Part shown: positions 1-64,000 of the stretch, piece by piece
Layout: each line of letters starts with the position of its first letter
Position numbering within the stretch: position 1 is the stretch's first letter
From: Promethearchaeota archaeon
GTDB lineage: Archaea > Asgardarchaeota > Lokiarchaeia > Sigyniarchaeales > SOKP01
Direction: 5' to 3'
Assembly: GCA_016839555.1 (NCBI GenBank)
Contig: JAEOUA010000005.1
Coordinates: forward strand, 32,001-96,000
Length of the DNA: 64,000 nt
Position numbers and translations under genes: made by a program
The notes under the pieces: generated by a model
The model's input: the letters and a program-made list of their open reading frames with translations, nothing else
Database searches by the model: none
Told to the model about the DNA's origin: nothing

Positions 1-29
1 TTCACTACATCATCCGTAAATACACTCAT
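1..29 (-). CDS. 5' fragment of next gene (MSVFTDDVV...), runs off the window; possibly the partner 2-hydroxyacyl-CoA dehydratase subunit
   Basis: ATG at 29-27 on minus strand, 4 nt after the stop of the dehydratase subunit, open to the window edge; identity inferred only from context. Confidence 0.35.
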
Positions 30-33
30 TTAA

Positions 34-1167
34 TCAAATCATCTCCATAAATGCTTCTATTCTTGTAGATAATTGCCCCCTAATAGAACGGGAATAATCA
101 CGTTCCAGATTTAATACTTGAACCCCTCGCTCCTGAAGTCTCTCTTTAAATGCAGACTGGAAAAGGCTGAAATGATCGCAGAATTTAATAATGTGGTTAA
201 TAACTCCGAGCTTGTTGCCGAATTTCTTATGATAATCGTTTACATAATTTTCAATGAAGATAATTTTGTTTTCCAGCGAATTCGGGACACAATGGTCACC
301 ATAGACATTATTTTCAAATCTATTCGTTAGCAACTCCATGGGATCATCAATAGAATTTAATATTTTGTCAGAGAAAGTTTGAGAATAATAATTATTTCCT
401 ATCCATGTATCAAATAGTATAATATTACCTCCAATTTCTTCTATTAAATCAATCAAATAATCTCCAATAAAAATGGAGCATCCGGTAAAAATAATTTTTT
501 TAGAATTATTCTTAGATTGAGATGTATTTCTATGGGTTTCAATGAACTGTTCTATTTCAGGTTGTATTTCTGGTCCAAATAGCATTGCTTCTTGATACAT
601 TTTTAACTTTTCAGATCCCATAATATTTAGTTTACTTACTTCTTCAACTTTTTTCTTAAAATCATTACGCCTAATTATATTTTCCTTAATTTTATAGTCT
701 GGAATTCGTTCTCTTGTGATATCCTCAATTTTCTTCTTTAAATGATTTAGTTCTATTTTGTAATATTTTAATGCATTAGAATTTCGAGTATAAGACACAT
801 AAAAATCTAATCTATCAAGATTAAAATTATCGGAAATAACCTCCGAAACGCATATATTTGAAACGCAATGATTTGATAATAAGATATAATCTGCCAGATT
901 TAAAAATTCATACATCCTTGGAGCGGAAGAAAAGTATCCAATACAACTCTGAGCATAACTACACGTTGAAGGAGGTAAATATGTATGGCTTGCATCCATT
1001 AATTCGTCATTTCCAGCAAAAATCAATGGTAATGGAGTGAAGCCCGCTGCTTCCAGAAGTTCTATAGGAATATTATCATGAGCGAGAAATGCGATAATTT
1101 TGCTTCCATTGGATTTCTTTTCTTCCAAAAATGAATCGAAACGAGACAAAAGCTCAACTGAGGACAT
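34..1167 (-). CDS. 2-hydroxyacyl-CoA dehydratase / benzoyl-CoA reductase family subunit (HgdB/FldC-like)
   Basis: N-terminal P.ELL.AAG and CSY..SC, KFCD Cys motif, C-terminal GQLSTRIEAF.E.I signature; adjacent to activase. Confidence 0.85.
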   Translation of the reverse strand: MSSVELLSRFDSFLEEKKSNGSKIIAFLAHDNIPIELLEAAGFTPLPLIFAGNDELMDASHTYLPPSTCSYAQSCIGYFSSAPRMYEFLNLADYILLSNHCVSNICVSEVISDNFNLDRLDFYVSYTRNSNALKYYKIELNHLKKKIEDITRERIPDYKIKENIIRRNDFKKKVEEVSKLNIMGSEKLKMYQEAMLFGPEIQPEIEQFIETHRNTSQSKNNSKKIIFTGCSIFIGDYLIDLIEEIGGNIILFDTWIGNNYYSQTFSDKILNSIDDPMELLTNRFENNVYGDHCVPNSLENKIIFIENYVNDYHKKFGNKLGVINHIIKFCDHFSLFQSAFKERLQERGVQVLNLERDYSRSIRGQLSTRIEAFMEMI

Positions 1168-1302
1168 ATTGAATTATAAATAATAAATGATATTAATCAA
1201 AAAAAGATAAAATTCTTGATAAAATTTATTGATTTTTATAAAAATAATAATCTATTTATGATATTTATTCATTATATTTTTTTAAATAATCATTATATGG
1301 TT

Positions 1303-2082
1303 TTAATTCGCATTTTTTTCCATTGCTATTAACGCAGCTCCAATAGCTCCCGTTAATTGAGGATATTTTGGGCGGACAATTTCGAAACCCAGTTCTTTTT
1401 CTAAATATTTCTTGACCGCTATATTCTGAGCGACCCCACCAGTAAATACTAATTGTTGCTCAACACCGATTCGCTTTGCCATACTTGCTACTCTTTTTGC
1501 AATTGATTTGTGAATCCCTGCAGCTATATCCTTTTTAAGGCTTCCTTGAGCAAATAAACTAATTACCTCACTTTCAGCAAATACAGTACAAGTAGAACTG
1601 ATCGCGGCAGGTTTATGTGATTCTAAAGCAAGTGTTCCCATATTATCAATTGGGATTTCTAATGCATGTGCCATCACTTCTAAAAAGCGTCCTGTTCCCG
1701 CAGCGCACTTATCGTTCATTTGAAAGTCGATTACATTGCCATTCTTCCTAGATATTAAGATTGCTTTACTATCCTGCCCTCCGATATCAATAACAGATCT
1801 TGCTTCAGGATAAAAATATTGGGCTCCACGAGCATGTGCACTTATTTCAGTGATTCTGTCATCCGCAAATTCTATTGTATTCCGCCCATATCCCGTACTC
1901 ATGATAAACACATCAGTTCTGGAGAGGTTGTTTTTCGTCAATATATCTTTTAATAAATCGCGCCCGACCTTTTTAAAATCATAAGTAGATCGATTTTGAC
2001 GCCAATCTATCATTGTTTTATTCCCGTTGACCAAAACCACTTTAGTTTCTAAAGAACCTATGTCAATACCTATAAATTTCAT
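1303..2082 (-). CDS. CoA-substrate-specific enzyme activase (HgdC/BadF-BadG-BcrA-BcrD ATPase)
   Basis: GIDIGS..TK, STGYGR, IDIGGQDSK, MNDKCAAGTGRFLE, CTVFAESE, TGGVAQN motifs. Confidence 0.93.
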   Translation of the reverse strand: MKFIGIDIGSLETKVVLVNGNKTMIDWRQNRSTYDFKKVGRDLLKDILTKNNLSRTDVFIMSTGYGRNTIEFADDRITEISAHARGAQYFYPEARSVIDIGGQDSKAILISRKNGNVIDFQMNDKCAAGTGRFLEVMAHALEIPIDNMGTLALESHKPAAISSTCTVFAESEVISLFAQGSLKKDIAAGIHKSIAKRVASMAKRIGVEQQLVFTGGVAQNIAVKKYLEKELGFEIVRPKYPQLTGAIGAALIAMEKNAN

Positions 2083-2232
2083 CGAAAATGACCAAGAATA
2101 TTAATTTGAGTTAAAAAATGAAATATTCCTAAAAAATTAATCGTCTAACTCAATTTCTTAGGTAGAAATAAAAAAAATAGATTTTTATAGAGAAAAGAAT
2201 AAATATAGAAAAAATAAATATTCATATATAAA

Positions 2233-4293
2233 ATGGAGTCCTTTAAAAAAAAATTTAAGAAAATAGACTCTAATGTCGTTCTTTTGAGTATCCTATTTTT
2301 ATTCTTTTTGCAGTTGATATCAGATTTCTTAGAGACAATTTATGCTCTAAATTTAATTGAAGTAGAACTCAATGAAAATATTCTGGCGCTTTTATTCTTA
2401 TTAACTCCTATTATTTTATTGTTTTTCAAAAAGGGAGTTCCAGACAAATATATTGTCGTTATCGGAGAAATTTTGGTCATTTCGAGAATCTTAGAGGTGT
2501 TTTTCAATGGAACGGTGAAAATGGTTATTACGGGCATCGGGTCAGGAGTGTTTTTACTATTTTTTCCCCTTTATCTTCAAAAGCTCTCAATTGGAAATAA
2601 GGAAAAGTATGGAATAGAGTTTGGGTTAGGTCTCGCGATTGCAGTGTTACTCTCAATATTTTTTAGAGTTTTGGGTTCTTCGGTAGATATTTCAATTTTT
2701 AGTTGGTTTCAATCAATCGGGTGGATTTTAGCGATTATCGAGGCAATTCTTATATATAATATAATTAATCGTGAGGAATTTAAAGTAGCTTCTAGTTCTA
2801 ATAGTTCAAAAGAATATAGTAAACCTGTGAGTACTCTTAAAGTATTGGGATTATGCATCGGAATCATAGGAATAATCGTATTGATATATTTTGTATTCAG
2901 CAGTCCCACTGTGATTTCCCGATGGGCGGAAGGTAATTATTTTTCTATTATTTACCTTCTTGCTATTGAAATCTCGATATTTATTTTATTAATGGTCTAT
3001 AAGCCTGAATTATTAAACGCCCTAAAATTTTGGATGCTATTACTATGGAATGTTCTCTTTATATTTGCCCTTGTCGTATTAATTATGGTAAATCAAACAT
3101 TTTTTATCCTTGTAGAATATTATCCCGTGATTGCTGCTCCTACATCCCTATGGAGTTATATATTGTTATATATGATGTTAGCTCTTTCTCCCATAATTTT
3201 GATTGATTTCGTTTTACTGTCAAGAGAAATAATAAAAGGTCAACCATCAGTGCGAAAAATAGGCGGAAGCTTTACCGTTGCATCAGTAGTTTTTTTAATT
3301 CTTATCTTAGCAAATGTCTTCACCATCGTTTGGGATTATATTCCACTTATTGGTAATTTTTTCAGAGATATGTATTGGTTTGTATTTTTATTGACTGGAA
3401 TCTTCATAGCAATTCCCATATTATTAGTAAGAAAGAGTAGAGTTGATTTTACAACAGTATTTTCGAAGCTAAAAATAAAGCTCCTATTGACGGCAATAAT
3501 ATCAATTATTTTGAGCTCAGTTATCATTGTAGGATTTGTATTAAAATATCCTTACGAGCAACCTATTGGATTTGAACCTAATATTAGAGTATTATCTTAC
3601 AATATTCAGCAAGGATTTGATGAATCTGGGAATAAAAACTTCGAAGGGCAAACACAAGTGATATTAAAGGCGAATCCCACAATAATAGGGTTACAAGAAT
3701 CAGACACTTGTCGAATTTCAAGCGGAAATTTAGATATTGTAAGATATATTAATAATAGACTTGGTTATTATAGCTATTTTGGTCCAAAAACTACTACTGG
3801 CACTTTTGGTATCGCTTTATTATCCAAATATCCGATTCTTAACCCTAGAACATTTTACATGGAGACTAAGGGAGAACAAACAGCCACAATAGAGGCGCAA
3901 ATTATTATTAATGCAAAAATTTATTTTGTATACGTAACCCATTTGGGGAACTATAAACATCCCTTAATCGATCCATCGCAATATATAGAACAAGAACAAC
4001 TTTTACGTAGGATTGTAGGGAGAAAAAACGTTATTTTAATGGGAGATTTTAATTTTAACCCTAATACAGAACAGTATAACCTCACGACTACTCTATTAAA
4101 TGATTGTTGGGAAATTGCAAATACTAGCCTTATAGGGGATATTCCAATTGGGTGGCGATTTAGATTGCCTTATCTAAGAATAGACCATATCTTTGTCTCG
4201 GATGAGTTAAATACCTCAATTACTGGATGCTATTATTTTGGTGGCACTGCCTCAGATCATCCTGCGGTAGCGATTGACATTAGAGCATTCTAG
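2233..4293 (+). CDS. Polytopic membrane protein with C-terminal endonuclease/exonuclease/phosphatase (EEP) domain, Cwh43/PGAP2IP-like
   Basis: About 440 aa of hydrophobic helices, then SYNIQQG, GLQESD, GIALLSKYPI, THL, GDFN, IDHIF, SDH motifs. Confidence 0.8.
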   Translation: MESFKKKFKKIDSNVVLLSILFLFFLQLISDFLETIYALNLIEVELNENILALLFLLTPIILLFFKKGVPDKYIVVIGEILVISRILEVFFNGTVKMVITGIGSGVFLLFFPLYLQKLSIGNKEKYGIEFGLGLAIAVLLSIFFRVLGSSVDISIFSWFQSIGWILAIIEAILIYNIINREEFKVASSSNSSKEYSKPVSTLKVLGLCIGIIGIIVLIYFVFSSPTVISRWAEGNYFSIIYLLAIEISIFILLMVYKPELLNALKFWMLLLWNVLFIFALVVLIMVNQTFFILVEYYPVIAAPTSLWSYILLYMMLALSPIILIDFVLLSREIIKGQPSVRKIGGSFTVASVVFLILILANVFTIVWDYIPLIGNFFRDMYWFVFLLTGIFIAIPILLVRKSRVDFTTVFSKLKIKLLLTAIISIILSSVIIVGFVLKYPYEQPIGFEPNIRVLSYNIQQGFDESGNKNFEGQTQVILKANPTIIGLQESDTCRISSGNLDIVRYINNRLGYYSYFGPKTTTGTFGIALLSKYPILNPRTFYMETKGEQTATIEAQIIINAKIYFVYVTHLGNYKHPLIDPSQYIEQEQLLRRIVGRKNVILMGDFNFNPNTEQYNLTTTLLNDCWEIANTSLIGDIPIGWRFRLPYLRIDHIFVSDELNTSITGCYYFGGTASDHPAVAIDIRAF

Positions 4294-4349
4294 CAATAAA
4301 ACAAATAAGAGTTAATTTAACTCTTTAATTTTTTTTATTTTTATATAGT

Positions 4350-5048
4350 CTATCCAGCAGAAGTGAATAAAAGGATTGGCACTATCAACAGAAAAGTTAT
4401 AATAAAGGCGGCTATCATTTGAAAAATGTTTTTTAGGATAGATTCTTTAGAGATTTTTCCTAAGAAAACTCCAAGCAACACAATGATACCTAGTATTATT
4501 ATAAATGAAATTATAAATGCAGGGATCTCTGCTTCTGTAACGAAAAAGAAGGGTATCAAAGGAACAAAACCGCCTAAGAATGGTGCCCCGCCATTGACCA
4601 GAGAAACCACTTTATTAGCAAGACTCTCTGCTTTCTCATATAAGGTCTCCACTTTTGTTTTTTCTTCAGGTTCTTTTTTCTGCTTTCGCCTAAATTTTTT
4701 AATTTTTATTTTTTTTAACATCGCTTTTTGAATTTCTTCTTCATCCATTTCAGCCTCCGCGTCTTCTAATTCCGTTCCTAACTGACCCATAGCTCTTTCA
4801 ATCTCAAACTTTATCTTTTTTTGTTCTGCTTTTTCTGATAAATAAGAACCAGAAAATCCCGAGATAAACATTGAAATGCAAGTACCCAGACCAGTCATTA
4901 TGATTATGTATGAATCGACACTAGATTCCTCTCCTTTAAGAATTATTGTTAGAAAGGCAATTAAACTTCCCGTGATTGTTATTGCACCATCATAGAAATT
5001 ATTTACAAAATATCTACGTGCGATGGCTGCAAGATTAGTTATTTTCAC
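4350..5048 (-). CDS. VIT1/CCC1 family transporter (archaeal type)
   Basis: ARRYFVNNFYDG, SG.SGSYLSE.AE, GG.VPLIPF, LGVFLGKISKE motifs. Confidence 0.8.
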   Translation of the reverse strand: MKITNLAAIARRYFVNNFYDGAITITGSLIAFLTIILKGEESSVDSYIIIMTGLGTCISMFISGFSGSYLSEKAEQKKIKFEIERAMGQLGTELEDAEAEMDEEEIQKAMLKKIKIKKFRRKQKKEPEEKTKVETLYEKAESLANKVVSLVNGGAPFLGGFVPLIPFFFVTEAEIPAFIISFIIILGIIVLLGVFLGKISKESILKNIFQMIAAFIITFLLIVPILLFTSAG

Positions 5049-5252
5049 ATAAGTTTTCCATCTACTTATTTCTGAAATTGAAAATCCCCTTGTATCGTAA
5101 ATTAAAATTCTTTTTCATTTTACTATAATTATTAAATTGTTCAATTAAAAAAAATATAAAGAATTAAATAATTAAAAATATAGCTACTAATTTATATTAC
5201 GAGACTTGTTTTTAACCTCAAAAACGCACCGAATTTAAAAAAAACAGGGAAA

Positions 5253-6206
5253 ATGAGCAAAAAAATTATTATTATAGATCTTGGAACTTATAGCGTAAAG
5301 GTTGGGATAGCAGGAGCCGCAAAACCTCAATATAACATAAGAACTATAATGGGATATTCAAAGAATTCTGAACATCTCCTTTATGGAAATGAAGCATTAA
5401 AAAAGAGTCAAGAGCCGCTTCCATTAATAGATTATAAGTGGGATATCATGGAAATACGATGGAGTAAGATCTTCGAATTTTTTCGCTTTATTTTTGAGGA
5501 AAAATTAAGATTTTCTATCTCTGAATTGAAAAATTATTCTATTGTTTTTTTAATTGGTCCTTTACAACCGCGTTCTCATTTTTTAAAATATTATGAATCT
5601 TTTTTTTCTAAATTTAAAATAGCGAAAATGCTAGTTTTGTCAGCAACCAGGATTGCTTTATTAGCTTCAAGGAAAACAACGGGTATTGTTGTAGATATTG
5701 GATATAAATCAACTCGCGTTGTTCCTTTTTATGAGGGATTTAGACTTCCGCATGCGTTTAATCATCAAGATCTAGCTGGAAAAGATATTGATGATTATGA
5801 TGAAAATATTCTTGAATATCCCACAATTCCAGAGAAAGATTATCTCGCCCCAACTTCAGAATTAATTTTAAAAGCAATTGAAAGATGTGATGAGTCTATA
5901 AAAGATGAATTATATTCGAATATAATACTTTCGGGATGGTGGAGTGCAGATAAAAAAGTCGTAACTTTATTGAAAGAGTCATTGGAAAAAGAAAGGAGTG
6001 ATAAGGATATTAATGTCGTTATTCCTTCTTCTCATTATTATAACTGGTTTTCGGCTTCTCTACTAGCTACTAAAAAATTAAAGAAGATAGCAAAAATAAG
6101 GTATCTTTCAAAAAAAAAATACTATGCTAAGAAAGAATTAGATACTTATCTCACCCTTGCGGGTATTAAAACAAAAAAATGGGGTCTCATTTCATATCCA
6201 TTATGA
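5253..6206 (+). CDS. Divergent, internally deleted actin-related protein
   Basis: IDLGTYSVKVG (phosphate-1), TTGIVVDIGYKSTRVVPFYEG.RLPHA (phosphate-2), DLAGKDIDDY, CDESIKDELYSNIILSG, WFSASLLA. Confidence 0.85.
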   Translation: MSKKIIIIDLGTYSVKVGIAGAAKPQYNIRTIMGYSKNSEHLLYGNEALKKSQEPLPLIDYKWDIMEIRWSKIFEFFRFIFEEKLRFSISELKNYSIVFLIGPLQPRSHFLKYYESFFSKFKIAKMLVLSATRIALLASRKTTGIVVDIGYKSTRVVPFYEGFRLPHAFNHQDLAGKDIDDYDENILEYPTIPEKDYLAPTSELILKAIERCDESIKDELYSNIILSGWWSADKKVVTLLKESLEKERSDKDINVVIPSSHYYNWFSASLLATKKLKKIAKIRYLSKKKYYAKKELDTYLTLAGIKTKKWGLISYPL

Positions 6207-6418
6207 TTTGGAAAAGACTTTGGGAAAATGTGAATAATATCAAAAAAATTAGACTTAAAGAATTTTTTATTTTTAAATTAAGAAAATTATGATTTACCCA
6301 TCTATGAAGATTTAAATATTACTAAATTATTTTCTATATGTTTAAAAATTAAATTAACAAAATCATTTAATTAAGCAAACCTTTTAATTCAGAAAAAGTG
6401 ATTTATAAAGTGAGATAA

Positions 6419-7078
6419 ATGAGTTTAAAAAAGAATACCATAAAAAAAACAAAAAACCAAATTCTTACATTACTAATTGAACATTCAAGGATTATTTATA
6501 GCGTTATATCAGAGATGGGAGTATTTTATACCTCATGGAAAGAAAACCCTGAGGGAAATAAAGAAGAAATGGAAAAGAAGAAAAATAAATTACAAATGTT
6601 AGAAGAAGATGCAGATGCTATTAAAATAAGATTGATTAAAGAATTTTCCGAAGCAGGTACTCAAGGTATGGGGAATTATATGACCTTAATCTTACGGATG
6701 GATAATGTAATAAATTCTGCCTTAGAATTCGTTGATCTTTTATCAAAAATTCATAATCTCAATGAAATTAATAATAATATTGAGTCGCGGTATGACAAAC
6801 TTATAAATGAATTACTTAAAATGACAGATATTTTAAAATTAGCAATTAAAAATTTGCAAAATAAACCTCAAAAAGTGTTAGAAAATACGACCACAATCCA
6901 TGAAATCGAAAATGAAATCGATATAATATTCAGAGAATTTTTAGATTATTTATATGATAATGACAATATAAGTATTAGATTAATCTTCAGACTAAGAGAT
7001 AGTATTAAGGTTTTGGAGGAGCTTGCAGATAGAATACATGATATCGGAGATTTAATTAGAGTCATCAGATACTCTTAA
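6419..7078 (+). CDS. DUF47 / PhoU-like phosphate transport regulator
   Basis: Two helical repeats with LEEDADAIK and IHEIENEID...LEELADRIHD. Confidence 0.75.
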   Translation: MSLKKNTIKKTKNQILTLLIEHSRIIYSVISEMGVFYTSWKENPEGNKEEMEKKKNKLQMLEEDADAIKIRLIKEFSEAGTQGMGNYMTLILRMDNVINSALEFVDLLSKIHNLNEINNNIESRYDKLINELLKMTDILKLAIKNLQNKPQKVLENTTTIHEIENEIDIIFREFLDYLYDNDNISIRLIFRLRDSIKVLEELADRIHDIGDLIRVIRYS

Positions 7079-7243
7079 AATAGATACATCTGAATTCATA
7101 GATAATTTATAATAAGCTCATTTATACCCTATTTTAAGTTTTTATTAGCTATATTTTTTGTTAAACGATATATTTTGTGATCTCTTCTTCTTTATTTTAT
7201 AAAAAACATTGCTCTTCATAAATCTGAGACTTAGATTATTTTA

Positions 7244-8281
7244 TTACCAGCGCCAATAAATATCCTCAGCATGACCAAGCATATTTTCGATATGGATTTT
7301 TTTTCCATCATCCAATATTATATCTCCTGAATAGAAACCATGCATTAAAGCAGAATTCAAATAGATAATACCAAAATTTAGTTTTTCTTTATGTGGAATA
7401 ATCGGTTCTATCACCATATTAAACCTGTCATCATTGCTCGTAAATTTCCATGGTTTGGTAGGATCACGATTCTCATGATGGAAAATAACCTCATCCAGCT
7501 TATGAGCTTTTCCATTATAAAAAACTATATTTTCAGTATGAGTTGCTCCTTCTTTGCTTCCCACTTGACCAAAACCATACCCAATATTAAACGCGACGGG
7601 AAGATCATTTACTTTGCCACAAGCACTTCCCCATAACCAATGTGTCTTATAGGGCCAAATTCCACGACCCCAATCCATTAATCCAAAGGATCTATCTGAT
7701 GTAAATTCATAATTCTCAGTACCAATTGTTATCTTACCTGTAGCAGGCATCATGTTAATTTTATGATTATAATAGAATAATTTGGGCTTTTCATAGCCCG
7801 TTATAACAACAGTATTATCCCATTCTGGTTTATCATCTAAAACGATGCTTCCTTCAATTCCTTTATCTAAAAATGTAGGATCATCGATAGTAAGGATTCT
7901 TTTATTCCCTTTTTTCTCTAAACTAGCATTAAAATCTTCCGTTGGGAATTCTATTAAGCTATCTTCTACTGAACTTTGGGGCAATAATTTAGCTTTCGTG
8001 AAGAATTTGAATGTACCTTTATTAAATCTTTCTTTTTTATTGAAATCAAGCCATACATAACTCATTTGTGTAAGATACCCGATATCTCCAATTGTTAATT
8101 GGATTCCAAAATCTTTATTTAAAATAGAATAATGATCCCATTCCTTTATTCTCCACCAGCTTTTTCCAATATTTTCTTTATTATATGTTATTATCGGTTT
8201 TTTTGCCCAACCCGTCTGAACAAGTGAGCCATCCTCATTAAAGAGCTTTGATGGTTCGGTTATTTCTATTTGTTTACCCAT
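7244..8281 (-). CDS. DUF2804 family protein
   Basis: RIKEWDHY, FYYNHKIN.MPA.G, MDWGRGIWPYKTHW.W, FNIGYGFG motifs. Confidence 0.8.
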   Translation of the reverse strand: MGKQIEITEPSKLFNEDGSLVQTGWAKKPIITYNKENIGKSWWRIKEWDHYSILNKDFGIQLTIGDIGYLTQMSYVWLDFNKKERFNKGTFKFFTKAKLLPQSSVEDSLIEFPTEDFNASLEKKGNKRILTIDDPTFLDKGIEGSIVLDDKPEWDNTVVITGYEKPKLFYYNHKINMMPATGKITIGTENYEFTSDRSFGLMDWGRGIWPYKTHWLWGSACGKVNDLPVAFNIGYGFGQVGSKEGATHTENIVFYNGKAHKLDEVIFHHENRDPTKPWKFTSNDDRFNMVIEPIIPHKEKLNFGIIYLNSALMHGFYSGDIILDDGKKIHIENMLGHAEDIYWRW

Positions 8282-8350
8282 TTTCCCAAGTATGATTTAT
8301 TTATTTATTTGTTTGATTCAATTAATATTTTGAAATTAATATAAGTTTTT

Positions 8351-9751
8351 TTATTTATACGTAATCTCTACAGTAGAGAGTTTTTTAATTGCTGGTTTCT
8401 TTTGGCTCCATAATTTTTCTGCTTTATCAACCCATGATTCAAAGTCTTCCGGTGATTCGGGGAATTTTTCATAATGGACCTTAATTTTATTTGCTAAACT
8501 ATTGGCTTTTAATAGTTTCCTAATGTTTTTGAGAGAAAGCTTCCTTGTAATCAATCCCCATAAAATCTTCATTATAAATCCCATCATTTCGCCTAAACTC
8601 ATTTCTTGCTCATATTCTTTATTTGGTTCTGGAAGCTCATCATCCTCGCCAGTTTTATAGATTAATCCCTTTTTAAGAAAATAATTCCATTCTTTTTTGG
8701 AAAAATTTAGTATTCCCGATAATTGCGTAAGTAATCCGGCAAATTTAGCCCCCTGATCCCTAAAATATTCCACATTAATATCCCATAATCTTTCTCGAGT
8801 TAAATAACCTCCTTTCTGAAGCTCCCTATCAATAATCTCCGCAGCAATCATACATAACATCCATGTCGCTGTAACTCCATGTCCAGAGAAGGGGTAAGTT
8901 ACAGCAGCTGCGTCGCCTATACATAAAAATCCATCTGCGACTAAGGAATAGGGAGGTCTTCTATATGGTGTGAAACCTCTTTCCTTTTTGATCACCTCAT
9001 AAGGGGGCAGATCAATTTGATTGAGGAAATCCTCTCGCGCAAGCCGCGCATTTTCATAGGAGCCAGGTTGCCCAACTCCAAGAATAGCCTCATCTTCACT
9101 CAGCGAAGGTCCAAACCATAAAATCCAATAAATATAGTTTGTATCTCTCTCAGGATGTGGCAAATTGGGTTTTGTCCATTTTATATATTGTAGTAAAACA
9201 TACATCACATCATACGGTCCTAATGAAAAAGTTTCGACCCCATAATCCTTAGGTAAGGAGGTTCGAACAACAGCTTTTGTTCCTGAGGCATCTACGATCA
9301 ATTTCGCGTAGTATTCCTTCATTTCTCCATTTTTAGTTGCTTTAATGCCAACTATTTTATTCTCTTGAAAAATTAGGCTTTCAAATTTAGTGGAGAATTC
9401 TAATTGAACTCCATCTGATTCTAAAATTTTATACATTTTGTTAAGAAAGGGAGTTAATCTTACGATTGATAGTAAAGCCCGTGTTTTAATCTCTGTTTCA
9501 AAATCAGGAGTAATTACCGTGGAAGTATCTCGAATTTCAATGCAATCTGGATCTTCAGGATTAAATGGCGGTAAGCCCGCTTTTTTAACTCTATCCGACT
9601 CAAAATGAATCACATCGAGTCGGTTTCCCACATCTTCTCTCTTATCTTTTTCAATAATTTTAACGGAATGACCTTTTTTCGCTAAAATCCAGCCTAAATA
9701 GGTGCCTGCCGTACCGGCGCCAATTATTAGTACATCTATACTTTCACTCAC
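8351..9751 (-). CDS. FAD-dependent oxidoreductase, geranylgeranyl reductase-like
   Basis: IIGAGTAG Rossmann motif, VDASG, PYRRP, IGDAA..TYPFSGHG; GTG start. Confidence 0.75.
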   Translation of the reverse strand: MSESIDVLIIGAGTAGTYLGWILAKKGHSVKIIEKDKREDVGNRLDVIHFESDRVKKAGLPPFNPEDPDCIEIRDTSTVITPDFETEIKTRALLSIVRLTPFLNKMYKILESDGVQLEFSTKFESLIFQENKIVGIKATKNGEMKEYYAKLIVDASGTKAVVRTSLPKDYGVETFSLGPYDVMYVLLQYIKWTKPNLPHPERDTNYIYWILWFGPSLSEDEAILGVGQPGSYENARLAREDFLNQIDLPPYEVIKKERGFTPYRRPPYSLVADGFLCIGDAAAVTYPFSGHGVTATWMLCMIAAEIIDRELQKGGYLTRERLWDINVEYFRDQGAKFAGLLTQLSGILNFSKKEWNYFLKKGLIYKTGEDDELPEPNKEYEQEMSLGEMMGFIMKILWGLITRKLSLKNIRKLLKANSLANKIKVHYEKFPESPEDFESWVDKAEKLWSQKKPAIKKLSTVEITYK

Positions 9752-9890
9752 TTTTTAATTCACATCTTTCTGTATTAAAATCATTTAATCTAATATTATA
9801 ATCCTAAATTATAAATAATATTTAAATGTTAAAAAATTAAAGAATTACATGGACAATTTATAAAAAATAAACCTAATTTGTATATTAACA

Positions 9891-10907
9891 ATGCAAGAAA
9901 AAATTACAGAAAAAACACATATACTTGATGAACAAGGGCATGTAATTCGTCCTGGCTGGTCGAATAGAGATGTATTTATTTATGAACGTGAAAAAATTGC
10001 GAAAAGCAGTTTGCGAATTAAGGAATGGGATTACTGGGAAGTTTTTAATGACCAAGCCCGTGTAATCTTTAATATCTATGATATTGGTTATCTAGGAGTT
10101 GCGGAATATTCTATTCTTGATTTTAATACCAAGGAGTCATATCATGCACAGAGTACACGGCTATTTACACGGGGATCTATTGGGTCTCCTTCTTCTTGGC
10201 AATATGATGAACCATTGGTATTTAAAAAGAAGAAGAATACCATGATATTTGACCGAAATGGAGATAACATCCTTCTTTCTGTGGATTTTCAAAAGGAAGG
10301 TATTAAGGGGGAATTTACATTATATAAAGATCCAAAAATGGATATTATGGTAAATCTTATTCCTTTTGAGGATCCGCGACAGTTCGTATATGTGGTTAAA
10401 ATAATGTGTATGCCAGCAAAAGGAGAGATCACTAAAAAAAATAAGAAATATGTATTTAATGAATCAAATAATAGCTGGGGAATATTAGACTGGACTCGTG
10501 CAGTTTTTCCCTATAAAAATCATTGGAAATGGAGTGTTTCTTCAGGAAAAGTAAATGGTGTTAACTTCGGATTTAATCTGGACTATGGTTTTGGGACGGA
10601 ATCTAGTAAAAGTATGATATTCTACGATGGCGTGGGGCATCATTTAGATGAAGTGTATTATCAGCATGATAAGAAAAATCTTAAAAAGCCACTTAAAATT
10701 ACGAGTCCTGATGATCGTGTCAATTTAGTGCTTAAGCCCAAATGCGTGGATAAACACAGTATTAATTATGGAATTTTATATATGAAAGGATTTAATACGT
10801 ATGGATATTTCACAGGGGAGGTTGTTCTTGATGATGGGACTGTTGTAGAAATAAAGGAAAAAGATAAACTCTTTGGATGGGCTGAAGAGTTCTCTCAAAA
10901 ATGGTAA
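9891..10907 (+). CDS. DUF2804 family protein (paralog of 7244-8281)
   Basis: RIKEWDYW, MPAKG, LDWTRAVFPYKNHW.W, FNLDYGFG motifs. Confidence 0.8.
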   Translation: MQEKITEKTHILDEQGHVIRPGWSNRDVFIYEREKIAKSSLRIKEWDYWEVFNDQARVIFNIYDIGYLGVAEYSILDFNTKESYHAQSTRLFTRGSIGSPSSWQYDEPLVFKKKKNTMIFDRNGDNILLSVDFQKEGIKGEFTLYKDPKMDIMVNLIPFEDPRQFVYVVKIMCMPAKGEITKKNKKYVFNESNNSWGILDWTRAVFPYKNHWKWSVSSGKVNGVNFGFNLDYGFGTESSKSMIFYDGVGHHLDEVYYQHDKKNLKKPLKITSPDDRVNLVLKPKCVDKHSINYGILYMKGFNTYGYFTGEVVLDDGTVVEIKEKDKLFGWAEEFSQKW

Positions 10908-11338
10908 TTTTTATCTTTCTGATTTTTTTTTTATTATAATCAATAGCATATTGAAATGAGTTTTTTGGGTTTCATATGATCTTATATTTTTTTATTTTTT
11001 TTTAAACACATTAATTTTCTATGTTCAATTAATGATAAATAAAACTATCTATTAAGATTCTCATCACTTAATTTTGCTTGCCTACAAATATTTTTTATTG
11101 ATCTTTTACCCGGAGTTCATTTTACATCTTAAACTGTACTCTGAAGCCTGTAGGCATTTTAAACCCGATTAACACGTAATATACGGTAAAGTAGATATTT
11201 TGGGCTCAATTCGAGAGCTGCTATCACATCGATTAGGATCGTTTATTCCGATATTAAACAATAAACTATAAATAATAATTAAACAATTTAAATAGTAATT
11301 TTTAAAAATAAAAAAATTCTCATTAATGGAATAAAAAA

Positions 11339-12799
11339 ATGAAGAAAAAAGAAAAAGAAGTATATGAACATTCAAAACCCATTATGGCAAGCTATGGATC
11401 AAGAGAGATGTTCGGGCAATTTATCACAGCCGCATTTGGATTTAATGTGCTATTTTATTATGAGTCTGTTATAGGATTAAGTTCAATATATGTCATGCTG
11501 GGTTTCATCATTTATAGCGTGTGGAATGCTGTGAATGATCCTTTGGTTGGATATATCATGGAAAGAATAAAAATGCCCTGGGAAAAAACTAAGGGATATC
11601 GTAGAATTCCATGGATATTTATTGCCGCAATACCATGGCTGTTTTCGTATTTTTTGATTTATCTGGTACCCGCAGAATGGGATCCGACTATAGATGCTTC
11701 TTACAATCTTCCAGTATTTTTATGGTATATGATCTCTATGTTAATATACGATACGTTGTTAACAATATATGATGTGAATGCCGTTTCACTTTATCCAGTG
11801 AAATTTAGAGGACTTAATGAACGTAGAACAGTTCAGGGTTTTGGAACGATATTAGGGATAGTTGGCTTGGTGCTTGCTGTAGTTTTGCCGTCATTATTTA
11901 TAGATCAAGCCATCGCATCAACTTATGTATTAGCAGCCTTGGTAAGTGTGGCGTTTGGACTCGTATTTTTTATTTTGATATTACCTGGTGTCTGGGAAAC
12001 TAAAAAAATGAGAGAGGAGAATAAAGAAAGGGTATTGGAACCAGAGAAAGCAGAAGTTGATACCTTTTTTAAAGAAACATTTAAGGCAGTTAAGGAACAT
12101 AGATTTATGATGAAAGTATTGTTCTTTTATGGGTACCAGGTGGCTGCAGTAATGATACAAAATTCTGCCCGCTATGTCATAGCATATGTAATTGGAGAAA
12201 CGGGAGAAGCAGCAGATTTTTCATTTATACTCCTTTTAGGATTTATGTTGTTAGGTGCGTTAATATCTGTTCCTTTATGGACCATCTTATCAAAACGAGT
12301 AAATAATAATAGGAAAATGAGTCTAGCTGCTGGAATCTTTATGTTTCTGACATTTCTCCCTATGATTTTCATGGATGTGATGTGGGGATGGATGATAACC
12401 CTTCTATTTTTTGGAATTGGATTAGGAGGACAATGGTTTATGGATCCTCCCACGATGGGCGATGTGCTTGATGATATTGCGGTAAGAGCTGGTAAGAGAC
12501 AACAATCAATCTATTATGGATTCCAGGCACTCTTTATAAGGCTTGGCTACGCAACAATAGTAATTACTATTACATTAGTCCATATTCTCACTGGTTTTGT
12601 TGAGGGTGCTCCAACTTACGCAGAATTAGTCCAACTAAGTCCAACTCCAGAATTAGCAATCTTTGGGATTCGAATTCACTCTGCCATTGTTCCCGCAATT
12701 ATCGTAATTATTACAGTTATTCTTTTCTGGAAATATTATGACTTAACGCCTGAGAAGGTTGCTGAAAATAAAAAAAAGCTGAAAGAAATGAATTTATAG
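11339..12799 (+). CDS. MFS transporter, glycoside-pentoside-hexuronide (GPH/MelB) family
   Basis: WNAVNDPLVG, RRIPW, DVLDD..VR.GKRQ...YYG; about 12 TM helices. Confidence 0.88.
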   Translation: MKKKEKEVYEHSKPIMASYGSREMFGQFITAAFGFNVLFYYESVIGLSSIYVMLGFIIYSVWNAVNDPLVGYIMERIKMPWEKTKGYRRIPWIFIAAIPWLFSYFLIYLVPAEWDPTIDASYNLPVFLWYMISMLIYDTLLTIYDVNAVSLYPVKFRGLNERRTVQGFGTILGIVGLVLAVVLPSLFIDQAIASTYVLAALVSVAFGLVFFILILPGVWETKKMREENKERVLEPEKAEVDTFFKETFKAVKEHRFMMKVLFFYGYQVAAVMIQNSARYVIAYVIGETGEAADFSFILLLGFMLLGALISVPLWTILSKRVNNNRKMSLAAGIFMFLTFLPMIFMDVMWGWMITLLFFGIGLGGQWFMDPPTMGDVLDDIAVRAGKRQQSIYYGFQALFIRLGYATIVITITLVHILTGFVEGAPTYAELVQLSPTPELAIFGIRIHSAIVPAIIVIITVILFWKYYDLTPEKVAENKKKLKEMNL

Positions 12800-12865
12800 A
12801 TAAAATATTAAATATCTTTATTTTTATTTTCTATTTTTTGTTGAGCTATAAGACTCTTAATTAAA

Positions 12866-13462
12866 TTATGGTTTAAACCATTCGAAGAAATAATAACTTG
12901 TTGTAGAAGGATTTGCGATCACAAACTTCTTTCTAACGGATGTGGCTAATCTACCCGCCCGAACAATGCCGACCGCACTGATGCTTGAGTCATGAGGGAG
13001 CACGTGTACGATAAACGGGGAATGTTCTAATCCTGGACCCTTTTTATACACTACAAAATCAGCTCCAAATTTTAAACCTGGACGGGGTATGTATCCTTTT
13101 TCTCTTAAATCTTTGTAAATGATATATTTCTCTTCAAATTTATCGTGAATTTGTACTGCTTGTTCATAAAATTCTTCTGCTGTTAAGTTTTTTCCTTCAG
13201 CATTAGAAATTGAGATCCTTCCCTTTTTAAGTAAATAATAAGCCTCAATGAGCGATAATTCGGAAGGTTTTGAAAAATATTCTAATTTAGGCTTGCTAAT
13301 TCCCAATGGAGCTCCGAAAAACTTTTCTTTCACATATAGATAAGAAGCATAGAGGGGATTAAATACCACTACTCTTGAATTCACAAATTTAGCAGGAATT
13401 TGTTTTGGAATATCTTTTTCATCAATCTCATCCAATACTATCTCTTTTCCTTCTTCGGTCAT
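12866..13462 (-). CDS. endA: tRNA-intron endonuclease, catalytic subunit
   Basis: LSLIEAYYL, Y.DLR.KGY..RPGLKFGADF.VY..GP..EHS, RLA.SVRK with the Tyr/His/Lys triad. Confidence 0.92.
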   Translation of the reverse strand: MTEEGKEIVLDEIDEKDIPKQIPAKFVNSRVVVFNPLYASYLYVKEKFFGAPLGISKPKLEYFSKPSELSLIEAYYLLKKGRISISNAEGKNLTAEEFYEQAVQIHDKFEEKYIIYKDLREKGYIPRPGLKFGADFVVYKKGPGLEHSPFIVHVLPHDSSISAVGIVRAGRLATSVRKKFVIANPSTTSYYFFEWFKP

Positions 13463-13810
13463 CTTTCGAGGTCTAGTTATTTGATTGTATTAATTATTTT
13501 CATTTAAATAAAATTAAACCCAATTTGGCTTTTAATTCGAGTATTATTTATTGATGCGTATTTGATAATTTATAATAAAGATATCCTTTTGAAACTTAGC
13601 TAAGGAAACACATAACTTTAAAATCTAAAAAAGACTAATTAAGAATGATTAATCAATTTATCCATAAGTTATAAATTAAACAAAATTAAGATAATTTTTA
13701 AAAAATTAATATTATTAAGTTATTTTAAAAAAATATATATACATCTAAAAATCATTAAATTAGTAGAAATATATATAAAGTATCAAGAAAAAAAATTACC
13801 GTGAAAAAGA

Positions 13811-14698
13811 ATGGTTGAAATTAGAAGAGCTATTCACGCAGGCACTTGGTATCCCCGATTTGAGCCAGATTTAATTAATACGATGGATGAGTTATTTTCT
13901 AATCAAGAATTTGGTCCAGGAGAAAAACCTTCTGTATTAAATCAAAAACGAACAATAATTGGAGGGGTTACGCCTCATGCTGGGTATGCATATTCTGGAT
14001 GTTGTGCAGCACATACGTATTTAAATCTTTTTAAAGAAACAATTCCCGATACAGTTATTATCTTGGGAACAGATCACCAAGGATATGGCAAAATAGGTTT
14101 AATGAAAGAAGGTATATGGGAAACACCGTTAGGAAATTTAAATATAGATTCTGAGTTAGCTACTCAAATCTTAAACAATTCTGATCAAATAATAGAAGAT
14201 AATTCTGCTTTTATAGGATTCCCGAATGAAAACGAACATAATATTGAAATCCAATTGCCTTTTATAAAGTATTGTTCAAAAGATAAAGAGGTGAAAATCC
14301 TTCCCATTAAGATCGCCGTTACAAAAGATTTTAAGCTTATGGATGAAATTGCTACTGATATTTCAAAATCCCTATCTCAACTTGATAAAGATATTATAAT
14401 TCTTGCATCTTCAGATATGTCTCATAAAAATGTAAATGGAGCTTCAGAATTAAAAAAATTTAAAACATATGATGAAGAAGTATTAGAAAATTTAGTAGCG
14501 ATTGACCCAAAAAAAACACTGAAAGCTTGTTTAAACACTACTGTGTGTGGACCCCAAACTATAACAACACTATTATTAACTTGCCAAAAGCTAGGTGTCG
14601 ATAAAGCAAAAGCCTTAAAATATTATACCAGCCATGATATCACTGGTAAGACGTCTGGTTATTGCGTTGGCTACTTATCGGCAATAATAATTAAATAA
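13811..14698 (+). CDS. amrB: MEMO1 family protein (AmmeMemoRadiSam protein B)
   Basis: HAGTWYP, PHAGYAYSG, WETPLG, EHNIEIQLPF, ASSDMSH, CG, VGY motifs. Confidence 0.9.
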   Translation: MVEIRRAIHAGTWYPRFEPDLINTMDELFSNQEFGPGEKPSVLNQKRTIIGGVTPHAGYAYSGCCAAHTYLNLFKETIPDTVIILGTDHQGYGKIGLMKEGIWETPLGNLNIDSELATQILNNSDQIIEDNSAFIGFPNENEHNIEIQLPFIKYCSKDKEVKILPIKIAVTKDFKLMDEIATDISKSLSQLDKDIIILASSDMSHKNVNGASELKKFKTYDEEVLENLVAIDPKKTLKACLNTTVCGPQTITTLLLTCQKLGVDKAKALKYYTSHDITGKTSGYCVGYLSAIIIK

Positions 14699-14755
14699 AT
14701 TTAATAATCATAAACAAGATATTTTTACTATAAAAATCACAAGAGGAAAACAAAT

Positions 14756-15307
14756 ATGAGTTTTTTAACCAATTATCGAAAAAAGATGGAAGAAGAAATG
14801 AAAAAACCTTCGCTTATAGAAGAAACAATAGAAAAACTTAAAAAAATTACCGAAGAAAGGGATAACCTGAAGCAAAAACTTAATGAATATGAACAAAATG
14901 TCGATGAAACTGAAAAATTAGAAAAAGAAAAGACTCAACTTAAAAAGGAAATTGAAGCTTTAAAAAATCAATTAGAGGAAAAAAATACAAATATCTTAGA
15001 TAAAATCGACCAAATTAAAGAGAAAAATGAAAAAATTGAGAAATTAACTATTAAAATTGATAAATTTGAATCTCAAATGATTACTGTAGATGAAAAAATG
15101 AAGGATTTACTTAATAAATTCGAAGAGACAAAAAGAGAAAATGAGAAATTGAAAGAAGATTTATTAAATCAAAAAATAGAGAGTGCAAAAGCTCAAGAAG
15201 GACAAGTTTCTGGCTTAATTGACACCTTACAACTCAAAATTATAAAATTAGAGAGAGAGATAAACGAAAAAAATTTAATGATTGAACAATTAAAGGCTAG
15301 TAAATGA
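14756..15307 (+). CDS. Coiled-coil protein
   Basis: E/K-rich heptad pattern over nearly the whole length; stop overlaps the next start. Confidence 0.65.
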   Translation: MSFLTNYRKKMEEEMKKPSLIEETIEKLKKITEERDNLKQKLNEYEQNVDETEKLEKEKTQLKKEIEALKNQLEEKNTNILDKIDQIKEKNEKIEKLTIKIDKFESQMITVDEKMKDLLNKFEETKRENEKLKEDLLNQKIESAKAQEGQVSGLIDTLQLKIIKLEREINEKNLMIEQLKASK

Positions 15308-16296
15308 TTAAGAAATTGCATAAACAAAACTTCACTTCTCTTTTTTTTGTGGGGCATATTGCCATTGATGAAGTTTTAAAGGAAAATAAACCTCATAAGC
15401 CTAATGAGCAATTAGGAGGCTCAGTAAGTTATTGCTCCTTATCTTTAAAAAAATATTCTGAAAAGGTAAAAATATGTATTATTTCTAATTTTAATGATTC
15501 TGCTTCTTATAATTCAATATTACAATTATTTGATCATAAAAATATTATCTTAGATGGAATAAAACATTTAGATACTAATAATACAAGATTTGTTTTAGAT
15601 TATTATAATCATTCTCGTACATTGATGTTAAAATCTCGATGTCCCGACTTAAAATTTAAAGAGATCCCAAACAAACTTTTAAATGCGAATCCAGATGCCA
15701 TTGTGCTGGTACCTTTATGTAATGAAATATCATATGAATATATTTCAAAAATGGTCCAAAACTTCCCGAATGCGTATTATGGAATAGATATTCAAGGATT
15801 TATTAGGAGTATTGATGAGAATGGACATGTTTCACTTGTTCGCAATAAGGAAAATATTACCATAATGCATCGTATAATAGAATTGTTAGGAGATCGGCTT
15901 ATTCTAAAAGGTTCTGAAGAGGAAATGAAAATTCTCTCTGGTAAGCAAGATTGGAATGAAGTTATGCATTATTTTCAACAATTTAAGGGAATTTCTATAA
16001 TGACCTTGGGGGAAAAAGGTTCAATGATCACCAAAAAAGGAGAGGGAATTTTGAAAATTCCAGCATTTAAACCAAAGCGAGTACAAGATGAAACTGGTGC
16101 GGGAGATATATATTTAGCAATCTTTCTTTATGAATTTATTAATTCTCCTAAAACTTGGCAAGCTATTGAAAAAGCAGGGCATCTTGCATCTGCTGCTGCA
16201 TCTTTTGAAATAGAAAAAAAAGGAGTTAAGGGATTTGTAGCTAAGAATAGAGTATTACAAAGAGTAAATAAAAAGAATTATCTAAATAATTATTAA
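15304..16296 (+). CDS. PfkB family carbohydrate kinase
   Basis: GHIAID, LGGSVSY, IDIQGFIR, TLGEKGS, DETGAGD signature. Confidence 0.85.
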   Translation: MIKKLHKQNFTSLFFVGHIAIDEVLKENKPHKPNEQLGGSVSYCSLSLKKYSEKVKICIISNFNDSASYNSILQLFDHKNIILDGIKHLDTNNTRFVLDYYNHSRTLMLKSRCPDLKFKEIPNKLLNANPDAIVLVPLCNEISYEYISKMVQNFPNAYYGIDIQGFIRSIDENGHVSLVRNKENITIMHRIIELLGDRLILKGSEEEMKILSGKQDWNEVMHYFQQFKGISIMTLGEKGSMITKKGEGILKIPAFKPKRVQDETGAGDIYLAIFLYEFINSPKTWQAIEKAGHLASAAASFEIEKKGVKGFVAKNRVLQRVNKKNYLNNY

Positions 16297-16328
16297 GAAA
16301 GTAATAATTAACACTCAAAAAGCTTTAT

Positions 16329-16919
16329 ATGCAAATAAATAATCACTTCGCTATTGGACTAATTCTTGCCTCAATAACTCATTATTTTTTTGATTTTACT
16401 CTTCTTGAATTTAGTATGATTTGTTTTTTTTCGTTTGTGAGCGATTTTGATGTAATTTTCACTAAATTTGCAATAGACCAGAATCATAGAAATTTATTTA
16501 CTCATTCAATAATTCCGAGTATAATAATTATTATAATTGGAGTTCTGATAAATTGGATCGCTTTAATTATAAGTGGGATTTCATATTTTATACATATACT
16601 AGTAGATACTTTTGATTGGGGAACTAATTTATTTTATTTTGGTCATCGAAATGTTGGTTTACGCTTATTAATTTCAAAAGAAGAGCAAGAAAATCTTATT
16701 TTCTATTTAGGTCAATATAAAAATCCTGCATCTTTTTTTGATTTCAAACGGTATAGAAGTAAGATTTGGCTTTCTATGAATGTTATTATCTTTTTATTAA
16801 TGATGATTTTTGTTCTTATTTATGCTCTTGAATATAGCTATTTAATTTCTTTTTATTTTATTAGTTTATTTTTCCACCTTTATAGACATTTTCATTTAAA
16901 GAAAATTGAAGCATCTTAA
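16329..16919 (+). CDS. Membrane-bound metal-dependent hydrolase (YdjM-like)
   Basis: N-terminal H, D.D, HR...THS, H...D motifs with TM helices. Confidence 0.7.
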   Translation: MQINNHFAIGLILASITHYFFDFTLLEFSMICFFSFVSDFDVIFTKFAIDQNHRNLFTHSIIPSIIIIIIGVLINWIALIISGISYFIHILVDTFDWGTNLFYFGHRNVGLRLLISKEEQENLIFYLGQYKNPASFFDFKRYRSKIWLSMNVIIFLLMMIFVLIYALEYSYLISFYFISLFFHLYRHFHLKKIEAS

Positions 16920-17014
16920 ATTAATTGAATTTATATAATCTCTATATTTAGTAAAACAATACATTGTTTTTAATTTATGATACAATGTAGACCTAATTAA
17001 CTAAGTAGTTAAAA

Positions 17015-17740
17015 TTAGAAAAGATAAGTTTTTCCAACTATTCCCATTGATGCCTTTTCTTTAAATTGTCGTTCATAAGTTTTCACATGGGTAGTACAAT
17101 GACACAAAATGATGTTTTGTAGTTTAGGATATAATTTCTCTGCTTCTTGGATAGAGAATCTAAAACCATGCAAGCCCCCTATAATAGATAAATGGGAATT
17201 TGGTGGAATGGTCAGTTTTTTTTGTTCATTTAAAAATGTAGTTAATCCAGGATGGCAACAACCAGTGATGAGGACATAAGAATCTTTTTGCTCATTTTTA
17301 AGAAAACACGCATGTTCGTCAATTCCCCCGTAATCATTAGAATAATAGGGGTTTGTAATAATTATATTATTTGAGATTTGATATAATTTTCCCCTCTGAT
17401 TTATAAATCTTTTATTTTCTTCTGGAACTTGAAATCCCATAAAGCTAACTTTTCTATCCCAATCTCTATGAATATATACAGGAATGGTTTCATTTTCTTG
17501 CAGTATTCCTGGAAGTCCATCTGTATGATCATCATGATTATGACTTAAAATTACACAATCTAAATCTTTTGGGGTATAGCCTAAGACTTTAAGATTGTAT
17601 AATAAAGGTTTCGAATTACTTCCTGTATCAAATAAAATTTTTTTGTTATCTATTTCAATAAGAGCTGAAAATCCATAAGATTTAATAAAACCTTGAGCAG
17701 ATGCATTTAAATTGTCCACTAAAATAGTAATTTTAAACAT
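17015..17740 (-). CDS. MBL-fold metallo-hydrolase
   Basis: GFS.LIE, ILFDTG, SHNHDDHTDG, TGCCHPG, IGGLH, HCT motifs. Confidence 0.85.
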   Translation of the reverse strand: MFKITILVDNLNASAQGFIKSYGFSALIEIDNKKILFDTGSNSKPLLYNLKVLGYTPKDLDCVILSHNHDDHTDGLPGILQENETIPVYIHRDWDRKVSFMGFQVPEENKRFINQRGKLYQISNNIIITNPYYSNDYGGIDEHACFLKNEQKDSYVLITGCCHPGLTTFLNEQKKLTIPPNSHLSIIGGLHGFRFSIQEAEKLYPKLQNIILCHCTTHVKTYERQFKEKASMGIVGKTYLF

Positions 17741-17765
17741 TTTTTCTCTGCTTATATGGTTTTAA

Positions 17766-18776
17766 TTAATCAGTTATTCCTTCATCAACAATACTAAATA
17801 CAGCATCGGCTTCTGGAAGATGAGGGGCATCAATAACCTTAGCTACTCTCTGTTCTCCTTTACCTTTTCTCAGATATACACGAATTGTAGCCCCGTGAGC
17901 GACGATATTACCTCCCGTTGCGCCAATTGGATTCCCATAAAATACGTTAGGATTCGCCGATACTTGATTAGTGAACACAATTGCTAATTCATCATATGTC
18001 TCACTCAATCGTAATAGATCATGAATATGATTGTTTAATATTTGTTGTCGATTTGCAAGAGTACCTCTCCCAATATATTCGCTTCTAAAATGCGTTATGA
18101 TGGAATCAACTATTATAAGTTTTATATTACTTTTTTCGATAATTTTTGGAGCTTCTCTTACTAATAATATTTGGTGATCGCTGTTATATGCTCGACCCAC
18201 AGTAATACCATTTAAAATATTATTATAATCTAAATCCTTTCCCTCTGCCATATCTATTATTCGTTCTGGTCTAAAGGTACCCTCTGAATCTATATATAAT
18301 GCATTTCCTTCAAGCCCCCCTTGTTCATAAGGCAATTGCACATTGACACATAATTGATGGGCTAATTGTGTCTTTCCCGTTCTATATTCACCGAATAACT
18401 CGGTAAGCGCTCCTGTTTCTATTCCTCCTCCTAATAATTCATCTAAATTGCTACTCCCCGTAGTTAATTTTTTCAATTCTCTCCTTTTATTCCATATCGC
18501 TTTTGCGGATTTAAAACCCATCTTCTCAACATCTTGTGCGGCTTTGATAATATTTAATGATGTCTTTTCTCCTAATCCCACTTCTTCTTGTAATTTTATT
18601 AAGGGATACAAAGCAAGAGAACGTACACTTGTGATTCCTGCGTCTAGTAATTTCTGTAAGGTAGCCTCTCCAACACCTGGTAAATCCTCAAGCTTATATT
18701 CTTTCTTTTTTTGTTCGGAATCTTTTTCTGAATTAGATTTTTTTTCAGATTCAGAATTGTCCTCAGAATTGGTCAT
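17766..18776 (-). CDS. radA: DNA repair and recombination protein RadA
   Basis: N-terminal Hh[62 protein letters not shown]. Confidence 0.96.
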
Positions 18777-18877
18777 AATCTTATTTTATAATTAATAATT
18801 AGATTCTCTATTCTTATATTATAAACCAAAATATAAAAATAATAATTAAAAAAATAAATTAATCAAAAAAACGGAAA

Positions 18878-19582
18878 TTAAAGTTTTATTTGTGCCTCCT
18901 TTCCAGACTTAGTAATCATTAGCAACGCAACAAAGAATATAACAGAAATTAATAGCGTCAATACGGGCCATCCTTCTCCTATCCAAATAAAACTGAAGAG
19001 CATAATTGGCACAATGAAAATGGCAGTTATTACAACAAGAACAGGAAGCGGAAGTGCTTCGTCTTTTATGTCAAGGAGCAAGGGAACTATTATAAAAATG
19101 CCAAGAGCAGTTACTAATATTCGAAATGCTAAACCTAAGCTAGAACTCAAGGCAGGATCAAATATATCGGGTGTATAGAAGTACCAGAACTTTGCTGTAA
19201 AATTATTTCCAAGACCGAAAACTTCATAAGGCTTTAAGTAGGGAAGTACCTCGGGTAAAATTGCAGAGAGGATTATCTGTAAAACAACTGCCATAACGAA
19301 AAATGCGAATATATCATCATATTCCTTCGTTTTCCTATATACAAGTATCATATCACGGAGAATACACAAAATCCATAGAATGAAAAGGATAATATACACG
19401 TATATAATGGAATATGCTCCAAATAATTCTACCCCCCATAGATAATTAACGGGTAGAAGTGCTACTATGTATGCCAAATAGCGGTATCTCTCATTTCTCT
19501 TAAAGATATCAAAAAAGAGAAACACCCCAAATAAAATGATAAAAGTGATAAGAACAATCAGACTATTTGTATCGAGAGCCAT
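18878..19582 (-). CDS. Hypothetical polytopic membrane protein
   Basis: 234-aa ORF with about 7 hydrophobic segments, same strand and upstream of radA. Confidence 0.7.
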   Translation of the reverse strand: MALDTNSLIVLITFIILFGVFLFFDIFKRNERYRYLAYIVALLPVNYLWGVELFGAYSIIYVYIILFILWILCILRDMILVYRKTKEYDDIFAFFVMAVVLQIILSAILPEVLPYLKPYEVFGLGNNFTAKFWYFYTPDIFDPALSSSLGLAFRILVTALGIFIIVPLLLDIKDEALPLPVLVVITAIFIVPIMLFSFIWIGEGWPVLTLLISVIFFVALLMITKSGKEAQIKL

Positions 19583-19767
19583 AATAAATTCAACTTTTTA
19601 TTTTTTTAAATCATAAAAATTGGTTTTTTTTATATATAAATATTGCTTTAACCTTATTTAATTTATCATAATCCAATTTTTAAAAAATAAAATAATTATT
19701 TTCTATCCTTTAACACAATTTCAATTTTATCAATCATTTCTTTTTTTTTGTTAATATCATCTGATTC
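19572..19767. repeat. Imperfect ~200-bp direct repeat, copy 1
   Basis: Starts TCGAGAGCCATAATAAATTCAACTTTTTATTTTTTTAA and ends TAATATCATCTGATTC; colinear with 21514-21713. Confidence 0.9.
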
Positions 19768-20056
19768 GCTTATGATTAAAAAAATTGTTCAAGGTTATAG
19801 TTCTGCTTAAAATGGCTTTAAAGTAAAAAGTAAAAAATGTTTAAAATCACCATAGAAAAAAAATTATTTACTAAAAGTGCAAAAAAATAAAAAAATAAAT
19901 TATGTTGTAAAAATATATATTTTTTGAAGTTCCACTTGCCGATATTTATATTTTTGAGGTTCTAAGATGGAAAAGCTTTCAATTAAATTAGAAAGATTAT
20001 TTCATTATTGGAGCAAAGTTATTAGATATAAATATTATTAAAGAGAATACATTAAT

Positions 20057-21439
20057 ATGAAAAATATAAATGAAAAAAATAATAAGGAAATTCATTCTTT
20101 AAGAGGTCATCTATTTTACTCACTAGGTGCTATTCCATCAGCTCTCCCCTATAATATGATTTCTGGGAGTATTTTACTATTTTATGAAACTATTGTACTC
20201 TTGGAACCATACTTATTTGGAATCGTGTGGATTCTTTATGGAATATGGAATGCTATTAATGACCCGCTAATTGGATATTTTATGGATAAAATTCATTTGA
20301 AAAAAGGTCGGAGAATTCCATATATTATATATGGGACAATACCTTTAACATTAGGTTTCATATTTTTATGGTGGGTTCCTTATCCGAGTTCAGCACAAGC
20401 TTTAATTTTTTTTCATTGCTTAATCATGTTATTCCTTTTTGATTTGGGTTTTACATTATGCATGATAAGCTGGTCAGCATTATACACTGAAATGTACGAA
20501 ACAGAAAAAGAAAGAGCTTCTGTCGTAGCGATTAAAGACTTAATAGCATTTATTTCATCTTTTGTGGGAATACTTTTACCTACATTATTAGCAGCAGCAA
20601 TTAGTTGGGAATTGACTGGTATTATAATAGGTGCTACTATACCTATTACAATGCTTCTTTCAATCCGTGGAAGTCAAGAAAAGAAAGAATATCAAATTGA
20701 TAAGCCACTATCCTTTATTTCTGCGTATAAGGAATCATTTTCTAATAAACCATTTATTATTATCGCTTTAACTTATACATTAATTGATTTTACTTTTGGA
20801 TTAACAATCATGGTTTTGCCTTTATTTGCTAAATTTGTACTTTTAGTTCCTAAAGGAATGGAAGGAATTACGGCTGCAGGCGTAGCTATTGGAGTCATAG
20901 CAAGTGTTCCTATATGGAAATGGTTTTATGCTAACAAAGGTCCTAAATTTGGTTTATTGGCAGCACTTTTATTTTATTCTCTAACAATTTGGCCCTTATT
21001 TCTCTTTTCGGACATGATAACATTAATAATATTCACCATTATTCCTGGGCTTGGAATAGGCGGTATGTTAATGACTGAACCAGCAATCAGTGCTGCTATA
21101 GATTATGACGAAATTAAAATAAAAAAACGTAGAGAAGCCACATTTAATGGTATTCTTACACTAATTGCAAGATTTTCTATTGTTCTTTCAGGAATTACTC
21201 TAATAATAGTGCAAGAACTGACTGGATTCGACCAAAATATAGAAAATCCCGCCATGCAACCTACATCAGCAGTTATGGGTTTGAAAGCTTTGGTTTCACT
21301 AGTTCCAATTTTAGGAGGTATTTGCGCCGCCGTAATTTTCTTTTTCTTCCCAATTAATCTCAAAGCTTTCAATGAAATGCAGCAAAAACTAGAAATTCTT
21401 CATGAAGAAAGAAGAGAAAAATTAAATCAAATCAATTAA
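20057..21439 (+). CDS. MFS transporter, GPH/MelB family
   Basis: WNAINDPLIG, GRRIPY, IDYDE....RREA.F.G; about 12 TM helices. Confidence 0.88.
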   Translation: MKNINEKNNKEIHSLRGHLFYSLGAIPSALPYNMISGSILLFYETIVLLEPYLFGIVWILYGIWNAINDPLIGYFMDKIHLKKGRRIPYIIYGTIPLTLGFIFLWWVPYPSSAQALIFFHCLIMLFLFDLGFTLCMISWSALYTEMYETEKERASVVAIKDLIAFISSFVGILLPTLLAAAISWELTGIIIGATIPITMLLSIRGSQEKKEYQIDKPLSFISAYKESFSNKPFIIIALTYTLIDFTFGLTIMVLPLFAKFVLLVPKGMEGITAAGVAIGVIASVPIWKWFYANKGPKFGLLAALLFYSLTIWPLFLFSDMITLIIFTIIPGLGIGGMLMTEPAISAAIDYDEIKIKKRREATFNGILTLIARFSIVLSGITLIIVQELTGFDQNIENPAMQPTSAVMGLKALVSLVPILGGICAAVIFFFFPINLKAFNEMQQKLEILHEERREKLNQIN

Positions 21440-21513
21440 ATTAGGCACATATAAAAAATTAGTTATTTGTTAATATGAATATTAAGGGGAAAAATGTCTA
21501 ACCTTCTACTCTG

Positions 21514-21713
21514 TCGAGAGCCATAATAAATTCAACTTTTTATTTTTTTAATCCATAATGATTAGTTTTTTTATATATTGAATAATATAGCTTTAACTTT
21601 ATTTAATTTATTAATAATCCAATGGTTAAAAATGAAAATAATTACTTTCCATCCTTTAACACATTTGCAATTTCATTAATCATTTCTCTTGCTTTTTTAA
21701 TATCATCTGATTC
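21514..21713. repeat. Imperfect ~200-bp direct repeat, copy 2
   Basis: Same start and end strings as copy 1; includes the 3' end of the phosphohexomutase-like gene. Confidence 0.9.
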
Positions 21714-23039
21714 TGCACTCAATAATATCGCATCTCGATATAGAGCAACTTTAACATTAGTAAAGACATCTTCTTTAATGATTTTAAGTTCATTGATAAT
21801 ATCGTGAAATGTATATCCATGCTCCTCTGCAATTTCTCGTAAACGGTTATGAAAATTACTTATCATTTCAGGAGTGGATGGAATAGTTTTATTTACTTTA
21901 ATTCCTTTGGGAAATCCTCGTGTTAGAGTGCTTAATAAATCTTTTTGCTCGGTCATTATTTTCAATAATTTTATTAATGTAAAATTGCCATCAGCGAAAG
22001 GTGCGAATTCAGGAAAATAGAATTTTAACGTATCAGAAGCGGCAAAACATGCTCGTTCTTGTTTTATTTGTCTCGATAATTCCCCAGGATAATTTTCGAC
22101 TTTTTTCACGGGAAACCCATTTTCTTTTATAAAATCTTTTACCACCGATGAAATAGCAGGAGTACATATAATTGGACTTCCCTTAGATCCTTGAATAGTT
22201 TCATCATAAGTCACAAATAGCATAAAAAGATCTTCAAAGCTTAATTCTAGTCCATTTTCATCTATATAGATGCTTCTACTCCCGTCTACATCAAAACAAA
22301 CGCCTAGATGACTATTAGATGCTTTTACTATATCCGCAGTATTTCTTATAGTTCTTATATTGGGTACGGGATAATCTCGTTGGCGATAATGAGTATTTAA
22401 TGCTATGGTTTCAACTCCAATTTCATTGAGTAATAAGGGAGTTATTCTCCCAGTAGGGCCATAGGAACAATCGACGACAATTTTTAAATCCTGTTTTTTA
22501 ATTGAATCTTTATCTATGAATTGTTGTAAAGACTTAATATAAATATCCTCAGTTTGTGGAATTGCAGTAAGTCGTCCAATTGAATTGGGTTCAATTCTTC
22601 GGATATTTTTAGGATAGCCATTATATAGATTAATAAATTTCTGAATTTCAGATGGAGAAATTTCTATTCCTTGAGCATCTAATAAGCGAATTCCCACATC
22701 TTCACTATAAAGATGCCCTCCCGAAAAATATATGCCACCACTGGCACCAAATCGCCTAATGGTAAATTGAAGTAACGGTAAAGTGCAATCCGAGAGATTA
22801 AGGAGATTAGTTCCTGTTGACATAAAACCACTGGAATATCCACGTTTAAGCATGCGACTATCATTATGATAATCTCGTCCAAACACAATAGATTCATTTA
22901 CATCAAACATACTTCCATGAACTACTCCAATCTCAGCAGCTAACTCTGGAGTAAAGACAAAATTAGCTCTTCCTACAATACGTCCATTTCTAAGAAGTTG
23001 GGATAAATCTTCTATTTCAATCTTTTCTTCAAATGGCAT
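21642..23039 (-). CDS. Phosphomannomutase/phosphoglucomutase-like protein with degenerate active site
   Basis: G.AN..FTPE, GRDY...SRMLK, LKIVVDCSYG, GVCFDVDGSR; phospho-Ser loop reads SGGHLY instead of (T/S)ASHN. Confidence 0.75.
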   Translation of the reverse strand: MPFEEKIEIEDLSQLLRNGRIVGRANFVFTPELAAEIGVVHGSMFDVNESIVFGRDYHNDSRMLKRGYSSGFMSTGTNLLNLSDCTLPLLQFTIRRFGASGGIYFSGGHLYSEDVGIRLLDAQGIEISPSEIQKFINLYNGYPKNIRRIEPNSIGRLTAIPQTEDIYIKSLQQFIDKDSIKKQDLKIVVDCSYGPTGRITPLLLNEIGVETIALNTHYRQRDYPVPNIRTIRNTADIVKASNSHLGVCFDVDGSRSIYIDENGLELSFEDLFMLFVTYDETIQGSKGSPIICTPAISSVVKDFIKENGFPVKKVENYPGELSRQIKQERACFAASDTLKFYFPEFAPFADGNFTLIKLLKIMTEQKDLLSTLTRGFPKGIKVNKTIPSTPEMISNFHNRLREIAEEHGYTFHDIINELKIIKEDVFTNVKVALYRDAILLSAESDDIKKAREMINEIANVLKDGK

Positions 23040-23131
23040 ACCTATCTATAATAAATACTTTCTAATAATAACTATTCTTCCAATATATTAATGCTTATCT
23101 TTTCTTAAAATTCTGATTCTTATAAAATAAT

Positions 23132-23923
23132 TTATTCAAAATTATAAATAGAATTTTTTGTTGCTAAATGGTAATAAATATCTTTTTTTTTAAAATATTG
23201 ATTTAATCTTTTCATACCGCGATTGATAGTTAAATGCCTGCCGCTTGTGAGCACAGAAAGAAAATTAAGGGTTTTTATTTTCCCTCTTTTTAATTTCCTT
23301 TTTAAATATAATAGAGAATCAGTAAAAACCTTGTCAATCCCAAGTGAATTTGGTGGGTTTTTAAATCCTCCTGCTTTATAAAATATTTTTTTCCTAACAA
23401 TTAAATTCATTCCGGTAAGTTCGGGATATCCAAATAAATTTTTAAAAAAATAATAAATATGGGATGCGAGATTAATGAAAAAATAAGGCGTTATTGTGAA
23501 TGTTAATGAGCCTAATTTGAAATAAATTGCTTTTCCATCATAGTATTTGAATCTCGCGCTGCAGGCAAATAAGTCTTTATCTTTTTGAAATTTTTTATAG
23601 ATATTTTGTAAAAAGAAAGGTCCTATTAAGGTATCAGCATCTAAAAATAGGAGTAATTCACTTCTAGTTTTCGAAACGCCGAAATTTAATTGAAATGCTT
23701 TACCCCTTTTAGGAGCGATATATAATTTTGCATACTGCACCCTTTTTATAAAGTTATTAATGATCAAAACCGTATTATCAGAACTTTTCCCATCAATAAT
23801 AATAATTTCGTAAACAAAATTACAATTTTGATTTTTAACAGCATTCAATGTGTCTTTTATGTAGAATTCTTCATTAAAGGTGGGAATAACTACTGATATT
23901 TTTGGCTGATCTCTTTGAGGCAT
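23132..23923 (-). CDS. Glycosyltransferase family 2
   Basis: SVVIPTFNEE, IDGKSSDNT, LN.G, LLFLDAD, GGF motifs. Confidence 0.88.
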   Translation of the reverse strand: MPQRDQPKISVVIPTFNEEFYIKDTLNAVKNQNCNFVYEIIIIDGKSSDNTVLIINNFIKRVQYAKLYIAPKRGKAFQLNFGVSKTRSELLLFLDADTLIGPFFLQNIYKKFQKDKDLFACSARFKYYDGKAIYFKLGSLTFTITPYFFINLASHIYYFFKNLFGYPELTGMNLIVRKKIFYKAGGFKNPPNSLGIDKVFTDSLLYLKRKLKRGKIKTLNFLSVLTSGRHLTINRGMKRLNQYFKKKDIYYHLATKNSIYNFE

Positions 23924-24085
23924 GGTCCTTAAATTTAATTCGCTAATTACATTAAATAGTTCTAAAAAGTTTAAATTTTTTCAATAGAACTGAAATATAT
24001 ATTTATAATTAAAAAATACTTTCATTTATTATTGCATTTTTAATAAAAAAGAGCCCCAATATACTTATAAGAAGCCACTTGAAAA

Positions 24086-25135
24086 ATGAACAAAAAAATT
24101 GTATTTTCATTACTATTATTATTATTCAATGCTATCTGTTTTATACTCTTTATTATAAATCAGTTATTTTTTGCAATTCCTCTAATAGATATCGTATGTG
24201 ATAAAATTTCTTTTTGGATGACGCTACTTTTCTATGAATATAGTATATATGTATATGGAGTCATCTTAATAGCTTATATGCTCTTATTTGTCTTTTATGC
24301 TTATGGTTATAGTTTAACATCCCGGTTTCAATTAACAGGCTCAATCTTTTATGTTTTTAGTTTATTGGGATTTGTCATAACTACTTTATTTATCTCAATT
24401 TATGCGTATATTGGGTTATTTTTTAATTATGATTTAACTCTTACTACAAGAGTTATGCTCTTCCTTCTATTTTTACCTATTATATTTGCATTTAGCCTAT
24501 TACTATTTCTTGTATGTCTCGATTATTTAATATTTCTCAATGATTTATTTACTGCCCGCCATATTTGGAAACACCGAAAACCTAAATTCGAGGTAAGAAA
24601 AGAAGGAAAAATGACATATATTGATATTAAAACAGAAGATTTTGTATTTACGCCCGTACCAATGTTAATAATTGCAAAATATCTACAGGATAAGGATTTT
24701 TCTGTTTCTTGGTTTATAAAAGGTGCGTTTAATCACGTCCTATCATTAATTATCAGATATTTAATCGGATGGCCGCGTGCTAGGAATGCATTATTTCGAT
24801 TTATGGGAATGAAAATAGGAAAAAATTGTCATATCTCTCAAAATGCTGTACCAGACCCCTTGCTTCCTGAATTAATTGAATTCAAAGATGGAAGTGGTTG
24901 TGGAATTGGAGTCAAATTATTAACCCATAATGTTATGCAAATTAAACACGCTAGCTTTTCTTTTGGAAAAATTGTTATTGAAGAAAATGCTCGTATTGGA
25001 GCGTATTCAATTATAATGCCGGGCGTTTCTATTGGAAAAAACTCTATTATAGGCGCTAATTCTGTAGTAACCAAGGATATTCCGCCTAACTCTATCGCAT
25101 ATGGAACACCTGCGAAAGTTATTAAGAAACTTTAA
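24086..25135 (+). CDS. Membrane-anchored hexapeptide-repeat O-acyltransferase (YvoF-like C-terminus)
   Basis: About 4 N-terminal TM helices; GMKIGKN, IGAYSIIMPGVSIGKNSIIGANSVVTKDIP, GTPAK left-handed beta-helix motifs. Confidence 0.8.
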   Translation: MNKKIVFSLLLLLFNAICFILFIINQLFFAIPLIDIVCDKISFWMTLLFYEYSIYVYGVILIAYMLLFVFYAYGYSLTSRFQLTGSIFYVFSLLGFVITTLFISIYAYIGLFFNYDLTLTTRVMLFLLFLPIIFAFSLLLFLVCLDYLIFLNDLFTARHIWKHRKPKFEVRKEGKMTYIDIKTEDFVFTPVPMLIIAKYLQDKDFSVSWFIKGAFNHVLSLIIRYLIGWPRARNALFRFMGMKIGKNCHISQNAVPDPLLPELIEFKDGSGCGIGVKLLTHNVMQIKHASFSFGKIVIEENARIGAYSIIMPGVSIGKNSIIGANSVVTKDIPPNSIAYGTPAKVIKKL

Positions 25136-25374
25136 CGTGTAATTGGAATTATGATTTATTAATTTATATCCAGAATGAAACTTCTCTTAAGGAAAGTGTA
25201 AATGATCTATATAGGACGAACATTTTTAAGTTTAACAGGATTAGGACGTTCATTTTTATTAATGCAGAAGAAATCCAAATTACTTCTTACTATGATAATT
25301 TTAAATTATATCTGAATTTTTTATTAGGTAATCTTATAAATTAAAAAAAAAAAGATTGGTTTTGTAGAATATTT

Positions 25375-25641
25375 TTATAAACTCATAACATAACCAATTA
25401 ATAAGTAAGATACAGCAATTTCAATAATAAGCACGATTATACCGAGAATTAAACCAGCAATTCCAGCACCTCTTGAATCATCTTTTGCTATTCCGATTGC
25501 TCCAAAAATTATACCAAGAACAGCCACAAGAACAGCCACAAGAACAGCCAATATATATCCAATAAGCATCGAAAGAATCCACCAAACCACTAGACTTGCT
25601 AGAGAAAGTATTATTCCAGCGATTCCAAATCCATGTCCCAT
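25375..25641 (-). CDS. Small membrane protein (DUF4190-like)
   Basis: GIAGIILS...LGIIFGAIG...AGIAGLILGII pattern; GGGGG/GA-rich stretch upstream of ATG. Confidence 0.65.
   Translation of the reverse strand: MGHGFGIAGIILSLASLVVWWILSMLIGYILAVLVAVLVAVLGIIFGAIGIAKDDSRGAGIAGLILGIIVLIIEIAVSYLLIGYVMSL
25515..25550. repeat. Perfect 3x12-bp tandem repeat CAAGAACAGCCA inside the small membrane gene
   Basis: Three exact copies at 25515, 25527, 25539; encodes the LAVLVAVLVAVL stretch. Confidence 0.9.
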
Positions 25642-26217
25642 TTCTTTTCCCCCCTTTTTGATTTTTTTTTATGAATTAATATTCTTCTTTAAAAATTTCT
25701 AATATAAATAATTTTTATGATAGAATATTTGATGAATAAAGTAAAATTATATTATATAAAAATATTTTTTTCAATGCATTAAATAGTGAGTTGATTTTAA
25801 ATAAGTTAGTCAATTATTTTCTTACTTTTGTTGCTCATAAAATGTGATAAATAACTTTATAATCAAGTTTTAATATATTTCATTATCATTATAAACGTGG
25901 CATTTTACATTGAATCTATTATATATATCGTGATATTAATTCCAGTAAAAAAAAATTCCATCCAATAAGCAATTGCTGGCAATTATAATTTTAATGTGGA
26001 TCCCACAAAAATTATGGCATTTGCATTTTTATTAACCTTAAACACCAAGGCACATAAAAAAGCAATGGGATAATCAAGTTTAATATCTAATTTTTTTTAT
26101 TATATTCTAATTAAAAAAATAATTCTTAATAGAACATATAATCTATAAAATATTTCACATAATGTAAAAATCAAAAATTTTTAATTAGAAGTTATAAAAT
26201 TAAGATGAAGAATTACT

Positions 26218-27702
26218 TTGAAAGTTGTATTAATTAATCCTAGTCCAGTAACAGGAAAGAATGAAAAATATTATGGACAAAGCTGGCCCCCTTTGGGTAT
26301 ATTATTAATAGGAACAATTCTAAAAAAGAAAGGACATCGAGTTTTATTATTGGATCAAGCTTCCAATGGATTTAATTATGAAAAATTAATGAGATTGATA
26401 AAAAGATTTGATCCCGATGTTCTTGGAATATCTTCCATGACTATGGCATTTTTATCAAGTATAAAGATCGCTCATATGGTAAAAGCATGGAATCTAAATA
26501 TTAAAATAGTGCTGGGTCATTATCATCCAACGGTTTGTGCTAAAAAAATATTGGAAAAATATGGTCATTTAATAGATTATTGTGTGCGAGGAGAAAATGA
26601 ATATATCTTGGCAAATTTATTAGATCATCTCGAAAAAAGTCCTAACAAAAAACCAAATGATATTCTTGGAATAAGTTATAGAAACAATGACATAGTTAAA
26701 AATACTTCTGATTGTCCACTAACAATAAATTTAGATGATCTTCCCTTTTTCGACTTTTCTCTTCTCAATAAAAAATATCATCAAAATTTAGCAGGTATTG
26801 AACTTATGGATTCTAATTTTATGGGCCCTTTTTTTTCGCGTGGGTGTCCTTATTCATGTACTTATTGCGCAGTATCAAAATTTTCTAAAAGACAATATAG
26901 AATAAAATCTCCAGAACGAATGGTTGAGGAATTCTTATATTTAAATTCAAAAGGATTTACAGAGATTGCTTTTGTTGATGATAACTTTATTATTAACCGT
27001 AAAAAAGTCCTAAAATTTTGTAAATTATTAAGCAAAGAAAATCTTGATATAAATTGGCATATTGAAATAAGGGTAGATAGTGTCTCAAAACCTCTTCTAG
27101 ATCAATTAGTTTCCGCAGGTTGTAAATCCATCAATTTTGGAATCGAAAGCGCGAATCAAAGAATTTTGGACTATTATAATAAGGGGATCACTCCAGAGCA
27201 ATCCCTTAGAGCGATTAAAACAGCAAAACAAGCTAATATTAATTTCGTTATTGGTTTATTTATGCTTGGTGCTCCTTTCGAAACATTAACAGAATGTCAA
27301 AATACCATACAATTTGCTCTTAACTCTGGTCTTGATTACTTTTTCTTAAATATTGTTGAAATATTTCCTGGAATTCCAATTTGGGAAGACTTAATTTCAA
27401 GAAACCTTATCAATGAAAATCAAGGCTGGGAAACTTCTACTAGGATAATAGATTTAACACATTCAGAAGCACAGAGACAAATGCTTTTAAGTATGATTAA
27501 AAAAGCCTATAAAGAATTTATTTCCTTTAAACGAGTGAAATGGATATTCAAAACAATACCTGAAATTTTAACTAGCTCATATAAACGAAGAATTGGAATA
27601 AATTTTTTAAAAAATATTGGAAATGGAGCTAAAACCATAGTTCGATTACGTAATATGCAACTTTCTGGCTTTGGGAGATTTAAAGTAGATAAGAAAGCTT
27701 AA
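26218..27702 (+). CDS. Cobalamin-binding radical SAM protein (class B methyltransferase-like)
   Basis: PPLG, RGENE, SRGCPYSCTYC, FVDDNF, FGIESANQRILD, PG motifs; TTG start. Confidence 0.88.
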   Translation: MKVVLINPSPVTGKNEKYYGQSWPPLGILLIGTILKKKGHRVLLLDQASNGFNYEKLMRLIKRFDPDVLGISSMTMAFLSSIKIAHMVKAWNLNIKIVLGHYHPTVCAKKILEKYGHLIDYCVRGENEYILANLLDHLEKSPNKKPNDILGISYRNNDIVKNTSDCPLTINLDDLPFFDFSLLNKKYHQNLAGIELMDSNFMGPFFSRGCPYSCTYCAVSKFSKRQYRIKSPERMVEEFLYLNSKGFTEIAFVDDNFIINRKKVLKFCKLLSKENLDINWHIEIRVDSVSKPLLDQLVSAGCKSINFGIESANQRILDYYNKGITPEQSLRAIKTAKQANINFVIGLFMLGAPFETLTECQNTIQFALNSGLDYFFLNIVEIFPGIPIWEDLISRNLINENQGWETSTRIIDLTHSEAQRQMLLSMIKKAYKEFISFKRVKWIFKTIPEILTSSYKRRIGINFLKNIGNGAKTIVRLRNMQLSGFGRFKVDKKA

Positions 27703-27765
27703 AATTTATATTTCTTAAAGCATAATTTAAGATAACATCTCTCTTAAAACACGCTGGTAATCAAC

Positions 27766-29232
27766 TTGAAATACTTTGATATTATTTTTGTTCATGCTCC
27801 AATTTTATCAGACTTAGAATTAAAAAAAAAATCAAAAATTAAACGTGGAGCATATATTTTTATTCCTATGGGAGTATTTGCCATTGCAGATTACCTTGAA
27901 AGAGAAGGATTTGGAGTTAAAATTATAAATTATCCATTAGAAAGATATCTGAATGCTCATTGGTGTTTATCTAATTATCTTAAAAATATTGAATTTAAAA
28001 TATGTGCGATAGATTTACATTGGGTTCATAATTCATTTGGTGCTATCCACGTAGTAAATGAGGTTAAAAAGGTGAATCCGAATGCGAAAATAGTCCTTGG
28101 TGGATATAGTGCTTCATATTACCATAGAGAACTCTTAAATTATTATAAAAATATTGATTGTGTAGTAAAAGGAGATGGGGAAGTCCCTCTTTTACAATAT
28201 GCTAAAGCACTTAATAACGATTTCCAATATTTAGAATCTATACCTAATATTACATATAGAAATAATCGAAATCATATAAAAGTAAATAAAATTTCTTATA
28301 TTGCAAAAAATTTAGATAATTTAAATTTTACAAATATCTCCCTCTTGGAAAATCATCGAAAATATATAGGTGATAGTAGAAAAATTATGGGAATATCATT
28401 TAATCTTGGAATTGGAAGAGGATGTCCATATAATTGTCCTCTATGCGGAGGGGGTCAGAGGGCCCAAGAGAGAATATCTGGCAGAAAAAAAGTTGTTCTC
28501 AGAAGCCCTGAAAAAGTGGTTGAGGATATTAAAACAATATTGGATAACTATCATACTAACAGCTTTTTTTTTGGACACGGGAGCTATCCCGCTAATTTAT
28601 CATATTGGAAAAAATTATTTCAACTTATCCGAAAGGAGGATTTTGATTTAAGCGCAGACTTAGAAATATGGCGATTACCATTTCCGCGAGATATGTGGTA
28701 TGAATATTATAAAACATTTAATCGTAAGCACTCATCAATTAGTATTTCTCCTCGCACAACTTCATCCAAGGTACATCAACAAGTTGCTAAGATATGCGAC
28801 CCCACTTTTAATTTTCCATTAAATCAAATCCAAGATTTAATAAAAAATGCCAACTTTTTCCGAATGCCACTACGTATCTGGCTAACTCTTGGTTATCCAT
28901 TCCAAACTCATTTAGATGTGCTTAACGATTTTCGATTCACCTTTAAATGTCTTCTCAAATATGGCACATCAATAGTAAAACCAATTACTATCATGAATGA
29001 ACCTTATTATATCTTTCCTGGATCCCCTGCCCATGAAAATCCTGAAGATTTTAACGTCTCTTTAAATCATAAATCGCTTTTACAAGTGATTCACAGTTTT
29101 AAACAATCGAAAATCTCATTCTTTTATAATGTAATAAATTACAATAATCAATATTTTTCTGGTACTACTATTCAGAATTTAAATAAGCTTTTATTCTTGT
29201 GCGCAGCACCTATGTTCTTAACGGGGTCTTGA
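27766..29232 (+). CDS. Cobalamin-binding radical SAM protein (resembles Ta0216-type family)
   Basis: PMG..AIADYLE, IDLHWVH..GA, LGG.SASY.H, GDGE, GRGCPYNCPLCGG, RSPE motifs; TTG start. Confidence 0.8.
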   Translation: MKYFDIIFVHAPILSDLELKKKSKIKRGAYIFIPMGVFAIADYLEREGFGVKIINYPLERYLNAHWCLSNYLKNIEFKICAIDLHWVHNSFGAIHVVNEVKKVNPNAKIVLGGYSASYYHRELLNYYKNIDCVVKGDGEVPLLQYAKALNNDFQYLESIPNITYRNNRNHIKVNKISYIAKNLDNLNFTNISLLENHRKYIGDSRKIMGISFNLGIGRGCPYNCPLCGGGQRAQERISGRKKVVLRSPEKVVEDIKTILDNYHTNSFFFGHGSYPANLSYWKKLFQLIRKEDFDLSADLEIWRLPFPRDMWYEYYKTFNRKHSSISISPRTTSSKVHQQVAKICDPTFNFPLNQIQDLIKNANFFRMPLRIWLTLGYPFQTHLDVLNDFRFTFKCLLKYGTSIVKPITIMNEPYYIFPGSPAHENPEDFNVSLNHKSLLQVIHSFKQSKISFFYNVINYNNQYFSGTTIQNLNKLLFLCAAPMFLTGS

Positions 29233-29236
29233 TATT

Positions 29237-30235
29237 TTAATATACTATTTTTTTATAGATTTCATATAATTTAACCGCAATTTTATTAATATCAAATTGC
29301 TTAACAGTCTTTAAACCGTTTTCGATTATTTTATTTTTCTCTTTTGGATTTTCTAATAAATAATAGATATTTTCAATAAATTCCTTATTATTTCTGGCTT
29401 TTAAACAATTTTTACCATCACAAAACCTTTTTTTAAAAACAGGTAAATCACGAATAATAACTGGTAAACCGCAACACATTGCCTCTAAAACTGCAAGACC
29501 CTCACCCTCATAATAAGATGGAAAGCAAAAAATGTCCGCGGCAGAATAAGCTGCGCGAATATCATTAATATAACCAGGCATAATCAAATTATCTTTATTA
29601 ATAATATTATTAGGCTGGATTATTGGAAAGATTCGCTTTCCAACCCATAAGTAGATATTTTCTTTATTTTTTTTTGAAATTTTAATAAAATCCATAATTC
29701 ATTTCCGAGATGTTGGCATTCCAACAGATAATATGGTAGATTTATTAATTCCAAATCTTTTTCTAAATTCTTTTCTTTTTTTTTGAGATTTTTTAAAATT
29801 TTGAATGTCAACGCCATTAGAAATCACCCTTATTGGTTGTGTAACTTTTAATTCTTTTTTTACTAAATTTTTCGAATTTTCTGTGGGACAAATAATTAAA
29901 TTCGCAAGCTTTAAATATCTAATTATGTATTGTTTCACAATTTCATGAATTGATTTTGAAAATATAAAAGAAATATCTGTATCCATGTTAGTTTGATGAG
30001 CGGTTATGATAATTGGGATTCTTGATTTTAATGTCTTCCTCATAATTCGATAAGTGTAAAGAAAATTCCCGTGAGAATGAATCAAATCACAATCCATTTT
30101 ACTCCTATTAATTGAAACATTTACATGTTTTTTCATAACTTCTGCTTGATTTTTTGCTGCTACCCATGCTCCATTAATACCAATGCCAAAATCTTTAAAT
30201 TTAATATAGTCTGATAGAAAATTTACCTTTATCAT
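29237..30235 (-). pseudogene. GT4 glycosyltransferase (glycolipid synthase CpoA/LafB-like) interrupted by one in-frame TGA
   Basis: ORFs 29699-30235 and 29237-29695 share a frame, joined as ...VGMPTSRK-TGA-IMDF...; motifs IHSH, AH.T..D.SF.FS, ISNGVD, PSY.EGEGLAVLEAM. Confidence 0.8.
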
Positions 30236-30333
30236 AACTCTTTATTTAATTCGATCTTGGAATCAAGTTTAAATAATTTAAAAAAGTATTTTAGAAAAGA
30301 AAAAGCTTAATAAAATTTTCTAAATTTTTCACT

Positions 30334-31806
30334 TTGTCTATGAAAATTTGTTTTATTAATCCCGCCCCTTTATCTTATATTATTGAGCGAGGAAATGAAA
30401 AATCTGGGGCTTATCCTCCATTAGGGATACTTTCCATAATCGCATACCTTAAACAGAACGGATATGAACACTGTTATTTATTTGATCAACACGCAACGAA
30501 AATTCAAACGAAATATTTACTAGAATTAATTAAAAGTATTAATCCTAATGTCATCGGATTTAATTCTTTAACAGATATTAGTATGGCGTTACGTTCTGTA
30601 TATATTGCCCAGAAGGTTAAAAAATGGAATCCAAATGTTAAAGTTATATTTGGAAATTATCATGCTACTTTCAATCATTACAGAATTCTTCAAAAATATC
30701 CATTTATTGATATATGTGTGAGAGGAGAAGGAGAAAAAACCTTTTTAGAAATCCTTGAAAAATTGGAAAGGAGTAAAAAATTAAATGATATAAAAGGAAT
30801 CACATATAGAGATTATAATGGTAGAATAAGAATTAATGAAGAGAGACCATTAATTAAAAATCTGGATGAGTTACCTTTTCCTGATAGAACTGCATTAAGA
30901 GATGTGAAATATTGTCAAAATTACGGGGGATTAAATGCAAGTTATGGAAAATTTACCACAATACAATCGAGCAGAGGATGTACTTTTAACTGTTCATTCT
31001 GTTCTCAAGCGAAAGTTTCCCACCAAAAGTGGAGAGCTAAATCAATTGATCGTGTTATTGAGGAATTACAATACTTAGAAGAACTAGGCTATACGAATCT
31101 TTACTGGGTTGATGATAATTTTACTAATATTCCAAAAAGAACCATAGAGTTGTGTCGAGCCATCCGTAAAAATCATCTTGATTTCGTATGGCTAAGCGAA
31201 CAACGTGTTGATCTCGTGGAGCGCAAATTAATTCAAGAAATGAGAAAAGCTGGCTGTCGGACGCTCTCTCTTGGGATTGAGAGTGCAAATCAAAGAATTT
31301 TAGATTATTTTAATAAAAGAATAACACCAGAAATGTCGAAAGACGCTGCTCGTACTGTCAAAAATGCAGGAATAGATTTTATTATGGGGGCCTTTATTAT
31401 TGGAGCTCCCACAGAGACATTAACAGAAATTAAAAGAACTCTTTCTTTTGCTTTTCAATTAGATATTGATTTTCCTCAATTTCATATCTTTGGGGCTATA
31501 CCTGGAACTGATGTGTGGAATCGATTAGTCGAAAAAGGAAAGATTGACCCTGAAAAATATTGGGAAACAGGTGTAAAAACTCTTGAAGTTCCTTTAGAAA
31601 TGGTAGAAAAAGAGACGCGTGAAGCATATGTAAAATTTTTAACCCGTTCAGGATTTATTTTGGATCAGTTTCGCCGGACTTTAACAAGTAGGCACCGCTT
31701 AAAAATTTTTCTTTCAAATTTGGATATATTTTGGAGTAGAAAAAGGGTAGAGAAATTTTTTAACTTCGCAACAACCACGTGGACCCACGGTATAACTCCG
31801 GAGTGA
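30334..31806 (+). CDS. Cobalamin-binding radical SAM protein (paralog of 26218-27702)
   Basis: YPPLG, RGEGE, SRGCTFNCSFC, WVDDNF, LGIESANQRILD, GAP.ET, PGT motifs. Confidence 0.88.
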   Translation: MSMKICFINPAPLSYIIERGNEKSGAYPPLGILSIIAYLKQNGYEHCYLFDQHATKIQTKYLLELIKSINPNVIGFNSLTDISMALRSVYIAQKVKKWNPNVKVIFGNYHATFNHYRILQKYPFIDICVRGEGEKTFLEILEKLERSKKLNDIKGITYRDYNGRIRINEERPLIKNLDELPFPDRTALRDVKYCQNYGGLNASYGKFTTIQSSRGCTFNCSFCSQAKVSHQKWRAKSIDRVIEELQYLEELGYTNLYWVDDNFTNIPKRTIELCRAIRKNHLDFVWLSEQRVDLVERKLIQEMRKAGCRTLSLGIESANQRILDYFNKRITPEMSKDAARTVKNAGIDFIMGAFIIGAPTETLTEIKRTLSFAFQLDIDFPQFHIFGAIPGTDVWNRLVEKGKIDPEKYWETGVKTLEVPLEMVEKETREAYVKFLTRSGFILDQFRRTLTSRHRLKIFLSNLDIFWSRKRVEKFFNFATTTWTHGITPE

Positions 31807-32025
31807 TAATTATTCTGAATAAAGTTAGTTAAAATCACATATTCTCTATATGATAATAAAATTCCTACTAGTAGCATTTTTATAATTTCCAAAAAATTAA
31901 AAATTTTTAAATAAAATCAAATTGCTTTTTTCCCATCAGATTATTAAAAAAATAAAGTATTAAATATATTGAAGACTTTTTTTTAATTAATTTGGTAAAC
32001 TAAGATAACAGAATTTTTTATATAA

Positions 32026-32754
32026 ATGATTAATCATAAAAAATTAAATAAATTAAAGCTAATTTTAGTAATATCTTCGATCTCCTTTTCATTTATATTT
32101 ATTATTCTCATTATTCTTTTAAAAGATATTCCCTTATTGCCAGCATTGATTAAAGAATATATCGAATCGGGAAAATCTTTTTTCATTCCTTCCATTCCTA
32201 ATAATAACCTATTAGTCATTAGCGCTAAAAAATTTCCCAATGCGAATTTCACAGTTGGCCATTTGGTTGACCTAATAATCATGATGAATATAGTCGTTTA
32301 TATTGAATCAAGCATCTATCATTATATAAAGAAAGTTTATTTTGCTAATACTAAATCTGGCTATTATGAATTCTCTGTTTTTTATCATAAAGGAATTTAT
32401 TTACAAAATCATGATATTAACGATGAAATTTCTATAGATAAGCAATTTATACAAAAATTCTCCCATTCATCATTAGATAACACAGAAGAAAAAGGAATTT
32501 TAAAACTTTATGGGATAACTCCCATACGATTTGATGGTTTGAGAAGGAAAAGAAAAAAATACAATAATAGTAATTACAAATCTAATTTTTTTCAAAAATC
32601 CTTGGCATCAAAAAATTCTTATCTTTTTTATAAATTTTTTAATTTTTCTTCTCTTTCTAAGTCTTTATGGGATATTCATTACGAATATTCTTTCAAACCA
32701 ATATTTTTTAATAAAAATTTTAATTATAATTTACTTTTAAAAAAGGTGGTATAA
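32026..32754 (+). CDS. Hypothetical membrane-anchored protein, low-complexity C-terminus
   Basis: 242-aa ORF with N-terminal TM helix; no recognisable motif, N/K/F-rich tail. Confidence 0.4.
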   Translation: MINHKKLNKLKLILVISSISFSFIFIILIILLKDIPLLPALIKEYIESGKSFFIPSIPNNNLLVISAKKFPNANFTVGHLVDLIIMMNIVVYIESSIYHYIKKVYFANTKSGYYEFSVFYHKGIYLQNHDINDEISIDKQFIQKFSHSSLDNTEEKGILKLYGITPIRFDGLRRKRKKYNNSNYKSNFFQKSLASKNSYLFYKFFNFSSLSKSLWDIHYEYSFKPIFFNKNFNYNLLLKKVV

Positions 32755-32912
32755 TAAATTGAAAAATAATATTAATAAAATTAGATTTAATAATTTCTAT
32801 AATTATCATTTAAAAGATAATTTAGTTTCTGATAAAATTAAAACAAATTATATTATAAAAATACTTAAAAAGGAGGTGTAAGAATATTATTGAAATAATT
32901 TTATTTGAATTA

Positions 32913-33836
32913 GTGTTTCCATTCATTTTAATTGTTTTTCTAATAATTATTGTTATTAGTGGACTTTTTGGGAGAAAAAAAATGCGAACTCAAGCTCAAA
33001 ATCTTATGAGTTTAGATGAATTTTTAAAAGATTGGATAATAGATCATGGATCAGCTCATAAATTGGAAGAATATTTTTCACAAATGAAAAAAGATCCTTC
33101 TGGAGTGATATATATGCCCATAACTTATAATGGTGCTAAATTATTCATAAAAATGGGATTGACTCCAAATAAAGTGTCCTTAATAAATTTAATTCTTTCA
33201 ATGTTTATTTTTTGGGGCACTATTATGGCAGCTCAAGGTCATACTTTATCTGTTTTTACTCAGCAACCAATTTATGGATCATGGTTTTTCCTTTTAGGCT
33301 TTTTAGTTTTAATTACAGGAATTATTGATGGGATTGATGGGGGAATAGCAAGATTGTTGGATATTAAGTCTAAAAAGGGAGCATGGGTTGATAATGTGAT
33401 TGATAGAATAAGTGATATATTAATGTTAGTAGGATTAATTCCTACTCAGCTATTATATCTCTCAGATTATAATCTTGATTTTAACTGGTTAGTATGGACT
33501 AATATTTTCATTATTTTTATATATGAATATATGAGAGCCAGACATGAAGGGTTAGGTTTGCTAGAAGCGAAACCTTACGTTGGGGAACGAGTAACTCGCA
33601 TATTGATCCATTTTACTTTCTTTATTGCTTATGGGAGTTCAAGTCTGGCTGTCTTAATAACAAATTTGATTAGTCCAGGGGCGGCATCTTCAATTTGGTC
33701 ATTATCTCATCCTGGAACAATAAAATGGAGTATGCTTCTTTTTCAAATTAGTCTTTTAGCTGTCATGATACTCTCCTCGAGTCAGTTAGCAAGATATAGT
33801 TATAAAAATTTAAAAAAAATGGATAATAAAAATTAA
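32913..33836 (+). CDS. CDP-alcohol phosphotransferase family protein
   Basis: TPN.VS and full signature DGIDGGIAR......KGAWVDNVIDRISD; Y.RAR.EG, GER. Confidence 0.9.
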   Translation: MFPFILIVFLIIIVISGLFGRKKMRTQAQNLMSLDEFLKDWIIDHGSAHKLEEYFSQMKKDPSGVIYMPITYNGAKLFIKMGLTPNKVSLINLILSMFIFWGTIMAAQGHTLSVFTQQPIYGSWFFLLGFLVLITGIIDGIDGGIARLLDIKSKKGAWVDNVIDRISDILMLVGLIPTQLLYLSDYNLDFNWLVWTNIFIIFIYEYMRARHEGLGLLEAKPYVGERVTRILIHFTFFIAYGSSSLAVLITNLISPGAASSIWSLSHPGTIKWSMLLFQISLLAVMILSSSQLARYSYKNLKKMDNKN

Positions 33837-33874
33837 AAATTAAAAAAATTAAAAAAATAAAAAACTGAAAAAAA

Positions 33875-35236
33875 ATGAAATTATCAAGAATTTTGGCATA
33901 TGGAGTTATAGTCCTATTTTATTTTATACTAATGCATATCTTTTTTCCAATTGAATGGTCCTCTCCTGTAAAAGAAGCAATCGATACCTTTTTTATGAAT
34001 CCTTTGAAGTATTGGTGGTTCATATTTCCATTGATAGGTCTTATTTTTCTATTAGGACTTGATATTTTTTATGGAATCTATTTTCTTGCATCATTTGGTC
34101 GTGGTTATCGGACTAAAGAACCTTATTATCCTGATATAAGTATAATGATTCCTTCGAAAAACGAAAAAGTATTACTTAAAAAAACATTGGAATCTATATT
34201 GAATTCAAACTACCCTAAAGAACATATTCAGTTAATTCTAATTACCAGTGAATCTACCGATGGAACAACCGAATTTAGCAGAGAATTTGCCAAAAAATAT
34301 GGAAATATTATGGATATTAAGACTATATCAGAAAAACCCCTCAAACCGGGGAAACCTCCAAAATTAAACCTTGGATTAAAATTAGTGAAGAATGACATTG
34401 TTGTATTATATGATTGTGGATGCATATTACAACCTGACACTTTAAAACATTTAATCTCTCCATTTCAAAACAAGAAAAATAATGCTGTGATTGGACCAGT
34501 TTTAGTTGAAAACTGGAAAACAAATATTTTAACCAGAGGAATATTATTGGACTATTCTCTTATCTCTGGGGGTGGAATTACTTTCGAAGTTAAAAATAGA
34601 TTGGGATCATCAGCCTATTCTTATGGTCGCAATTTTGCTGTAAGAACCAAATATCTTAGAGAGTATGGGGGATTTAATGAGGATTCTATGACAGAAGATT
34701 TATACCTCTCGGTTCTTTTGAATTTAGATGGGGTGCAAATTCGTTACTCGCCAAAAGCAAAAATCTATGAATATGTACCAAGCACTTGGGAGATTTTAGT
34801 TAAGCAACGAACAAGATGGTTAGCAGGATATGTTTTTGATATGCCGGAATTAATGGCAATGAAAAAAGAAAATAGGAGTGGCCAACCAATAATTATCTCA
34901 AGGAATATGACTATGATGTTAATCGGTAATTTAGATACATGGATTCCTGTTGTAATAGCTATTTCATTAATATTTGGATTAATCGGTGAATATTATTTAT
35001 TAAGTTGGAGTTTATCCTGCTTAATTTTTCAATTTGGATATATATTTAACGCTATATGGAAGTATGCTGATAAACATTTTAGCCTGTTATTATTTTGGCC
35101 GATTAGTGCCTATATCCATCTTTATATGTTTCTAAGACAATTTAGACTGCCTGAAAATATGAGCTGGGAACTAACTCCAATGCTGTTTGAAAAAGAAGAG
35201 CAAGAAATAATAGCCATATCTAAAATAATCGAATAA
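33875..35236 (+). CDS. Integral membrane GT2 (QxxRW type; glycolipid/cellulose synthase-like)
   Basis: N- and C-terminal TM helices, IP..NE, STDGT, GGF.EDSMTED, QRTRW. Confidence 0.85.
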   Translation: MKLSRILAYGVIVLFYFILMHIFFPIEWSSPVKEAIDTFFMNPLKYWWFIFPLIGLIFLLGLDIFYGIYFLASFGRGYRTKEPYYPDISIMIPSKNEKVLLKKTLESILNSNYPKEHIQLILITSESTDGTTEFSREFAKKYGNIMDIKTISEKPLKPGKPPKLNLGLKLVKNDIVVLYDCGCILQPDTLKHLISPFQNKKNNAVIGPVLVENWKTNILTRGILLDYSLISGGGITFEVKNRLGSSAYSYGRNFAVRTKYLREYGGFNEDSMTEDLYLSVLLNLDGVQIRYSPKAKIYEYVPSTWEILVKQRTRWLAGYVFDMPELMAMKKENRSGQPIIISRNMTMMLIGNLDTWIPVVIAISLIFGLIGEYYLLSWSLSCLIFQFGYIFNAIWKYADKHFSLLLFWPISAYIHLYMFLRQFRLPENMSWELTPMLFEKEEQEIIAISKIIE

Positions 35237-35249
35237 ATAATGATCAAAA

Positions 35250-36017
35250 ATGGGGAACAAAGTCATAATATTAGCTGGGGGAAAGGGGAAAAGATTAGGT
35301 GAATTGACAGATCAGATCCCCAAACCATTGATGAAAATCGGGGAATATCCCATTATTTGGCATATAATGAAAATCTATGCCTCCTATGGGTTTAAAGAAT
35401 TCATATTATGCCTTGGATATAAAGCAGATCTTATTAAATCCTATTTTTTTCATTATAATTCACGTAAAAATGATTTTACCATAGATTTAGCAAATTCCAA
35501 TATTGAATTTCATAATAATGTAAGTGAGGATTGGAAAGTTAGCCTAATTGACACGGGACTGAATACTCCTAAAGGAGGGAGAGTTAAGAAAATTGAACCA
35601 TATTTAGATTCTGATATCAATATGTTAACTTATGCTGATGGATTGGCGGATATCAATATTAAAGAGTTATTGGAATTTCATAAGCGTCATGGAAAAACGA
35701 TTACAACTACTGGTGTGCCTCATTCATCAAATTTCGGGGAGATCGTAGAGAAAGAAGGGAAAGTTCTCTCTTTTAAAGAAAAACCGAATATTACCCTAAT
35801 TAATGGCGGGTTTATGGTTTTTAATAGCAATTTTTTACAAAGATTGGATAATAATTCTAAACTTGAAGAAATAATTCTTAGGGAATTATCGAAAGAGGGA
35901 GAAGTAATGGTATATAAACATCAAGGAAATTGGGCTTGTATGGATACATTTAAAGATTATTTATATCTCAATTCATTATGGGAAAACAATAATGCATTTT
36001 GGAAAAACTGGCAATAA
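35250..36017 (+). CDS. rfbF: Glucose-1-phosphate cytidylyltransferase
   Basis: ILAGGKG.RL.ELT..IPKP, PIIWHIMK.Y..YG..EFI.CLGYK, DTG..T..GGR, LTY.DG.ADINI, INGGF, W.CMDT. Confidence 0.88.
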   Translation: MGNKVIILAGGKGKRLGELTDQIPKPLMKIGEYPIIWHIMKIYASYGFKEFILCLGYKADLIKSYFFHYNSRKNDFTIDLANSNIEFHNNVSEDWKVSLIDTGLNTPKGGRVKKIEPYLDSDINMLTYADGLADINIKELLEFHKRHGKTITTTGVPHSSNFGEIVEKEGKVLSFKEKPNITLINGGFMVFNSNFLQRLDNNSKLEEIILRELSKEGEVMVYKHQGNWACMDTFKDYLYLNSLWENNNAFWKNWQ

Positions 36018-36119
36018 TTAACTAAATACTATTTTTCATTTTTTTCTTAAAATTATTTTTAAATTATATAATTCAGTTTTCTATAACTGATTAGATCATC
36101 TAAATTTTCTAACTAAAAA

Positions 36120-36211
36120 GGGAGATAGAAGTGTCCTCTTATAGGGATAATCAAAAAAGTAATCCGACTATAAGAGGACTCCCCGTGTTTTTGTCGCCTC
36201 TTCATTCTCCC
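36120..36211. ncRNA. Candidate structured non-coding RNA (end-paired long hairpin)
   Basis: Perfect 12-bp inverted repeat GTCCTCTTATAG (36133-36144)/CTATAAGAGGAC (36168-36179) nested in GGGAGA/TCTCCC and GAAG/CTTC arms; GC-enriched island in AT-rich intergenic DNA. Confidence 0.45.
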
Positions 36212-36411
36212 AGATATATATATTGAATTATGTTATTTAAAAATAATTAACTTGCCATGCTTAACAGACTTAACTAAACTTATTTAAACTAAACTTTTAG
36301 AAAATAAACAAAATATTTAGATATTAAAAATAATACTGCTAATGAGAATATTTAGATTTTACAAAATAACTGTATATACCATATAAAATATAATTTAATG
36401 GGTGAATAAAT

Positions 36412-36576
36412 TTGGTTGGATGTCATGATCTAAGAAAAGGAGATGTTATTTATTGTCCAGATTGCGGAATAGAACTTACAATAACCGCTGTATGTGAAGA
36501 ATGCGAAGAAAACTCATGTGGGTGCGAACATGAATGTGTATTTGAATGCTGTGGAACGCCCCTCGTGCAAAAATAA
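36412..36576 (+). CDS. 54-aa Cys-rich desulforedoxin-like / metallothionein-like peptide (not in ORF track)
   Basis: TTG start with GGTGA at 36401-36405; MVGCHDLRKGDVIYCPDCGIELTITAVCEECEENSCGCEHECVFECCGTPLVQK; TAA then T-rich tract. Confidence 0.8.
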   Translation: MVGCHDLRKGDVIYCPDCGIELTITAVCEECEENSCGCEHECVFECCGTPLVQK

Positions 36577-36681
36577 AAACTGAATCTTTTTTCTTATTAT
36601 TTCTATTTTTTATTATTATTTTTTAATCTCTTTTTTATTTTGAAAAATTTTATTAATTTCTTAAAATAAAAAAGCAATTTT

Positions 36682-37194
36682 TTAAGAACTAGGAGAACAA
36701 CTGTAGAGGCTGAATGGTCGTATTTTAATAAATTTTTCAAAATCTTTTAGTACAAAGAAATAGTTGTGTAATACCTGATCTAAGATAATTTTCATTGTTT
36801 TTATTCCCTCTTTAATACCTTCTAAATCTTTCGATAAAAGGACCATATATTCAGAATTAGTTTTTAAGTAGTAGCATCCCTTTTCAATTGAGAGATTTTC
36901 ATGTTGTGCAATAATAGTATTTGTTTCCTTTATTTTGTTCGGATCTGTAAAAATAATCATTAAAAAAGAGTTTGTATATGTTTTTTTTAGATAGGTATCT
37001 CTTATACCGGGAGCTTGTAGAGTTATTTTCATATAATCTTGGAATAGATATTGAAGTTGATTTAACTCTCTTCTAAATCTTAGTTTATTATGATAAAACT
37101 TGAATTCCTCATTTAAATTTAAAGTTTCTCCTTCCAAATAAGTTAGCTCTTTTGGAGGCGTTTCAAATGTAAATTCTTTAAGATAATCGGACAT
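36682..37194 (-). CDS. Hypothetical protein resembling a stand-alone GH20 domain-2 (zincin-like fold)
   Basis: PPKE....G..L.L, G.Y.L.T....M.L.S....GI..GI.TM..IL, C-terminal I.IRPF.LY pattern. Confidence 0.5.
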   Translation of the reverse strand: MSDYLKEFTFETPPKELTYLEGETLNLNEEFKFYHNKLRFRRELNQLQYLFQDYMKITLQAPGIRDTYLKKTYTNSFLMIIFTDPNKIKETNTIIAQHENLSIEKGCYYLKTNSEYMVLLSKDLEGIKEGIKTMKIILDQVLHNYFFVLKDFEKFIKIRPFSLYSCSPSS

Positions 37195-37311
37195 TTTTAA
37201 TCATCATTGAAAATATTTTATAATTTTTAACTGTTTTAATTAGTTTATTATTGTATTTTAAAAAAAGATTTAACTTATAATTTACAAAAAAATTTTTGTG
37301 AAAAAATAAAA

Positions 37312-38412
37312 CTAAATAGGGGGCAAATCTTTTATTTTTGCTAAACCTTCTCGACTCGCTTCAAGAACTCCAAACTCTGTTATTATTCCAGTTACGAATT
37401 CAGCGGGAGTCACATCAAAAGCAATATTTTTCGCATTTGCGTTTACTTGCGCGATTCTTATTTTTGTTCTTTCCTCTTTTTCATAATTCATTCCCGACAT
37501 ACATGTTACTTCTTCTTCGTCTCGTTCTTCTATTATGACATCCATCCCATTGTCCATCTCATAATCAATGGTCATTCTGGGTGCTACCACATAAAAGGGA
37601 ACATTATAATGATTACATGCTAATGCGATACCAAGAGTGCCAATCTTATTGCATACGTCTCCATTTGCAGCAATTCGATCGCTGCCTACAAACACGATAT
37701 CAACTTTTCCTCGCTGAATAAAATGACTATTTGCATTATCAACAATAATAGCATAATCAATACCTTCTTGTGCCATTTCCCACGCAGTTAATCTGGCCCC
37801 TTGGCATCGTGGACGAGTTTCATCAACAAAGACAAAAATTTTTTTTCCATGCTGCTGAGCCCAACGAATGGGACCGGTGGCGGTTCCCCACAATCCACTA
37901 AATGCAAGAGCTCCCGCATTACAATGAGTTAAAATTGACCATCCCTCCTTAATTAGTTTCCCGCCATATTCTGCCATTTTTGTGGCAGCTCTTTGATCTT
38001 CTTCAAAAATCTCATCTGCCTCGTCGACTACTGCCTTAATAATATTATCTGTGCCTCCTTCTTTCGCCGCTTCTTTTCCGCGATTTAAAGTGCGCTCGGT
38101 TGCATGCATTAAATTTACTGCGGTAGGTCTGGCAGTATCTAAATATTCTTTTGCTTCTTCTAATTTTTGGATTAGTTTTTTAGGCGACAGATTGGCATTT
38201 TGTAATGCTATTTGAGCCATTCCGAAACCTGCAGTCACTCCAATGGCACCTGCGCCTCGTGTATACATATCCTTGATTGAGTGCCACAACTCCTCAGTAT
38301 TATTTAAATCAACGATTTTTAATTCAAAAGGAAGGGGCCTTTGATCAATCATCTTTACAATAGAACCCTCGCGCCAAACTGTCATTACTTCAGAACCATT
38401 TTTTAACTTCAT
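37312..38412 (-). CDS. mtnA: S-methyl-5-thioribose-1-phosphate isomerase
   Basis: IDQR.LP, M..RGA.AIG, ARPTAVNL, LTHCNAGALA, DETRP..QGARLTAWE, G.DRIAANGD..NKIGT, FDVTP. Confidence 0.92.
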   Translation of the reverse strand: MKLKNGSEVMTVWREGSIVKMIDQRPLPFELKIVDLNNTEELWHSIKDMYTRGAGAIGVTAGFGMAQIALQNANLSPKKLIQKLEEAKEYLDTARPTAVNLMHATERTLNRGKEAAKEGGTDNIIKAVVDEADEIFEEDQRAATKMAEYGGKLIKEGWSILTHCNAGALAFSGLWGTATGPIRWAQQHGKKIFVFVDETRPRCQGARLTAWEMAQEGIDYAIIVDNANSHFIQRGKVDIVFVGSDRIAANGDVCNKIGTLGIALACNHYNVPFYVVAPRMTIDYEMDNGMDVIIEERDEEEVTCMSGMNYEKEERTKIRIAQVNANAKNIAFDVTPAEFVTGIITEFGVLEASREGLAKIKDLPPI

Positions 38413-38472
38413 TTCTTATCCTATTTATTTTAATTTCTTATAATTAATAGTTATAGAATTATAATAAAGATA

Positions 38473-38958
38473 TTAAATTTTTTTCCCTGAGTTATTAAAC
38501 CATTTTAATAGATTTTTACTTTTTTCTGGAAATAATTCTTTTAATACTTTTATTGCGGCATTTTTTACTTCTGAACTTTTATCAGAAATTACACATTCTT
38601 CAAGAATGGTAAAAATTGTATCATTTTTCAAATTTAATAGCTTTAACGCATGAATACAATTCACCTTATTTTCTATATTTTCATTATTTTCAAGAAAAAA
38701 TTTTAATAAGTCAATAGTTTTTTCTGCTGTGAATTCTTTTATCGTGAAATAATGATAAATATCAGCAACCGTTAAATCCTTCTCCATAAATTCGATGGTA
38801 TCTTCATATAAAAGATCCTCAAGGGAATCAGAAACTAACACAAAAGAGCAGGAATGATTTTCTGGTAATCGATGTTCGCTACAAAAGCTTTTCCCACAAT
38901 ATTTACAATGAAAACTTAAGGTTTCGATTCTCTTCTCGCAGAAGGTGCATTTTTTCAT
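38473..38958 (-). CDS. AN1-type zinc finger protein with C-terminal HEAT-like helices
   Basis: CTFC...F.CKYCGKSFCSEHRLPENHSC; LEE.VISD.S.EVK.AAI.VL HEAT-like motif. Confidence 0.8.
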   Translation of the reverse strand: MKKCTFCEKRIETLSFHCKYCGKSFCSEHRLPENHSCSFVLVSDSLEDLLYEDTIEFMEKDLTVADIYHYFTIKEFTAEKTIDLLKFFLENNENIENKVNCIHALKLLNLKNDTIFTILEECVISDKSSEVKNAAIKVLKELFPEKSKNLLKWFNNSGKKI

Positions 38959-39109
38959 TTTTTATTTTCGATTGTAAAAATTAAAAATATTTTTTATTAC
39001 TTTATATATTAAACTATAAAATTAGTATAATAAATTTTAAGAGGAATTTCTAATAAAGAAAGATATTTCTAAGGAGTAATTCTTCTTTAATAAAGATATA
39101 GGAAAAAAC

Positions 39110-40000
39110 ATGCAAAATGACCACAAAAAGAAACCTCGCAAATATGAAATCATCTCTTGTTCAAGAAGGACTGATATCCCCGCATTTCTAATGGATTGGG
39201 TAATAGAAAAAATAAATCAAGGGTTTGTTGATGTTGCCAATCCTTTTAATAAAAAGCAAATTACGAGAGTTTCATTGAGACCAGGGCATGTAAAATGTTG
39301 GTGCTGGTGGAGTAAGGATTTTTCTGATTGGATAAACTATTATAAATCAAATAAATCCTTATTTCAGGAATATGAAGGACATTATTTTCAATTTACTATT
39401 AATTCTCCCTCCGAATTAGAAAATCAAATAAAATCATCTTTAGATGAAAGATTAGACCAATTAAACTGGTTGATTGAAGAATTTGGCACACTAGCTGTAA
39501 ATTATCGATTCGATCCCATTATTCTATATAAAAAAAAGGGCTCTAATCAGATAAAAAGTAATTTGAACAAATTTGAATATATAATTAACCATGTATCAAA
39601 ATTCGGATTAAAAGAACTAATTTTCTCCTTTGCTACAATTTATCCTAAAGTTAAAAAGCGTATGGAAGCAAGGGGCTATATTCCCATTGATCCTCCAATA
39701 AAGAAAAAAAAAGAAATTTTACTAAAATTATTAAAAATTTGTAAGCTGAATCATTTGGAAATGAAGGCTTGTTGTCAACCAGATTTGCTCAAACTCCAAC
39801 TTCCAGGAGTTTCACAAGCCCATTGTATAGATGCTTATAAGATCCAAAAAATTGTGGGCATATTTATATCTAAAGAAAAAGATACTGGTCAGAGGGATGC
39901 ATGTGGCTGTCATAAATCAAAGGATATAGGAGGGTACCATGGAATTTTTCAATGTAAACATAATTGTAGCTATTGCTATGCAAATCCGAGAAAAAGCTAA
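39110..40000 (+). CDS. DUF1848 family protein
   Basis: IIS.SRRTDIPAF, NPFN, W.K, RFDPI, HCID, KD.GQR..CGC..SKDIG.Y, C.H.C.YCYAN. Confidence 0.85.
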   Translation: MQNDHKKKPRKYEIISCSRRTDIPAFLMDWVIEKINQGFVDVANPFNKKQITRVSLRPGHVKCWCWWSKDFSDWINYYKSNKSLFQEYEGHYFQFTINSPSELENQIKSSLDERLDQLNWLIEEFGTLAVNYRFDPIILYKKKGSNQIKSNLNKFEYIINHVSKFGLKELIFSFATIYPKVKKRMEARGYIPIDPPIKKKKEILLKLLKICKLNHLEMKACCQPDLLKLQLPGVSQAHCIDAYKIQKIVGIFISKEKDTGQRDACGCHKSKDIGGYHGIFQCKHNCSYCYANPRKS

Positions 40001-40033
40001 GATCTATAAAAAAACCCTCTATAGATTGAATAG

Positions 40034-41161
40034 TTAAAATGGAAAATGATAATTATCTAAATGCAATTCTTTTTTGATTTGCTTAATATCTTTTTGAATA
40101 CTTTCATTAATGGGAATTCCCATATTTTTTCGTTTTACTTGGGTAATATATTCTTTTTCGCCAGCTGTATATATCCGTTTTTTACCTGGTAACTTTTTAG
40201 ATGATCTTAAAGTCCTCATTATTATACCTGAAATAGTTTTAAATCTCTCAAGTGGGATAAAGTTCTTTATATTTATTGCTAAGAAGAAATGTCCCACTAT
40301 AAGTTTTTTCTTCCCCTTCTCAATTATTCCTTCCGTATCTTTTAAAAACACTCCATCTTGTAATGCGGAAGAGAGAATCTCTACAAAAGTAGAATATCCA
40401 TAACCCTTATATCCAGAAGGATTCGCGCAATTACCCCCAATTGGTAATAATGCTGCTTTTTTTCGCTTTAAATCGTTTAGTATTTTTTCTGGGTTTGTTT
40501 CTGATTTTCCTTGTTCATTTAATACGACTCCCTTTGGAATACGCTTATTTTTTCTTTTATACAGTTCAATTTTTCCCTTCTGAATTATTGATGTGGCACA
40601 ATCAAGCAAAAACGGGAAACTTTCATCTGTGGGCACACCAGCTGTTAATGGATTTGTTCCCAACATTGGTTCAGCACCATTAGTAGGAGGAACTGCTGGA
40701 GTCGCATTCGTTGTGGTTATACCAATACAACCTTCTTGTATAGCCATTTGAGAATAATAACCAGCAATGCCAAAATGAGTAGAGTTTCTTACAGCAACGG
40801 CTCCCATTCCATATTTTTTTGCCTTTTGAATGGCTAATTTCATCGCCTTATATGCGATTACATGCCCCAATCCACAATTTCCATCAATAACTGCCGTAGT
40901 TGGTGAATCCTTAATAAGATCAATTTTGGTTCGTGGATTATATATCCCTTTTTTGATTCTTTCATAATACATTTTCAATCGTTGTATTCCATGAGTCTCT
41001 ATTCCTTTTAAATCTGCTGTAATTAACACATCAGCAATAATCTGCGCATCTTCTTCTGGTACATTAAGCTTTATAAAGACATCCTCTAAAAATCCTCTTA
41101 ATTGCTGCTCACTTATATAAACTTCCTTCTCTTCAGTTTCTATTATTTGCATAAAAATCAT
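40034..41161 (-). CDS. Ldh_2 family oxidoreductase (malate/L-lactate/L-sulfolactate dehydrogenase-like)
   Basis: ADL.GI.THG..R, RNSTHFGIAGYY, GTNP, LD.ATS, GYKGYG motifs. Confidence 0.9.
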   Translation of the reverse strand: MIFMQIIETEEKEVYISEQQLRGFLEDVFIKLNVPEEDAQIIADVLITADLKGIETHGIQRLKMYYERIKKGIYNPRTKIDLIKDSPTTAVIDGNCGLGHVIAYKAMKLAIQKAKKYGMGAVAVRNSTHFGIAGYYSQMAIQEGCIGITTTNATPAVPPTNGAEPMLGTNPLTAGVPTDESFPFLLDCATSIIQKGKIELYKRKNKRIPKGVVLNEQGKSETNPEKILNDLKRKKAALLPIGGNCANPSGYKGYGYSTFVEILSSALQDGVFLKDTEGIIEKGKKKLIVGHFFLAINIKNFIPLERFKTISGIIMRTLRSSKKLPGKKRIYTAGEKEYITQVKRKNMGIPINESIQKDIKQIKKELHLDNYHFPF

Positions 41162-41351
41162 TTATTTCATTATATTCGCCAACTATACTTTCTTTATAAT
41201 TTTATTAATTATTTAATAAAAATGATACTTTTAAGAAAATTTTCAGTAGTATTTTTTTGATTTTAATATTAAAATCAATTATTTTGTAAATTTCTAAAAA
41301 TCAAAATATTTCTTTTTTAGAAACAAAGAAGTAAACAATATCATATATAAA

Positions 41352-42923
41352 GTGAAAAATATTTTTATATTAATAATGGTTAAAGAAAAGGTTTTTTTAC
41401 CCGGAGCTAGTGGTTCGATGGGTTATGAAGCCTTCAAACAACTCTGGGAAAAAAGAGATAAGTATGATATTGTCTTACTTCAGCGCCCCTCCAAGAAAAA
41501 CAAAAAATTATTTAAGCCTTATGAAAAACAGTGTGGAATTAAATCAATTCCTGGAAGAGGTATTGTAGAAAAGAATGGATTTAAAATAGTTTGGGGAGAT
41601 GCTACTAATTATGAAGATATTGAAAATGCATGTGAGGGGATTGATTGGTGTTTATGTCCGATGGCATTCATATCCCCCGCAGCAGATCGCAATCCTAAAA
41701 TGGCAGAAGCAGTTAATACAACCGCAATTAAGTATATAATAAAAGCCATTGAAGCCCAACCAGGGGGAGCTAACCATATAAAATTTATTTATATAGGCAC
41801 TGTAGCAGAAACAGGAGATAGATTACCACCGATCCATCATGGAAGAATTGGTGACCCTTTGAAACCGAGTATATTTGATTTTTACGCTGTTACCAAGATT
41901 AAAGGGGAGAGGACAGTTTTGGAATCAAATTTAAGATATTGGGCATCCATACGTCAGACTTTTATTATGATTCCTGATGTATTATCACTCCAAGATCCTA
42001 TTATGTTTCATCAGCCTATTAATTCTTTTATGGAAAATAATACGTGGAGGGATGCTGGAAGAGGGTTAATAAATTGCTTAGACATTCCAGAAGATTCCAA
42101 TTTTTGGAGAAGGTGCTATAATATGGCTGGAGGCCCATCTTGTCGGATTACTTTCTATGATTATTTAAACAGAGTAATGGAAATAAATGGGCTGGGTAGT
42201 ATTACAGAAGTTGCAGAGAGAAAGTGGTTTGCTCTACGCAATTTTCATATGCAATATTATGAGGATAGCTATAAATTAAATGAATACATACATAATTGGG
42301 GGGATTCAATGGAAGATTTTTTCGAAATCATGAAGGAAAACCGACCATTCTCTTTAAAACTCATTTCATGGCTATGTAAAAAATCGAAACGCTTTCAAAA
42401 GATAGCAAAAAAGGCAACCTATAAACAACTGAAGGAATTAGCTATGGATAAAACGGGCACATTATATTGGTATAAAAAAAATTTAGATATGAGAATATCG
42501 GCATTTTATGGATCATATAAAAAATTTGAGTCAATTCCTGAGTGGGGGATTGATATGCCAACCATGCATCCAGAACCATCTTGGCATAAATTAAATCATG
42601 GATATGATGAAGATAAAGTAAGTCTAACTATTCAAGATTTAAAAAAGGCAGCAAAATTTAGAGGAGGAGAGTTAATAACAGAAGAATGGAATGGTAATAT
42701 GTATGAGAAAGTGAAATGGAAATGCGCATTTGGGCATGAATTTGAGTTTAAACCATATACAGTTCTTAAAGCAGGACATTGGTGTCCAGATTGCTTACCG
42801 CCACCATGGAATTACGATCAAGAAGCCAAAAAAAATCCTTTTTTCGCACAAGTATGGTATCCCAATCATAATAAGGATGAAGATAATTTCTATCCGGAAA
42901 ATTGCTATGAAGATATCCTCTAA
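41352..42923 (+). CDS. Extended SDR / NAD-dependent epimerase-dehydratase-like protein with C-terminal zinc ribbon
   Basis: GASGSMG, ISP.AD, YAVTK (YxxxK), C-terminal WKCAFGHEF...GHWCPDC; real start probably ATG at MVKEKV. Confidence 0.75.
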   Translation: MKNIFILIMVKEKVFLPGASGSMGYEAFKQLWEKRDKYDIVLLQRPSKKNKKLFKPYEKQCGIKSIPGRGIVEKNGFKIVWGDATNYEDIENACEGIDWCLCPMAFISPAADRNPKMAEAVNTTAIKYIIKAIEAQPGGANHIKFIYIGTVAETGDRLPPIHHGRIGDPLKPSIFDFYAVTKIKGERTVLESNLRYWASIRQTFIMIPDVLSLQDPIMFHQPINSFMENNTWRDAGRGLINCLDIPEDSNFWRRCYNMAGGPSCRITFYDYLNRVMEINGLGSITEVAERKWFALRNFHMQYYEDSYKLNEYIHNWGDSMEDFFEIMKENRPFSLKLISWLCKKSKRFQKIAKKATYKQLKELAMDKTGTLYWYKKNLDMRISAFYGSYKKFESIPEWGIDMPTMHPEPSWHKLNHGYDEDKVSLTIQDLKKAAKFRGGELITEEWNGNMYEKVKWKCAFGHEFEFKPYTVLKAGHWCPDCLPPPWNYDQEAKKNPFFAQVWYPNHNKDEDNFYPENCYEDIL

Positions 42924-43099
42924 AAATTTTTTCTTTGATTAAAGCTATTTCAAAATTTCTCATTTAGTCAAATTTTTTAATATTTAAAAGAGAAATAAGC
43001 AATTAAATAGAATATATAACTAAGTAAAAAGTAAAGTATTTTAGGATAAAAAATCGAATTATAACTTAATTATTTAAATTAAAAATTGAGATTTTAAAA

Positions 43100-44671
43100 G
43101 TGACTGAATTAGTAGAAGAACAAAAAATTAAGAATAAATATGATGCCATAGTCATTGGTTCTGGGAATGGAGGTTTAGCAGCCACCGCAAAATTAGCAAA
43201 AGAAGGAGTTAAAGTCTTACTTTTGGAGCAACATAATTTACCAGGTGGATTTGCCACTAGTTTTGTACGGGGGCGATTTGAATTTGAAGCTTCCTTACAT
43301 GAACTCGCGGATTATGGACCAAAATCCAATAGAGGAGGCATAAGAAAATTATTCGAGGATCAATTTAATTTGGATGCTGAATTTGTTTGTGTTCCAGAAG
43401 CCTACAAATTAATCTTGACCGACCCAGAAGAACATTTGGAAATAGCTCTACCGTTTGGTTTAGATGAGTATATTGAAACTATTGAAAAAGAAGTTCCAGG
43501 AAGTAGAGAATCAGTTAGAAATTTTTTTAATTTAGCAAAAGAAATACGAGCTGCATTTGGATACATTGCTTCTACTCAAGGTAAGCCCGATCAAGGTGTT
43601 TTAATGAAAGAATATACAAATTTCTTAAAAACAGCAGCATATTCTGTAAAAGAAGTCCAAGATGCGTTAGGGATTCCTGAAAAAGCAAGAAAAATCTTAA
43701 ATGCCTATTGGTGCTATTTAGGGCTCCCAGAAAACAGAATTAATTTTACATTATTTGCTTCAATGGTTCTTGTCTATATTGATAAGGGAGGCTGGATTCC
43801 TGTAAATCGCTCTCATGGCTTTACTACAGCACTAGACGCAAGAATTAGGGAATTTGGGGGTGATATTAATTATAATACAAAAGTAGAAAAAATTTTAGTA
43901 AAGGAGAGACAAGTAGTTGGAGTAGAAACCTCATATGGTGATAGAATTGAAACATCTCATATTGTCTGTAATGCTTCTCCTACATTAGCATATAATCAAT
44001 TGATATACCCTAAATCAGAGGTACCTGAATTTGCATTTAAAGAAGTAAACGCAAGAATCCATGGTTTAAGTGCCTTCTGTGTATATTTAGGGTTAGATGC
44101 AACAGTTGAGGAATTAGGATTAAAAGAATACAGTTATTTCATCATGGACGATATGGATACTGAAGCTGTATATGATTCTTGGAAAAAATTAGAAGCGCCA
44201 CGGGCGCAAGCTACGGTGGTTATAAATAATGCAATCCCTGACTGTTCGCCACCAGGCACCACTATGATGTATATCACCACTTTATTTAAACCAGACGCTT
44301 GGAAGGATGTTAAACCTGAAGACTATGTAAAAACAAAAAATCAAATTGCTGAAAAATTGATTGATCATTTTGAAGAAGCTACTGGAGCGCCAATTAAGGA
44401 ACATATTGAAGAAATAGAAGTTGTCACTCCCGAAACTTATGCCAGATATACGGGTACTTATAAAGGAATCATATACGGATATGAACCAGAATCTTGGGAT
44501 TCTTTAGTGCCGAGATTAATGAGTATGGGCAAGGATCAATATATAAAAGGATTGCGGTTTTGCGGAGGATTTGGCAGAAGGGTTCACGGTTACTCCAGCA
44601 GTTTAAATGATGGTTTTACGGTAGCATTATTGACTTTGCAAGATATTAAAAAGGGAGGTGCGGCGGAATAA
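43100..44671 (+). CDS. Phytoene desaturase / retinol saturase family flavoprotein
   Basis: YDAIVIGSGNGGL, LLEQHN.PGG.ATSF.RG.FEF.ASLH, S.F.VYLG, TP.T..RYT....G.IYG, GL.FCGG. Confidence 0.85.
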   Translation: MTELVEEQKIKNKYDAIVIGSGNGGLAATAKLAKEGVKVLLLEQHNLPGGFATSFVRGRFEFEASLHELADYGPKSNRGGIRKLFEDQFNLDAEFVCVPEAYKLILTDPEEHLEIALPFGLDEYIETIEKEVPGSRESVRNFFNLAKEIRAAFGYIASTQGKPDQGVLMKEYTNFLKTAAYSVKEVQDALGIPEKARKILNAYWCYLGLPENRINFTLFASMVLVYIDKGGWIPVNRSHGFTTALDARIREFGGDINYNTKVEKILVKERQVVGVETSYGDRIETSHIVCNASPTLAYNQLIYPKSEVPEFAFKEVNARIHGLSAFCVYLGLDATVEELGLKEYSYFIMDDMDTEAVYDSWKKLEAPRAQATVVINNAIPDCSPPGTTMMYITTLFKPDAWKDVKPEDYVKTKNQIAEKLIDHFEEATGAPIKEHIEEIEVVTPETYARYTGTYKGIIYGYEPESWDSLVPRLMSMGKDQYIKGLRFCGGFGRRVHGYSSSLNDGFTVALLTLQDIKKGGAAE

Positions 44672-45918
44672 TGAATGACAAAGATTATGAAAAGATTGAT
44701 ATCACTATTAAAAGCAATACAAAGGATATTTTTGCGTTTACTAAATTGGTACCAGACAGAATAAAGCGAATTGAAAAGGCATCTAATGAACCTTTAACAG
44801 AGGATCCGATTAATGATCTTGCACAAAAACTCCATCCAATAAGGCAACATTTAAAAATTGATCAAATTATTGATAATACCAAATCTACAAAAACATTTAG
44901 GTTAATTTCAGATTTTGAGAGAGGAACAGAACAATTAGCCTATTTCCGTGCTGGACAATATTTAAGTTTAAAAGTAGAAATCAATGATGAATGGATTACC
45001 AGACCATATTCCATCTCTTCAAGTCCAAAGGAGTCGTTAGAGGGATTTTATGATATTACAATGAAAAAAGAAGAAGATGACGGCTTTTTAACCCCCTATA
45101 TATGGGAAAATTGGAAAGTTGGCACTAAAGTGATAAGCTCTGGTCCAGAAGGCTTTATGTATTATGAACCTTTAAGAGATAAAAAGCACATTTTAGGGTT
45201 GGCAGGGGGCTCAGGTATCACACCATTTAGATCCATAGCAAAAGCTATTGCTGAAGGTGAAATTGATGCCAAACTAACGCTTATGTATGGATGTAGCGAT
45301 GAAGATGATATAATCTTTTTCGATGAATTAAAACAATTAGAAAAAGAAAATCTAGATAAAATTAAAGTAGTAATAGTTCTAAGTTGTGAAGAAGTAACTT
45401 TAAAGGGCTGTGAAACGGGTTTTCTCACAGCGGAATTGATTGATAAATATGCTGATGTCTCTAACAGTTCACTCTTCATCTGCGGCCCCCAAATTATGTA
45501 TGAGTTCGTTGAAAAAGAATTGGAGAGATTTAATTTACCTCCCAAACAAATAAGGCGAGAAGCATTTGGAGAAATTAAAAATATTTCGGCATTTAGCGGA
45601 TTTCCTAAAGATAAAATTGATAAAAATTTCAAAATTACCGTTCATATTGGTGGAATGATAAAAGAAGTACCGGCAAAATCGACCGAATCCGTATTAGTGG
45701 CTCTAGAAAGGGCCAAATTAGCCCCACCCTCTAAATGCCGATCTGGTGAATGTGGATTCTGTCGATCCTTATTACTTGATGGTGATGCATATATATCTCC
45801 TATTTCTGATTGGAGAAGGGATGCAGATAAAAAATTTAATTATATTCATACTTGTAGCTCATATCCAATTAGCGATCTTGAATTAATAATTCCTAGAAAA
45901 CAACACAGAGATTTTTAA
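44671..45918 (+). CDS. FNR-type FAD/NAD(P)H oxidoreductase with C-terminal 2Fe-2S domain
   Basis: FRAGQY, RPYSISSSP, AGGSGITPF, ICGP, C.SG.CG.C...C; TAATG stop/start overlap with upstream gene. Confidence 0.9.
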   Translation: MNDKDYEKIDITIKSNTKDIFAFTKLVPDRIKRIEKASNEPLTEDPINDLAQKLHPIRQHLKIDQIIDNTKSTKTFRLISDFERGTEQLAYFRAGQYLSLKVEINDEWITRPYSISSSPKESLEGFYDITMKKEEDDGFLTPYIWENWKVGTKVISSGPEGFMYYEPLRDKKHILGLAGGSGITPFRSIAKAIAEGEIDAKLTLMYGCSDEDDIIFFDELKQLEKENLDKIKVVIVLSCEEVTLKGCETGFLTAELIDKYADVSNSSLFICGPQIMYEFVEKELERFNLPPKQIRREAFGEIKNISAFSGFPKDKIDKNFKITVHIGGMIKEVPAKSTESVLVALERAKLAPPSKCRSGECGFCRSLLLDGDAYISPISDWRRDADKKFNYIHTCSSYPISDLELIIPRKQHRDF

Positions 45919-46002
45919 CAATCAGTTAGACTTTTTAATTCAATTAATTTTTAGTTTTTTTTCCTTTTAGTTATATAGTGAAAACTTTTAGTATGATTTT
46001 TT

Positions 46003-47445
46003 ATGAACGAGAAATTAAAATTTGGGATAATAGCCCTTGGAGTTATAATATTTCAATCTATTGTGAAAATTCTGGGAGTAATTATTACCCGCAGTCTTAG
46101 CTTTCTTTCGGAATCTGTGGATACTTTAGTAGATATTTTTTTTGTATCTTTAACTTTATATTCTATATATATAAGTCAAAAACCTGCAGATTTTGAGCAT
46201 ATGTATGGTCATCAAAAAATTGATTCTATTGGAGGGATGGTCCAAGGTATTATTTTAGTAAATATCTATATGATTTTAATTTATAATGCTATCCAAACAA
46301 TACTTATTCGAACTAGTATCGTAGAAAATCCCACATTGGGATTACAATTATTAATTGTATCCATAATTGTCAATCTGATAATTTCACAGATTCTAATCTG
46401 GCAAGGAAAAAAAAAGAAAAGCCTTTCTCTTAAAATGCAAGGATTGAATTTATTTCAAGATTCTCTCAGAGCAATCATTATAATTGTAAATTTTGTAATA
46501 ATTGTATTTTTTGATATTTCCTCCTTAGACCCCTATTTTAGCATAATAATATCAATAGTCATAATAATAAGTGCTTTCAAATTAATTAAAGAAGGAATTA
46601 ATAATGTAATTGATATAAATCCTGTGAGTGCTATAGTGCTAAAAGAACTTCAAGATCAAATTTTAACATTACATCACGTCAATGGTGTTGATAACATGAG
46701 GATACGATCCTCTGGGAATAAATTATTTTTAGAAATTAATCTTGCGGTGGAAGATCATATTTCTGTTGCTCATGCAGATGAAATTTCAAAAGCAATACGA
46801 CCAATGATTAATAATTATTTTCTTAACTATGATGTTGAAACTATAATAGAAATGAATCCTTTAAGTAGTGAAATGTCTTTAGGAGACAAAATTATTAATC
46901 TTATTTATTCATTGAAAGCTGAATATCCCGAGATTTTAGAAATTACAGATTTAAATGTATTTCAAATGGAAAGAAAATATTTTATCTCTTTAGTAATAAT
47001 TGTGAATAATGATCTTACTTTAACGAATGCCCATGAAAAAATCACTGAATTTGAACAAGATTTACAAAAACAAATACCCTTAATTTCAAGAATTATATCC
47101 CATATCGAAGCTAAAGATGTAAAATTAAAATCTTCTTCAGTAGATATGATATATGAAAAAATAAGTTCAGATCAATTAAAGAATTGGGAAAAAAAGGTTG
47201 AAAATATTCTTAAAACAAAATCTTATGTAAAAGGTTATCATGGATTTGAATTTTGGGATCTATCTGATATTTGCATAATTGAAATTCATGTATTTTTTGA
47301 TGGAGATATAAATATCTCAACAATTCATAATTACACCTCTGAATTGGAAGATTTAATTAAACAAACTATTAAAATTGACACCTTAAAACAAGTAATTATA
47401 CATGCTGAGCCGTTAAAAGGAAGAAGTGACGGAAAAATGTTTTGA
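46003..47445 (+). CDS. Cation diffusion facilitator (FieF-like) with three C-terminal dimerisation-type domains
   Basis: S.LSESVD..VD, KPAD.EH.YGH.K; three repeats ending IEMNP, HIEA, HAEP. Confidence 0.85.
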   Translation: MNEKLKFGIIALGVIIFQSIVKILGVIITRSLSFLSESVDTLVDIFFVSLTLYSIYISQKPADFEHMYGHQKIDSIGGMVQGIILVNIYMILIYNAIQTILIRTSIVENPTLGLQLLIVSIIVNLIISQILIWQGKKKKSLSLKMQGLNLFQDSLRAIIIIVNFVIIVFFDISSLDPYFSIIISIVIIISAFKLIKEGINNVIDINPVSAIVLKELQDQILTLHHVNGVDNMRIRSSGNKLFLEINLAVEDHISVAHADEISKAIRPMINNYFLNYDVETIIEMNPLSSEMSLGDKIINLIYSLKAEYPEILEITDLNVFQMERKYFISLVIIVNNDLTLTNAHEKITEFEQDLQKQIPLISRIISHIEAKDVKLKSSSVDMIYEKISSDQLKNWEKKVENILKTKSYVKGYHGFEFWDLSDICIIEIHVFFDGDINISTIHNYTSELEDLIKQTIKIDTLKQVIIHAEPLKGRSDGKMF

Positions 47446-47571
47446 ATTGTTTAGTAAATATGAATAATTAGTATTATTCAAATTTCTTAAGTTAAATATT
47501 TTTCAAAAATCTTAAATATATTTAATCTAAATGTGTTTTATAAGGAAATCTTGATGAAGGAATTATATTGC

Positions 47572-48051
47572 TCAAAACATTAAGATAACAAGAAATAATC
47601 CAAAAGAATTAAAAATAGTTCCAATAATAGCAAATGTGCTTCCCATTTTTCTCTCATTAGAAACACCTTCTATGCTTTCTGACTTGTTTTTATATATTAT
47701 TGATAGAATACCATGAGCTATACTAATAGAATAAATCGCTATAGGTAGATAAACCCTAAACGAGGTGAATATACTAAAAATAAATGCAATTATCGAGAGA
47801 ATTAAAGAGATCAATCCAAGTAGAAAGCATATATCTGAATATTTAATCGAACTAGTTAGATTTAGTGGTTCATGAGGTGTTGAATATTGTTGAGATTGTT
47901 CCTTCTGTGGTAATCTTGGATTTCTCGAATGGAGGTTTAATCGATTTTCTCGCAATTCATGACCTGAAAGTGATTCTTGAATATTTGCTCCACAATAGAT
48001 ACAGAATCTTAGGTTATTTTCTATTTCTTTACCACAATTAGGACAATACAT
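47572..48051 (-). CDS. Zinc-ribbon membrane protein
   Basis: MYCPNCG......FC.YCG followed by linker and three TM helices. Confidence 0.75.
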   Translation of the reverse strand: MYCPNCGKEIENNLRFCIYCGANIQESLSGHELRENRLNLHSRNPRLPQKEQSQQYSTPHEPLNLTSSIKYSDICFLLGLISLILSIIAFIFSIFTSFRVYLPIAIYSISIAHGILSIIYKNKSESIEGVSNERKMGSTFAIIGTIFNSFGLFLVILMF

Positions 48052-48204
48052 AATGATTTTTTCGTATGATAAATATAAGTATCTAGGGAATTTTCTAAAA
48101 AGTAATATTGATGTGGTTTATAAAAATATTCAAAATGTTCGTTTTTAATCTTTAAATAAGACAAAAAATAATTATAATACTAAATATAATTAAAACGGTC
48201 ATCT

Positions 48205-49665
48205 ATGATGGAAAATTTAGAACATAGTTCTGCCAATATGGCCAGTTACGGCTTCGCAAAATTTCTCTCAGAATTTATCGAAATGGCATTTACAAGCTGG
48301 GCATTCTACTTTTATGAAAGAACCATTGGGCTCGCTTCAATATGGGTGGGTATTGGCTATATTATTTTTGGATTATGGAATGCGGTTAATGATCCTGTTA
48401 TGGGAATCCTTACTAATCGTCCTTTTAAATTTACACGAAAATTAGGAAGAAGATTTCCATGGATTATGATTGGGGGTATACCATATGTTTTAAGCTATAT
48501 TCTCATATTTACACCGCCAGCTATAGATCCAACCTCAGGGGCGTTGCTTCTTTTTATTTATTTGGTGTTCTCCACGTGTTTATTTGATACATTTAATAGT
48601 ATCTTCTTTATAAACTACGCTAGCCTTTTTCCCGATAAATTTCGATCAGGAAAGGAACGAAGAAAAGCAACTGGTATAGGCACACCCATTGGAATTTTAG
48701 GTGTGGCCGTCGGAAGCCTTGTGCCACCTCTATTAATCGACAAAACATCCCAATTCTCATATATCTTTCAAGCTATCATTATGGCTGTAATAGGCTTGGT
48801 TGTTTTAATGATTGCAATACCCGGATGTCGAGAGGATCGCATCACAATTGATCATTATTTAGATAAGTATGAGGAAATACAAAAATCAGAAGACAAGAAG
48901 GAGAAAGATTCTTTCTTTAAATTAATGATAAGAGCTCTAAAGCAAACCAGTTTTGTTGTATTTATTATAGGTTATGCTCTCTATCGTTGTCTAGTCATTT
49001 CTATGCAGGCATCCATTCCTTATGTTGTCGATTTTGTATTAATGAGACCAGAAGATTTTGTGACTTTACTCTCAGCTGGATTTTTAATTGGAGCTTTAAT
49101 ATCCTCTCCTTTATGGGCATTATTAGCACAAAAAACGAACAATAACAAAAAAGTGATGCTCATCAGCAGCGGATTAATGGTTGCGTTCACTCTTCCCTTG
49201 ACATTCATCACAAATTGGATAATTATGTTTATAGTGACATTCTTATGGGGAATAGGACTAGGAGGCTATTGGACGTTAATTAGTCCCGTATTAGCAGATA
49301 TTATTGATGAATCTGTTGTTAAAACAGAACGTCGGGAAGAAGGTGTATATAATGGCTTCTTACAGTTCTTTGGACGTTTGGGGATTATATTCCAGGCAGT
49401 AAGCTTTGCTGTAGTGCATATTCTCACAGGATTCCAAGTGGGTGTTGGTGGTGTAGCAATATATGAACTGTTTGGTATGGAATTCGATTTAACTTTTCTC
49501 ACAGGAACTCAGACTCCATTAGCTATATTCGGTATACAAATGCATTTCGCACTAATCCCATCTATTGCCATGCTGATTGGAACATTAATCTTCTGGAAAT
49601 TTTACAAACTTACTCCCGATAAAGTTGAAGCTCACCAAGCAAAAGTGAAAGAATTAAAATTATAA
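48205..49665 (+). CDS. MFS transporter, GPH/MelB family
   Basis: HS..MASYG, WNAVNDP.MG, GRRFPW, ADIIDE....T.RREEG.Y.G. Confidence 0.88.
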   Translation: MMENLEHSSANMASYGFAKFLSEFIEMAFTSWAFYFYERTIGLASIWVGIGYIIFGLWNAVNDPVMGILTNRPFKFTRKLGRRFPWIMIGGIPYVLSYILIFTPPAIDPTSGALLLFIYLVFSTCLFDTFNSIFFINYASLFPDKFRSGKERRKATGIGTPIGILGVAVGSLVPPLLIDKTSQFSYIFQAIIMAVIGLVVLMIAIPGCREDRITIDHYLDKYEEIQKSEDKKEKDSFFKLMIRALKQTSFVVFIIGYALYRCLVISMQASIPYVVDFVLMRPEDFVTLLSAGFLIGALISSPLWALLAQKTNNNKKVMLISSGLMVAFTLPLTFITNWIIMFIVTFLWGIGLGGYWTLISPVLADIIDESVVKTERREEGVYNGFLQFFGRLGIIFQAVSFAVVHILTGFQVGVGGVAIYELFGMEFDLTFLTGTQTPLAIFGIQMHFALIPSIAMLIGTLIFWKFYKLTPDKVEAHQAKVKELKL

Positions 49666-49773
49666 ATCCTTCAAATTATCTCATTTTTTTATTATTTTTA
49701 TTAACATAACCTTTTTTAATTCTATAATGTTTTAATAAAAAGAAATTTCTATCTGAAATATCTCCTATGAATA

Positions 49774-51114
49774 ATGGCTAATATATTTCTACAAATCCTG
49801 GTAATCATTTGTTTTTTAGGGGTAGTAATCGTCCTCTTTTTCGAGGAAAAGGATTATATCTATTATACTTTTGTGTTTATCGTAATTGCAGGTGTTGCAA
49901 CTGCGATATTTATTCCAGAGGCGCGCTCTATAGAATTTTATATCTCTCAAATTGAATGGGATGTAATTTTCTTTCTCATAACTATGTTTATTATCGTTGA
50001 AATTTTAAAAGATAATAAAATTTTTGATGAAATTGCACGTCGTATAGTATTAAAATATGGAAGTAATCCAAGGATATTATTCTATGTCATTTGTATTGTT
50101 TCTACATTATTGGCGACTGTTATTGAGGATCTTTCAATTGCAATGATTTTTGCTCCGATAATTATTGTTGCTACCCGTAAATTGAATATGAGACCTGCAG
50201 CTTACTTGCTTGGAATGACTATATGTATCAATATAGCTGCTACTCTAACTCCCTTTGGTTCTGCACAAAATATTTTAATTACAGATGCCTTTAATTTAGA
50301 TCTTTTTTGGTTTATTCTTTATCTTGGACCATATTTTATTCTCTCATTTTTAACTACATTATTCTTATTAGATAAGCTTTCCCTTTCAAAGGATATCGAG
50401 TATTGTAAAAAACATGTGTGCGCTTTTGAGGAAGCACAAATTAATTTATTATTAGATTCTAATCAAGTCGAGAAGAAGCAATTTATAAAAAATTTAATCG
50501 GGCTCGTTATCTTTATAATTTTACTTGTTTTTATCCCGGTATTATACCTAGCTGGCCTAATTGCCGTATTAATATTTGTTTTAATTAATCCCGTAAAAAA
50601 AAAGAAAGAGGATAAGAAATCAATTTCATTATCCTATTATCTGTCAAGAGTAGATTATAAATTAATCTATTTCTTTATCTGTCTTTTTATTTTTGTAGGA
50701 TTAATGGATTTAAATGGTACTATTAAATTTTTAGAATCGTTGTTAGAAAGATTTTCCTCTGAAAATGAATTTGTTTTGGCGTTAATTATCCTAATTTCGA
50801 CCTCTATTTTAAGTGGATTTTTAGATAACACTCCCGTCACTATAATTTTTATTCCGATTATCCAAATTTTAATTGGCTTACCTGAATTTTATAGAGGCCC
50901 TCTTGTAATAGCGTTTATTCTTGGTATTAATTTAGGGGGAAATTTCCTACCTCAAGGAAGTGCTGCAGATATGATGACACTGGAAGTGAGCCGTGAAAAT
51001 AATGTTCAAGATCTCTCCTATAAAAGACTTTTTAAGGTGGGGGGATTGTTTGCTCTACTCCATGTTTTATTAGGAATAGGGTATCTTGCGTTAATTATTT
51101 TCTTACCTTTTTAG
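49774..51114 (+). CDS. ArsB/NhaD (SLC13-like) anion permease
   Basis: I.WDVIFF, NI...LTPFGSAQN, SGFLDNTP, LG.NLGGN..P.GSAA motifs. Confidence 0.85.
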   Translation: MANIFLQILVIICFLGVVIVLFFEEKDYIYYTFVFIVIAGVATAIFIPEARSIEFYISQIEWDVIFFLITMFIIVEILKDNKIFDEIARRIVLKYGSNPRILFYVICIVSTLLATVIEDLSIAMIFAPIIIVATRKLNMRPAAYLLGMTICINIAATLTPFGSAQNILITDAFNLDLFWFILYLGPYFILSFLTTLFLLDKLSLSKDIEYCKKHVCAFEEAQINLLLDSNQVEKKQFIKNLIGLVIFIILLVFIPVLYLAGLIAVLIFVLINPVKKKKEDKKSISLSYYLSRVDYKLIYFFICLFIFVGLMDLNGTIKFLESLLERFSSENEFVLALIILISTSILSGFLDNTPVTIIFIPIIQILIGLPEFYRGPLVIAFILGINLGGNFLPQGSAADMMTLEVSRENNVQDLSYKRLFKVGGLFALLHVLLGIGYLALIIFLPF

Positions 51115-51211
51115 AATAGTTATAGTAGCATATTTGAATTAGAAAAATAGCAATAAGAATAAAAACAATATAATAAATTGATCTTAAAAATTAAGAGTTG
51201 AAAAATAGAGG

Positions 51212-52321
51212 TTAGAAAGTAAATTCATATTGAGCGAGCCCTAATTCTTCCTGCATTATTTTTATATCTTGCTGAAGACTTTTATTAAGGGGAATCCCCT
51301 TTTCTTTTCGTTCTAGTTCTGCTTCATATTCTTTTTCACCAGCAGTATAAATACGTTCTGCGTATGGTTCTTTTTTAGCACTACGCAATGTTCTCATAAT
51401 ATCACCTGCAGTGTTTTTAAAAGTCTCAACTGGTAAAAAGCTTGCAATATTGATTGCCAGAAAAAAATGACCGACTTTTAATCGCTTTTGACCATTTTCA
51501 ATAATGCCAAGAGTATCTCTAAGAAAAATTCCATTGCATAGCGCTGCGGATAATAACTCACAGACAGTCGCATAGCCATATCCCTTATATCCTGATTTTT
51601 CCTCCCCTGCTCCTCCTAAAGGGAGTAAAGCAGCTTTTCTCTCAAGCATTTTTTCGAGTATTTTTGAGGGATCAGTCATTGAGTTTCCCTTTTCATCAAT
51701 TACCACTCCCTCTGGTAATTTTTTTTCCAAGCGCTCATATAACTCAACCTTCCCTCTCTGAATTATGGATGTTGCACAATCAAGACAGAATGGAAATTCC
51801 TCATCTGTGGGGGCGCCGACTGTTAATGGATTTGTACCTAACATAGGTTCTACTCCAAAAGTGGGAGGTATAGAAGGGCGTGCATTGGTGGTTGTTATTC
51901 CAATCATCCCCTCTTTGATCGCCATAAGTGAATAATATCCTGCGATTCCGAAATGAGTGGAGTTCCTTACAGCAACGGCTCCTAAACCATATTTTTTGGC
52001 TTTTTCAATAGCGCTTTTCATCGCTTTATATGCGATAAAATGTCCCATACCACAATTACCATCCCATAATGCTGTTGTGGGGCCATCTTTTATTATATCT
52101 ATTTTGGTATTAGCCTCATATATTCCCTCTTTGATTCGATCATAGTACATTTTACAGCGCTGGATACCATGGGTGTCAATGCCTCTTAAATCTGAAGCGA
52201 TTAAAATCTCTGCTATGATTTTTGCATCTTCTTCTGGAACACCCAATCCAATAAAAACGTCGCTCATGAAATTTTCAAGTTTCTTAGGATGTATATACAC
52301 TATTTTTTCTTCATTTGTCAT
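51212..52321 (-). CDS. Ldh_2 family oxidoreductase (close paralog of 40034-41161)
   Basis: SDLRGIDTHG..R, RNSTHFGIAGYY, NARP, GTNP, LDCATS, GYKGYG. Confidence 0.9.
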   Translation of the reverse strand: MTNEEKIVYIHPKKLENFMSDVFIGLGVPEEDAKIIAEILIASDLRGIDTHGIQRCKMYYDRIKEGIYEANTKIDIIKDGPTTALWDGNCGMGHFIAYKAMKSAIEKAKKYGLGAVAVRNSTHFGIAGYYSLMAIKEGMIGITTTNARPSIPPTFGVEPMLGTNPLTVGAPTDEEFPFCLDCATSIIQRGKVELYERLEKKLPEGVVIDEKGNSMTDPSKILEKMLERKAALLPLGGAGEEKSGYKGYGYATVCELLSAALCNGIFLRDTLGIIENGQKRLKVGHFFLAINIASFLPVETFKNTAGDIMRTLRSAKKEPYAERIYTAGEKEYEAELERKEKGIPLNKSLQQDIKIMQEELGLAQYEFTF

Positions 52322-52421
52322 TTAAAATCATCCTTTTACTACTATATGATGATAATTATTTTAGGAAATTAATATTTTTATCTTAATTCATAGGATTCTT
52401 CTTTAAAGCTTTTTTTAGCTT

Positions 52422-53480
52422 TTATTTTTTCCACAAACTATTAATAGGGAGTGGAAAGGGCATTTTTTCATTTAAAGTTTTTTCTGCCCATCCATTAACC
52501 AATAATTTATTTACTTCATTTGTTAAATACTGATTTGATTCAATACATCGTTCTAAAAATATATCTCCATCACTCTCAATACATTTTACTTTCCCTAAGC
52601 GCCATGATTCCTCAAGATGACTTAAAAGAAGGTAATAATCCCATGTTTGCGCACATATTTTATAATCTTCTGAATATTGCTCTCCCATTTCAGCAACGGG
52701 ATACACAAAGTCTCCAACATCTTTCAATTTAATGGGTTTATTAGATGGCAAGAGGTCAATTGCTTTTTTGGTTCGCTTATCAATTAAGTGTAAATATCTA
52801 TTTAATTCCTCTTTCTGATTTTTTAATGGGATAGGATTAATTCTATGAGAAGAGACGATATAATTTGCATTTTTATTTACTAATTCTCTAGCAGCAGACT
52901 TAAAAGATTGCACAGCTAGGCCCCGTTGAGGAACTCCGTACCATGGGACTGGGGTAAAATCATAATCGCAAGATAATATAATTTTAAGATTTCCATCTTT
53001 AATTTCATAATCAAGCATATGGAGGCAATGAGCATTCGTTTCATGAGCAAATAGTGAGACCTCATCATATATAATTGTGTCATTATCATGTAAAAGGACT
53101 TTTCTGTTTGAGGGATAAGAACGATCTTGAAAACCCAATGAACTGCCAAAAGCTTCGAAATGATGAATTTGGTCTTTTTGAATTCCAGCATATAATCCAA
53201 CACGAGCTTTTTTCTCACATCTCTTCAAAGTATCGGGATGCGCATGAATTTTAGCATTTGATTGTTCAAATATAGCTGCTAATCCACGTCCATGATCTAA
53301 ATGTGTATGAGAAAGAATAATATCAGTAATATCTGAAACCGATAAATCAAATTCAGCTCTTAAAAATCTAGAAATTCTTGATATTCCGGGATTGGTATCG
53401 ATCAAGATTTTTTCTTCATTTAAATTGATAAATAAAGCATTTCCGGAAGGAAATTTAGATTTATCTTCGCCTAAAATCAT
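52422..53480 (-). CDS. MBL-fold metallo-hydrolase
   Basis: LIDT, SHTHLDH, H, D and SSH metal ligands; frame stays open upstream to 53534. Confidence 0.75.
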   Translation of the reverse strand: MILGEDKSKFPSGNALFINLNEEKILIDTNPGISRISRFLRAEFDLSVSDITDIILSHTHLDHGRGLAAIFEQSNAKIHAHPDTLKRCEKKARVGLYAGIQKDQIHHFEAFGSSLGFQDRSYPSNRKVLLHDNDTIIYDEVSLFAHETNAHCLHMLDYEIKDGNLKIILSCDYDFTPVPWYGVPQRGLAVQSFKSAARELVNKNANYIVSSHRINPIPLKNQKEELNRYLHLIDKRTKKAIDLLPSNKPIKLKDVGDFVYPVAEMGEQYSEDYKICAQTWDYYLLLSHLEESWRLGKVKCIESDGDIFLERCIESNQYLTNEVNKLLVNGWAEKTLNEKMPFPLPINSLWKK

Positions 53481-53651
53481 CCATATATTATTGCTTAACT
53501 TTTTATAATTATGAGTAGTGATAGTTAATATCTCCTATTTTATTATTAATAAATTCCAATCTAAATTCCATTAAGAATTAGTTTTTAAAAACTAAATCTC
53601 AAATAAATGAATAGTGAAATACTAATATATTTATAGATACAGAAATTAAAG

Positions 53652-54386
53652 CTATTTTGAAATTCTAATTGTAAATAGTATTACACCTTGTACAGTTAAA
53701 AACAATCCAACTGATTTAGAGATAAGAGATAATAAATACATAGGTATTCTAATAGTATTTCCAAATATCCCAATTACTAATATGATTACTGGTTCACTTT
53801 GAAGAAAAGCTCCAAAACCATAAAATATTATACCTAAAGCGAGACATATGCACGGAAACCGTTGAATTGATGGTTTCCATGCTAAATATAAAAAATATGA
53901 TGGTATAATAATTATAAGAATTAAAAATCTTAATTCAAATATGGATACAATTTGAAAGTCCTCAGAAGAATTGACAGGATAGAAAAATTGAATAATACCT
54001 AAAATTAAAAGTAAATAAGCTAATAATCCTTTGAATTTAAAGTCCATAATACTCCGATCAGTAATATATAAAAAGATTGTCGCTCCAAATGTAGTTATTA
54101 GCATGGCTATTTTCCAAACTAATATAGCTGGCATTTTATAAAATTCATTCGGATCTAATTTAGTTAAATAAAAATCAAAATAAAAAAATAATATTCGAGA
54201 TACCAGCATAGATATAACAAATATAAATATACCAAGTATAAACCCAGATGGAAATTGACCTGTCTCTTTTTTTCTCTCTAACATTTTCAATAAGATATAT
54301 AAAGCGAGAAATAATTTCACATTTATTAAAATAATTGTCAAAATAAAAGAAAAATTAAAATCAAAAGTAGTAAGTGGATTGCTCAT
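53652..54386 (-). CDS. Hypothetical 7-TM membrane protein
   Basis: Seven hydrophobic segments in 244 aa, no soluble output domain. Confidence 0.7.
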   Translation of the reverse strand: MSNPLTTFDFNFSFILTIILINVKLFLALYILLKMLERKKETGQFPSGFILGIFIFVISMLVSRILFFYFDFYLTKLDPNEFYKMPAILVWKIAMLITTFGATIFLYITDRSIMDFKFKGLLAYLLLILGIIQFFYPVNSSEDFQIVSIFELRFLILIIIIPSYFLYLAWKPSIQRFPCICLALGIIFYGFGAFLQSEPVIILVIGIFGNTIRIPMYLLSLISKSVGLFLTVQGVILFTIRISK

Positions 54387-54434
54387 AAAACATCAAGAAT
54401 TTATAGTTTTATTTCTATAAAAAATTTATTAAAT

Positions 54435-54848
54435 TTAGTACCAAAATCCTTGCTCAAGTTTTTTTATAGGGTCCTCTAATGATTCATGAAATATTTTCTC
54501 AAAGTCGGAAAATATATCGATTTCTCCTTTCCAGTCTTCTAATTCTTCTTCATAATTTTTAAAAAAAGCGTCTATAAGAATTTCTAGTTCTTTATGAACA
54601 TTTTTTTCTTTATATTTTTTATCTGAACTAACAATAAATAATAAATTATTTCTTTTAGCAAATGAATAGCGTTTTTTTTTTAAATTAAAACTGCTCAATC
54701 CTTCATTAACTAGTTCTTTAGCAAAATTATTTAAAGCAGTCATTAGTGCCCCAAATAATTGCGCATCTATTTTTTCTTCAAAAACTCTATTATATATAAC
54801 AATTCCAGAATTATTAATAATCCAAATGTCTTGTAAAATTTTTCCCAA
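54435..54848 (-). CDS. Longin/roadblock-like domain protein (Asgard type)
   Basis: IWII..SG..IY, D.QLFGALM.AL..FAKEL, LLFIV, L..L...F...Y...L..W.G....F..F pattern. Confidence 0.7.
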   Translation of the reverse strand: MGKILQDIWIINNSGIVIYNRVFEEKIDAQLFGALMTALNNFAKELVNEGLSSFNLKKKRYSFAKRNNLLFIVSSDKKYKEKNVHKELEILIDAFFKNYEEELEDWKGEIDIFSDFEKIFHESLEDPIKKLEQGFWY

Positions 54849-55001
54849 AAGGATTACCTTTTATTATTGCTTAAAATAATTTCCACTATGCGTAATTATA
54901 AGTAATTTATTTATTAAAATTTATATTAATTTTTTCTACATTTAGGCTACATTAAAGAAAGAGTTTAGGAAATTAAAGTTAGATTCTTTTTTTTTAAGAA
55001 T

Positions 55002-55757
55002 TTATTTTTTGAATAATTCAGAAGCTAATTCAAAAACCTCGTTATGAATTTTATATCTTATCTCCCTGGAAATATCATTTAAGATATCGTCTGGTATTAT
55101 TTCTAGATATTCTTTTAACTCTTTTTGAATGATTGGGTTTATTCTGCTAATGAAACTATTAATATACTCCGATTTTTTAAGGTATCCCAGTTTAAAATCT
55201 TGAATATATGTTTTATTTAATTTTTTTACCCAGTCGCATCCTCTTTTTTTTAGCTCTCTAATTATATTTCTAGAATTTTCCTTATTGAAATCCTCTAAAA
55301 AAAATCCATATTCTTCAATAATATCTTTAAAGTGATTTAAAATCTTTTTTTGAGTCTTTAATGACAAAATAGTATTCGAATTAAGAAAAATAATAATCAT
55401 GAATTTCTCAAATAAAAAGGAGATCTGGATCTTTAAATTACTTCCATGAATTTCAAGATAACTTAAATCTTTAATATTATTATTTTTAGCGAAAATCTTA
55501 AAACTACTAAAATACATGGATACCAAATCAATTTCTAATAAAGAATTTTTATCATCTGATAAATAGGATCTTATTGTTCCATAATTGCTATGTTCATCGT
55601 ATTCATAAGTCATTATGGCATTACCGAATAGATCTGCGAATAAAATGCCTACGATAGGAGGGATTTTATTAAAATTATTATCATTATAGATATATTGAAC
55701 TAAAGCTTTTTTCGGATATCTAATATCATTGATATAATTAATATTTTCACCAGTCAT
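55002..55757 (-). CDS. Longin/roadblock-like domain protein with helical C-terminal extension
   Basis: GILFAD..GN, DLVSMYFSSF..FA, LEI.G....I, MIIIFLN pattern: strand-strand-helix-strands-helix. Confidence 0.5.
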   Translation of the reverse strand: MTGENINYINDIRYPKKALVQYIYNDNNFNKIPPIVGILFADLFGNAIMTYEYDEHSNYGTIRSYLSDDKNSLLEIDLVSMYFSSFKIFAKNNNIKDLSYLEIHGSNLKIQISFLFEKFMIIIFLNSNTILSLKTQKKILNHFKDIIEEYGFFLEDFNKENSRNIIRELKKRGCDWVKKLNKTYIQDFKLGYLKKSEYINSFISRINPIIQKELKEYLEIIPDDILNDISREIRYKIHNEVFELASELFKK

Positions 55758-56224
55758 CGTTATAACAGCTTCTTTTTCAACTCTAGTATTTTATCAATTA
55801 TTAAAATAGAGAGAGTGTTTAATTTTAATTTAAAAGAATTAGTTATTATTTGTAAAATATTGATTAAAGGTTATAGATTTTTTTTTAAATTATAATATCT
55901 AATAAATTATTTTACTTGAAAACTAGCTACTATTTCCTCTATTTTGTGCCTAAATATTTATATTATGCTAATAAATTGATTTTGTTCTAATTTTATTCCA
56001 ATATATAATTATAAACAAAAAAGACCAAATCTAGTTAATTAAACTAAGTTTAGGCATTTCATAAGCTGGTCTAATAGCCTTATAACAATAATTAAAAGCC
56101 CTTACATGCCCCAAAAACCCAGCCCCTGCTTCTGACCACTCTTCATACTATTTTATAAATTAGTAGTATTGATAAAGAATGATGCATATTTAAAAATATA
56201 AAAAAATAATGATGAAAAACCAAA

Positions 56225-56935
56225 ATGAATGAAATTCAAACTATAGAAGGAAACCCAGTACGCAAAGAAGTTGAAAAAATGATTAGCGAAAATGATTATG
56301 AAGGATTGATTTTTAAAGCAGCAGAATTACATGGTCATTTATGCAATTATTTAGCTTATGGAGTTATGGCAGGATGTATTGCTGTAAAAGAATTGGGTGT
56401 TAAAAGTACAGGCATGGAGGAAGTGATTGCGATTTGTGAAACAAATAATTGTTTTTCTGATGGTGTACAAATGGTTACAGGGTGTTCTTTTGGAAATAAT
56501 GCTTTAATATATAAAGATGTTGGAAAAACCGCCTTCACATTGACAAGACGAGACGGAAAAGGAATAAGAATTATCTTAGATGCAGAGTTTGAAGACTCTC
56601 GTGAAATGGAGTATCCTGAAGCTTATGAACTATGGAATAGATTAATTGTTAAAGGGGAACAAGGAAGTCCTGAAGAATATGGAAGAATGATGCAGCTATT
56701 CCATGAAATGTCTCTGAAAGAGTTATATAAACCAATAGATAAAATGTTTAAAATAGAAAAAATAAAGGTAGATTTACCCCCTCCATCTGTTATGGCACTC
56801 TCGGTGAAATGTGCCATTTGTGGAGAAAATATCATGGAAACTAAAGCAAGAGTGAAAAATGGACAAACAGTTTGTTTACCTTGTGCTAATCAAGAGAAAT
56901 ACATACTTGATAGTACTGGGATTTCAATAGATTAA
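56225..56935 (+). CDS. FmdE family protein with C-terminal zinc finger
   Basis: HGHLC...A.G, ETNNCFSDGVQ.VTGCSFG, D.GK, C..CGE...CLPC. Confidence 0.88.
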   Translation: MNEIQTIEGNPVRKEVEKMISENDYEGLIFKAAELHGHLCNYLAYGVMAGCIAVKELGVKSTGMEEVIAICETNNCFSDGVQMVTGCSFGNNALIYKDVGKTAFTLTRRDGKGIRIILDAEFEDSREMEYPEAYELWNRLIVKGEQGSPEEYGRMMQLFHEMSLKELYKPIDKMFKIEKIKVDLPPPSVMALSVKCAICGENIMETKARVKNGQTVCLPCANQEKYILDSTGISID

Positions 56936-57042
56936 ATGATATTAATATTCTATTAAATTATGAGATTTAACACCCTTCTTGTTAGCTAATCATTTGAAAT
57001 CAAATATCTCCACTTTTTTTCTTTTTTTATTAATCAGTTCAA

Positions 57043-57324
57043 TTGAAAATATTGCATAACATCTTCATATTATTTCATTTTATCAATTTTCTTAAAATTT
57101 CTTTAAATATGATAGTAAATGATTTAAATGATAAGATAAATATTAAAGGAAAAGGAAAGTTTTATAAAGAGATTACCGTTGATGATGATGGCGAGGGGAT
57201 TGCCTATGTGTTTCCCGATACCAAAGAATTTATTAATATATTGAAGCGGAAATTAATTCAAGAAAAATTTCTTTCCATTGTGGAAGAACAAGATGACCAT
57301 GAAATAGAAGCACAAGAAATTTAG
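57043..57324 (+). CDS. Hypothetical protein
   Basis: 93-aa ORF; the protein-like part begins near the internal Met (MIVNDL). Confidence 0.45.
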   Translation: MKILHNIFILFHFINFLKISLNMIVNDLNDKINIKGKGKFYKEITVDDDGEGIAYVFPDTKEFINILKRKLIQEKFLSIVEEQDDHEIEAQEI

Positions 57325-57447
57325 TAAGTTTTTATCTTTTATGCGATGAAACTCTAATTTAATTACTCGTAAATTTTGCATCGTCTAAAAACAAGTTTTT
57401 CTCTTATTATTATAAAAAAATATTTTTAGAAAAGAATTATTCACTAA

Positions 57448-58902
57448 TTGATGTTAGTGGATAAGAATAAAAGTGATATTGATCAAATTGAATCTCTTTT
57501 TTATCCAAAAGATATCGCTTTTATTGGAGCAACGGAAAGCAGCACCTTTGGATCCATGCTATATTTAAAGGATTTTAAAGATTCTGAATGGTCAGACAAT
57601 TTTTATCCCGTAAATCCTAAACATGATGAGATTTTAGGCTGGAAGTCTTATCCTTCAGTATTAGAAATTCCTAATCACGTGGATACCGCATATATTTCCG
57701 TGAAAACTAAAATAGTTCCAAAGGTATTACAAGAATGTGTAGATAAGGGAATAAAATGGGTAATTATTTTTTCCTCTGGTTTTTCAGAAACAGGCGAAAC
57801 AGAAAGGAAAAAAATAGAACAGCAATTATATGAAATAATTAAAAACTCTGATACAAGAGTTATCGGTCCTAATTGTCTTGGACCCTATAATGGAATCACT
57901 GGCATGAGTTTTTCATTTGCGGCACGACCAAAAAAAGGCACTACCTCTTTTATGTCGCAATCTGGAGGACATTTAAGTCAATTATTGGATATCGGAGTAA
58001 AAAGAGATTTAAGATTTCGATATGGTGTTTCTTTTGGTAATCAAGTGGATTTGAATTGTCTCGATTTTTTACGTTTTTTTAGAGAAGATTTGGGAACTAA
58101 AATTATTGCAGCGTATTTAGAATCATTTGGTTCTTCTACAGGGCATGAATTTTTTATGGAACTTAAGGAAACGACGAAAAAAAAGCCAGTCTTACTATGG
58201 AAAGGAGGATATACACAAGATGGTTCTCGTGCGGCATTTTCACATACTGGTGCCTTAGCTTCTGATTTTAAATTGTGGCAAACCATGGCAAAGCAAACAG
58301 GAGCAACTTTAATTAGAGATAATGAAGAATTTTGGAATACTATAAAGACCTTTGAGCTTTTATATCCTACCAGAATGCCTCAAGGCAGAAATGTGGGAAT
58401 AATTACGCCCGGAGGTGGATCATCTGTAAATATGACAGACTTATTTGCATCTCACAATTTAAAGGTTCCAGAATTAACTCTTGAATCTCAAGAAAAGCTC
58501 AGTAAAATCTTACCAAAAGAAAATGTAAATATTAAAAATCCAGTAGATCTTGGGGCTTCGGGATTCAACATTAACATATTTCTTGAATGTATTGATTATC
58601 TAACCCAAGATAATAAAATAGATATTATTATGATTCCATTATGGAAGCATCACGTTTTCCGCTATGTATTTAAACGGATGATTCAATTACTAAAGAAGAG
58701 GGCAAAACCCTTCGCATTTTGTCTGCCCAGCTTAGCAGATTCGGTAGAATTAGCAAAACGATTTAATATCGCTAAAAGGATCATACATAAAGAGAGAACA
58801 CTATATTATTTTTCCTTAAGAGATGCCGCAAATAGTGTTTCTAAACTTTGCGATTATCTGGATTATTTAAATGCTCATAATATAAAAATTCAAGAGAGTT
58901 AA
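57448..58902 (+). CDS. Acyl-CoA synthetase (ADP-forming) alpha subunit
   Basis: P..IAFIGA, YPVNP, SSGFSETG, GPNCLG, SQSGG, YLE, KGG, AA.SHTG.LA, NPVDL. Confidence 0.88.
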   Translation: MMLVDKNKSDIDQIESLFYPKDIAFIGATESSTFGSMLYLKDFKDSEWSDNFYPVNPKHDEILGWKSYPSVLEIPNHVDTAYISVKTKIVPKVLQECVDKGIKWVIIFSSGFSETGETERKKIEQQLYEIIKNSDTRVIGPNCLGPYNGITGMSFSFAARPKKGTTSFMSQSGGHLSQLLDIGVKRDLRFRYGVSFGNQVDLNCLDFLRFFREDLGTKIIAAYLESFGSSTGHEFFMELKETTKKKPVLLWKGGYTQDGSRAAFSHTGALASDFKLWQTMAKQTGATLIRDNEEFWNTIKTFELLYPTRMPQGRNVGIITPGGGSSVNMTDLFASHNLKVPELTLESQEKLSKILPKENVNIKNPVDLGASGFNINIFLECIDYLTQDNKIDIIMIPLWKHHVFRYVFKRMIQLLKKRAKPFAFCLPSLADSVELAKRFNIAKRIIHKERTLYYFSLRDAANSVSKLCDYLDYLNAHNIKIQES

Positions 58903-59025
58903 ATAATAAACATTTCACTAATAAATTAATAATCCTGTAAAACTTCTGTTTTCTATTTTAATTCTCGTTTGATATAGCTATATTAACATAAAATAAAAAA
59001 AATAAAAAAGAAGATATTTGAATTT

Positions 59026-60504
59026 TTACTCCTCAGATTCTTTTTCTTTTGCTAATCGATCTATTTTACTATCAAGTTTTGATTCAACTTTTGGCATTTC
59101 TGGTAAATGTTTTAAGGTTTCTTTATAATTAATTCCAGACTTTTCCAAGCGTTTTCTTTGAATTAGATATAATAGTGCCCCGACAGCTGTATAGGGGAAA
59201 ACAATTAATGCAACCACAAGTCCCGCATCAGGATCTGTAAATACCAAAAACACGAATATAAATGAAGTAATTGCTCCCATTATACCCATTATTTTTAATG
59301 CTCTGCGAGAAGGTTTAAATCCTGATTTTTCATGCCATTCTGGAAATTTTTTAGGAAGTGTTATTGCGGCTAGTGACACTGGAATTTGCAAAATAAGAAC
59401 TACTACACCTACTACTGCGCTTAATAATACTGCTGAAGTATATACTCCGTAAAATGGAGACAAGATAGGGATAAATGTAAAAAGAAATATTATACCAACT
59501 ATCAGAAGAAGTGTTAGGGCGGGAATTGGGGTTTTTTGTTTTTTATGAATTTTACCTAGTTTTTTTGGAAATAATTGTTCTCTTGAAATCATATAAATAT
59601 CCCTGCTGAAAGCCATAAAACTCGGATGAATAGTAGATCCTATTGCAGTGATAATAAGGACAGCCATGATTCCAACTACAACTGGAGGCAATAATCCTTG
59701 TAGTGCAATTAATTCTGTGACAGTACCGACGGGCTCATCATACGGTTGAACGGCTGCAACCATAAATGCTTGAAGCGTGTAAATAGCGACCAAGAAGATT
59801 ATACTGATAAGCAAAGCTCTCGGAATATTTTTCCCGGGATTTTTTATTTCACCTGCAACTTCTAAGATCAAAGTGAATCCAACATAGGAGAAATAAAATG
59901 TTAAAGCAGTAAATAAGACGGGGGGAAATCCTTCTGGGAAAAGTGGCATGAAATTCCCCCATTTGATAGCGGGAATTGCTGCGACAATGAATATTATCAT
60001 TACAAATATATCTCCAAATATCGTTAAAATCAATTCAATTGCGCCAGAAAGTTGAATTTTAATCCAATTTAAAAAATAGAACACAATTAAAACGATCACC
60101 CCAATAATTACCGAAAACCATACCATCGCATCAGCAGGTATTCCAATCACTTGACCAATAAAAAATCCGAAAGACGCCCCTAAATAAGCTAATGTAGATC
60201 CTACAGCTAATATAATTAGCCAAACAGTCATAAATCCACCAAATCCTCCCATCAATCGACTTACTATAACGTAGGTGCCTCCTGCCACGGGAAAGGCTGA
60301 TCCTAAGTAAGCAGCGATATAAGCTATAAAAATTCCAGGTATAACAGCAATAAGATATGAAATGAAAATTGCTGGACCAGTTTCTGAGAGTTTTTCTGCA
60401 GGAGCAATCCAGATAGAAGCTCCAATTACCATACCTATAATTATAAAGATTGCCATAGGTAAATTTAAGCCGCGTTCTAATTTTTCTTCAGCCATTTTAT
60501 TCAC
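59026..60504 (-). CDS. APC family amino acid permease
   Basis: L.R.L, G.VIGASI, P.AGG.Y, Y.GF......GE.KNP.KNIPRA, SR, TP motifs; about 12 TM helices. Confidence 0.88.
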   Translation of the reverse strand: MNKMAEEKLERGLNLPMAIFIIIGMVIGASIWIAPAEKLSETGPAIFISYLIAVIPGIFIAYIAAYLGSAFPVAGGTYVIVSRLMGGFGGFMTVWLIILAVGSTLAYLGASFGFFIGQVIGIPADAMVWFSVIIGVIVLIVFYFLNWIKIQLSGAIELILTIFGDIFVMIIFIVAAIPAIKWGNFMPLFPEGFPPVLFTALTFYFSYVGFTLILEVAGEIKNPGKNIPRALLISIIFLVAIYTLQAFMVAAVQPYDEPVGTVTELIALQGLLPPVVVGIMAVLIITAIGSTIHPSFMAFSRDIYMISREQLFPKKLGKIHKKQKTPIPALTLLLIVGIIFLFTFIPILSPFYGVYTSAVLLSAVVGVVVLILQIPVSLAAITLPKKFPEWHEKSGFKPSRRALKIMGIMGAITSFIFVFLVFTDPDAGLVVALIVFPYTAVGALLYLIQRKRLEKSGINYKETLKHLPEMPKVESKLDSKIDRLAKEKESEE

Positions 60505-60808
60505 ATCAATAATTTTTTAATTTTTTAATAAAATCTAAATTAATTTAGAAATATTGTAATTAATTTGTTATGTTTTTATTTATATTTTTAGCTTTATTTA
60601 TTTTCTTTTAAGAAAATTAGATTTATATAATTCCTTTCAAATTGAAATTAAAACTATAATATCTTTAAGGTCTATAAAATTAAAAAGATTTAAATAAACG
60701 TGAATCATTAATTCTCAATAATTAGTTATCATAGAAGGATTTTATATAATTTTAAATTTTAAAATCTTTTTAAGCAATTTTTAAAAAATATAAAGCAAAT
60801 TCAAATTT

Positions 60809-62452
60809 ATGATAAATATGGACATACTGGAACTAAAGTTATTTTGGCAATATGTTGATTATTGGGCTCATATCGATCCAAATTTTCCTTCTATCAGATA
60901 TGGGAAAAAAATTATCAATGCGAAGGAATTAGATGAACAATCTGATAAACTTGCTCAAGCCTTACTGCATATTGGTGTCGAAAAGGGAGATACTGTTGTA
61001 ACGGTACTTCCAACTATTCCCGAATTCATACTCACTTTTCTAGCAGCGAGTAAAATCGGAGGGATTACGATCCCCATGGATAAAGAATATAAAAAAGCGG
61101 ATTTTCAATCCCTAATTCCACATTCTGATCCTAAAGTTATCATTACAATTGATAAATGGGATAAAAACAAAATTGCAGATACGCTCGAGGAATTAAAAAA
61201 TGAATTCGGAGAAATTGAATATATAATGGTCGGCAAGCATCATTTAGGGACTAAATTTGAAGAAATTATGGAGCAAGAATATAATCTGGAAGATGATCTC
61301 CAAAAGGCTAAAGAGAATCAAGATGAAGAGGACACAATTTTAGTAATATGGACTGGTGGTACGACAGGAGCTCCCAAACCAGTTGAATTGACTCATAAAA
61401 ATATTATTCAAATGTGTTTAAGAGAATTTGACAGCATTTTTACCTCTTTGGCTTCAGCAGGATATTCTCCAGAAGATCATAGAATTCCATCTTTGGTGAA
61501 TTTACCTGTAAGTCATGTGGGAGGAGCTGTAGAATTATTGGGCACGGGTATCATTGCAGGATTACAAATGATTGTTCAAGCATCCTGGTCTCCCTGGGAT
61601 TCTTTAAAAGCGATGAGAAAATATCACATACACTTTATGGGGGGAGTTCCAACGATGTTTAAAATCTTTCTCTCTCTTCCCGATTTAGATAATTATCAAC
61701 CCAAGAAATATTTGAACTTAGTTGTTATGTCCGGAGAGAAGGTAAATATGGAACTATTAAAAGGAATTAAGGAAAGAATATGTGAACACATTTCTATTGG
61801 ATATGGAAGTACAGAAGCAGGATCAGAGACTACCTTTACAGAGCCTGGTATCAAATTCGAGAAATTGGCTAGAGGTTATGTAGGAAAAGCTCTCCCAGGA
61901 CAAGAAATCATTATTGTTGACGAGGATGGAAATGAATTACCGCATGGAGAGGAAGGACAAATTTATATAAGAGGTTCATTAATAGCTAAATCATATTATA
62001 AGATGCCTGAGAAAAATAAAGAAGAATTTAAAGAAGATGGTTTTTGTAAAACAGGAGATTTGGGTTATAAAGATGAAAAAGGAGGATTATACATTACAGG
62101 AAGAATAAAACAGATAATTAGAGTGGGTGCTTATACTGTATATCCTACTGAAATTGAAGAACTTGCTCTATCTCATCCGAAAGTTGCGATTGCCGCTGCA
62201 TTAGGTGCCCCAGATGAAATAAAGGGTGAAGTGGTATGGCTAGTAATAGGTCCAGAATTAGGAGTAAAATTCGATGATTCAGATAAAGAAGAACTTGAAA
62301 AAATGTTTCAAAAAAACTTAGCAAAATATGCTGTTCCAAAAAACATCATTGTGTACCCCTTAGATCCTAATGATTTACCTATCACGAGGATAGGAAAAGT
62401 TGATCGAGTAAGATTAAAAAAGGAATTAATCTCAAAACAGACTGAAAGCTAA
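60809..62452 (+). CDS. Long-chain acyl-CoA ligase (AMP-forming)
   Basis: WTGGTTGAPK, P.SH, GVPTM, GYGSTE, TGDLG, GR.K, GKVDR motifs. Confidence 0.9.
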   Translation: MINMDILELKLFWQYVDYWAHIDPNFPSIRYGKKIINAKELDEQSDKLAQALLHIGVEKGDTVVTVLPTIPEFILTFLAASKIGGITIPMDKEYKKADFQSLIPHSDPKVIITIDKWDKNKIADTLEELKNEFGEIEYIMVGKHHLGTKFEEIMEQEYNLEDDLQKAKENQDEEDTILVIWTGGTTGAPKPVELTHKNIIQMCLREFDSIFTSLASAGYSPEDHRIPSLVNLPVSHVGGAVELLGTGIIAGLQMIVQASWSPWDSLKAMRKYHIHFMGGVPTMFKIFLSLPDLDNYQPKKYLNLVVMSGEKVNMELLKGIKERICEHISIGYGSTEAGSETTFTEPGIKFEKLARGYVGKALPGQEIIIVDEDGNELPHGEEGQIYIRGSLIAKSYYKMPEKNKEEFKEDGFCKTGDLGYKDEKGGLYITGRIKQIIRVGAYTVYPTEIEELALSHPKVAIAAALGAPDEIKGEVVWLVIGPELGVKFDDSDKEELEKMFQKNLAKYAVPKNIIVYPLDPNDLPITRIGKVDRVRLKKELISKQTES

Positions 62453-62490
62453 AATAAGTTGAATAATTATATAAAAAAATAAAATGAGGA

Positions 62491-63270
62491 TTGAATAATA
62501 TGGAAAAGAATGTAATATATAAAAAGCAAGGAGATATTGGCAATGTCATTTTAAATAAACCGGATAAATATAACACATTAGATATTGATACTTTAAAAGA
62601 ATTGATTGCTGCTTTCCAAGAAAGTAAAGAAAAGGAAGATATTTGCGTAATATATTCTGCTAAAGGGAAACATTTTACAGTTGGAGCTGACCTAAAGTAT
62701 AGTTACAATCTATTAAATTCTCCAGAAAGAATACCAGAGGCTGTTGAATTTCTGGAAAGTTTTCAAGATCTCACCAGAGCTATGTTAGATCACCCAGGAA
62801 TCATAATAGCAGGTTTACATGGTTGGGTTATTGGAGGTGGATTTGAACAATTGCTTGGATGCGATATTAGAATTGCGGCAGAAGATACAAGAATCATGCT
62901 TCCTGAACTTGGTGCGGGATTATTCTTTTCAAACGCATCAACGAAATTACTCCCTCGAATAGTGGGGGAAGGAAATGCAAAATATTTGATGTTACTTGGT
63001 GATGAAATTAACGCGGAAGAGGCATTAAGAATTGGATTAGTTAGTAAAATCTGTAAAACCACGGCATTAAATAGAATATTAAAGAAAATGGCAAATAAAA
63101 TAACACAAAAAAGTCATTTAGCAATAAAATATACAAAAGACCATCTTAATTATAATCAAGATTTGGGAATTGAAGCAGTTTTAGCCCGCGAAACAATCGC
63201 AATGAGAAAAACTGGGCAATCAGATGAATTGAAAAAAAGATTGAAAATGTTTGTAGAAGAGAGACATTAA
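62491..63270 (+). CDS. Enoyl-CoA hydratase/isomerase family protein
   Basis: LN.P...N, F..GADL, G...GGG.E....CD.RIA, PE...G, A.EA..IGLV. Confidence 0.9.
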   Translation: MNNMEKNVIYKKQGDIGNVILNKPDKYNTLDIDTLKELIAAFQESKEKEDICVIYSAKGKHFTVGADLKYSYNLLNSPERIPEAVEFLESFQDLTRAMLDHPGIIIAGLHGWVIGGGFEQLLGCDIRIAAEDTRIMLPELGAGLFFSNASTKLLPRIVGEGNAKYLMLLGDEINAEEALRIGLVSKICKTTALNRILKKMANKITQKSHLAIKYTKDHLNYNQDLGIEAVLARETIAMRKTGQSDELKKRLKMFVEERH

Positions 63271-63286
63271 GCTTTTGCTCTCACTT

Positions 63287-64000
63287 TTAATATCTCTCAT
63301 TTAATTTTTGTAGTAATTTCTTATTTCTTTTCATTTTCTTTTTAAGTTCACCTAACGCATCTTTAACAGCAAAATCATAGGATGTCATGCCACTTTCATT
63401 TGCACCTTGAATAATTTCAAATGTCTTATCACTAATTTTCGCTTTAATGAATTCAAAGATTTCTTCTGCATTTTTTGCTACCTTATTTACCCAAATAGCT
63501 AAAATTTCACCAGCATTGGCTATAAAATCAGGAAAAGCAATTATTTCCCTTTCCTTGAGCTTATACTGAATTCCTTTTTCATAAGGTATATTGGCCGCTG
63601 GAACAATTGCAATTGCATCCATTTTCTCGACATTTTTATTATTAATCGCATCTGGTCTGGCACCTGGGATGATAAAATCCGTTTGATATTCTGAGGATAA
63701 TTCAAAAAGTTTTTCTTTTTCCACTTTAACTAAATCTGTGCTTTCATAATGATTAACTAACTCATCTCCATATTTTTTTTTAAGATTTAACAGCAGTTCT
63801 ATATCAAGTCCATTTTCATCAAAAATAGCGCCTTTAATTGTTGAAAGTCCAGTTAAATTGAAACCCAATTCATGGAGGCTCATTCCTACCGCGGTTCCCA
63901 CTTTTCCAAAGCCTTCCAAAATAACAGAAGGTTTCTTACTGGTATCTCGCTTCTTATCGGTTAATTTCTCCAAATTATTGTATATTACTTCTAAACAGTA
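63287..64000 (-). CDS. Glu/Leu/Phe/Val dehydrogenase, 5'-truncated by the window edge
   Basis: EGFGKVG, G.I.D.NGLD, PAAN, PDF.ANAG; frame is open from 63973 to 64000 (YCLEVIYNN). Confidence 0.82.
   Translation of the reverse strand, partial: YCLEVIYNNLEKLTDKKRDTSKKPSVILEGFGKVGTAVGMSLHELGFNLTGLSTIKGAIFDENGLDIELLLNLKKKYGDELVNHYESTDLVKVEKEKLFELSSEYQTDFIIPGARPDAINNKNVEKMDAIAIVPAANIPYEKGIQYKLKEREIIAFPDFIANAGEILAIWVNKVAKNAEEIFEFIKAKISDKTFEIIQGANESGMTSYDFAVKDALGELKKKMKRNKKLLQKLNERY

Follow-up and report, generated by a model that had tools for sequence, protein, structure and literature searches.

What becomes of a eukaryote-type actin fold when one of its four subdomains is taken away? The question is raised by a gene of a Promethearchaeota archaeon whose product, an actin-family protein of 317 amino acids (P0001, hereafter the mini-actin), lacks subdomain 4. 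Coordinates are those of the window, the whole stretch of 64,000 nucleotides that was analyzed, unless another locus is named. The gene and the region in front of it are as follows:

5253-6206, + strand: gene for the 317-aa, subdomain-4-less actin-family protein, including the stop codon (open reading frame list and translation)
5049-5252, no strand assigned: AT-rich intergenic region of 204 bp, read directly from the sequence; putative promoter

Family membership and extent of the deletion

The reading frame begins with ATG and is open throughout its 317 codons. A preliminary description of the locus had read colinear actin motifs in the translation, and the profile search agrees: against the Pfam Actin model (PF00022) the mini-actin scores 112.6 bits (cut-off 27; E 2.2e-32), in two colinear stretches that place residues 4-190 on profile positions 5-190 and the C-terminal part on positions of about 305-385. 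It is, therefore, a true member of the actin family. Its best sequence matches in the PDB are eukaryotic actins and Arp1 (E 2e-24 to 1e-22); phmmer alignments to PDB actins equate residues 5 to about 190 with index 10 to about 200 of Plasmodium actin-1, and residues 206-274 with index 282-352. A match to the NCBIfam model named 'syringactin' (23 bits, cut-off 300) was dismissed because the C-terminal part of that profile fits the actin C-terminus and Lokiactin scores far higher; a literature search returned no paper on syringactin.

A residue map was derived from HMMER alignments to Plasmodium actin-1 and from a MAFFT alignment with the genome's own actins, the two being mutually consistent. 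To obtain the rabbit actin number of a mini-actin residue, 2 is added at the N-terminus, 6 over residues 96-190, and 73 from residue 199 onward. In rabbit numbering, Y182 is the equivalent of actin Y188 and T201 that of I274, so that 18 residues stand where actin has 85, which is exactly the count first reported from the sequence. The features that define the truncation are:

5778-5822, + strand: surviving subdomain-4 stump, the helix equivalent to actin 182-195 (residues 176-190; HMMER and MAFFT alignments)
5823-5846, + strand: deletion junction, an 8-residue linker, TIPEKDYL (residues 191-198), in place of actin 197-271 (alignments)
5355-5378, + strand: shortened, polar equivalent of the D-loop, YSKNSEHL (residues 35-42; alignments with PDB actins and the genome's own Lokiactin)

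Subdomains 1, 2 and 3 are present, while subdomain 4 is reduced to its first helix and the linker. The lost segment takes in the subdomain-4 tip, K213/E214 and the hydrophobic plug. In actin, K213 and E214 bind the ribose, the tip makes longitudinal contacts, and the plug (actin 262-274) serves lateral contacts. The D-loop had been put at about half the length found in actin, and this holds: between the equivalents of actin G36 and Y53 the mini-actin has 8 residues, rabbit actin 16 and the genome's own Lokiactin 18. Judged by its sequence, then, the elements required for canonical F-actin contacts (hydrophobic D-loop, subdomain-4 tip and hydrophobic plug) are all missing or degenerate. The Pfam Actin profile detected no stand-alone subdomain-4 fragment in the genome, a search that a fragment so short could escape.

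Structure prediction leads to the same picture. In an AlphaFold model computed from a 103-sequence alignment (pLDDT 94, pTM 0.92), subdomain 4 is absent, in keeping with the preliminary description. Helices 176-182 and 184-187 lead into a loop at residues 188-200, in which the linker has a pLDDT of 80-91, and the subdomain-3 helices follow. This model replaced that of an 8-sequence run, whose pLDDT was 70 overall and below 50 at the junction. An exhaustive structural search with the model returned Arp3 (Z 31.7) and actin (Z 31.6; rmsd 2.0 over 277 residues), then Arp8 and Arp4. Lower scores were obtained for Arp11 (5adx_J, Z 26.9), crenactin (25.1) and MreB (about 21), and the bacterial protein AlfA reached Z 17.3 over 231 residues.

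A small and patchily distributed Asgard family

Seven full-length relatives (38-85% identity, 295-328 aa), originating from JGI, NCBI, ENA and Logan assemblies, were recovered from 5.8 billion protein clusters, and all have the deletion. A profile search of 1.84 billion representatives yielded no further relatives, since below 585 bits the next scores already belong to generic actins. The large libraries also contain short 'actins' of 313-333 aa; these are vertebrate splice-isoform predictions and were set aside. Scanning 185,579 species genomes revealed three further carriers, all of them Promethearchaeota/Promethearchaeia MAGs, and scans of JGI metagenomes gave two more loci; a scan of viral contigs found none. 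The relatives bear the database names 'actin-related protein' or 'hypothetical protein'. The boundaries are the same in about ten of them, which stem from Promethearchaeota (Lokiarchaeia) sequences assembled independently, and at least six independent assemblies carry an undamaged gene. The deletion is not peculiar to one assembly or strain, an outcome that would have spoken against the preliminary description.

The relatives fall into a main subgroup, 56-85% identical to P0001, and a divergent subgroup at 38-40%. The deletion boundaries are identical in both, and P190 and K195 are invariant in the alignment. The D-loop equivalent is the least conserved part of the family (conservation 0.56), with an insertion of four residues in one relative and a loss of 17 in another. 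In a phylogenetic tree, the mini-actins form a single clade (SH-aLRT 99) on a long stem, apart from Lokiactin and without a supported sister group. Purifying selection acts on the gene: dN/dS is 0.23 at a dS of 0.41 between P0001 and an 81%-identical orthologue, and 0.3-0.47 in deeper pairs that are partly saturated. Both the loss of subdomain 4 and the short D-loop go back to the ancestor of this small Asgard family and are under selection.

Within Asgard archaea, carriers are rare (4 of 400 species genomes) and scattered. The divergent type occurs in two other species of the same genus, the distribution being patchy even inside that genus. The main type was also found in one genome of another family of the order, on a 4.4-kb contig that is perhaps mis-binned. 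None of the carriers was seen to have both types. The family also evolves rapidly: within the genus, Lokiactins share 97-99% identity and mini-actins 39%; in the comparison with the other family, the values are 88-92% and 63%. Among the genes of shared loci the mini-actin is the fastest-evolving, with 59% identity in one locus against 77-82% for its neighbours.

Two copies are damaged. One divergent mini-actin (L039:5989-6926, genome G277; also proteins P0011 and P0009) is cut by one TAG and one TAA into open reading frames of 129 aa and 175 aa and is likely a pseudogene in that species. A 56%-identical relative (L014:6001-6909) has TGA at the codon of a conserved tail Trp, behind which the tail GLISYSL is still in frame; its protein sequence, present in two independent assemblies, is missing a further 17 residues of subdomain 2.

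The genome that encodes P0001 holds five other actin-family genes, two of the Lokiactin type, one of them at L001:1474-2616, and three Arps, all with subdomain 4. One actin-related paralogue of 500 aa, encoded outside the window (L004:1477-2979, + strand; contig C4 of G000, about 193254-194756), shows in alignment a zinc-ribbon-like insert of ~90 residues with many CxxC pairs, placed after the last subdomain-3 strand and before the W340 helix.

The nucleotide-binding site

Three segments of the mini-actin correspond to the nucleotide-contacting loops of actin:

5265-5306, + strand: phosphate-1 region, IIIIDLGTYSVKVG (residues 5-18), in which D9, G11 and K16 are the equivalents of actin D11, G13 and K18 and Y13 replaces G15
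5685-5726, + strand: phosphate-2 region (residues 145-158), assessed by column counts against 90 other actins/Arps
5919-5948, + strand: altered adenosine motif, NIILSGWWSA (residues 223-232), in which G228 is the equivalent of actin G301, W229 replaces G302 and W230 replaces T303

The DxG motifs of both phosphate regions and the equivalent of K18 are retained (D9, G11, K16, D148 and G150). In the phosphate-1 region, D9, G11, Y13 and K16 are invariant, and the mean within-family conservation is 0.83. The phosphate-2 region is the best-conserved segment of the family (0.88); it keeps D148 and G150 and has an invariant K152 in place of actin G158 and R155 in place of H161. Upstream of it, A131 occupies the position of Q137, at which the family has A or V. 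Q137 and H161 are the catalytic residues of actin. The adenosine loop is conserved within the family (0.82) in an altered form. The change of LSGG to LSGW, already noticed when the sequence was first read, lies at S227-G228-W229-W230 and abolishes the GG doublet: at the position of G302, 10 of the 11 family members have W, while 89 of 90 other actins/Arps have G.

Two of these changes are specific to the family in the comparison with 90 actins/Arps, W229 and K152, the latter never being the common residue elsewhere. Some full-length Arps likewise have the equivalents of Y13 and R155, and Y stands at the position of Y13 in 16 of 88 full-length actins/Arps. Altogether, 53 residues are invariant across relatives of 38-85% identity; concentrated in the nucleotide loops, they include in the alignment S153, T154 and R155 next to K152, as well as G228 and W229. 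Because the core of the nucleotide site is the most constrained part of the protein, we infer that the mini-actin still binds nucleotide, in a rebuilt adenine pocket, and because the equivalents of Q137 and H161 are lost, its hydrolysis is predicted to be poor.

The C-terminal region and the subdomain 1/3 face

The end of the protein has diverged from actin:

6075-6203, + strand: divergent C-terminal region (residues 275-317), consisting of a lineage-specific Lys-rich stretch and then the tail AGIKTKKWGLISYPL

The tail, which comprises the last 15 residues, is conserved among members of the main subgroup; a beta-hairpin is predicted for it, with strands at 304-307 and 311-314 in the model. That the C-terminus is rich in lysine had been observed correctly: the last 50 residues of P0001 contain 14 K+R against 2 D+E, and the pI of the protein is 9.4. 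The idea built upon it, that a basic tail gives the protein an affinity for membrane or nucleic acid, does not hold as a function of the family, since the pI of the relatives ranges from 6.3 to 9.4 and the basic tail is a property of one lineage.

The cleft between subdomains 1 and 3 is of mixed character. Its upper walls (actin 139-150 and 165-174) are the segments closest to Lokiactin, with 50-60% identity against 30% overall. In the C-terminal helices that floor the cleft (residues 275-300), which are Lys-rich here, identity to Lokiactin amounts to 5%.

Genomic context

The intergenic region at 5049-5252 is common to the mini-actin gene and a divergently transcribed VIT1-family gene, and a T-rich stretch lies 3' of the mini-actin stop codon at about 6262-6275. 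Just downstream (6419-7078, + strand) is a gene for a DUF47/PhoU_div-like helical protein, better conserved than the mini-actin. It belongs to the core gene set of the taxonomic family as a whole, being found in 120 of 134 genomes and accompanied by a second paralogue in many; a functional tie between the two was rejected because of this wide occurrence and because, elsewhere, no mini-actin adjoins it. The mini-actin and the same neighbours are syntenic on a related 1.17-Mb contig. Beyond close relatives the neighbours differ, and in the loci compared we found no partner gene kept beside the mini-actin. Likewise, none of the mini-actin loci examined showed a partner resembling an adaptor or a centromere, or a plasmid or viral setting.

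The divergent mini-actins (L012:5445-9243, L038:5415-9231 and L039:5269-8648) always have, on the same strand, a gene for an AsnC-type regulator on one side and one for a thermosome (Cpn60/TCP1) subunit on the other. The eukaryotic chaperonin CCT folds actin; the three loci come from related genomes, and the arrangement may be plain synteny.

Other genes of the region deserve a brief record. A 686-aa multi-pass membrane protein (2233-4293, + strand) carries at its C-terminus a PGAP2IP/CWH43-type nuclease-like (EEP) domain (PF23226, E 2e-22), an architecture that resembles that of eukaryotic GPI-anchor remodelling proteins. A DUF2804 gene (7244-8281, - strand) adjoins a gene for an FAD-dependent oxidoreductase; on the related 1.17-Mb contig, a second DUF2804 paralogue (35% identical; L009:10625-11641) follows just past the oxidoreductase gene.

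Possible roles of the mini-actin

The role that we favour, tentatively and with somewhat less than even confidence, is that of a nucleotide-binding and canonically non-polymerising Arp which docks on Lokiactin pointed ends or monomers by means of its retained subdomain 1/3 face. One ancestral deletion took away subdomain 4 (actin 197-271) and half of the D-loop, leaving subdomains 1 and 3, most of subdomain 2, and the phosphate-binding loops. With the subdomain-4 residues K213/E214 gone and G302 replaced by Trp, the adenine pocket is rebuilt, and a nucleotide may still be bound there but would be poorly hydrolysed. As a terminal or monomeric subunit, the protein would place its subdomain 1/3 (barbed) face on the subdomain 2/4 face of Lokiactin, and the two Lokiactin-type actins of the same genome are possible partners. 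Lokiactin pointed ends might in this way be capped or destabilised, or monomers sequestered, much as Arp11 ends the Arp1 filament of dynactin.

Several observations shape this proposal. Canonical strand propagation is probably impossible for the mini-actin because the pointed-end face is lacking, there being no subdomain IIB (subdomain 4), a short polar D-loop and no plug. Since the helices of the cleft floor are Lys-rich and share so little with Lokiactin, the canonical docking site for a D-loop may itself be absent. For the same reason, with only the upper cleft walls resembling Lokiactin, the earlier suggestion of a decoy for profilin or gelsolin is uncertain. The small number of carriers, together with split or TGA-truncated copies, favours a dispensable accessory role over that of a core cytoskeletal regulator.

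It is possible, if somewhat unlikely, that the mini-actin has left the cytoskeleton altogether or is decaying, whether as a nucleotide-dependent or -independent scaffold for some other partner, as a conflict-driven decoy of Lokiactin, or as an eroding accessory gene. Nuclear Arps do serve as scaffolds, and the tempo of evolution fits such a reading: the mini-actin is 59% identical where its flanking genes are 77-82% identical, and 39-63% identical where Lokiactin is 88-99% identical, with dN/dS rising to 0.3-0.47 in the deeper, partly saturated pairs. So do the patchy occurrence within the genus, the one copy split by stop codons, the one truncated by TGA at the tail Trp, and the loss of the adenosine-contacting glycine. 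The reading is harder to reconcile with 53 invariant residues, mostly in the nucleotide loops, with a dN/dS clearly below 1, and with a gene that is intact in at least six independent assemblies; nor did any copy turn up on viral contigs.

A self-polymerising minimal actin appears distinctly unlikely, yet it is the reading that cautions most against a simple argument from the deletion. The preliminary description had reasoned that a protein without subdomain 4 would be non-polymerising. This does not follow, for AlfA, which is devoid of the same subdomain, forms ATP-dependent filaments and holds its adenine between two aromatic residues (10.1101/190744), and it is this precedent that keeps self-assembly alive as a rival. 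By analogy, new longitudinal and lateral contacts could build a non-canonical filament of the mini-actin's own, with the adenine held by Y13 and W229/W230. Y13 is invariant at the position of an AlfA aromatic residue, the gain of W229 is specific to the family, conservation is strong in the phosphate loops, and the AlfA structure can be aligned with the mini-actin model. Nevertheless, AlfA makes its longitudinal contact with the D-loop of subdomain IB, the equivalent of which is short, polar, poorly conserved and prone to indels in the mini-actins. The tyrosine is not tied to the deletion, occurring as it does in full-length actins/Arps, the catalytic Q137 and H161 are replaced, and the loci offer neither an adaptor- or centromere-like partner nor a plasmid or viral setting.

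An artefact is highly improbable, whether the contig was mis-assembled or chimeric or a deletion or pseudogene arose recently in one strain: nothing beyond its prior speaks for it in a source MAG of 12 contigs and 6.4% estimated contamination, and against it stand the open frame, purifying selection, the synteny on the 1.17-Mb contig, and deletion boundaries that recur in three other GTDB species genomes as well as in assemblies of JGI, NCBI, ENA and Logan.

Taken to its furthest, the favoured docking model would make the mini-actin the first member of the eukaryote-type actin/Arp clade with a natural loss of subdomain 4, a dedicated pointed-end terminator, or a sequesterer, of Lokiactin with an AlfA-like aromatic clamp (Y13 and W229). 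We regard this full combination as doubtful. Were it true, the protein would be a one-protein archaeal counterpart of Arp11 or tropomodulin, and filament-end control by a crippled actin paralogue would have arisen in Asgard archaea independently of eukaryotes. If Lokiactin is bound, the mini-actin would be the first candidate for an Asgard filament-end regulator that is itself an actin paralogue, and it could become a tool for studies of Lokiactin dynamics; if the protein polymerises by itself, a new minimal filament architecture would be at hand. The family would represent the second, independent loss of this subdomain and the first among the relatives that eukaryotic actin has in archaea. 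As a natural experiment, it bears on what the actin fold can do without its pointed-end face. Rarity, fast evolution and decay in some lineages limit the generality of its importance.

Comparison with known systems

The mini-actin shares with actin and Lokiactin (PF00022) the ASKHA actin fold, colinear subdomains 1, 2 and 3, the DxG motifs, and the equivalents of K18 and W340. It differs from them in the absence of subdomain 4 (actin 197-271), in a polar D-loop that is 8 to 10 residues shorter, in the replacement of GG by GW, Q137 by A, H161 by R and G158 by K, in a divergent and extended C-terminus, and in a much faster rate of evolution. With 30% identity to the genome's own Lokiactin and a separate, long-stemmed clade, it falls outside the Lokiactin clade, whose members are 88-99% conserved in the same genomes.

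The literature searched holds no description of an Asgard actin without subdomain 4. 'Ca. Lokiarchaeum ossiferum' is reported to have, besides Lokiactin, three ARPs of unknown function (PMC9834061). Akin to these, the mini-actin is a divergent, patchy paralogue in Lokiarchaeia, and its genome has three further such paralogues; unlike the mini-actin, the other paralogues of this genome measure 371-500 aa and have subdomain 4.

With respect to the deletion itself, the nearest parallel is AlfA of the Bacillus subtilis plasmid pLS32 (PDB 6f95). In actin and ParM, longitudinal contacts run from subdomains IB/IIB of one subunit to IA/IIA of the next; AlfA lacks IIB, yet assembles into ATP-hydrolysing double-helical filaments, and its authors considered the loss of IIB unique among known actin-like proteins (10.1101/190744). 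The mini-actin likewise has no IIB, and its Y13 matches the AlfA aromatic that lies two positions past the phosphate-1 Gly (10.1101/190744). In other respects the two differ. AlfA, a ParM-like protein of bacteria that serves in plasmid segregation, is unrelated to the mini-actin; its GG doublet is intact, and its partners are AlfB and parN, counterparts of which do not occur near the mini-actin gene. It matches the model at a Z of only 17.3, where actin and Arps reach about 31. AlfA and the mini-actin lost the subdomain independently.

In terms of proposed function, the closest comparison is with Arp11 (Arp10; ACTR10), which closes off the dynactin filament at its pointed end (PMC3583065, PMC8047447). 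Unlike the mini-actin, Arp11 is a four-subdomain protein, and p62, p25 and p27 fix it in position. Orthology is not indicated, as 5adx_J scores below Arp3, actin, Arp8 and Arp4, and the tree gives the mini-actins no supported sister. What Arp11 may offer is a working model, that of a divergent Arp which sits as the terminal subunit at a pointed end and does not propagate the filament.
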